The notes below the pieces were generated by a model. That model was not told the DNA's origin. It did no database searches and worked only from the letters and a program-made list of their open reading frames with translations. A program made the translations under genes and the position numbers. 32,669 nucleotides of DNA from a virus (Duplodnaviria > Caudoviricetes): positions 1 to 32,669 of the IMG/VR virus record IMGVR_UViG_3300049859_000126. One strand, written 5' to 3'. The stretch's first letter is position 1. Every line of letters starts with the position of its first letter. Shown piece after piece: positions 1 to 32,669 of the stretch.

Positions 1-260
1 TCCACCAGTGGCGCGGGTGGCTTGAGGAGGCCGGTCAGTTCTTCGATGCTTTGCGCCCGTCTCAGTGCCTCCTTAACCAGGGGGAAGAATCCCTTGCGCT
101 CCGCCTTGGTCGCGCTGCTGGGGCAGTCAACAGATAAGGACGTTTCCACGCCTTCCTGTGTGATGAAGACGTTTTGCCAGATGCTCCCGTCTGGCAGCTT
201 GCCCAGGGTGAGGGTAACGGTTTTGAATGGTGACAGCTTCATACTTTTAACGTAATTCAT
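1..260 (-). CDS. Hypothetical protein, partial (runs off the left edge); MNYVKSMKLSPFKTVTLTLGKLPDG...
   Basis: Manually translated. ATG at 260 preceded by AAAGGGG; no stop before position 1, which explains its absence from the ORF track. Confidence 0.65.
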   Translation of the reverse strand, partial: MNYVKSMKLSPFKTVTLTLGKLPDGSIWQNVFITQEGVETSLSVDCPSSATKAERKGFFPLVKEALRRAQSIEELTGLLKPPAPLV

Positions 261-287
261 TTTGGCCCCTTTTGCACGGTTAACTGG

Positions 288-403
288 TTGGTGTTACGGG
301 TTCAGCGTTTGGTGTTACGGGTTCAGCGTTTGGTGTTACGGGTTCAGCGTTTGGTGTTACGGGTTCAGCGTTTGGTGTTACGGGTTCAGCGTTTGGTGTT
401 ACG
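288..403. repeat. Perfect 21-bp tandem repeat (TTGGTGTTACGGGTTCAGCGT) x5.5, intergenic
   Basis: Read directly from the sequence. Confidence 0.97.
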
Positions 404-417
404 ACCCTTGGGGCAGT

Positions 418-705
418 TTAATAGAATCTACGAAGTTCCATCATTTCTATACAGATGGTGCTTCCTTCTATGAGTGCAGCATAGTCTGTATAGAATCTAA
501 GAAACCTTTTTCTTAGGTATCCATTGGTGCAATAAGGGGCAGCGTTTTTCAGGTGGTACCATGCTGCCCGTATCTTCTCATCATCGCTTTTCATTCTTGA
601 CAGACTATCATTTCTCTGCATAACATTGAAAGCCCTGTCAAGGTAACTTTCCCCAATTTGATCAGTGTATGGTATCATCTCTTTCTCCTTTTGGTACGGG
701 TTCAT
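418..705 (-). CDS. Hypothetical protein (95 aa)
   Basis: ATGA overlap with the upstream gene; same strand as its neighbours. Confidence 0.7.
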   Translation of the reverse strand: MNPYQKEKEMIPYTDQIGESYLDRAFNVMQRNDSLSRMKSDDEKIRAAWYHLKNAAPYCTNGYLRKRFLRFYTDYAALIEGSTICIEMMELRRFY

Positions 706-944
706 CGTTTGGTGTCACTGATCTTTTCGACTGCTTCCTGTACCTCTACCAGGATGTCGCGTTTCTCTTTATACACGGTCAGGAGTTCCTGAGACAACCG
801 AACTGCAAGTTCAGCGGCCCTTATGGCCTCATCCTGGATAGCTACAGCCTCACGAGCTGAAGCTAAAGCCTTAATATAGTCCCCCTGCACTAAGAAAGAC
901 CGGGTACAAGCAGCTTGCTGATTAAAACGTTCCTCAAAATCCAT
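702..944 (-). CDS. Hypothetical helical/coiled-coil protein (80 aa)
   Basis: ATG at 944 with GGAGG at 952-956; Ala/Glu-rich amphipathic sequence. Confidence 0.75.
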   Translation of the reverse strand: MDFEERFNQQAACTRSFLVQGDYIKALASAREAVAIQDEAIRAAELAVRLSQELLTVYKEKRDILVEVQEAVEKISDTKR

Positions 945-946
945 GA

Positions 947-1361
947 TCAAGCCTCCATATTGTTGATAAGTTTGAGCAGGTCTTGATACTGCTGCTCTCG
1001 TTCAGCTTCAATTGCTTCAGTAACACGCGGCGAGGAGCCAGAGAGGGCCACGGCTGCTCTTAGATGCCCGGGTGGCCTCTATTGCGGCCCCATCCCTTGC
1101 GGTCTGTTGTGCTTCTTCGGTTGTCCGGGCTATGGCCCTTTCAGTGGCTCTAAAAAGACACAGTGAAGCCCTGTCCTTGCTGTGCAGCCACTGAATAGCC
1201 CAAGCGTCCCAGGCAGCCCGGCCTGACCATTGGGAGCAACCAGGGAGGCCCAGCACACAGCGGAGGGCGCGTTCAGTCAGCAGGCCGGGCAGCAACACGG
1301 CGTTGATTGCTTCAGATCGGTCGTCGTTCTTCATCAGCTTGGTTTTCGTACTTGAGTGCAT
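947..1361 (-). pseudogene. Apparently frameshifted gene with a W-x-x-W-A-x-x-W...D-R motif; paralog of the N-terminal domain of 3437-4414
   Basis: ATG at 1361 with AAAGGAG. The zero frame stops at 1017. The +1 frame from about 1060 reads RAAVALSGSSPRVTEAIEAEREQQYQDLLKLINNMEA* and ends at 947, next to the following start codon. Confidence 0.6.
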
Positions 1362-1383
1362 TTTGACTCCTTTCAAGGGTTTA

Positions 1384-1431
1384 GCGGATACACATGCGGA
1401 TACACATGCGGATACACATGCGGATACACAT
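1384..1431. repeat. Perfect 12-bp tandem repeat (GCGGATACACAT) x4
   Basis: Read directly from the sequence. Confidence 0.97.
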
Positions 1432-1566
1432 CCAGAACACTGAAGGCCAACCGATTCACTAAAATAGCCCGGCCAGTTGAGAGCAAAAAGTGTTCACTGT
1501 TATTTCAAGGGTTTAAGCCATTTTTGCAAGTACCTTGAATCACTGCTAATCCATAAGTACCTGTAT

Positions 1567-1850
1567 TCGTTCAACAAGAGTTCCAGATTCGCGCTTTAAC
1601 TCGTGCGTCATGGATCGTTAATAACCAGAGGGGTTTAGCTCACTTTTCTCGAGTCCACGAGTTCCGCCTTAACATATATACTATTACAGCATTATGTGTA
1701 TATATCTCTCTTAAAACATACCTTTCTATATCTAAGATAATAGATGTTAAAGTAACTCGTGGACTCGAGAAAAGTGAGCTAAACCCCTCTGGTTATTAAC
1801 GATCCATGACGCACGAGTTCCACCCCCGAATCTGGAACTCTTGTGAACGA
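1567..1850. repeat. Long inverted repeat: perfect 66-bp arms (1598-1663 / 1754-1819), outer ~24-bp arms (1567-1591 / 1827-1850), 90-bp AT-rich spacer; candidate replication origin or cruciform
   Basis: Arms checked base by base as reverse complements. The function is inferred only. Confidence 0.9.
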
Positions 1851-1917
1851 TTTCAAGCACTTACAAAACTACAGTGATTTGAGGCACATCCGTTTTCGCC
1901 AATGTTATCAGGAGGAT

Positions 1918-1973
1918 GGCCGACCCTTTTTTTGCCCTCAACCGGCCGACCCTTTTTGACGAACCGGCCGACC
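1918..1973. repeat. Three GGCCGACC direct repeats (1918, 1944, 1966), two followed by C and a T-run; iteron-like
   Basis: Seen in sequence, adjacent to the long inverted repeat. Confidence 0.6.
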
Positions 1974-2026
1974 TGTTGGCATAAATCGTAACACTTTTTG
2001 CCATTTTTTGGCAAGGCTCCCCGTGC

Positions 2027-2061
2027 TACTATCATCAATACTATCATCAATACTATCATCA
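2027..2061. repeat. 12-bp tandem repeat (TACTATCATCAA) x2.9
   Basis: Read directly from the sequence. Confidence 0.9.
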
Positions 2062-2092
2062 GCACCGCAGAGGAACAGACCCTCTGCGGTGC
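2062..2092 (-). terminator. 12-bp perfect GC-rich hairpin right after the 2101-2424 stop; terminator or mRNA-processing stem
   Basis: GCACCGCAGAGG-N7-CCTCTGCGGTGC; no clear U-tract. Confidence 0.5.
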
Positions 2093-2100
2093 AACAGACC

Positions 2101-2424
2101 TTATGCAGTACACTGCCCATTTAACCTGTGGTGCTGGCACTCTGAGTTACAGCCGTTAGAGAACTCCCTTCTATACGGCAGGTAGTGAGTGCAGCTCTCC
2201 TCATTACAGTTTTCATAAGCATAGCAGTAACCATCTTCGCCCCTTAAAAAGGTTTCAGCGTTATAATCCCTCCCCTTCTGGGTACTAAGGATACCCAGAA
2301 GACCTAACATATATTCAGAGCAGCACCCCATGAACATGGTTTCTTTACCAGTTTTCCCGCAAGTAGGGCATTCGATAGCTGTTTGCAACTTACCAGCTGC
2401 ATTAAATAACAACTTCATAACCAT
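2101..2424 (-). CDS. Cys-rich hypothetical protein, possible zinc-binding (107 aa)
   Basis: CPTC, CC and CxxxxC motifs; GGGG RBS. Confidence 0.7.
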   Translation of the reverse strand: MVMKLLFNAAGKLQTAIECPTCGKTGKETMFMGCCSEYMLGLLGILSTQKGRDYNAETFLRGEDGYCYAYENCNEESCTHYLPYRREFSNGCNSECQHHRLNGQCTA

Positions 2425-2431
2425 AACCCCG

Positions 2432-3016
2432 TCATTTGTTGTGAGTAAACATACAAGCCAACTTCCTGCCGATCTGTTGAGCGTGTTCTTTCATAGTCGT
2501 ACACCACATGCCCCTGTTGTCCCAATCGTCAATATACAGGAAGGCATAGAACCCTTTTGCCCAAACGTTTTTAGTGAATACCACCTTCGCACAATCTAAC
2601 CTGATAACATAGTCCCTTTCTCCCTGCCTCTCCTTCTTTACTCTTTCACCTCGCACCATTCTGTTTATGGTGTCCATATCTTTTAGGCTTACGTGCTTTT
2701 TTAAGACTGGAGTAACGCCCTTTTCTTTTGCCTCCCGATGGTTGTCTTTCTCCACTTCGTATTCTACCAGACCCAACAGGCCATTTGTAGAATACATCAG
2801 AGTAAAACGGCAGCACAGCTTACCAGGTTCTTTGTTTGTTATCATAGAACCACAGTTGCAAGGAAGAGGGTACAGTTTAGCATACTCAGCTTTTAACTTC
2901 TCCTCTATTTCATAGCTGGCCAGTCTCACAGTGTCATAACAGCAGAGGCGGTCTGTCAGGTGCTCAGTTGCTCTGTTGGTATGTACCAGACCACATTTAG
3001 TGCAGATGATTTTCAT
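2432..3016 (-). CDS. Cys-rich hypothetical protein (194 aa)
   Basis: CTKC, CC and CNC motifs; AGGGGG RBS. Confidence 0.8.
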   Translation of the reverse strand: MKIICTKCGLVHTNRATEHLTDRLCCYDTVRLASYEIEEKLKAEYAKLYPLPCNCGSMITNKEPGKLCCRFTLMYSTNGLLGLVEYEVEKDNHREAKEKGVTPVLKKHVSLKDMDTINRMVRGERVKKERQGERDYVIRLDCAKVVFTKNVWAKGFYAFLYIDDWDNRGMWCTTMKEHAQQIGRKLACMFTHNK

Positions 3017-3028
3017 TCTACCCCCTGG

Positions 3029-3373
3029 TTAATAAAGGATTTTATGGATTACAGTGTGATCTACAGCCTTAACAAACTTAAAGTAACTCAGAAGACTTGA
3101 GGCTCCACCTTTTATGGCCTCAGTTAGGTTTGACCTGCGCAGTTTAAAGCACCTTTCAGACTTGTGAACAATCACAGTTTCAAACAGCTTTCTGTTGTCT
3201 TTATCCCTCCAGAGCACAATCTGTACGGATGGAGTGACCTCAATTAGATAGTCTTCACCAGTTTTCTGGCGTTTAACCAGTGTAGATTTCCCTTTTGCCC
3301 TCAAGTCTTTTAAAGCCTTATACCCTGTTTCACTAATTCTTGGCAGCGTAAAAGGGCCGTAGTTCTTCAGCAT
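3029..3373 (-). CDS. Basic hypothetical protein (114 aa)
   Basis: ORF in the operon with an AGGGGA RBS. Confidence 0.75.
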   Translation of the reverse strand: MLKNYGPFTLPRISETGYKALKDLRAKGKSTLVKRQKTGEDYLIEVTPSVQIVLWRDKDNRKLFETVIVHKSERCFKLRRSNLTEAIKGGASSLLSYFKFVKAVDHTVIHKILY

Positions 3374-3392
3374 GATTTATTCCCCTGGTTAA

Positions 3393-3410
3393 GGAGGGCT
3401 TCGGCCCTCC
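3393..3410. terminator. Intergenic hairpin GGAGGGC-TTCG-GCCCTCC
   Basis: Perfect 7-bp stem with a tetraloop; only a weak U-tract on the coding (-) strand. Confidence 0.5.
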
Positions 3411-3444
3411 AAAGTTGATTAGATGTTCAAAGTTGATTAGATGT
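3410..3444. repeat. 18-bp tandem duplication (CAAAGTTGATTAGATGT) covering the stop codon of 3437-4414
   Basis: Seen in sequence. Confidence 0.85.
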
Positions 3445-4414
3445 CCAGTTCAATCCGGTAGGCCAGCGTTCTCAAAGCCTCTTCAAAACCGAACCACGCC
3501 AGCAGGTTTTGATTTTCGTCTTCTTCACAGAAAGGGTCTTCAGCATCAAAATTATCACCAAACAAACCCTTCATGCTGTCTATCCCGCAGTCACTCATTA
3601 ACTCAGTAACAAGTTTTTGAATGTCTTTCTTGTGCTTCCTGTAGAAGGCTACACAGTCCGCTGTATATATTAACTCCCCAACTGTTCCGTTTACACAGCC
3701 ACCCGAAAGCACGTCTTTTACAAAGTCTTCGCTTTCTCTCTTACCTGCTATCCTTGCAACGGCCCTTTCAAGTTCCGTTTCGGCAGCGTTAAAGAGTTTG
3801 TCACTGATGCTTTCCCCCTCTGTATAACCCTCAATCAGAGTTAACAAGTCATCAAGCTGCTTTGTATAACCCTCAATCAGAGTTAACAAGTCATCAAGCT
3901 GCTTTGTAATCTCAAGCTGCTCTGTATAACCCTCAATCAGAGTTAACAAGTCATCAAGCTGCTTTGTAATCTCAATATCCCTTATGCGCCTTGATACGTT
4001 GCTGTTATTTACCCAAGCAACAGACCAGTCTGCGCATCGCAAGCAACATTCACCGACGCATTCATACTTACGGTTATTTCTAAGCATCCATGATTCCGCA
4101 GATGCAAAGTCATAGGCTGCCCTTGTCACATGTAGGGCCGTTTGAACGTTAGGAACTGGCGCGTTTTGGCTCCATTCTACTTTAAACGCCGCTTGTGCAG
4201 CTTTTGCTGTCCTGTCTCCTCCTGATACCCACTTGTCCGCCCATTCCAGCCATGCAAGCGGAACTGCTTTCTTGCGGCCTCTCGCAATGGCCCTTGTGAT
4301 GGTCTTCACTGCCCACTCTTTCCTGATTGCATCAGGAATTTCAGCAGAACGCAGCATCTCATGTAGTTCTTGTTCTTTGTTATTGGTCAGCATTAAAACG
4401 ATTGCAGCTTTCAT
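3437..4414 (-). CDS. Two-domain early protein: N-terminal WxxWAxxW-SG-DR domain, triplicated linker, acidic C-terminal DUF7222-like domain (possible Ocr-like DNA mimic)
   Basis: C-terminal motif GGCVNGTVGELIY...FY...H...LAWFGFEE, rich in D/E; family recalled from motif, not searched. Confidence 0.6.
   Translation of the reverse strand: MKAAIVLMLTNNKEQELHEMLRSAEIPDAIRKEWAVKTITRAIARGRKKAVPLAWLEWADKWVSGGDRTAKAAQAAFKVEWSQNAPVPNVQTALHVTRAAYDFASAESWMLRNNRKYECVGECCLRCADWSVAWVNNSNVSRRIRDIEITKQLDDLLTLIEGYTEQLEITKQLDDLLTLIEGYTKQLDDLLTLIEGYTEGESISDKLFNAAETELERAVARIAGKRESEDFVKDVLSGGCVNGTVGELIYTADCVAFYRKHKKDIQKLVTELMSDCGIDSMKGLFGDNFDAEDPFCEEDENQNLLAWFGFEEALRTLAYRIELDI
3821..3975. repeat. In-frame triplication (copies at 3821, 3863, 3923) encoding KQLDDLLTLIEGYT
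   Basis: Identical nucleotide copies at 42- and 60-bp offsets. Confidence 0.95.
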
Positions 4415-4432
4415 AGTATTCCTCTCTAGTTA

Positions 4433-4759
4433 TTAGTAGTGCATCCGCACTGTTTCAGTTAATCCGAACCACACCCTTTTAATTGACTCCAGAACATCCG
4501 TCCCTGCAAGTCTGTATCTAAGATATTCGCTTTCTTTCGTCCACAGACTTTTATACATAGTAAGTCTGCTTTTAAAGTTCAAGCCTTTATACCTCTTTAA
4601 CATCCTTTCATATACTTGTTTTATAGTCTTCTCAAGTGCAGCCTCAACTGTAGCCAGACACTCTTTCCAGCTTATGTCTAACAGCTTACAGTTTCGCTGT
4701 TTAGCCAGCCGCCTGCGGATGTTCCAAGCTGCTTTGTTTCTTTCGCTTGTGATTAGCAT
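4433..4759 (-). CDS. Basic hypothetical protein, first gene of the leftward operon (108 aa)
   Basis: Directly downstream of a consensus promoter; GAGGAAAGGA precedes the ATG. Confidence 0.8.
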   Translation of the reverse strand: MLITSERNKAAWNIRRRLAKQRNCKLLDISWKECLATVEAALEKTIKQVYERMLKRYKGLNFKSRLTMYKSLWTKESEYLRYRLAGTDVLESIKRVWFGLTETVRMHY

Positions 4760-4771
4760 TTCCTTTCCTCT

Positions 4772-4800
4772 ATTATAACCGATCTTACTTTGGGAGTCAA
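4772..4800 (-). promoter_or_regulatory. Sigma-70 early promoter TTGACT-N17-TATAAT; palindrome AAGAACT-N5-AGTTCTT (4799-4817) overlaps the -35 edge
   Basis: 11/12 consensus match with 17-bp spacing. Confidence 0.8.
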
Positions 4801-4857
4801 GAACTCTTTAAGTTCTTTTCTTTTTTCCTCCTTCTCATTCACTTCATACCCTTATAA

Positions 4858-4874
4858 TGCAAAGACTATGCCAG
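4858..4874 (-). promoter_or_regulatory. Sigma-54-type -24/-12 promoter CTGGCATAGTCTTTGCA
   Basis: GG-N10-GC spacing, matches YTGGCAY-N4-TTTGCW; intergenic and pointing into the early operon. Confidence 0.65.
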
Positions 4875-4909
4875 TTTACAGTTTATGAGTTAAGTCATTG
4901 TAAATACTG

Positions 4910-4932
4910 AGTTTATTAGTTTATTAGTTTAT
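4910..4932. repeat. 8-bp tandem repeat (AGTTTATT) x2.9
   Basis: Seen in sequence. Confidence 0.8.
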
Positions 4933-5024
4933 AAGTCTTATTATACCCTATACAAGGTGAGTAATACTTATACAGTACAGAACTCATAAAGTGCAAAAGT
5001 TGTTAAGTTTATGAGGATATTCAG

Positions 5025-5063
5025 ACTGTGTAATCCTTATACAGTGTGTAACTTTTACACAGT
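5025..5063. promoter_or_regulatory. Two abutting palindromes, TGTGTAA-N3-TTA(C/T)ACA
   Basis: ACTGTGTAA-TCC-TTATACAGT (5025-5045) and AGTGTGTAA-CTT-TTACACAGT (5043-5063). Confidence 0.5.
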
Positions 5064-5091
5064 GCCACGTTGTAGGATCATAGGGGGCATA

Positions 5092-5359
5092 CTACTTTGT
5101 GGTGTCCTACTTTGTGGTGTCCTACTTTGTGGTGTCCTACTTTGTGGTGTCCTACTTTGTGGTGTCCTACTTTGTGGTGTCCTACTTTGTGGTGTCCTAC
5201 TTTGTGGTGTCCTACTTTGTGGTGTCCTACAGCATGGCATAGGGGCATACTACTTTGTGGTGTCCTACAGCATGGCATAGGGGCATACTACTTTGTGGTG
5301 TCCTACAGCATGGCATAGGGGCATACTACTTTGTGGTGTCCTACAGCATGGCATAGGGG
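5092..5359. repeat. Compound array: 15-bp unit (CTACTTTGTGGTGTC) x9 (5092-5226), then a 38-bp unit containing the 15-mer x3.5 (5227-5359)
   Basis: Read directly from the sequence; no variable spacers. Confidence 0.97.
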
Positions 5360-5381
5360 GTGGTGGGGTGAGGGGGTGGGG
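5356..5381 (+). other. G-quadruplex-forming motif G5-TGGT-G4-TGA-G5-T-G4
   Basis: Four runs of at least 4 G with short loops. Confidence 0.6.
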
Positions 5382-5437
5382 TACCTCCCTCTATCTATGA
5401 AACGGCCACCGCTATACACCTCATAAAAAATTAGGGT

Positions 5438-5522
5438 TTCCAAATTTTGGAATATAGAAACTACTTTCCAAGATTTGGAATACTAATTTATTACACTTTT
5501 ACAGACCTTCCAGGATGTGGAA
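5438..5522. promoter_or_regulatory. Three palindromic boxes TTCCA-N5-TGGAA (5438-5452, 5466-5480, 5508-5522)
   Basis: Identical half-sites with variable centres, just upstream of the terS promoter. Confidence 0.7.
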
Positions 5523-5531
5523 CACTTTTCT

Positions 5532-5560
5532 TTGACTTCTTTCGATATAGGAGGTATAGT
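5532..5560 (+). promoter_or_regulatory. Sigma-70 promoter TTGACT-N17-TATAGT for the late operon
   Basis: 10/12 consensus match with 17-bp spacer; the ATG at 5567 is 7 nt after the -10 box. Confidence 0.7.
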
Positions 5561-5566
5561 TCTTGT

Positions 5567-6031
5567 ATGGAACCATACACCCTACAAAATACGTCATACC
5601 TTGAGCAGCTCCTGAGGTTGCGGTACGAAATCTTAGGTGAGACCTTCGAGGCTATGGCGGCAAGTCACGGCCTGGTAGCCTCCGTGATCCGCCAACTTGC
5701 GACCCGTGAGGGGTGGAAGCAGCGTTTCCCTGCGATCAAGTCACCTTCTGAAAAAAATTCAGATGGGTATGAGGAGCTGGTACGTTCAAGACTTGCAATC
5801 TTTGATGCCGCTAAGGACTTAATGTTGGCAGGGCACATTGCTTATGCTGAGGGTCGCATATTTGAAAGGGTGACAGAAATTCTTGGAGACGATGAGTGTA
5901 ACAATCTCAGAGGGATGACTATGGCACTTGCCTTGATAAAGAGTATCCAAGGGTCTCTTGCAAAGAAAGAAGCCCAAGACGCAGGACTTCCGCTCTTTAT
6001 TCTGAAAGACATGTCAGGTACAAAAAAATGA
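5567..6031 (+). CDS. terS: Putative terminase small subunit (N-terminal HTH)
   Basis: RLRYE..G.T...MAASHGL....IRQLA.REGW pattern; first late gene, upstream of TerL; start moved from TTG 5447 to ATG 5567. Confidence 0.6.
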   Translation: MEPYTLQNTSYLEQLLRLRYEILGETFEAMAASHGLVASVIRQLATREGWKQRFPAIKSPSEKNSDGYEELVRSRLAIFDAAKDLMLAGHIAYAEGRIFERVTEILGDDECNNLRGMTMALALIKSIQGSLAKKEAQDAGLPLFILKDMSGTKK

Positions 6032-6153
6032 AATTTGCCTTCATACTAATCCTGGTATTGCTGATACACGGATGCGTTCAGAGTCCTCAACCAGCCCCAG
6101 CCCCAGCCCCCTTGCCGAGCTGCCCACCAGCTTGCATCGCAGGAGACCGGTAA
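6028..6153 (+). CDS. Small Pro-rich lipoprotein (41 aa) MKFAFILILVLLIHGCVQSPQPAPAPAPLPSCPPACIAGDR
   Basis: Not in the ORF track. ATGA overlap upstream, TAATG overlap downstream, signal peptide with an IHG-C lipobox. Confidence 0.75.
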   Translation: MKFAFILILVLLIHGCVQSPQPAPAPAPLPSCPPACIAGDR

Positions 6154-6572
6154 TGAAACTCCCCCTGGTTGTTGCCCTTGTGCTATCCTCGTGTAGTCCG
6201 GTGTGTGCGTTTACTGTAAGACCAGAAGATCGCAAATCTGAGTTGGTGGCGTTGGAAGTACACTTAGAGGTAACTCAGAATGTTCTAAAAGAGCTAAGAA
6301 CAACCTTGGACACCACTAATACTACTCTACAGGGCGTGGGTCTAACTTTAACGACGATACAGAACAACCTTGACAGGCACACAGAGAGAATAGAAAGACT
6401 CGAACAGACTGTCACGAAACAAGGTGGTGTTGTAGCTGCTCTTGAAGATGAAAAAAAAAAATTAAATAACCTACTAACTTTCTTATGCTACCTAGCTACT
6501 GCCGTGGCAGTTATACTGGGATTCTGTAAGAGGTCACATATAAAATCAGCCATAGTTGGGCCTAAGAAATGA
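6153..6572 (+). CDS. Membrane coiled-coil protein (N-terminal signal, possible LSS-C lipobox; C-terminal TM helix); spanin- or XhlA-like topology
   Basis: Start moved to ATG 6153; heptad region followed by a hydrophobic LLTFLCYLATAVAVILGFC segment. Confidence 0.65.
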   Translation: MKLPLVVALVLSSCSPVCAFTVRPEDRKSELVALEVHLEVTQNVLKELRTTLDTTNTTLQGVGLTLTTIQNNLDRHTERIERLEQTVTKQGGVVAALEDEKKKLNNLLTFLCYLATAVAVILGFCKRSHIKSAIVGPKK

Positions 6573-7795
6573 TGTACAAAGACTTTTCACCGTCCCTTCG
6601 TCAACAGATGCACTTTAACTCTGATCTGTCTCCAGCAGAGCGCAAGTTGAAGTACGAGAAGATGTCACGTTCTCCTTTCGCGTTCTACCGAGGGAGCAAC
6701 TTTGCATTCTGGGCAGAGTTCTTTGATCCCACTACACCCCAAGAGACCACCACCTGGATAGGAGGAGATCAGCATCCAGCGAACTTTGGCACCTATACTC
6801 TCCCAGATGGTCGGATCGTGTTTGGTCTGAATGACTGTGATGACGCAGTGAAGGCCGACTTCAGATATGACCTGCTGCGCATGTCCACGGGTATTCACTT
6901 GGTTGCTAAGGCCAATAGACTTTCAATGAGAGATGGGTACCGTGCTTCACTGGAGTTCGTCAGAGCTTATACTAAGCAGATTGAACTCTTGAAGCGTAAG
7001 CCCTTCAAAGCCAGTTCAGTGACTCTGGTGAACAGCGCACCCCAGCCTCTTTCCCTCTGGATGAAGTCTCTCAGAGCGCATTATCCTTGGTCTAAGAATG
7101 GGAGGTTCATCAGTGCTCCTAAGAAGTTCTCACCTGTAAACTACAATGAGTTTGATATTATTGAGTCTGCTGTTGGCCCGAAGATTAACAGTCGCGTGGT
7201 GGACATCGTAAGAAGAGTTGGTATGGGAACTGGTAGTTTAGGCGTTGAGCGGTTCTTCCTTCTTGCTAATGACGGGGTAGTCTGGGACATTAAGGAGACA
7301 AACTCAGCAACGGCTCATGAGTTCCTTGAAGATAGAGACTCACAGTCTAACGCCGAACGTGCTGCAACAGCGATCAAAAACTTGATAGGACATAAGCTCG
7401 CCTTTGCGGTGACTGTAGAAGTCCCCAAAGTGTCGGGGACAAAGACCACCTACAAGACATTACACCTCCTAGTTAAACAGTATGACCAGATGAAGGCATC
7501 TTACCCCCTCACTCCAGAGGAGTTGGAGAAGGGCGGATCACGCCTCTCCCTGGGTAAGACTAAGAACCTTCGGGCTATGTGTCGAGTGTGGGGCGATGAG
7601 CTGGCGAGAGCGCATGTACGGGCCATGCAGAAAGACCCTTCCATCAATCCTAATTTTTTGCAAGATGCTCTCATCCTTTGTGGCGACAAGATCAGGTTTG
7701 CTTCAGTGATTTCAAAACAAGGATACAGTTTCGCCAAGAAGACTTTCTCTGATTACCGCGAGTTTGTATCCGCACACCGGAGGGGGTTGTTGTGA
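6569..7795 (+). CDS. DUF2252 family protein (kinase/phosphotransferase-like)
   Basis: SPFAFYRGS, GDQHPANFG, FGLNDCDDA, GTGSLG..R, DIKE and G..LARAH motifs. Confidence 0.85.
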   Translation: MMYKDFSPSLRQQMHFNSDLSPAERKLKYEKMSRSPFAFYRGSNFAFWAEFFDPTTPQETTTWIGGDQHPANFGTYTLPDGRIVFGLNDCDDAVKADFRYDLLRMSTGIHLVAKANRLSMRDGYRASLEFVRAYTKQIELLKRKPFKASSVTLVNSAPQPLSLWMKSLRAHYPWSKNGRFISAPKKFSPVNYNEFDIIESAVGPKINSRVVDIVRRVGMGTGSLGVERFFLLANDGVVWDIKETNSATAHEFLEDRDSQSNAERAATAIKNLIGHKLAFAVTVEVPKVSGTKTTYKTLHLLVKQYDQMKASYPLTPEELEKGGSRLSLGKTKNLRAMCRVWGDELARAHVRAMQKDPSINPNFLQDALILCGDKIRFASVISKQGYSFAKKTFSDYREFVSAHRRGLL

Positions 7796-8406
7796 ACTAC
7801 CTGATCCTCCTACTTCTCTTAGCCCTTTCAGGCTGCACTAACAAAGCATACTATGAGCAGCAACCCGATTTAGCTCGGCAGACCACCGCGAACACAATAG
7901 CTGCTGGTGAAGCACTGAGCCAGATAGCTGCTCACATGTTCCCTACGGTTCCACCCAACCACAAGTTTATTGTCCCCTCTCCGCCTATGGACGTGGGGAA
8001 GGTTGATGTTGATAAGGAGGGGACTTTTGACATCCAGATTCAACCTCCCACTGTGGTCAACACCGGCGCGGCTGATGCACTGCAAGCAGTGCTGGTGGCG
8101 CAGGAGCGCACCCGGCAGGTGGCAGCCTTCACAGCCTTGGTGGAGAAGGTGCTGCTGCGCACCCAGCATCAGGTAGCTGATCCGTTCAGCGGCGAGAGGG
8201 TGCTGACCAAGGCCATTGAAGCCGCCGTGCCAATCGCAGCCATAGGAGCGATGGCAAGCACGATGAAAGAGGGTTTGCGATCAGCCACCGGGCCGGTGAC
8301 GGCAACTGTCTCAGGTGGCTCCTCTCTGGCTACCGAGACAGGCACAGCTAAAGGTGAAGCACCTACCACGACAACGACTTCAACCTCAACTGGGCTAAAA
8401 GAATGA
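7792..8406 (+). CDS. Lipoprotein of unknown function (204 aa)
   Basis: GTG start, GGAGGGG RBS, MNYLILLLLLALSG-C lipobox, Thr-rich tail. Confidence 0.8.
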   Translation: MNYLILLLLLALSGCTNKAYYEQQPDLARQTTANTIAAGEALSQIAAHMFPTVPPNHKFIVPSPPMDVGKVDVDKEGTFDIQIQPPTVVNTGAADALQAVLVAQERTRQVAAFTALVEKVLLRTQHQVADPFSGERVLTKAIEAAVPIAAIGAMASTMKEGLRSATGPVTATVSGGSSLATETGTAKGEAPTTTTTSTSTGLKE

Positions 8407-8476
8407 TTGATGTAAACGTAGCAACAACTTCAACCTCAACTGGGCTAAAAGAATGATTGATGTAAACGTAGCAACA
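8377..8476. repeat. Exact 50-bp tandem duplication spanning an ATGA gene junction; creates a 17-aa mini-ORF (8403-8456)
   Basis: 8377-8426 is identical to 8427-8476. Confidence 0.95.
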
Positions 8477-8695
8477 TCGTGCAGCGACGAAGACATTAAG
8501 GACATTATGGCATTTCATCCTTGGGACGAAAAGATGATCTCAAAGGGTACAAGAGTGAGAACCGCCATTGGTGAAGCTCTGAAGGTCATTATTGAAGAAG
8601 TCCCTCCGTCGTCGGACAGGGATTCGGCTATTCGGAAACTGCGTGAAGCCCGGATGGACTGTAATTCGGCGATCACCTTCAATGGCGAGCTGTGA
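8453..8695 (+). CDS. Acb2/Tad1-like helical hairpin protein (candidate immune-signal sponge)
   Basis: FH.W....VR......I...P.S.DR..AIRKL.EA.M..N.AI pattern resembling the Tad1 C-terminal SRE...A...EEA.MW.N helix. Confidence 0.6.
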   Translation: MIDVNVATSCSDEDIKDIMAFHPWDEKMISKGTRVRTAIGEALKVIIEEVPPSSDRDSAIRKLREARMDCNSAITFNGEL

Positions 8696-10158
8696 GATTC
8701 GAGCTTCAAACAGCCCCTCAAGGCCCTACACTCGAAGCGTTTAGGGCCTGTGAGGAGCAGCGCAAGTTTATTATGGGGCCTGTTGGGTCTGGTAAGACTA
8801 ACGAGTGCATCCAGAATGTAATGTTTAAAATCATCACTCAAGCCCCTTATAAGGGTGTGCGAAGATCAAGGTGCATGGCTGTGCGCAACACCTATAGTGA
8901 CCTGAAAACAACAACAATAAAAGATTGGTTGGCGATATTTGGAGACTTAGGAGAATTTAAGAAGGGCGGTTCAGAACCCCCTTATCAGACTTTAAGATTT
9001 AAGTTGGAAGATGGGACAAAGGTTGAATCAGAGATAATTTTCATCGCTCTTGATAGACCAGAGTCAATTAAAAAGTTAAAAGGGACAAACATCACATTCT
9101 TCTGGCTAAATGAGGCTTGTGAGCTTGCTAAAGAAGTCATTGATGATGCGGACTTACGGGCTGGCCGGTATCCGCACCCTTGGGAAGGTGGAGCTTCTTG
9201 GAGAGGACTGATTGGTGACACAAATCCCCCAGACACCGAGTCGTGGTACTACGACTATGCTGAAGTCAGTAAACCCAAAGGATGGGCATTCTTCCGTCAA
9301 CCCGGTGGCCTCATGCGCGAAATGCGGCTTCTTGATGACGGGAGGCAGGAGTGGACTGGCAAGTGGATACCAGACCCCGGAGCCGAGAATCTGCAAAACT
9401 TGCCGGAAGGATACTATGACCGAGGGCAAGCCGGAAAGTCTAACTTCTACATCGCTAACAGATTAGCGAATGAGTACGGAAAAGTGTTCTCAGGACGACC
9501 TGTTTATCTGGAACAGTGGAACTCACTGCTTCATGTGGATGATAAAGTAGAATTCATCGAAGACAGACCTCTTGTCATCGGTTTGGACTTTGGTTTGACC
9601 CCCTCAGCTATCATAGGCCAAGAGACTGTTCGGGGCCGGATTATAATTCTGGATGAACTGGTGTCTGAAGGCAAGGGTATTAACCAGTTTGTAACCGAAG
9701 ATTTGATGCCCTTATTGAATCAAGGATACCGAGGTGCTTCTGAAATGGTATTCATTGGCGACCCTGCGGGAGACCAGAGGGAGCAGACCGACGAGAATAC
9801 AGTTTTCAAGGAGTTGGCCTCTTTAGGCATAGAGGCTCTTGCTGCTAACACCAATGACACTATGATCCGTTGGGAAGCTGTGAGATGGTATTTGCAGCAA
9901 CTCCGGGATGGTAAGCCAGCGTTTGCAGTACACCCAAGGTGCCAAGTCCTGATTAAAGGTTTTGAAGGAGGGTACCAGTTTAAGACTATTACTGCATCAG
10001 GCTCTTCATTTCATTATAATGAGCAGGCCGAGAAGAATAAGTATTCGCACCCCCATGACGCAGGACAGTATCTTGCAATGTACTTTAGGGGTCTCTTCCT
10101 AGCTCCCAAGTCAACGTTCACTCGGAAAAAGTCAACTCGGCGATCAGCATGGGCTTAA
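8692..10158 (+). CDS. terL: Terminase large subunit
   Basis: Walker A GPVGSGKT, Walker B FFWLNE, coupling motif DTNP, nuclease motifs GLDFG and HPHDA. Confidence 0.95.
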   Translation: MRFELQTAPQGPTLEAFRACEEQRKFIMGPVGSGKTNECIQNVMFKIITQAPYKGVRRSRCMAVRNTYSDLKTTTIKDWLAIFGDLGEFKKGGSEPPYQTLRFKLEDGTKVESEIIFIALDRPESIKKLKGTNITFFWLNEACELAKEVIDDADLRAGRYPHPWEGGASWRGLIGDTNPPDTESWYYDYAEVSKPKGWAFFRQPGGLMREMRLLDDGRQEWTGKWIPDPGAENLQNLPEGYYDRGQAGKSNFYIANRLANEYGKVFSGRPVYLEQWNSLLHVDDKVEFIEDRPLVIGLDFGLTPSAIIGQETVRGRIIILDELVSEGKGINQFVTEDLMPLLNQGYRGASEMVFIGDPAGDQREQTDENTVFKELASLGIEALAANTNDTMIRWEAVRWYLQQLRDGKPAFAVHPRCQVLIKGFEGGYQFKTITASGSSFHYNEQAEKNKYSHPHDAGQYLAMYFRGLFLAPKSTFTRKKSTRRSAWA

Positions 10159-12170
10159 ATAAAGAAAAAACTGCCGACGAACTTATTGCTTGGGTCGCTG
10201 AAGCTGTCAACATCCATCAGGTCTGGCGCAAGGAAAGTTGGGAGGACTATGAGTTTCGTGATGGAGTTCAATGGAGTGAAGAAGAGAAGGGTATCCTCAT
10301 AAACGAGAAAAATATCCAGCCTTTAACCATTAACCGTATCACGCCTATTATAAAGTTTATTCATGGCTGGTTCATCCTGAACCAAAGAGATTACAGCGTA
10401 AAAGGTAGAACAAAAGAAGATGTAGAACTTGGTCAGGTGATGTCCGAAGCCCTGATGTTTATCAGGGATCAGAACAAAGGAGTACAGAAGATTTCCAATG
10501 CTTTCTTGGAACAGATAATCACTGGTATAGGGTGTACCAAGGTCTTTTATAACAGTGATCCAAGAAAAGAGAAGGTTAGTTTTACAAGAATCCCTTGGCA
10601 TGACATCTGGTGGGATCCATTTTCAACCCCTTGGTTTGATTCTGAGACAGCCCGATATGCTTTTACAGCTCCTTGGAAAGACCTCGACGTGTTTTGCAGC
10701 TTCTTCCCTGATAAAGCTCAAGAGATCAGGGAGCAGTTTGATGCAGCCGCATCTGATTCTCTGGGTAGTATTAGCAGGGATGAAAGTGCATCAGTCGAAG
10801 ACTTCAAGAGACAACTCTCTTCTATGGGTTATTGGACTGATACTGAAAGAAAGCGTATTAGACCGGTTGAGATGTGGTACCCTGTTTTCGACGAACGGCT
10901 GTTCTTGAAGATGCGTAATGGTCGGATACTCGATCTTGAGGACATGTCAGGTCAAGATCGTTATGAAGCATTACGGTATTCTAAGGAGTTGATAACTGCC
11001 ACAGTCCGTAAGATGCGAGTGGCTGTTTTGTTCAATACTATGAAGGTTTATGACATTCCTTCGCCGTTGCCCTTTGATGATTTTCCGTTTTCAACCTTTG
11101 TTGCTTACACGGATCGCTTTGGTTTACCCTTTGGTGTCCCCAGAGAACTCACTGACCTGAGTAAAGAGCTAAACAAGAGACGTTCTGTAGCTCTTGCCCG
11201 CGCTGATGACTTCAGGATGTTCTCGGAAAAGGGTGCTGTTGAAGACCTGGATACTGCGTATTCTGAGGCCAATAGGTCAAGGGGGCATATTGTCCTTAAA
11301 GCAGGTGGGATGGGGAAGGTTGTTATCGAAGACTTGAAAGACCTTGCTAGCACTCAGATGGCCTTGGCCCAGCAGACTAGACAAGAGATCAATGAAGTCT
11401 CAGGAACTCTTGATGAGAGCATGGCGATCCCTGATCAAGTGCAAAGTGAAGGTGCGTTACAAGAGAAAAAAGGGTTACAGAATATAAAGTTAGCGAGTCT
11501 GTTCCAGAATGCCGATTTAGCTATAAAGGACTTAGGTACAAAGCTATGCGCTATGATTCAGGATTCCTGGACAGAGGAGAAGACTTTCAGAGTCACTGAC
11601 CGGATGACTGGGGTTGATGCTTTCATTAAGATCAATCAGAGTGTAGTTGGCCCGAATGGAGAGACCATCCAGGTTAAGAACAATATCGCTGAATCCACTT
11701 TTGACATTGTTGTTACTACCTCTCAGGTTACAGACACTCAGAGGGATAAAACTCTTGACTTAATCTTTAGTGCTCTGAACAAAGCACCACCTGAAGCGAT
11801 AGCTCCCCTCCTCAACCTGGGTCTTGCTATGTCAGACATCCCAGATAAGGGTGAATGGCTTGAGCAGATCATGAATGCTACGGGGATGGAAAAACACCCT
11901 GATGGCATGAGCAAGGAAGACAAAGACGCAGCGAAACTGGAGAAGGCGAAGGCTGCTCAACAGCAACAAGAGTTCGACCGGAATCTTGCGATTCAGACTC
12001 AAACAGTTGCGAACCAAGAGAAAGCGGCGAACACTGAGAAGTTGAGAGCTGAAGCCCTCGCCACTCTTAAAGAGGCAGACCGGAAGAAGGACGAACTTGT
12101 TCTGGAACAATTCAAAGTAGGACAGGAGGCCGCTAAAAACCTTGGACAAGAGAGAGGAAGCAAAGTTTAA
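10149..12170 (+). CDS. Portal protein, P22-like
   Basis: Follows TerL; EDYEF.DG.QW...PLTINRI N-terminus; 673 aa with a helical Gln/Ala-rich C-terminus. Confidence 0.9.
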   Translation: MGLNKEKTADELIAWVAEAVNIHQVWRKESWEDYEFRDGVQWSEEEKGILINEKNIQPLTINRITPIIKFIHGWFILNQRDYSVKGRTKEDVELGQVMSEALMFIRDQNKGVQKISNAFLEQIITGIGCTKVFYNSDPRKEKVSFTRIPWHDIWWDPFSTPWFDSETARYAFTAPWKDLDVFCSFFPDKAQEIREQFDAAASDSLGSISRDESASVEDFKRQLSSMGYWTDTERKRIRPVEMWYPVFDERLFLKMRNGRILDLEDMSGQDRYEALRYSKELITATVRKMRVAVLFNTMKVYDIPSPLPFDDFPFSTFVAYTDRFGLPFGVPRELTDLSKELNKRRSVALARADDFRMFSEKGAVEDLDTAYSEANRSRGHIVLKAGGMGKVVIEDLKDLASTQMALAQQTRQEINEVSGTLDESMAIPDQVQSEGALQEKKGLQNIKLASLFQNADLAIKDLGTKLCAMIQDSWTEEKTFRVTDRMTGVDAFIKINQSVVGPNGETIQVKNNIAESTFDIVVTTSQVTDTQRDKTLDLIFSALNKAPPEAIAPLLNLGLAMSDIPDKGEWLEQIMNATGMEKHPDGMSKEDKDAAKLEKAKAAQQQQEFDRNLAIQTQTVANQEKAANTEKLRAEALATLKEADRKKDELVLEQFKVGQEAAKNLGQERGSKV

Positions 12171-12372
12171 AAGGGATCGTGAGAGATTCTTTAAGGGCCA
12201 TCAGCCTGTCCCAAATGGGAAGAACCCAGTGTTCTGGAACATGAAGCAGACTGAAGAGATGAGAAGCAGTTACAGTAGTAACTTTGAAAGGATTTTCAAT
12301 TCGTCAGGGCGACGTAAAACCAATAACTCGTCAGTTGACACGTCAGTCAACACCGGAGCAAGTCATGAGTGA
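12142..12372 (+). CDS. Small hypothetical protein (76 aa)
   Basis: TTG start with an AGGAGG RBS; fills the gap between portal and scaffold. Confidence 0.6.
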   Translation: MDKREEAKFKRDRERFFKGHQPVPNGKNPVFWNMKQTEEMRSSYSSNFERIFNSSGRRKTNNSSVDTSVNTGASHE

Positions 12373-12401
12373 AACTACGTCAGTTGACACGTCAGTCAAC
12401 A
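12329..12401. repeat. Two identical 24-bp units CGTCAGTTGACACGTCAGTCAACA (12329-12352, 12378-12401), each containing the palindrome GTTGAC-N6-GTCAAC, flanking the scaffold RBS and start
   Basis: Seen in sequence. Confidence 0.9.
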
Positions 12402-13453
12402 GTGCATTAGATGACCATTTTGCCAGCATGGGTCTTGTTGCTGTTTCCGAAGCGGACTTAGGAAAAGAAGCTGAACCCGAAGAGCCTTCTGAGATTGAAG
12501 ACACGGATGACTCAGAGCCGTCAGAGGACGAGGACAAAGCTGAAGAGACTGAGGTACCTGAAGAGGAGACAACCGAAGAACCAGAAGAGGAAAAAGCTGC
12601 TGAAGAAGAGCCAGAGGGAGACTCAACAAAGCCCCCTAAAGGTTATGTCCCGTTACAAGCTCTGCACGAGGCTCGCACGAGGGTGACAGGTCTTCAGGCC
12701 GAAGTAACCCAACTGAAAGCCAAGCTCTACGAGGCCACCAAGCCGAAAAAAGTCGAACCCCCCCTGGTTACTGAGACAGAGGTGTCTAAGTTCAAAGACT
12801 TTAAAGTCCTAAGTAAAGCTGAAGCTGCGGCTTTAATGGAGGACAACGCGACGGCAGGGTTGGAGTACGTGGAGAAGTTGTCTGACTACATGGACTACTC
12901 TTCAAGACTGGCAAAGCAGCAAGCACTTGATGCCTCCGCAAAAGCTAAGGAAGCACAGGAAGAAGCAGAAGCAACAAAGGTAAGGGAAAGTGTCTATACT
13001 GAGTTTGAACGGTTGATACCTAACATAATGGCGGAAGATCGTACAGTCTCTAATGACTGGGCGGATTTTGCTGAATCTAAGGGTTTCAATGAAGACCTCT
13101 TTCCTTTGCTGAGTCCAGACACCATTATCTCTCCGGTAGGAAAAGAGCCTTTCAGAGTCGGCAAAAACGCCGTGGGCCTGCTGAAGATGATCATGGAGTT
13201 GCGGAAAGCTCCGAGTAAGGATGACCTGAAGAAGCAGATCAGGACTGAACTAACCACGGAGTTAAAGGCTGAGTTGGGCAACAAGGCTATCGCTGACATC
13301 AAGTCAAAGAAAGCCACGAAGCCCCAGATGCAAGACATCCCCGATGCCGCAAAGAGCACACCTAAGTTGGTTGTGCTCAGTGACAAGGCATACGAGAAAC
13401 TAAGTGAACAAGACAAACAGAGGTATCTCATGGGTACCTTGTATGGAGGATAA
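12365..13453 (+). CDS. Capsid scaffolding protein
   Basis: Acidic N-terminus, VPLQALHEAR motif, coiled coil, directly before the capsid gene; ATG 12365 with GGAG. Confidence 0.85.
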   Translation: MSETTSVDTSVNSALDDHFASMGLVAVSEADLGKEAEPEEPSEIEDTDDSEPSEDEDKAEETEVPEEETTEEPEEEKAAEEEPEGDSTKPPKGYVPLQALHEARTRVTGLQAEVTQLKAKLYEATKPKKVEPPLVTETEVSKFKDFKVLSKAEAAALMEDNATAGLEYVEKLSDYMDYSSRLAKQQALDASAKAKEAQEEAEATKVRESVYTEFERLIPNIMAEDRTVSNDWADFAESKGFNEDLFPLLSPDTIISPVGKEPFRVGKNAVGLLKMIMELRKAPSKDDLKKQIRTELTTELKAELGNKAIADIKSKKATKPQMQDIPDAAKSTPKLVVLSDKAYEKLSEQDKQRYLMGTLYGG

Positions 13454-13457
13454 GTAA

Positions 13458-14552
13458 ATGGCAACATCAACTAATTTCGCACTCAATGATCCGTTGGCGG
13501 TGCGTCTCTGGAGTCAATCTCTGTCCTTGGAAGCTGTCAAGGATATGTACTTCGCCAAGTTCATCGGAGAGAGCCTTGACTCTATGCTGGTGCTCAAGAC
13601 TGACGCAGCAAAGGGTGCAGCCGAGAGCATCACTGTCGGGTTACGCATGAAGCTGACCAAACCGGGTGTTGAAGGTGATGCTGACATTGACACAGGTACT
13701 AATGGTCGTGAGGGAATGACTTTCTTTGACGACAAGATTGGTATAGACACCCTTTCTATGGGTACCTCATCTGCTGGCAAGATGTCTGAACAGCGTGTGC
13801 CATATAACATCCGTAAGCAAGGCATGGATGCCCTTCGGATATGGTGGTCAGAGATGTTCGATGAGCTGATCATGTACTCCCTGGCAGGTGCTCGTGGTGT
13901 TACGACTTCAGGGATGCTTCAGCCAGTGACTTTTACTGGTCGTGCTGAAAACCCCCTCACTCCACCTGATGCGGCCCATCTTGCATACGGTGGCAATGCC
14001 ACTGGCAAAATTGATATTGATACCAGTGACAAGCCTTCTCTCATGAGTATCGAGAAGTTGCGCACTAAAGCTGGTTTGGTGGCTCCAACACTCACGCCCT
14101 TTAAGGTTGGTGGCTCCAGTAAGTATGTGTACCTGGTTCACCCAATTCAGGCGTACTTAATGCGGACGAGCACGACTGAGAATGACTGGCTGAAGGTGCA
14201 TTTAGCTACTGATTCAGGTCTGGGCAAACAAGCTATGATGTACTCCGGGGCGATGGGGGAGTACGCGGACGCGATCATCCATGAGAGCCGCAATGTGGTG
14301 CAGTTCAATGACTATGGTGCAGCCGCAAACCTTCCAGCAGCCCGTGCTCTCTGGTTGGGTGCTCAGTCTGGTTTGGTAGCATATGGTCGAGATGGTGGCC
14401 CCTCTAACATTAAGTGGCATGAGGAGCTGAAGAACGGTGGCAAGCAGCTGTATATCAGCACTTACGCCATCTTTGGTACCAAACAGTCTCGGTTTAACAG
14501 TAAGACCTTTGGTCTTATCGCCGAAGACTCTTACTGCCCGTTGACGGTATAA
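13458..14552 (+). CDS. Major capsid protein, N4-gp56/DUF4043 family
   Basis: NDPLAVRLWS, GKMSEQR, YVYLVHP.Q, G.MGEY....IHE, ARALWLGAQ motifs. Confidence 0.92.
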   Translation: MATSTNFALNDPLAVRLWSQSLSLEAVKDMYFAKFIGESLDSMLVLKTDAAKGAAESITVGLRMKLTKPGVEGDADIDTGTNGREGMTFFDDKIGIDTLSMGTSSAGKMSEQRVPYNIRKQGMDALRIWWSEMFDELIMYSLAGARGVTTSGMLQPVTFTGRAENPLTPPDAAHLAYGGNATGKIDIDTSDKPSLMSIEKLRTKAGLVAPTLTPFKVGGSSKYVYLVHPIQAYLMRTSTTENDWLKVHLATDSGLGKQAMMYSGAMGEYADAIIHESRNVVQFNDYGAAANLPAARALWLGAQSGLVAYGRDGGPSNIKWHEELKNGGKQLYISTYAIFGTKQSRFNSKTFGLIAEDSYCPLTV

Positions 14553-14561
14553 ACCTTTGAG

Positions 14562-14586
14562 GGTGTGCGCTGTAATGGCGCACACC
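14562..14586 (+). terminator. Post-capsid hairpin GGTGTGCGC-N7-GCGCACACC (stabiliser or attenuator)
   Basis: 9-bp stem with no U-tract, immediately followed by an AGGAG RBS. Confidence 0.5.
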
Positions 14587-14599
14587 AGGAGATCATGAC

Positions 14600-14869
14600 A
14601 TGAAGCTGAAGTATATCGGAAATAGACCTGAGTCCATGAGTTGCGTCTCTAATCCTTGTCTTGAGAAAGGCCCCTACAACTTCGCGAAGCGGGTCTGCGA
14701 GGTGGATGCCAAGGATGCTGCTTTCCTTCTGGAGCAAAATCCACGGTCTTTTGAGGTCGTTAACGAGGCTGTACCCCCAGAGAAGACAGTACCACCAGAG
14801 AAGACGGTACCACCAGAAAAGACTGTACCCCCAGGGAATACCACATCATCAGGGGTGAACAATCCATGA
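14600..14869 (+). CDS. Small hypothetical protein with VPPEKT repeats
   Basis: AGGAG RBS; 18-bp repeats at 14771-14834 that vary at wobble positions. Confidence 0.8.
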   Translation: MKLKYIGNRPESMSCVSNPCLEKGPYNFAKRVCEVDAKDAAFLLEQNPRSFEVVNEAVPPEKTVPPEKTVPPEKTVPPGNTTSSGVNNP

Positions 14870-15153
14870 GTGACATGAATTATGATTGTGCTGTCGAAGA
14901 GATGAAGAAGGGCGGAATTTGTGCCAGAAGAGGGTGGAACGGGAAAGATATGTGGGTAGGGCATACCCCCGGAGTGAAATCTCTCCCTGCTTCGTCTTTT
15001 TGGCACCCCTCTGCAAGAGCCTTCGCGGAAACAAACAGAGGATGTGCGGATGTCCTCCCATACTTCATAAAGAAGACTGCGGATGGGAAAATTTTGTTGG
15101 GGTGGATTGCATCTCAGACAGATAGGGTTGCTGAGGATTGGTATATCGTTTAA
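14866..15153 (+). CDS. tad2: DUF2829 / Tad2-family protein (candidate immune-signal sponge)
   Basis: MK.G...AR.GWNGK.MW, IKKTADGK and W.ASQTD..AEDW signature motifs. Confidence 0.85.
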   Translation: MSDMNYDCAVEEMKKGGICARRGWNGKDMWVGHTPGVKSLPASSFWHPSARAFAETNRGCADVLPYFIKKTADGKILLGWIASQTDRVAEDWYIV

Positions 15154-15165
15154 CAGGAGGAAGAG

Positions 15166-15813
15166 ATGGTTACATTTGAGGACATCAAGAATGGTATTAT
15201 CAAGTCACTACAGGACAGCAGTGTTGCTGTTTCCACTATTGAGAGCTTGATAAACTCAGGAGTGCAGTTCGTTTCTGAACGTGTAAGGCTCCCGGCTCTT
15301 GATGTATCTGAGAGTGTCAGCATTACTTCCAACGCTAATTTTGTAACCATCCCTTCTGCATGGAATTATCAGAGGGGCCTCTATGATGCCATTTCAGGAG
15401 ATAAACAAGTCTTAACTGTTTATCCCTCAATAATGTCCTTACGGCGCACCATCGGAGACACCTCTGAGATTCAAGTAGGCCAGACACAAGCTATCGCAGT
15501 AGTCGGTGGCAAGTTGCATTACCATAAGTCTTCCACCACAACCCTGAATTGCAGATTCTTCTGTAACCCACCCCCCCTGGTTAATGATACAGATGAGTTG
15601 ACGTGTATCCCTGGAGGACATGCAAAGATACTCATTGAAAGCTATGTTCTGGCGTACTTATTTGCGCTCAGTGAGGATGGTGTCGAAGGGCCGAAGACAA
15701 ATACCAGATTTCATCAGTTGATGTTTGAAAGGTATATTGAACAACTGGACATTTCAATCGAGAGTGGTCAACCCGCACCAGAACAAGTGCGTTACCCTTT
15801 TTGGAAGATATAA
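15166..15813 (+). CDS. Putative head-tail adaptor protein
   Basis: Position and size; P..LVNDTD...IP...H..ILI..Y pattern typical of adaptors. Confidence 0.65.
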   Translation: MVTFEDIKNGIIKSLQDSSVAVSTIESLINSGVQFVSERVRLPALDVSESVSITSNANFVTIPSAWNYQRGLYDAISGDKQVLTVYPSIMSLRRTIGDTSEIQVGQTQAIAVVGGKLHYHKSSTTTLNCRFFCNPPPLVNDTDELTCIPGGHAKILIESYVLAYLFALSEDGVEGPKTNTRFHQLMFERYIEQLDISIESGQPAPEQVRYPFWKI

Positions 15814-16716
15814 ATGCAATTACCTGTCTTCAGAGCCTCTGCTGGGCTAAATACCAGAGTCCCTGACTCCCGACTTCGGTTAGGGGGCGATACAGGTGTC
15901 TGTGATCTAGCTGAAGCTGTGAATGTTGTTCACGATGAGACCGGCAGGTTATCCAAGAGGAGGGGATACACGCTGTTATCTTCTGGAGATCACCACAGCC
16001 TATTCCAGTGTGGTGATGTAGCATACGTGGTAAAGAATGGTTCTCTGTATTTTGTGAATAGCTTAGGAATCTATTCTGGGATACGCGCAGATGTTGGTAG
16101 CACCAGGATGTCTTATGTGAGTTTAGGGCAAGAAGTTTATTATGCTAACTCGGTAATAAACGGTGTGATCAGGGCAGGGAGGTCTTATGCTTGGCCCGTG
16201 GGGACTTATACAGGGCCAGACACGCATAGAACTTTTTCTCCGGCTCCCGTAGGGTCGCACCTTGCGTATTTCGCAGGACGTATGATAGTCACCAAAGAGA
16301 ACGTTCTCTGGTTCTCGGAGCCTTGGTCTCCTGGGTTGTTTGATCTGGCAAGTGGGTTCGTACAGTTCAACAGCGACATCCTCATGGTTAAGCACATGAG
16401 GACTGGCATATTTGTCTCAGACACGGAATCCACTTGGTTTTTAGAAGGAACAGACTTCAAAGAGTTTTCCCAGAGGAAGGTTGCGGCATTTCCGGCGTTA
16501 GAGGGTTCAGTTCTTCAAAAAGACTTAATGGGCTACGATATAGGTCTTGAGACTGGCGATCTGTGCGCTTTATGGGTGTCTTCTTATGGACTCATAGCAG
16601 GGTTGCCCGATGGCTCCATCATTAAGTTAAATGATTCAAAAGTGCAGTACCCGAAGTTCGGAAGAAGAGGTTCTTCTGTGGCTGTTGGGAAAAACATATA
16701 CCACCATCTCTTTTAA
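15814..16716 (+). CDS. Putative tail nozzle/stabilisation protein (P22 gp10-like N-terminal part, beta-rich)
   Basis: A.NV..D.TG.L..RRGY and AYVVKNGSLY motifs; follows the adaptor. Confidence 0.55.
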   Translation: MQLPVFRASAGLNTRVPDSRLRLGGDTGVCDLAEAVNVVHDETGRLSKRRGYTLLSSGDHHSLFQCGDVAYVVKNGSLYFVNSLGIYSGIRADVGSTRMSYVSLGQEVYYANSVINGVIRAGRSYAWPVGTYTGPDTHRTFSPAPVGSHLAYFAGRMIVTKENVLWFSEPWSPGLFDLASGFVQFNSDILMVKHMRTGIFVSDTESTWFLEGTDFKEFSQRKVAAFPALEGSVLQKDLMGYDIGLETGDLCALWVSSYGLIAGLPDGSIIKLNDSKVQYPKFGRRGSSVAVGKNIYHHLF

Positions 16717-16730
16717 CAGGGGGTTTCAAC

Positions 16731-17465
16731 ATGGCACTAAGGCTTTCTACTGGACTTAGAAACCAGATGCTCAGTCTCAAAGCTGGAGCAATTTTTATTA
16801 AGGTAGCCGCGACTACCATCTCCTTTGAGGCTGGAACAGGGCCTCATGGCGGCGATCTTATCAAGGATTCAGCCAACGGCCTTGGTAACGCAATTGTCCG
16901 AGGGCGTATCACCGTCTTTGGTGCGACTACTGGCAGTAATAACAACACTTTCGATGTTGATTATGTGCTAACTGATGGTTCACAGATTGAACTCCCAGTA
17001 GGTTCTTTGGTTGCCGGAGCCGCAGGCCCCGCAGTCTCTCTTGCAACGGCCTTGGGCGGTTCTTGTAGTGACCTGTTCCGAAACTGTGTGATCCGTATAT
17101 TCCCCGGAGTTCAACCAGTGTCTGCGGACAGTGATGAGGGGACTTCACATCTGGTGGAGCTTACCCTGTCTTCTGCACCTTTCTCGGTGGGTGGTCTCAA
17201 TGGCCTCAACATGAATGGTAGCACTTCAGGAACTATGATTAAGAGTCCTTACGAAGTGTGGTCAGGGAATATTATAACTTCAGGTCAAGCGGGGTGGGCG
17301 CGTATGTACGACCGAACCAGAACAACAGGGGCGAGCACCACAGCAGTCAGACTTGATGGAAGTGTAGCAACAACGGGGGCGCAGTTCAATATGGCGACCA
17401 CCACATTGACAGCAGGGTCTCCGATCTCCCTGGATAGCCTGAACATCACACAGCCGACACTGTAA
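16731..17465 (+). CDS. Virion structural protein
   Basis: MALRLSTGLRN...G.AGWAR...RLDG motifs; Gly/Thr-rich. Confidence 0.65.
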   Translation: MALRLSTGLRNQMLSLKAGAIFIKVAATTISFEAGTGPHGGDLIKDSANGLGNAIVRGRITVFGATTGSNNNTFDVDYVLTDGSQIELPVGSLVAGAAGPAVSLATALGGSCSDLFRNCVIRIFPGVQPVSADSDEGTSHLVELTLSSAPFSVGGLNGLNMNGSTSGTMIKSPYEVWSGNIITSGQAGWARMYDRTRTTGASTTAVRLDGSVATTGAQFNMATTTLTAGSPISLDSLNITQPTL

Positions 17466-18007
17466 TGAATACGGGGGATGTTCAACTTTTAGCACTTGAG
17501 AGCACTGCTTATTCTGGTGCAGTTGAGCATACCTGTTACCTCAGAACTCGTGTTTTAGGTTCAGAGGATTCTCTGGTAAGCATCCAACCAGGGAATCCCA
17601 CTGGGTATAAGTCTTCATTAAAGGCTGGTGATACCTGTATGGTGTGGGACATCTTCAACAGAGTTTATATATTCAAACTTGTAGAAGGGTCACATACCGA
17701 AGTTATACCAAATGTAGTTAGTGTTACAGTTTCGTTGTACTGGGAGCTGCAAAAGTGTTATACTGCCAAGAGCATAAGGGTAGAGCAGTTCCAGATAAGC
17801 TCTATTCCATTTGGTTCTGAGTACATCCTTACACACGCAAACCACAATCGTGCCAATAGCCAAGCCCCCGTAATACAGATTTACTTAGATAACAAGATCA
17901 GTACAAGTGCAGTTAGGGTCTATGTGCTTTCGAGCACACAGTTAAAGTTAGTCCCAACCACTGGTACCGTAAGTAATCTAACCATTAACGTAGTAACAGC
18001 GATATGA
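17465..18007 (+). CDS. Hypothetical tail-module protein (180 aa)
   Basis: Coupled ORF, beta-rich. Confidence 0.65.
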   Translation: MNTGDVQLLALESTAYSGAVEHTCYLRTRVLGSEDSLVSIQPGNPTGYKSSLKAGDTCMVWDIFNRVYIFKLVEGSHTEVIPNVVSVTVSLYWELQKCYTAKSIRVEQFQISSIPFGSEYILTHANHNRANSQAPVIQIYLDNKISTSAVRVYVLSSTQLKLVPTTGTVSNLTINVVTAI

Positions 18008-20202
18008 CTTGCTCACCCGTCAGTTCTGACTCGGTACTCCCAAGAACAGAGATAATCTGGAATGGCGGGTTATGTGAATCTGATGGGCTTCGTTATTCTA
18101 ATTACGGTGTTGCTGGGCGCAGTGGTTTTTACTTTGGCACTCTGGACGAGTTTTGCTATTTTTCAGCTAAGAACTTAGTGACTCCCTTTCATGCAACTTG
18201 TGATTTACCTGTTGAAGGGTTTATACAGTCCTACAATCTTAACCCGGACAGCACCAATGAGTATAGTGTATTCACCTTTCCTTCGGTAGGCGAAGACCTC
18301 TTTAGCTCTGTATCACCTTTAGAAATCACACCAGATTCCACTTCTGGTACAGCTATTTTTGACCTCCCCACGAATCAGACCACAGCAGCTATGTCTGGGG
18401 TAAAGAATATACTCTTCTATGGCGTTGCCGGAAACTTCAATTTTAGCTACCCCTATAACTCTACCACTTTTAGCAGTTACGGAGTTGAGTCTGGTGGTGT
18501 CTTTATTGCAGGCCCCAGTTCTATCTCTAAAGGAACTGAGACTGTTTCACTCCCAGTCATTCAACTTGGCAGCAGAAGCCCTGATAATATTCTTAGCACT
18601 CTCACAACCGCAGACCCACTGTATTCGAGTTTCCCTGTGGTAGAGTTAGATGCGACACACTGTGTATGCGGAAGACTCGTCCGATCAGGGGCTACATACT
18701 CTGTTTATATCGACCTATACACGGCCAACTTCTCAACTAAAAAACTTGATCTTACTTCATCTACTCTGTTGTGGGCTAATGAGCCTGCCCCCCTGGTTTA
18801 TCCTTTTGGTTCTAATCGAATATGCTTTGTTCCTACTCGCAATGTTCTTTACATTGGCCAGCCCCATTACACGGGAACAAAAACCAATGAGGGAAGGCTC
18901 TATGCGTTAAACTGGAACGGGACTTCTCTTTCAGTAGGCACACACCTAACTTACGCAACTCGTGTAGCCTTTTTAGGGTCTTGTATAGGGTGGGATGCGG
19001 TTAATAACTACATAGTTATTGGATTCACTGGGGACGACATACATGCTATAAAACCAGATAACACAAAGATAAGCATGTACGCTGGCCCTAGCAACTCCAA
19101 GTTAGGGTGGTCTTTTGCAGTGGGCGATGGTTACATGCTCGCAAGAGATAACAGCATCACTGCTACTCGGTTATTCTCTATAGGTGCTACTGCATTGTCG
19201 TACCTTCAGGTGAATTACTTTTTTGACGCTACATCTACTATAAATTACGCAGGTGTTCTGTACCCAAGTGGACGTTCTGGTGCGCGAGTGCCCTTTCTTC
19301 AGGTGAAGAATGGTAGTTACTACGGCTGGTCATATAAGACGCAGGCAAGCAATAGCATGACCTCTGGTAGCAGTTATAGTGCTCCTGCTGACACACTGTC
19401 AGTGTTATGCTGGAGCAGGCTCCCCAGTTCTCCTTACAAGTGCATCGGATGGGACAATGATTATGTGGTATCCAACAACCTACAGGCTAACTGGGGTTAT
19501 TCGTTTTCTAATCTTCTCCCAGATACCTTAACGGGGGTGTCCCCTTTGTCTTCTGTGTCAATGTGCTTTTCTAATGGCACAGATGAATTTTACGCTTACG
19601 CATTCTGTTCAACAGATCAACTAACCAGGAAATACTTTACAATCGAGAGAACTTCAGCTCCTTCAGCGCATACCCAAATTGGAGACCATTACCTCTCGCA
19701 CTTAATAGACTTATCCAGTTGTGATGATATAATAAGCGCGACATTCAGTTATTCAAACTACCTACTAGACCCCACGGTGTCTCTTAAATTCTTTATAAGA
19801 ATTAACAATGGAAGCTATTTTATAATAAATTCTGATGGCTCTACCACACTCCAAGCGTCTGTGTCTGTCGCAAAAACGAATGCCGTCTTAGCCGAGTATC
19901 TTTCGACCCGCTTACCCTTGCTCGATGTTACGAGTATAGACACTCTGGAGTTATTCTTTGTCTTCCATAAAGACTTATCAGAGACTTCTCCTTTATCTAC
20001 CCAGAGCATTTCTAATCTCACTTTGGAACTCCACGTTCTTCCGCCTGCCGAACCAGAGATAGTGCTACATTACTCTTCCGGCACCCTTGCTGAGGTGGCC
20101 TTTAACTCAAGTGGAACGTTAGAAGTGGCCCCTACATCAGCCCCCCAGGCACCAGGTCTCTCCCTGGTTACAGTTAAACCTACCTTTCGTGAGGTGTTCT
20201 GA
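18004..20202 (+). CDS. Putative tail fibre/adhesin with FG-GAP-like beta-propeller repeats (732 aa)
   Basis: LYIGQP......EGRLY, FLGSCIG and LGWSFAVGDG segments; Ser/Thr/Tyr-rich. Confidence 0.5.
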   Translation: MTCSPVSSDSVLPRTEIIWNGGLCESDGLRYSNYGVAGRSGFYFGTLDEFCYFSAKNLVTPFHATCDLPVEGFIQSYNLNPDSTNEYSVFTFPSVGEDLFSSVSPLEITPDSTSGTAIFDLPTNQTTAAMSGVKNILFYGVAGNFNFSYPYNSTTFSSYGVESGGVFIAGPSSISKGTETVSLPVIQLGSRSPDNILSTLTTADPLYSSFPVVELDATHCVCGRLVRSGATYSVYIDLYTANFSTKKLDLTSSTLLWANEPAPLVYPFGSNRICFVPTRNVLYIGQPHYTGTKTNEGRLYALNWNGTSLSVGTHLTYATRVAFLGSCIGWDAVNNYIVIGFTGDDIHAIKPDNTKISMYAGPSNSKLGWSFAVGDGYMLARDNSITATRLFSIGATALSYLQVNYFFDATSTINYAGVLYPSGRSGARVPFLQVKNGSYYGWSYKTQASNSMTSGSSYSAPADTLSVLCWSRLPSSPYKCIGWDNDYVVSNNLQANWGYSFSNLLPDTLTGVSPLSSVSMCFSNGTDEFYAYAFCSTDQLTRKYFTIERTSAPSAHTQIGDHYLSHLIDLSSCDDIISATFSYSNYLLDPTVSLKFFIRINNGSYFIINSDGSTTLQASVSVAKTNAVLAEYLSTRLPLLDVTSIDTLELFFVFHKDLSETSPLSTQSISNLTLELHVLPPAEPEIVLHYSSGTLAEVAFNSSGTLEVAPTSAPQAPGLSLVTVKPTFREVF

Positions 20203-22133
20203 TGAACTTTTTTGCGGTAGGGAGTAACAAGAAAGACTCAATCAAGGGGACAATCAGCCCTTCTGAAGGAGACAAAGCATTATGCGATCCTGGGGTCAAT
20301 GAGTGTTCAAGTTTTCTTCTTGAATGCTTTAATAACAATATACCTTCTGATGGTCTTTTTTCGAGGTTTGATGACCAAAAGAAAGCAGTCAATTTTTCAA
20401 ATGGTATCAACTCAACTCAGTTCTCCCCCGGAGTCGTGCGACGGTTTGTAGAAGCTACAGATTGCACAACTGGGACAGAAATACGAGTACCCCATCCGCC
20501 GGATACCTTGAATAAAAGATTTGTTGAGGTATGGAAAATACCCTATCCGGCTGTTCCATTAACTCCTACAGTCCAATCGGCCAACACACTAGTGTTAGTG
20601 GCATCAGATAAGTTTGCATTGAAACCTCTTATTTACCCTGAAGAGGTGCAGAGTCTCACGATACCACCTGGAACCGGAGACTTTCTACTTTCCCCCTGGT
20701 CAGGTATCCAGATGTACAATAATGGAGAGAAGGTGGTATTGTATTCTAATGTCGCCGTTATTGTACTAGAATGGGATGGGGCCGGGTACAGTCAGGTGTT
20801 ATTGCATCAAACGGGGACAGTGTACAAGGCTTCAGTGTATAACAATTCAGCTATAGTTACTTATAATGACGGCACCGATAAGATCGCGTTTTACGAGAAG
20901 GCCAGCACATGGGCCTTATCAAGTACGCTGTCTTGGTCTTACTCACAAAATGACATAGCTCTTAATGGGTCATATATACTGGTAAGTGGGACTCAACAGG
21001 CAGGCATAACTCTTAATAAAAGCAGTCTCTCTGTTTATCATACAGCGTCAAACACTAACTATATTGATACCCTACCCACTCAAGCATACAAGTACCCTGC
21101 TAACCCTTCTGTAGTAGTAGGTTATGATACTGAGTATATCACCTCAGGGGGCTACACGACTCAAAAGATAGTGTACACACAGTATTACGCATCTTCTGAG
21201 AGTATGCAAATATTTTATGATGCGTATCTGCCAGAAGGCCAGACAAACGTCAGATTCTACTCTCCCATATTCCTCAGACACCCTTACACGAATGACCCCT
21301 ATAGTGGTTTCGTGATGAAGACTTCTCATGGTGAGTTGTTTACATATAATTACCTTCATAACTGGTATTCCGCTCCCCTTGACATCGGGTTGCCCGATAG
21401 TTACAGTGGGTACCTTTTTGACCAATACATGGTTGGGTTCTTCCTCCCTTCTATAAATGGTTATAGAGTTCTTTGGGCCTACGGTAACGAAGAGCTTATT
21501 GACTTGTACAGTTATAACTCTGTGGTACATAAGAAGTTTGGTGGTATATTTTACCCCATTAAGTACCCTTATTACCTGACTAACAACCAGGATGGGACAT
21601 TGAAGTTATTGCGCATTGTCCCTACGCACTATAATGAAATTGGGGATGGCGTACTTACTCTAAAGTTTGAGTGTCCAGAGCTTATTAGCTCTACAGAATC
21701 ATTTACTTCAGGGTATAACGGACTTGAGACCTGCAAATTCTTAATCTCTGATGATAACATTGTGTTCTGGAAGTGGGCCAGCCCTAATTGGGTTGTTGAG
21801 TCCAACCCTTCGTTGGGAAACGACATAGTCACTTTTACAGCCGGTTGTGAAGCAGGGTTTGCCCCGTTAAACAGCAAAGTGGTGTACATAAGAGTCTTCC
21901 TCTCATCAGCGAGCAAGGATAACACCCCCTCTCTGGTTAGATCGAGTATTTCTTTAACTGTGAACTACCTGTCAAGATCAGGTAAAGCTGTGCTATGCGA
22001 TGATTCGATAGTTAGTATTAACTTTGAGAGTCCTACGAGCACCAAGATAACCTCGCATGACCCTGGGGTGTATGCTATGGCAGGGGTAGTTACAGTCTTC
22101 GCCCCTCCTATTGACACCAACTTAGATGTGTGA
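20202..22133 (+). CDS. Putative tail fibre/receptor-binding protein (643 aa)
   Basis: Coupled ORF, Tyr/Ser-rich beta composition, tail-module context. Confidence 0.5.
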   Translation: MNFFAVGSNKKDSIKGTISPSEGDKALCDPGVNECSSFLLECFNNNIPSDGLFSRFDDQKKAVNFSNGINSTQFSPGVVRRFVEATDCTTGTEIRVPHPPDTLNKRFVEVWKIPYPAVPLTPTVQSANTLVLVASDKFALKPLIYPEEVQSLTIPPGTGDFLLSPWSGIQMYNNGEKVVLYSNVAVIVLEWDGAGYSQVLLHQTGTVYKASVYNNSAIVTYNDGTDKIAFYEKASTWALSSTLSWSYSQNDIALNGSYILVSGTQQAGITLNKSSLSVYHTASNTNYIDTLPTQAYKYPANPSVVVGYDTEYITSGGYTTQKIVYTQYYASSESMQIFYDAYLPEGQTNVRFYSPIFLRHPYTNDPYSGFVMKTSHGELFTYNYLHNWYSAPLDIGLPDSYSGYLFDQYMVGFFLPSINGYRVLWAYGNEELIDLYSYNSVVHKKFGGIFYPIKYPYYLTNNQDGTLKLLRIVPTHYNEIGDGVLTLKFECPELISSTESFTSGYNGLETCKFLISDDNIVFWKWASPNWVVESNPSLGNDIVTFTAGCEAGFAPLNSKVVYIRVFLSSASKDNTPSLVRSSISLTVNYLSRSGKAVLCDDSIVSINFESPTSTKITSHDPGVYAMAGVVTVFAPPIDTNLDV

Positions 22134-23245
22134 TGTCAAGTAAGTTTGTAAATTCTCCTACGGGAGTATGGAAAGAGAGTAACAGTGCCGGAGGTATCTG
22201 GAAATGGGATACTCAAGGGTTCATCCCAAATACATCTACTCTAGTATTTCCTCTCTTACAGCTTGATGCCTATGACATCTTTATTATACACGCAGACGCA
22301 GAACTTACACTTGTACCCCTAGAACTTAGTGGTCAGTTATACTATAACAAGATAAGCGCAGAACTACAGTTCCAGCCGTTAGAACTGAATAGTTTACTCC
22401 GAAGTGGAAACACAATAAGGGCTGATTTAGTCCTTCCGTTTATTCGTCTGGAAGGCTATGGTACACAGATAGATAATTATGCCTTATTTGAATTTGAACC
22501 TTTAGAACTCGAAGGATACTCAGGAATGGAAGGCTCCCTTGTACTAGAACCCCTAAGTCTCCAGAGTTTTGAGGCTTTGGTCAATACCGGTAACATCACA
22601 TTAGAACCCCTTGAGTTAGAGGGGGGTGCTCGGCTATCCAACAATCATGGGAGGCTTACGTTCCCAAAACTCCTGATGGAGGGGTATTCTGGTGGCTGGG
22701 CCGAACTGGTATTCCTTAAAATGGAAGTAGAGGGCTACTCACAAAACCCTATTTCTTGTAATGGAGTGCTACGTCTCCCCTACATGGGATACTCAGCGAC
22801 ATTCGGCGGCAATGGGAGTCTGGAATTGCCCCCCCTCTTGCTAAACTCTACAATGGGGAACTCATGGTCTGCTGATGGACTTTTAACCTTACAACCCATC
22901 TCCCTGAGTGCCACCCTCAGTAACTCTTATCATACTAATGGATTGCTCGCGTTTAGTCCGATCTCCATCATGGGCATCCTTGACTACCAGGCACCTTTTA
23001 GTATTACCGGCCAACTTACACTACCCCGGTTAGGCTTTAAGGGCTGTCTTTCTAAAGTCAGATCGGCCCATTCAGAGATCAACCTCCCTCCTCTGGTTGT
23101 TTTGGCTGAACTAAGCACACCTAACTCCTGCGCGGGCGAAATAACTCTTGGACTACTTGACATGGAGAGTACGTTGTACCAAGGAGATTTAGGGTACGGA
23201 GTCTGCTTGCCTACTGAAACCTTTTTGTATAAGGACGAATTATGA
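22130..23245 (+). CDS. Virion protein with degenerate ~20-aa L-x-L-x-P-L-x-L-x-G repeats
   Basis: Many recurrences, e.g. LTLVPLELSG, LQFQPLELNS, ITLEPLELEG. Confidence 0.65.
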   Translation: MMSSKFVNSPTGVWKESNSAGGIWKWDTQGFIPNTSTLVFPLLQLDAYDIFIIHADAELTLVPLELSGQLYYNKISAELQFQPLELNSLLRSGNTIRADLVLPFIRLEGYGTQIDNYALFEFEPLELEGYSGMEGSLVLEPLSLQSFEALVNTGNITLEPLELEGGARLSNNHGRLTFPKLLMEGYSGGWAELVFLKMEVEGYSQNPISCNGVLRLPYMGYSATFGGNGSLELPPLLLNSTMGNSWSADGLLTLQPISLSATLSNSYHTNGLLAFSPISIMGILDYQAPFSITGQLTLPRLGFKGCLSKVRSAHSEINLPPLVVLAELSTPNSCAGEITLGLLDMESTLYQGDLGYGVCLPTETFLYKDEL

Positions 23246-23703
23246 ATTGTGCGTCTTTCGTTTTCAATGCTACCGGAAAGCAGACAAGCCAATTAAAGGG
23301 GCCTGCTTTTGAGTCTATGGCAGGATCATCTGACTCTACTTTCCTTGCAAATAAAAATGGGTTGTTCACCCTTACTGGAACACTGGACAACGGGGCTGTG
23401 ATCCCCTCAAAGGTTAGATTAGCTAAAACAGATTTTGGTATCCAGAATGAAAAAAGGCTATACGCCTTATACATCTGGATGCAGATAAGTAAGCCCTTAA
23501 CAATTGAGGTGCAGTCCGACGAGATAACACACAAAGTTGAGGTTCCCAGTGAGGACGTGTCCAGGGTCGTCCGTTACCGAGTTCGACTACCCCGAACTCT
23601 GAAAGGTCGATACTTTACTATATCATTATCTTCTCCTTCGGGGGTTTTCGTTCTTGACTCCATAGATGCCGAAGTAACTGTGTTGCACTCAGGACATGCT
23701 TGA
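23242..23703 (+). CDS. Virion structural protein (resembles a nozzle C-terminal domain)
   Basis: TDFG...EKR...LY...LKGRYF...F.LDSID pattern. Confidence 0.55.
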   Translation: MNCASFVFNATGKQTSQLKGPAFESMAGSSDSTFLANKNGLFTLTGTLDNGAVIPSKVRLAKTDFGIQNEKRLYALYIWMQISKPLTIEVQSDEITHKVEVPSEDVSRVVRYRVRLPRTLKGRYFTISLSSPSGVFVLDSIDAEVTVLHSGHA

Positions 23704-24565
23704 TAAATTTGATATGCCGATCAGGATTTCGGCCATTGACTATGTTGGAACATATAATGAAAACGCTGCGGTGTACAGGGGCCGCGCTCTTTCTGAATTA
23801 AAAATCCTTTATTCTCAAATGCAGTTCCAGTCTCTAACGCAGTATAAAAGGACTGTGAATATCGGAGATAACGTAGTAATTGAATGCCATATTTCCTTTG
23901 GAGCCGCCTTCGCCACTATAACTGTAGGCGCAGGAGGTAAACATGTTGGTAGAGAAAAAGAGTGCTTCTGTTCCACTTTTGGTATAGCCGCTGGGCGCAT
24001 TGTAACCTTAAAAGACGAAATACCTGAGTACGAATCAATTGAACTATGCTACCCTGAAGATGGTTCGTACAGAGCGGATGTTCATATCTGTCAGCAAGCA
24101 GCCCAAGGGAACCCACGACTTGTTGAGACTGCGGATGTCTATGAGTCCGCAGGTAAAAGCAGCAGGAGCGGCACAAGATCACAGAATATAGATTTCTCCG
24201 TCAACAGCGTAATCTTGAACGTTCCTTACACTGACAGATATAAGCATGAGCCAGGGGATGAGGTGCTAGTCCTTGTGGCTCCTCTGGTTCTATACGAACC
24301 AGAGGGGGTACAGGTCGCTATGTATGGAGGGACTTATCGGCAAAAGAATGGTGCATGGAGTCCTGAAATAAACAAGAGAAGAATAGTATCAGGATTCTAC
24401 ACAAAAGCTGAAAAAGAAACTGATGCCCCTATCAGCACAAGCTATGAAAAATCTTCAGGACTAACAGGTGCCATTATGAAAGACAGAGCATTATGGAAAG
24501 ATGATACTAAGTTCTGCCCTTTTAGGATTCTCCCTATTTCCGTTCCTTCTTGCTTTTCTTTTTGA
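23696..24565 (+). CDS. Hypothetical tail-module protein (289 aa)
   Basis: Coupled ORF. Confidence 0.7.
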   Translation: MLDKFDMPIRISAIDYVGTYNENAAVYRGRALSELKILYSQMQFQSLTQYKRTVNIGDNVVIECHISFGAAFATITVGAGGKHVGREKECFCSTFGIAAGRIVTLKDEIPEYESIELCYPEDGSYRADVHICQQAAQGNPRLVETADVYESAGKSSRSGTRSQNIDFSVNSVILNVPYTDRYKHEPGDEVLVLVAPLVLYEPEGVQVAMYGGTYRQKNGAWSPEINKRRIVSGFYTKAEKETDAPISTSYEKSSGLTGAIMKDRALWKDDTKFCPFRILPISVPSCFSF

Positions 24566-24568
24566 AAA

Positions 24569-25675
24569 ATGCCTTTTACGCCAATACAAGTTTATTACCT
24601 CAATAGGTTAAACATTATAAGGGAGAACCCTGGGGGTTATGCGTCCTCCCTGGGTATAGACTTGAATGAAGGTCTCGCTCCCGGCACTATTTCTATAGAC
24701 CCTAAACCTCCTCTGAGACTGGAAACTCTTCTTACATCAATGGCTGATGCCCATTCACAGGAGATGCTTGATCTTGACTTCTATGATCATGTTTCACCCA
24801 CCACTGGAGGAACTTTAGACAGGTTTGATAACTCTGCTTATAGCTATATTGCTTTTGGCGAGAATCTTGGTATTGTTCCCTCCACAGGTGTCTTAGATCA
24901 GTATTATGCAGCAAACCTTATGATTGAAGCTCTCTTCATTGATGAGGGGGTAGTTGGTCGAGGGCACAGAACGACCATGCTTAACCCTTCTTATCGGGAC
25001 TTTGGAGTGGGTCATAAGATCGGAGAATGGAGCGGATTCACTAACACCCATATCCTGTCAATGGAGTTTGGCCTTAGCTCTGATTCAACAACAGATGTCA
25101 TTGGTTTCGTCTTAGAGGATCAAAACTCCAATGGGTTCTTTGATACCGGCGAGGGCATAAGTGGCATTGAAGTGGAGGCGTTTAATTCAGAAAACCTTTC
25201 AATGGGGTCAGTTTTTAGTGATACCAATGGTTACTATGACTTCCCCTTGATTGCTGGTACCTACACGCTTAAAGCATACACCCCAGATCACAGCGTAGAG
25301 CAAGTCGTCGTCTTAACCACAGAAAATCAGTATATGCCTTTATTCTGGGATTCTGTAGAAACTGAAGCCCCCTTAGTTTCATTCTCTGCTAATAAAACGG
25401 ACTTTATAGCGGATTTGCCATACACTAGTTTGCTCAATCCGGTGAACGTCAACAGCAGTGTAAGCACAAATCCACTGGTGCTTACATGGGCTGTTGAAAA
25501 GGCCAATAGGGTAACAATTGGAAAATTAGGTGTTGACTTCTTAGGGACATTGACCTTAGAAGAACTCTCGGCCCTTTCATTTGTTCTTGAAGCCTATGGC
25601 CCCGCTGGGTACACTAAATCAACCATAAACCTGACTCCCAGGTTGTTCCAGAAGTTTAATTCGGTATTCTCATGA
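24569..25675 (+). CDS. CAP (SCP/PR-1) domain protein with an SdrD B-like domain
   Basis: A.AHS.EM...F.DH, GENLG and GHR..MLNP.Y..FGVG motifs; then IGFVLEDQNSNGFFDTGEGISGI.V...TNGYY.F...GTYTL. Confidence 0.85.
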   Translation: MPFTPIQVYYLNRLNIIRENPGGYASSLGIDLNEGLAPGTISIDPKPPLRLETLLTSMADAHSQEMLDLDFYDHVSPTTGGTLDRFDNSAYSYIAFGENLGIVPSTGVLDQYYAANLMIEALFIDEGVVGRGHRTTMLNPSYRDFGVGHKIGEWSGFTNTHILSMEFGLSSDSTTDVIGFVLEDQNSNGFFDTGEGISGIEVEAFNSENLSMGSVFSDTNGYYDFPLIAGTYTLKAYTPDHSVEQVVVLTTENQYMPLFWDSVETEAPLVSFSANKTDFIADLPYTSLLNPVNVNSSVSTNPLVLTWAVEKANRVTIGKLGVDFLGTLTLEELSALSFVLEAYGPAGYTKSTINLTPRLFQKFNSVFS

Positions 25676-28035
25676 CTAAATCAATCTTTGGAAATCATGT
25701 CATCTTTGGGCCTTCCAATGGCCGTCGAATGACTATAAACTATCCTCCAGGCATGTATGTCAGGATAGCTGAGGTCATCAGGGTGTCTTTCTCTTCAAGA
25801 GAACTAGATATAAGATTTCTTGACGGGGACACTGATGATTTGTCAATATACCGTGCAGAGACACTTTTTGGCAGTTACGCGACTCTTGAGGTATCTGAAG
25901 ACTCCACGAGTTACATAGAATGCCCCTCACCTTCGGCTGCGGTGATCGGAAAAGGCGATAGAGTAAATGTTATTGTAGCCAATGAGATATTGTATGTGGT
26001 TTCAAAGTTTGACACTTTTGATTTTCCTAACAGCAACACGGTTGCTGTGTATCCTGACAAAGTGTTGTTGGAGTACCTTACAGGGCTTTGTGTTGACACC
26101 AAGTTTATAGAAGACGAGAACAGTCACATTTCCCTATTACACAACGGGGAGTTAATAAAATTATTGTCAGAAGGGCCTAATTTTGAGACTAATCGAATAC
26201 CCTACAGGCTGCTGAAAGAGATAGCCTGTAGTGACACTTCCTTGATAAGCTACACAGCCATAGACGACGTTGATCAAAGGATTGTAACTTGTGGGGGTGG
26301 CCCTATTCCAGTACAGCCCCTTTGGTTCAACAATTCAATGCGCCAAGGTCGCCGGATAAATGGCCTTCCTGTGATCTCTTCAGCCCCCTACGGCAAGACA
26401 GACTATACAGGCTCCCTTTCTTTATATTCAAGCGCATTTGAGGATGTTTATTCTTCGGATTCCCACCCACTTGAAGGTCCCACGTTATCCCATTACTATC
26501 GAGGTGAGTCTATTCTTTGGTTCGAGGATGATGACCCGGAGTGGGTGCTTGCTATAGCTGTGTTCCCATCTTGGGAATTATGTAAGTACATAAAGTTTAT
26601 TGAAATCCCTGTTTATGGGTGGTCTGAAGTTGCTTTGAATAATGCTGATGTGGATGACGTGTTCTCTCTGGTTGAATACAAGAGGTATGAAAAATATATT
26701 CGGGAGATTTACACCTTACAGAGGTCTTGGATTGATTGGAACACAGTAGCTTCTAGTGTGGAGTACAGTGATTCACTCCATAAGGCTCTAATCATCCCAG
26801 CCATAAAGGTGTCCGCTAACAAATACAAGTTTGCGATACAGGATGGTTTCGGTTACTCGAATGGTTCGGAAATCCTATTCTCTGCGAATAAGCAGAAATT
26901 GATTTATGGGACTGTGGAGCGGAAGCTACGTGGAGGCTCCTTGGCACCAAATGGGTCTCCTTTTGATTATGAAATAAAGCATGATAACCCGCTATCTGCT
27001 GTCACAACTGTGAGTCTATGGTATGATATGACCTTTAGGTATTCAACTACACCGTATATCTGGGAGTCTCAAGTTACTCCACCACAGGCTGAAAATGAGT
27101 CTTGGAAATGCTACACTGACGGGGTTAATTCGTTGTTCAAGAAAATTAAAATAGACTACTATGCAGAAGGGTTTTACCCAAATTACCCTTGGGATGATGA
27201 AGAGAATGATGGACAATGGGATGGTGATGTCAGCGGCTTGTTTCTTGTTGATAATAATTTTAATGAATTCATATATTGGAATAACACTAGCAACCTGGTA
27301 TGTGAGTATAGATTTCATTTTCATTTTACTACAGGGGACTTCACACTAAATCAGAGTATCCCGGTATTCCATTATGCAAATATTGAGATGGGGTTGTTTG
27401 TTATCGAGCTAATCCAGATGAACTTGAAAAACAGTTTTGGGCTGAACATGCCCTTAAATGTCGAGGAAAGCAGCCACAAACGAAAATTCATTGCATGGTT
27501 CAGGGGTTCCGTGTATAATCTATTTGAGGTTGATCTGCCGTATGCCGACGGCGACCTTTTTCCGCCAATCCTTAATTTTTGGCCTTGGTTCCTTGACGCA
27601 AACACACCACCGAAGCCTACGTTACCTCCAGGTGAAGAAGATTATGATGTCACTGGGGAGTGGAGTTCAATTTTTTACCTGGCACCGTTCTGCTGGTACT
27701 TTGTTGAACCCTCTCCTGGATACTCCCTTAAAGCAGTTTCGTACCCGACGTTCCAAGGTGATGTATCTTCAGTGCTCTTTGCAAGTGCAATTAACAAAGA
27801 GAACTTAGACACTGATCTAAGGTCAGATTACTTAAAGGTGACTGTTGATCCAGGGGGTAACTCTTGGAGTATCTTTGTTAAAAATGTTATAGAACTCACT
27901 GGAAGTAGGAGTATCAGTTTTCCTTCTGGTGGTGGTTCTACTGTGGGTGATGGGGGCAACGTGTTATTCAGTGTATCAGGTTCTTTGCCCCAATACATGG
28001 TACCCCCTGTAACTAAAACTATTGAAATAAAATGA
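25672..28035 (+). CDS. Large acidic hypothetical tail-module protein (787 aa)
   Basis: Coupled ORF; no family recognised. Confidence 0.7.
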   Translation: MTKSIFGNHVIFGPSNGRRMTINYPPGMYVRIAEVIRVSFSSRELDIRFLDGDTDDLSIYRAETLFGSYATLEVSEDSTSYIECPSPSAAVIGKGDRVNVIVANEILYVVSKFDTFDFPNSNTVAVYPDKVLLEYLTGLCVDTKFIEDENSHISLLHNGELIKLLSEGPNFETNRIPYRLLKEIACSDTSLISYTAIDDVDQRIVTCGGGPIPVQPLWFNNSMRQGRRINGLPVISSAPYGKTDYTGSLSLYSSAFEDVYSSDSHPLEGPTLSHYYRGESILWFEDDDPEWVLAIAVFPSWELCKYIKFIEIPVYGWSEVALNNADVDDVFSLVEYKRYEKYIREIYTLQRSWIDWNTVASSVEYSDSLHKALIIPAIKVSANKYKFAIQDGFGYSNGSEILFSANKQKLIYGTVERKLRGGSLAPNGSPFDYEIKHDNPLSAVTTVSLWYDMTFRYSTTPYIWESQVTPPQAENESWKCYTDGVNSLFKKIKIDYYAEGFYPNYPWDDEENDGQWDGDVSGLFLVDNNFNEFIYWNNTSNLVCEYRFHFHFTTGDFTLNQSIPVFHYANIEMGLFVIELIQMNLKNSFGLNMPLNVEESSHKRKFIAWFRGSVYNLFEVDLPYADGDLFPPILNFWPWFLDANTPPKPTLPPGEEDYDVTGEWSSIFYLAPFCWYFVEPSPGYSLKAVSYPTFQGDVSSVLFASAINKENLDTDLRSDYLKVTVDPGGNSWSIFVKNVIELTGSRSISFPSGGGSTVGDGGNVLFSVSGSLPQYMVPPVTKTIEIK

Positions 28036-30011
28036 GCCAACAGTGGATTACGGACGTAACCAGGGGGGTTCCTAATAATGCTAACTCCTGGGTCAGGATA
28101 CCAGATTCCTACTCAGGTGTCAAGTCCTCAAAAGACTTGGTAGAAGGTCGCTTTGACAAAACTGCCGAACTTGCTGGAATAGCATTAGAGAATGCCTTAG
28201 CTTTTAAAGATAAACTCGACACACTGATAACGGATTTAGATAAACACAAAGTTGTTCCTATCAAAGTAGATGTACCTGATATAGACTACCCGAATGTTAA
28301 GCCAATTAAGACACTCGGAGACTCTGGTATCCCCTCAACTGTCTGGCCCTCCAATACGGCCAGAGTACCCTTTTTACGAGACTTACCTACCCCGACGGAG
28401 GTGAATACAGACCTCCCTCCCCTGGTTGGCCCAGAGTATGCAGACATTCAACAACCCATCATCGGAGATGTTGAAAGACCCACTACGCCTCTCATAAATA
28501 GAGTACCTACCCCGGAAGAGCCTTCATACACTCTCCCTATCGAACCAGTAATAACTGATTTGGTGGTACCCACCCCACCCCTATTGGTTATTCCAGAGTT
28601 TGAGGCGACCCTTGAGATAATTGAAGAGAACTTGTGTCTCCCTACGGGGTTTAACTGGGAGTCTTCTCCATATAACTCAGAAATCTGGGAGACGTTCCTA
28701 CAAAAAGTCCTCAAAGGGCTGAATGAAGGTGGAACGGGGTTAGCTCCTGAAGTCGAACAGGCAATCTACAATAGAGCGATCTATAGACAGCAGATAGAGA
28801 ATGACCGAGCTGTTCACAATGCTGAAAACTATTTTGCTGCTAAAGGCTTTACACTTCCTCCAGGCGCAGTGGCAAGTAGAGTCCAAGAAATCTCAATTGA
28901 AATCCTTAGAGCCAACACAGACCTTAATGAGAAGATAGCTATAGGGCAGGCCGAACTCGCCCAGAAGAATGAGCACTTCTATGTCGAAATGGCTCGGCAG
29001 GCTGAAGTTATTCTTCGTGAATTCTTCAGCACCCAAGAGAACAGGATGTTAGAGGCTGCTAAAACAACTGTGCTCATGAGTATTGAAGTTTTCAAAGCCT
29101 ATATCAGCAAGCAAAGCCTTCAGATTGAGGTATATAGATCACATTTACTCGCTTATACCGAGAGCATAAAGGCAACCCTTGCCAGAGTTGACATCTACAA
29201 AGCAGAAATCGAAGCAGTCATAGCCGCATCGAACCTTCAGCGAACAAGAGTTGAACTTTACTCGGCTCAAGTTGGAGCTTTAGAAGTTCTTGGGAAGTTC
29301 TACAATACTCGTTTACAGTCTGTTGAATTAGCCCAGAAAGTAGAAAACACCAAAATTGACATCTTTAAGATAGAAATTGAAGCATATTCAGCTCAACTGG
29401 CTGCGGAGAAGAACAAGGTTGACATCTTCTCAGCCCTTAATGAAGCCGAACGTACAAAGGCAGTGACTTTTGGAGAAAAAGTTAAAGCCCGAATCTCCGA
29501 ATTAGAAGCAAAGAAGATTCAATTTGAACTTCAAGTTCAGCAACTCAATGCTGTGGTGCAATCAAATTCCGCAGAACTTGAGAGGTACAATAGTGAACTC
29601 TCCGCGTATAGCATCCAGGTTGATTCTAAGGCAAAGGAAGTTGGTGCCTATGTAGAGGCTTACAAAGCTGAAATCTCCGCATATATAGCTGAAAATAGCA
29701 GTTATGATAGCTACTACTCTGCTAAGATAAAAGAAGCTGATCTGACAATACAGGAAGCCAAGCTGAATCTTGACTTGCAAATAGCGAATATATCCGCTAA
29801 AAATGACTCATTCCTAGCAATCAAGAAACTGCAATTAGGGGCGACCGAGGGCGTTATGAATGTGTCTTCACAACTGACCGCTTCTGCTCTTTCCGCTGTC
29901 AATGCCTCGGCCTCCTTTGGTTACAGCGGCAATGAGAATTTAGGTCATCAATTTAGTTATGGTGCGCAAATTTCTGAAAGCCACTCTATCCCTCATGACC
30001 CCCCTCAGTGA
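28032..30011 (+). CDS. Internal virion/tail protein with a Pro-rich region and long coiled coil (659 aa)
   Basis: GGTGL...VEQAIY.RA and AKGF.LPPGA motifs; long heptad-like region. Confidence 0.65.
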   Translation: MSQQWITDVTRGVPNNANSWVRIPDSYSGVKSSKDLVEGRFDKTAELAGIALENALAFKDKLDTLITDLDKHKVVPIKVDVPDIDYPNVKPIKTLGDSGIPSTVWPSNTARVPFLRDLPTPTEVNTDLPPLVGPEYADIQQPIIGDVERPTTPLINRVPTPEEPSYTLPIEPVITDLVVPTPPLLVIPEFEATLEIIEENLCLPTGFNWESSPYNSEIWETFLQKVLKGLNEGGTGLAPEVEQAIYNRAIYRQQIENDRAVHNAENYFAAKGFTLPPGAVASRVQEISIEILRANTDLNEKIAIGQAELAQKNEHFYVEMARQAEVILREFFSTQENRMLEAAKTTVLMSIEVFKAYISKQSLQIEVYRSHLLAYTESIKATLARVDIYKAEIEAVIAASNLQRTRVELYSAQVGALEVLGKFYNTRLQSVELAQKVENTKIDIFKIEIEAYSAQLAAEKNKVDIFSALNEAERTKAVTFGEKVKARISELEAKKIQFELQVQQLNAVVQSNSAELERYNSELSAYSIQVDSKAKEVGAYVEAYKAEISAYIAENSSYDSYYSAKIKEADLTIQEAKLNLDLQIANISAKNDSFLAIKKLQLGATEGVMNVSSQLTASALSAVNASASFGYSGNENLGHQFSYGAQISESHSIPHDPPQ

Positions 30012-30913
30012 TCACCATGCTTGAGAAAAGGAAGAAAGACGAGTACACCATCGGGAATACACGAGTTGAGACCTTTAGTGGCGGAGGACAGCCAAATGAT
30101 ATAGTGTTGTCTCCTATCCAGCCAAATACTCCCAACGTTCGTCGTGCTCCGTTAGTCCAGAGACCCGACGCGCCGGTGGCAGCTCCCACGGAGCCGACCC
30201 TCCTCACGAAAGAAAACTCCACGCTGGGCTGGCAGGCTCGCATTGCTGCGAACCGTGATCTGGCGGACAACTACCGGACGCAGCTCCAAACGACCACTCA
30301 AGCAGGCATCGCTGGGGCCTCTGATCGAAGTGCTCTTGAACGAACAAGGGCCTCCAATGCGTCAGCAGAGCAGATCGCTGCCGGGGGCAATGCCGCTGCC
30401 GCTGCTCGCCAGGCTGCTGGCGCGACGAGTGAGGCCACTCTCCTGGGTACCAAGATCAGTGCCGATGAGCGGATGAAAGAGACTGATAGGGCTTTCACCG
30501 AAAAGCAGACCGGCAGACGTGAGGTCTTCGACCAAGGCATGGAAGAGCGAAAGCAGCAGGCCCTACTTGATGCGCAGCGCGAAGCAACGGGAGCCGAACT
30601 CTTTTCCAAGGGGGCTTTTGAGAGTCCAGGGGCCTATTATAACTTCACTCGCATGGGGTCTGTTGGAGGGATGAAGGTGCCCACGCAACAAAAAGATTAT
30701 AAGTATTTTGACCCAGTGTTCGAGAAAACCTCCGACCCTAATGCTACCCCACGTATGCTTGTACCTCCAAAGGTATTTGACCCAGCCACGGGGGAATCAA
30801 AGTATGACTTGGAGGATGTGCCGACAGCAGATGCCTTAGCTATGGCTGAGAAGATTTTAGCTGACGCGAAGAAAAGAAGGGAACAAGAGGACAAAAAACA
30901 TGGGACTCCTTGA
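30008..30913 (+). CDS. Putative DNA ejection/pilot-type internal protein (301 aa)
   Basis: Ala/Gln-rich helical protein upstream of a large internal protein. Confidence 0.5.
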   Translation: MITMLEKRKKDEYTIGNTRVETFSGGGQPNDIVLSPIQPNTPNVRRAPLVQRPDAPVAAPTEPTLLTKENSTLGWQARIAANRDLADNYRTQLQTTTQAGIAGASDRSALERTRASNASAEQIAAGGNAAAAARQAAGATSEATLLGTKISADERMKETDRAFTEKQTGRREVFDQGMEERKQQALLDAQREATGAELFSKGAFESPGAYYNFTRMGSVGGMKVPTQQKDYKYFDPVFEKTSDPNATPRMLVPPKVFDPATGESKYDLEDVPTADALAMAEKILADAKKRREQEDKKHGTP

Positions 30914-32669
30914 TCAGATCATTGACGAGCTTGAAAGGCGTAAGGCTGCTGAAGCCCCGCAGGTTCCTCAACCAGAGGAGTATTCATTGCCGGGGCGAGT
31001 AGGCAGCCGCTTCATAGCTGGTTCCGTTCAAGCTCTGGGTAACACGGGAGGGGGCCTAAGTGCTGTAGGTGCGTCTCTGTCCAACCCTACACGCCTTCAG
31101 AGCGAAAAAGAGTATCTGGAGCAAAATCCGGGGGAACGGCCCGCTTTTGAGAAGGCCCACACAGAAAGATACGGGTCAACCGGGGGTGTTTGGGATGTTT
31201 CAGGCAACCCTGATATACCTATGCCTGCGCCTCTGAAGTCAGATAGAAATAGTGTTGTGTTGGGTGGTTACTCTCCTTTTGTGTCCCCAGAGAAGCGTAT
31301 TGTCAAGAAAACACCAGACGAGTACACTCTCTTCGATCGTGCGGGGGTTCAAGCGGCCCCTGTACTTAAAACAACTGGTGATTTCTATACCCAAAAAGCA
31401 GATAAGATACTGAAGAATAATTCTCAATGGGAGATGCCTGAACACCTAAAGGGGCGAGGGGCACTTGAAACCCTGTATGCTTCAGATGTAACTTTCAAAG
31501 ACAAGATGACGGTGTTCCTTGGTGCCCTGGCTGAGAACACCCCACAGATGGCAGCATCACTTGCAGCTCCCATTGTCGGGGCGAGCGTAGGCTCGCTGGC
31601 TGGGCCAGGAGGAACTACTGCTGGACTGTACGCCGGATTAAGCGTCGGGATGGGCAGTAATTTCCTGATGGAGACTGGTGGAGTTTATAATGACCTGAGA
31701 GCCAAGCATCCAGAAATAGCTGAAGATCAGTTGGCGGACACCGCCATTGCACACGGGGTAGTTGCATCAGCTCTTGAGATGCTGCCTGTCGTTTCACTCT
31801 TCAACCGAGTCCCTGGACTAAAGAAAGCCCTTGTCAGCGGCACAGTCCAAGAACTTATGCAACGCCCCCAACTGGCTAAGAGGATCGTGGCAGGCTTGGT
31901 TGGTGAAGGGCTATCTGAAGGAGCTACAGAAGCCCTGCAAGAACTCTCTGCCAACGTAGCAAAGAAAGTTTATGACGAGAACCAATCGTTAACTCAGGGG
32001 ATGGCCGAATCAGCCTTCCTGGGTTTCGTCATGGGCGGCGTAGGGAGTGGAGCTACAGCTATAGCGACCCAACCTTCCGCAGTTAAACAGTATCAGTTGA
32101 GCAAGCTCAACGAGATGTCCTCTGCTGAGTTGAAAGCACTGGCGGATAACCCTGAAGCACTGACAAAGGAGGGCTATGACAGGTCTGAAGTTGTACAGTC
32201 CATGCGTTTGATCAGAAACTTGGAAAGCGCAGGCGAACGACAGCCCCGACCCGTTGGAATTGAACCAACTAACATTGAGCCTGTGGAGGTCAAGTCAGAA
32301 AAGAAACTTAGAGCAGCCAACCTTCCTATTGAACAGTTGGAGCTTTTAAAGGCAGAACCCGAAAAACTTAAGGCATATAACACCACACCCCTGGTTATTG
32401 ACAGTCTTATAAAAGAGAAGCAGGGTGAACGTGACTTCATAGACAGGTACGAAAATCTCCTCAATTCTGCGCCAACTGAAGCAGTTAGAAAGGGCATAGA
32501 GTCATCACTCCAAGGGGAGTATTATAAAAAGTTGAAGGGTGCAGCCGTGCAGCCTGAAGCCGTGCAGCCTGAAGCCGTGCAGCCTGAAGCCGTGCAGCCT
32601 GAAGCCGTGCAGCCTGAAGCCGTGCAGCCTGAAGCCGTGCAGCCTGAAGCCGTGCAGCCTGAAGCCGTG
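30900..32669 (+). CDS. Large internal virion protein, partial (runs off the right edge); MGLLDQIIDELERRK...
   Basis: ATG at 30900 overlaps the previous gene; Gly/Ala hydrophobic helices and an EGLSEGATEALQE motif; apparently no stop in the window (start and end translated by hand, absent from the ORF track). Confidence 0.75.
   Translation, partial: MGLLDQIIDELERRKAAEAPQVPQPEEYSLPGRVGSRFIAGSVQALGNTGGGLSAVGASLSNPTRLQSEKEYLEQNPGERPAFEKAHTERYGSTGGVWDVSGNPDIPMPAPLKSDRNSVVLGGYSPFVSPEKRIVKKTPDEYTLFDRAGVQAAPVLKTTGDFYTQKADKILKNNSQWEMPEHLKGRGALETLYASDVTFKDKMTVFLGALAENTPQMAASLAAPIVGASVGSLAGPGGTTAGLYAGLSVGMGSNFLMETGGVYNDLRAKHPEIAEDQLADTAIAHGVVASALEMLPVVSLFNRVPGLKKALVSGTVQELMQRPQLAKRIVAGLVGEGLSEGATEALQELSANVAKKVYDENQSLTQGMAESAFLGFVMGGVGSGATAIATQPSAVKQYQLSKLNEMSSAELKALADNPEALTKEGYDRSEVVQSMRLIRNLESAGERQPRPVGIEPTNIEPVEVKSEKKLRAANLPIEQLELLKAEPEKLKAYNTTPLVIDSLIKEKQGERDFIDRYENLLNSAPTEAVRKGIESSLQGEYYKKLKGAAVQPEAVQPEAVQPEAVQPEAVQPEAVQPEAVQPEAVQPEAV
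32544..32669. repeat. Perfect 15-bp tandem repeat (GCCGTGCAGCCTGAA) at least x8.4, encoding AVQPE
   Basis: Read directly from the sequence; truncated by the window end. Confidence 0.97.

Follow-up and report, generated by a model that had tools for sequence, protein, structure and literature searches.

A variable gene slot between the terminase genes of a podovirus-like phage lineage carries a likely active kinase of the DUF2252 family

Between the terminase genes of an uncultured, podovirus-like, freshwater-sediment phage lineage, we found a swappable set of extra genes and not one five-gene system. The notable gene in this slot belongs to DUF2252, an uncharacterized bacterial family, and encodes a strongly conserved kinase that is likely active. 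The analysis covered a stretch of 32,669 nucleotides (the window), in which five plus-strand ORFs lie between the presumed small (terS, 5567-6031) and the large (terL, 8692-10158) terminase subunit genes, as the initial annotation had proposed. Our best explanation, held at about even confidence, is that the slot is the variable cargo site of one podovirus-like lineage and comprises a predicted envelope trio plus two independently gained or lost genes, with DUF2252 a likely active late cytoplasmic phosphotransferase that would work alone, most likely on a small anionic substrate.

The presumed terS product (5567..6031, + strand, 154 aa) gave no Pfam, PHROGs or NCBIfam match and was assigned by its position and by-eye likeness to the terL-abutting genes of five distant relatives (L003-L007); terL (8692..10158, + strand) was recognized through Terminase_6N and phrog_2 and matches TerL of Burkholderia phage BcepC6B at 48%. 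Just 5′ of the presumed terS start sits a sigma-70-like promoter match (10/12; 5532..5560, + strand), a candidate start of the late transcript that is weak since six such matches were found and 4.4 were expected by chance. No plus-strand terminator match was detected in 4700-9000, and all slot genes would be read from the late packaging transcript. These genes, all on the + strand, encode a 41-aa Pro-rich predicted lipoprotein (6028..6153; 35-41 aa in relatives), a 139-aa protein of u-spanin-like topology (6153..6572), the 408-aa DUF2252 protein (6569..7795), a 204-aa predicted lipoprotein of an unnamed helical family (7792..8406) and an 80-aa Acb2/Tad1-hairpin-like protein, a candidate nucleotide-signal sponge (8453..8695). 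The first, second and fourth are genes 1, 2 and 3 of the envelope trio; the other two are separable cargo. Lipoboxes were found in 3 of the 25 late-operon genes scanned, all 3 inside this block.

The initial annotation described every gene as coupled by an overlapping stop and start. This held for five of the six block junctions, whereas the 204-aa and 80-aa genes are separated by 46 nt because of a 50-bp tandem duplication over their junction (8372..8476, no strand), which also created a bridging 17-codon ORF (8403-8456). Logan contigs from run X1 contain the duplication, with the 50-nt piece at a depth of 158 compared with 79-94, making an assembly error unlikely, though X1 may be the window's source sample. 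From terL onward, 11 out of 18 junctions show stop/start overlaps as well. Since overlap is common across the operon, it is not special to this block, and we rejected translational coupling as proof of a module.

Upon comparison with close relatives, the content of the slot was found to vary. For instance, L002 contains DUF2252 and lacks the sponge-like gene, L008 contains the sponge-like gene and the trio and lacks DUF2252, and L009 carries the sponge-like gene together with an extra 82-aa gene. Joints skipping the sponge-like gene were observed in runs X2, X3 and X5 and a 385-letter replacement in run X18; insertions in relatives concentrate on the 204-aa/80-aa junction. Of the block genes, only those for the three predicted envelope lipoproteins occurred in all three loci read through. 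In distant relatives (54-56% terL identity) the slot is empty, with terS abutting terL in five of five loci, which form two near-identical groups. We therefore rejected the single five-gene module that had been put forward, given the gene content of L002, L008, L009 and the runs examined. Predicted locations differ too: DUF2252 lacks a signal peptide and a membrane helix, no segment of it being hydrophobic (the best 19-residue mean is 1.09), while a periplasmic orientation is predicted for the lipoproteins. The loss of DUF2252 is seen in a single 3.2-kb contig (L008); none of the eight runs examined, which had been found with a DUF2252-containing query, showed a joint skipping it, which suggests that the kinase and the trio usually travel together. 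DUF2252 lies between trio genes 2 and 3, with overlapping ends, in the window, L002 and the contigs of X2 and X18. A comparable slot is described in the available portion of a report on Burkholderia phage CSP3, with 15 variable genes between terS and terL and a separate lysis cassette (PMC10269572). CSP3 and its kin thus resemble our lineage in holding cargo in the terS-terL interval that varies among relatives, with lysis genes elsewhere, but the cargo itself is different, being here three lipoprotein-type genes, a kinase and a sponge-like gene.

The DUF2252 protein belongs to Pfam PF10009, a lobe-swapped member of the PKinase clan, with an E value of 1.1e-46 and 160.1 bits against a cut-off of 22.3. 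Both motifs on which its kinase-like character had been proposed are present, as D67-x-H69-x-x-N72 and N88-D89-x-D91 (N-D-C-D). We found the catalytic loop D-x-x-x-x-N and a DFG-like metal-binding Asp, as well as a Gly-rich loop, beta-3 Lys and helix-C Glu, the roles of the latter three being assigned by motif and N-lobe match. Residues D67, H69, N72, N88, D89, D91, G220, S223, G225 and K242 did not vary among the 38 phage-lineage and bacterial sequences compared, nor did the same ten plus E263 among the 22 phage-lineage sequences, the invariance of E263 applying to the phage set only. The structural model (pLDDT 88.7, pTM 0.90) matched the N-lobe of MphH at residues 187-308 (Z 6.4, rmsd 3.1, 87 aligned), followed by NahK (Z 6.3), fructosamine kinases, APH(9) and homoserine kinase, and the best eight rows of the fold search were all kinase-like chains. 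The position of this match implied that the N-lobe comes after the catalytic loop, as in a lobe-swapped fold. DUF2252 thus shares with small-molecule kinase-like phosphotransferases (MphH, NahK, fructosamine-3-kinase, APH(9), homoserine kinase) the N-lobe fold (Z 5.2-6.4) and D-x-H-x-x-N / N-D-x-D style loops, but differs from them in lobe order and stands at 7-14% identity. The fold matches, at Z 5-6.4 and mainly to the N-lobe, fall in a range that the tool calls common. Foldseek with the same model returned nothing at E 0.001, the C-lobe matching weakly (E above 1), and sequence searches gave no solved structure for DUF2252; an oligoribonuclease match (E 0.0024) was treated as chance. Judged from its sequence, DUF2252 is likely an active kinase.

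For the one pair compared (window and L002), dN/dS of DUF2252 was 0.078 at a dS of 0.22, next to 0.057 for terL, 0.052 for portal and 0.17-0.37 for the trio, indicating strong purifying selection on DUF2252. With invariant catalytic residues, low dN/dS and several relatives carrying the gene, we rejected a dead or one-off DUF2252, and the initial proposal of a catalytically intact kinase-like enzyme that co-occurs with envelope genes was borne out. DUF2252 was found in no other phage group by the searches run: INPHARED gave no match with the window's copy or a bacterial one as query, IMG/VR none beyond L001 (by peptide-pattern scans of limited reach), BFVD none at E 0.001 and PHROGs 0 families at E 0.01. 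Among 251 genomes sampled from one phylum, 29 carry DUF2252. To bacterial members of the family the phage copy shows only 23-40% local identity; it is more basic and has a late-operon setting. The 20 phage sequences examined have net charges between +13 and +22, with the window's copy at +18, compared with a median of +2 in 33 bacterial ones, 6 of which also reached +11 or more. In a quick-search tree, in which 4 of 69 rows (L025, L029, L035, L044) are wrong-frame picks to be ignored, the phage clade has a long stem of 1.43 and no close donor among the 65 other rows. A search of genome contigs found no prophage or host, giving a lipobox-level match only (L013).

If active as predicted, DUF2252 would bind ATP-Mg between its swapped lobes through the Gly loop (220-225), Lys242 and Glu263, with Asp89 as the metal residue and Asp67 as the catalytic one, and would pass phosphate to a nucleotide- or polyphosphate-type substrate, adjusting host phosphate/nucleotide pools during virion production. 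Polyphosphate genes flank at least 2 of 30 bacterial DUF2252 loci, a lower bound since frame-picking may have missed neighbors, and 1 of 8 plasmid loci. This link is thin: no such genes were seen at 28 of the 30 bacterial loci, and the plasmid locus nearly duplicates one of the two genomic ones.

The main rival for DUF2252, which we consider unlikely yet the most serious of the alternatives, is a counter-defense kinase that would act on host defense proteins, as the T7 kinase (T7K) does, or on nucleotide immune signals, making the slot an anti-defense hot spot shared with the sponge-like gene. Consistent with this, DUF2252 lies two genes from the Acb2/Tad1-like gene, the same genome contains a variable Tad2-like gene (PF11195, E 1.2e-18; replaced in L002), the protein is strongly basic, as expected for a nucleic acid or nucleotide binder, and the long stem of the phage clade would fit a shift in function. 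DUF2252 sits in a late operon, however, whereas T7K is encoded by an early gene. Although T7 protein kinase (gp0.7), JSS1_004 and DUF2252 are all phage-encoded kinase-like enzymes that could act on the host, DUF2252 has no sequence-family match to them (0 PHROGs families), and its nearest folds are small-molecule kinases. In addition, kinase and sponge are lost independently, and the low dN/dS and near-fixation of DUF2252 in the lineage are unlike the lineage's sponge genes, which come and go. The precedent itself is that T7K disarms defenses by phosphorylation, and compared with T7K-like kinases (phrog 2828), DUF2252 lacks the DPV motif (having N-D-C-D instead) and the shut-off domain (PMC13645617). 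A bolder version, which we regard as somewhat less probable again, is that phages recruited lobe-swapped DUF2252 as a new host-takeover enzyme phosphorylating nucleotide immune signals, polyphosphate or defense proteins late in infection, with the same slot carrying a coiled-coil unimolecular spanin, the helical counterpart of the beta-rich T1 gp11 type.

The initial reading of the 80-aa protein as Acb2/Tad1-like was supported by phrog_1454 (E 1.3e-9) but not at the Pfam threshold, PF24729 giving 20.6 bits (E 5.4e-4) under a cut-off of 27 and three copies of the protein spanning 19.4-22.4 bits (E 1e-4 to 1e-3). It resembles the Acb2/Tad1 sponges in its 80-aa size and hairpin profile match and differs from them in falling under this cut-off and matching no solved Acb2/Tad1 sequence. 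PaMx33 Acb2 is a hexamer with ligand-binding residues Y11/K26 and R67/T74 (PMC10312549). In our preferred explanation, the 80-aa protein would act as a conventional sponge that counters nucleotide-signaling defense.

The trio has the envelope/spanin-type look noted initially, with lipoboxes and a C-terminal membrane helix on the 139-aa protein. Cys14 of the latter is present in 15 of 15 sequences, with a consensus lipobox in 12 of 15 by pattern only; alternatively, signal peptidase I may cleave the signal behind Ala19. A coiled-coil-like stretch of ∼90 residues, with weak matches to coiled-coil families, precedes the C-terminal membrane helix (hydropathy 2.36 over 107-125, then basic residues), which is found in 14 of 15 sequences, one being truncated. 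Lipobox plus C-terminal membrane helix is the defining topology of u-spanins, the known members of which are beta-rich (PMC6139136). The 139-aa protein is thus predicted to have u-spanin topology with a coiled-coil-like body; it shares with T1 gp11 the N-terminal lipobox-like Cys and the C-terminal helix, but differs in its body, in its lack of a family match, in having no endolysin beside its gene and in the non-standard lipobox of 3 of 15 sequences. Pfam, PHROGs and NCBIfam profiles gave no spanin family match for the trio. It does not qualify as a two-component spanin (Rz/Rz1): there is no Rz/Rz1 family match, the 139-aa anchor is C-terminal whereas i-spanins have an N-terminal membrane helix, and the Pro-rich 41-aa lipoprotein gene (dN/dS 0.37 and 0.23) lies upstream whereas o-spanin genes are embedded, overlapped or downstream. 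Atlas matches reached 0.82 or lower for the 139-aa protein and 0.90 or lower, to unnamed viral clusters, for the 204-aa protein, which had no match in INPHARED and whose model (pLDDT 50) was unreliable and too poor for a fold search. A distant relative of the 204-aa protein lies upstream of TraR/DksA-terS-terL in a Mu-like phage, a location that houses lysis genes in such phages. In our preferred explanation, the trio would have an envelope role separate from the kinase, most likely that of a spanin-type lysis aid disrupting the outer membrane.

The initial annotation recognized no endolysin. We likewise obtained no lysis family match among 30 ORFs scanned, but the record is ∼52% complete, so that the absence of an endolysin is unproven. 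Phage G255, which has the same portal and capsid families, carries an endolysin and an Rz-like spanin behind its tail and ejection genes; the window does not include the corresponding region, and no contig extending its right end was found. Incompleteness of the genome is the simplest reason for the missing endolysin, whose gene would be located in the unsequenced half.

We also weighed a reduced form of the initially proposed module, in which the trio and DUF2252 would remodel the envelope jointly. Here the kinase would phosphorylate a lipid or an LPS precursor from the cytoplasmic side, and the outcome would be superinfection exclusion or non-standard lysis. Some kinase-like folds have lipid or LPS substrates, as in Kdo kinase and choline kinase, choline kinases are among the DUF2252 fold matches, a basic surface could bind anionic lipids, and DUF2252 is embedded between two trio genes that overlap its ends. 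This reading is nevertheless improbable, since L008 has the trio without the kinase, the Mu-like record (60% complete) with the 204-aa relative has no DUF2252 match, overlap is the operon norm and bacterial DUF2252 loci have no recurring envelope partner. Least probable is that the trio serves superinfection exclusion or receptor masking, as phage lipoproteins often block receptors, and that DUF2252, though conserved, binds nucleotides or has weak activity and plays no catalytic part in infection: the trio's lack of a spanin family match and a full lysis cassette probably lying elsewhere, as in G255 and in CSP3 (PMC10269572), would fit, but the invariance of all catalytic residues, the u-spanin topology of the 139-aa protein and the site of the Mu-like relative speak against it.

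Variable cargo between terminase genes and a sponge-like gene are ordinary. Should it break the outer membrane, the 139-aa protein would represent a helical unimolecular spanin, which might help to account for phages seemingly without spanins. A compact, well-folding and strongly selected phage DUF2252 would extend the small set of phage kinases by a new enzyme type, and for a widespread bacterial family without a known substrate, the phage copy offers a clean handle on family function.

All five ORFs that the initial annotation placed between terS and terL (8692-10158, + strand) are present in the window. The terS name of the upstream gene (5567-6031, + strand) is presumptive, based on its position and a by-eye likeness to genes abutting terL in the relatives L003-L007; profile searches gave it no family match. 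Overlapping stops and starts, described as coupling every gene, were found at 5 of 6 junctions, but the 204-aa lipoprotein and 80-aa genes are spaced by 46 nt because of a 50-bp tandem duplication, which creates a bridging 17-codon ORF and is present in contigs of metagenome run X1. Such overlaps are usual in this operon, occurring also at 11 of the 18 junctions that start with terL. Of 25 genes scanned for lipoboxes, 3 carry one, all of them in the block.

The record is linear with an estimated completeness of 52%. Since profile matches in the window include terL, a P22-like portal, a Phage_capsid_3 major capsid protein and an SU10-type adaptor, we regard the phage as podovirus-like; the closest cultured terL is that of BcepC6B (48% identity). 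Near-identical DNA was found in metagenome runs from freshwater, sediment, wetland, soil and other sources (24 rows, 21 studies; shares mostly 0.2-0.5), and contigs of 8 runs out of these 24 rows were compared at the block. Upstream of terS, the stretch separating the divergent early and late arms holds perfect tandem arrays (5092-5359; 15 bp x 9.3 and 38 bp x 3.9) that are shorter or different in relatives and could serve in packaging, as an origin or in regulation. Short near-exact tandem duplications, several of them intragenic, are numerous elsewhere (288-403, 1384-1431, 2027-2061, 3410-3444, 3821-3975, 14771-14838 and 32543-32669), and the window terminus falls within an array of 15-bp units; slippage or duplication seems to occur readily in this lineage. 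A strong sigma-70-like match (11/12) heads the leftward gene arm (4772-4800, - strand), and a 368-aa protein among the presumed tail genes (24569-25675, + strand) has weak CAP-family and SdrD B-like/carboxypeptidase-regulatory domains.

The block is not an undescribed five-gene system, as its content differs among the close relatives L002, L008 and L009 and the run contigs. Five loci, forming two near-identical groups, have a terL at 54-56% identity; in all five, terS directly abuts terL, which implies that the slot is lineage-specific. L002 (terL 96%) carries 39-aa, 139-aa, DUF2252 and 205-aa genes followed directly by terL, and L008 lacks DUF2252 but keeps the envelope trio and the sponge-like gene. 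Because the initial residues of the L008 lipoprotein resemble several DUF2252 starts, the kinase appears to have been lost there through deletion between similar gene starts. In L009, the lipoprotein gene is followed by an added 82-aa gene (L009:491-739) that bears Cys motifs and precedes the sponge-like gene; its end duplicates the final codons (3′ end) of the lipoprotein gene, thereby keeping the coupling. At this same hot spot, one X18 contig running from terS to the lipoprotein in order has 385 different letters. The sponge-like gene is left out in contigs from runs X2, X3 and X5, and X6 gives the same junction as loose ends. No joint skipping DUF2252 was found across the 8 runs, which were picked with a query that includes DUF2252. 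From this gene content, the envelope trio is the core of the slot (kept in 3/3 loci read through), DUF2252 is common although at least one contig does without it, and the presence of the sponge-like gene is highly variable.

The 408-aa protein (6569-7795) gave a strong Pfam match to DUF2252. Its 39 homologous matches form five clusters at 85-95% identity, followed by bacterial proteins at 23-40% local identity. The kinase-like motifs recognized earlier are borne out: D67/H69/N72 of the catalytic loop and N88/D89/D91 of the metal loop are invariant in 38 sequences. G220, S223 and G225 of the Gly loop and K242 are invariant in the same 38, and all of these residues plus E263 in 22 phage-lineage sequences. 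For the single pair of window and L002, dN/dS is 0.078 (53 synonymous, 16 nonsynonymous differences), a value close to those of terL (0.057) and portal (0.052) and lower than the trio's (0.17-0.37). The predicted structure is confident (pLDDT 88.7, pTM 0.90). Although a Foldseek search of the PDB gave no match at E 0.001, residues 187-308 align, with modest Z, to N-terminal lobes of small-molecule kinases (MphH, Z 6.4; NahK, Z 6.3; fructosamine kinases, APH(9) and homoserine kinase). In the model, this N-lobe-like region follows the catalytic loop (67-91), which fits the swapped arrangement of lobes described for DUF2252 proteins (PMC9758233; bioRxiv 10.64898/2026.09.18.752743).

In a quick tree of 69 rows, 4 of them wrong-frame picks, phage DUF2252 forms one clade (100% SH-aLRT, stem 1.43) with no strongly supported sister. 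No further phage DUF2252 was found in INPHARED, IMG/VR (pattern scans), PHROGs or BFVD. Passages on DUF2252 in the literature consulted concern neither phages nor a substrate, though supplements might list viral members.

As it lacks a signal peptide and membrane helix, DUF2252 is predicted to be cytoplasmic and separated from those parts of the trio that face the periplasm. It is basic, with a charge of +13 to +22 in 20 phage sequences, whereas 33 bacterial sequences range from -33 to +18 with a median of +2. Within ∼1.5 kb of bacterial DUF2252 we found one PPK2 (L038) and one Ppx/GppA (L028) gene among 30 loci (29 genomes, one phylum; 63 neighbor segments scanned); 1 of 8 plasmid loci adjoins a polyphosphate kinase and is near-identical to the PPK2 case, making the polyphosphate link a lead, not a rule. 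Given the small-molecule-kinase N-lobe, the basic surface and this lead, a small anionic molecule is our first choice of substrate. The main rival, by analogy to the phage kinase T7K (PMC13645617), is that DUF2252 may be a counter-defense kinase; the genome does hold two sponge-like genes, but DUF2252 is outside the T7K family and sits in the late operon.

The 80-aa protein (8453-8695), annotated as Acb2/Tad1-like, matches phrog_1454 (E 1.3e-9) and resembles PF24729, though at 19-22 bits for three copies, short of the 27-bit cut-off; its gene has a dN/dS of 0.17-0.27. Because Acb2-family proteins are reported to bind varied signals (bioRxiv 10.1101/2025.08.24.671296; PMC10312549), we call it a probable sponge of a known kind. 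Two genes past the major capsid gene lies a Tad2-like gene (14866-15153, + strand; PF11195, E 1.2e-18, above cut-off), replaced in L002 by ∼360 other bases, which makes this a second variable anti-defense slot.

An envelope role for the trio, among the functions initially suggested for the block, is well supported. O-spanins are Pro-rich, as is the 41-aa protein (6028-6153), but its gene lies upstream. The 139-aa protein (6153-6572) keeps Cys14 without exception, within a consensus lipobox in 12/15 sequences; ∼90 coiled-coil-like residues and a C-terminal membrane helix follow, and it matched no spanin family. By sequence, it has both the lipoprotein signal and the C-terminal helix that define unimolecular spanins, although those so far described are reported to be beta-rich (PMC6139136) rather than coiled-coil-like. 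The family of the 204-aa lipoprotein (7792-8406) is small and has no name (16 close matches; 13 representatives), and the structure model of this protein is too poor for use. One distant relative is named from a Deltaproteobacteria bin. In a Mu-like phage record without a DUF2252 match, a distant member of the family precedes genes for a TraR/DksA zinc finger, terS, terL and Mu portal, a position in which Mu-like phages keep lysis genes. That the trio serves lysis rather than exclusion is a guess.

The initial annotation recognized no endolysin, and profile searches (Pfam/PHROGs-type) found none among 30 ORFs of this 52% complete record. The distant phage G255, with the same portal and capsid families, encodes an endolysin (phrog_315, E 1.8e-31) together with an Rz-like spanin, both located beyond the tail and ejection genes. 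Its presumed terS-terL interval (L059:9380-11136) differs in cargo, with a 300-aa unknown and a peptidase (phrog_16701). Phage CSP3 likewise carries variable genes between terS and terL, as in the window, with a separate lysis cassette elsewhere (PMC10269572). Since the window ends partway through a large virion gene and both phages keep lysis genes elsewhere, the missing endolysin says nothing yet.

Taken together, the block is a known kind of variable slot. Its one unusual gene is a phage-borne, strongly selected DUF2252 that, judged from its sequence, would be an intact kinase, and its cargo also includes a possible helical unimolecular spanin.
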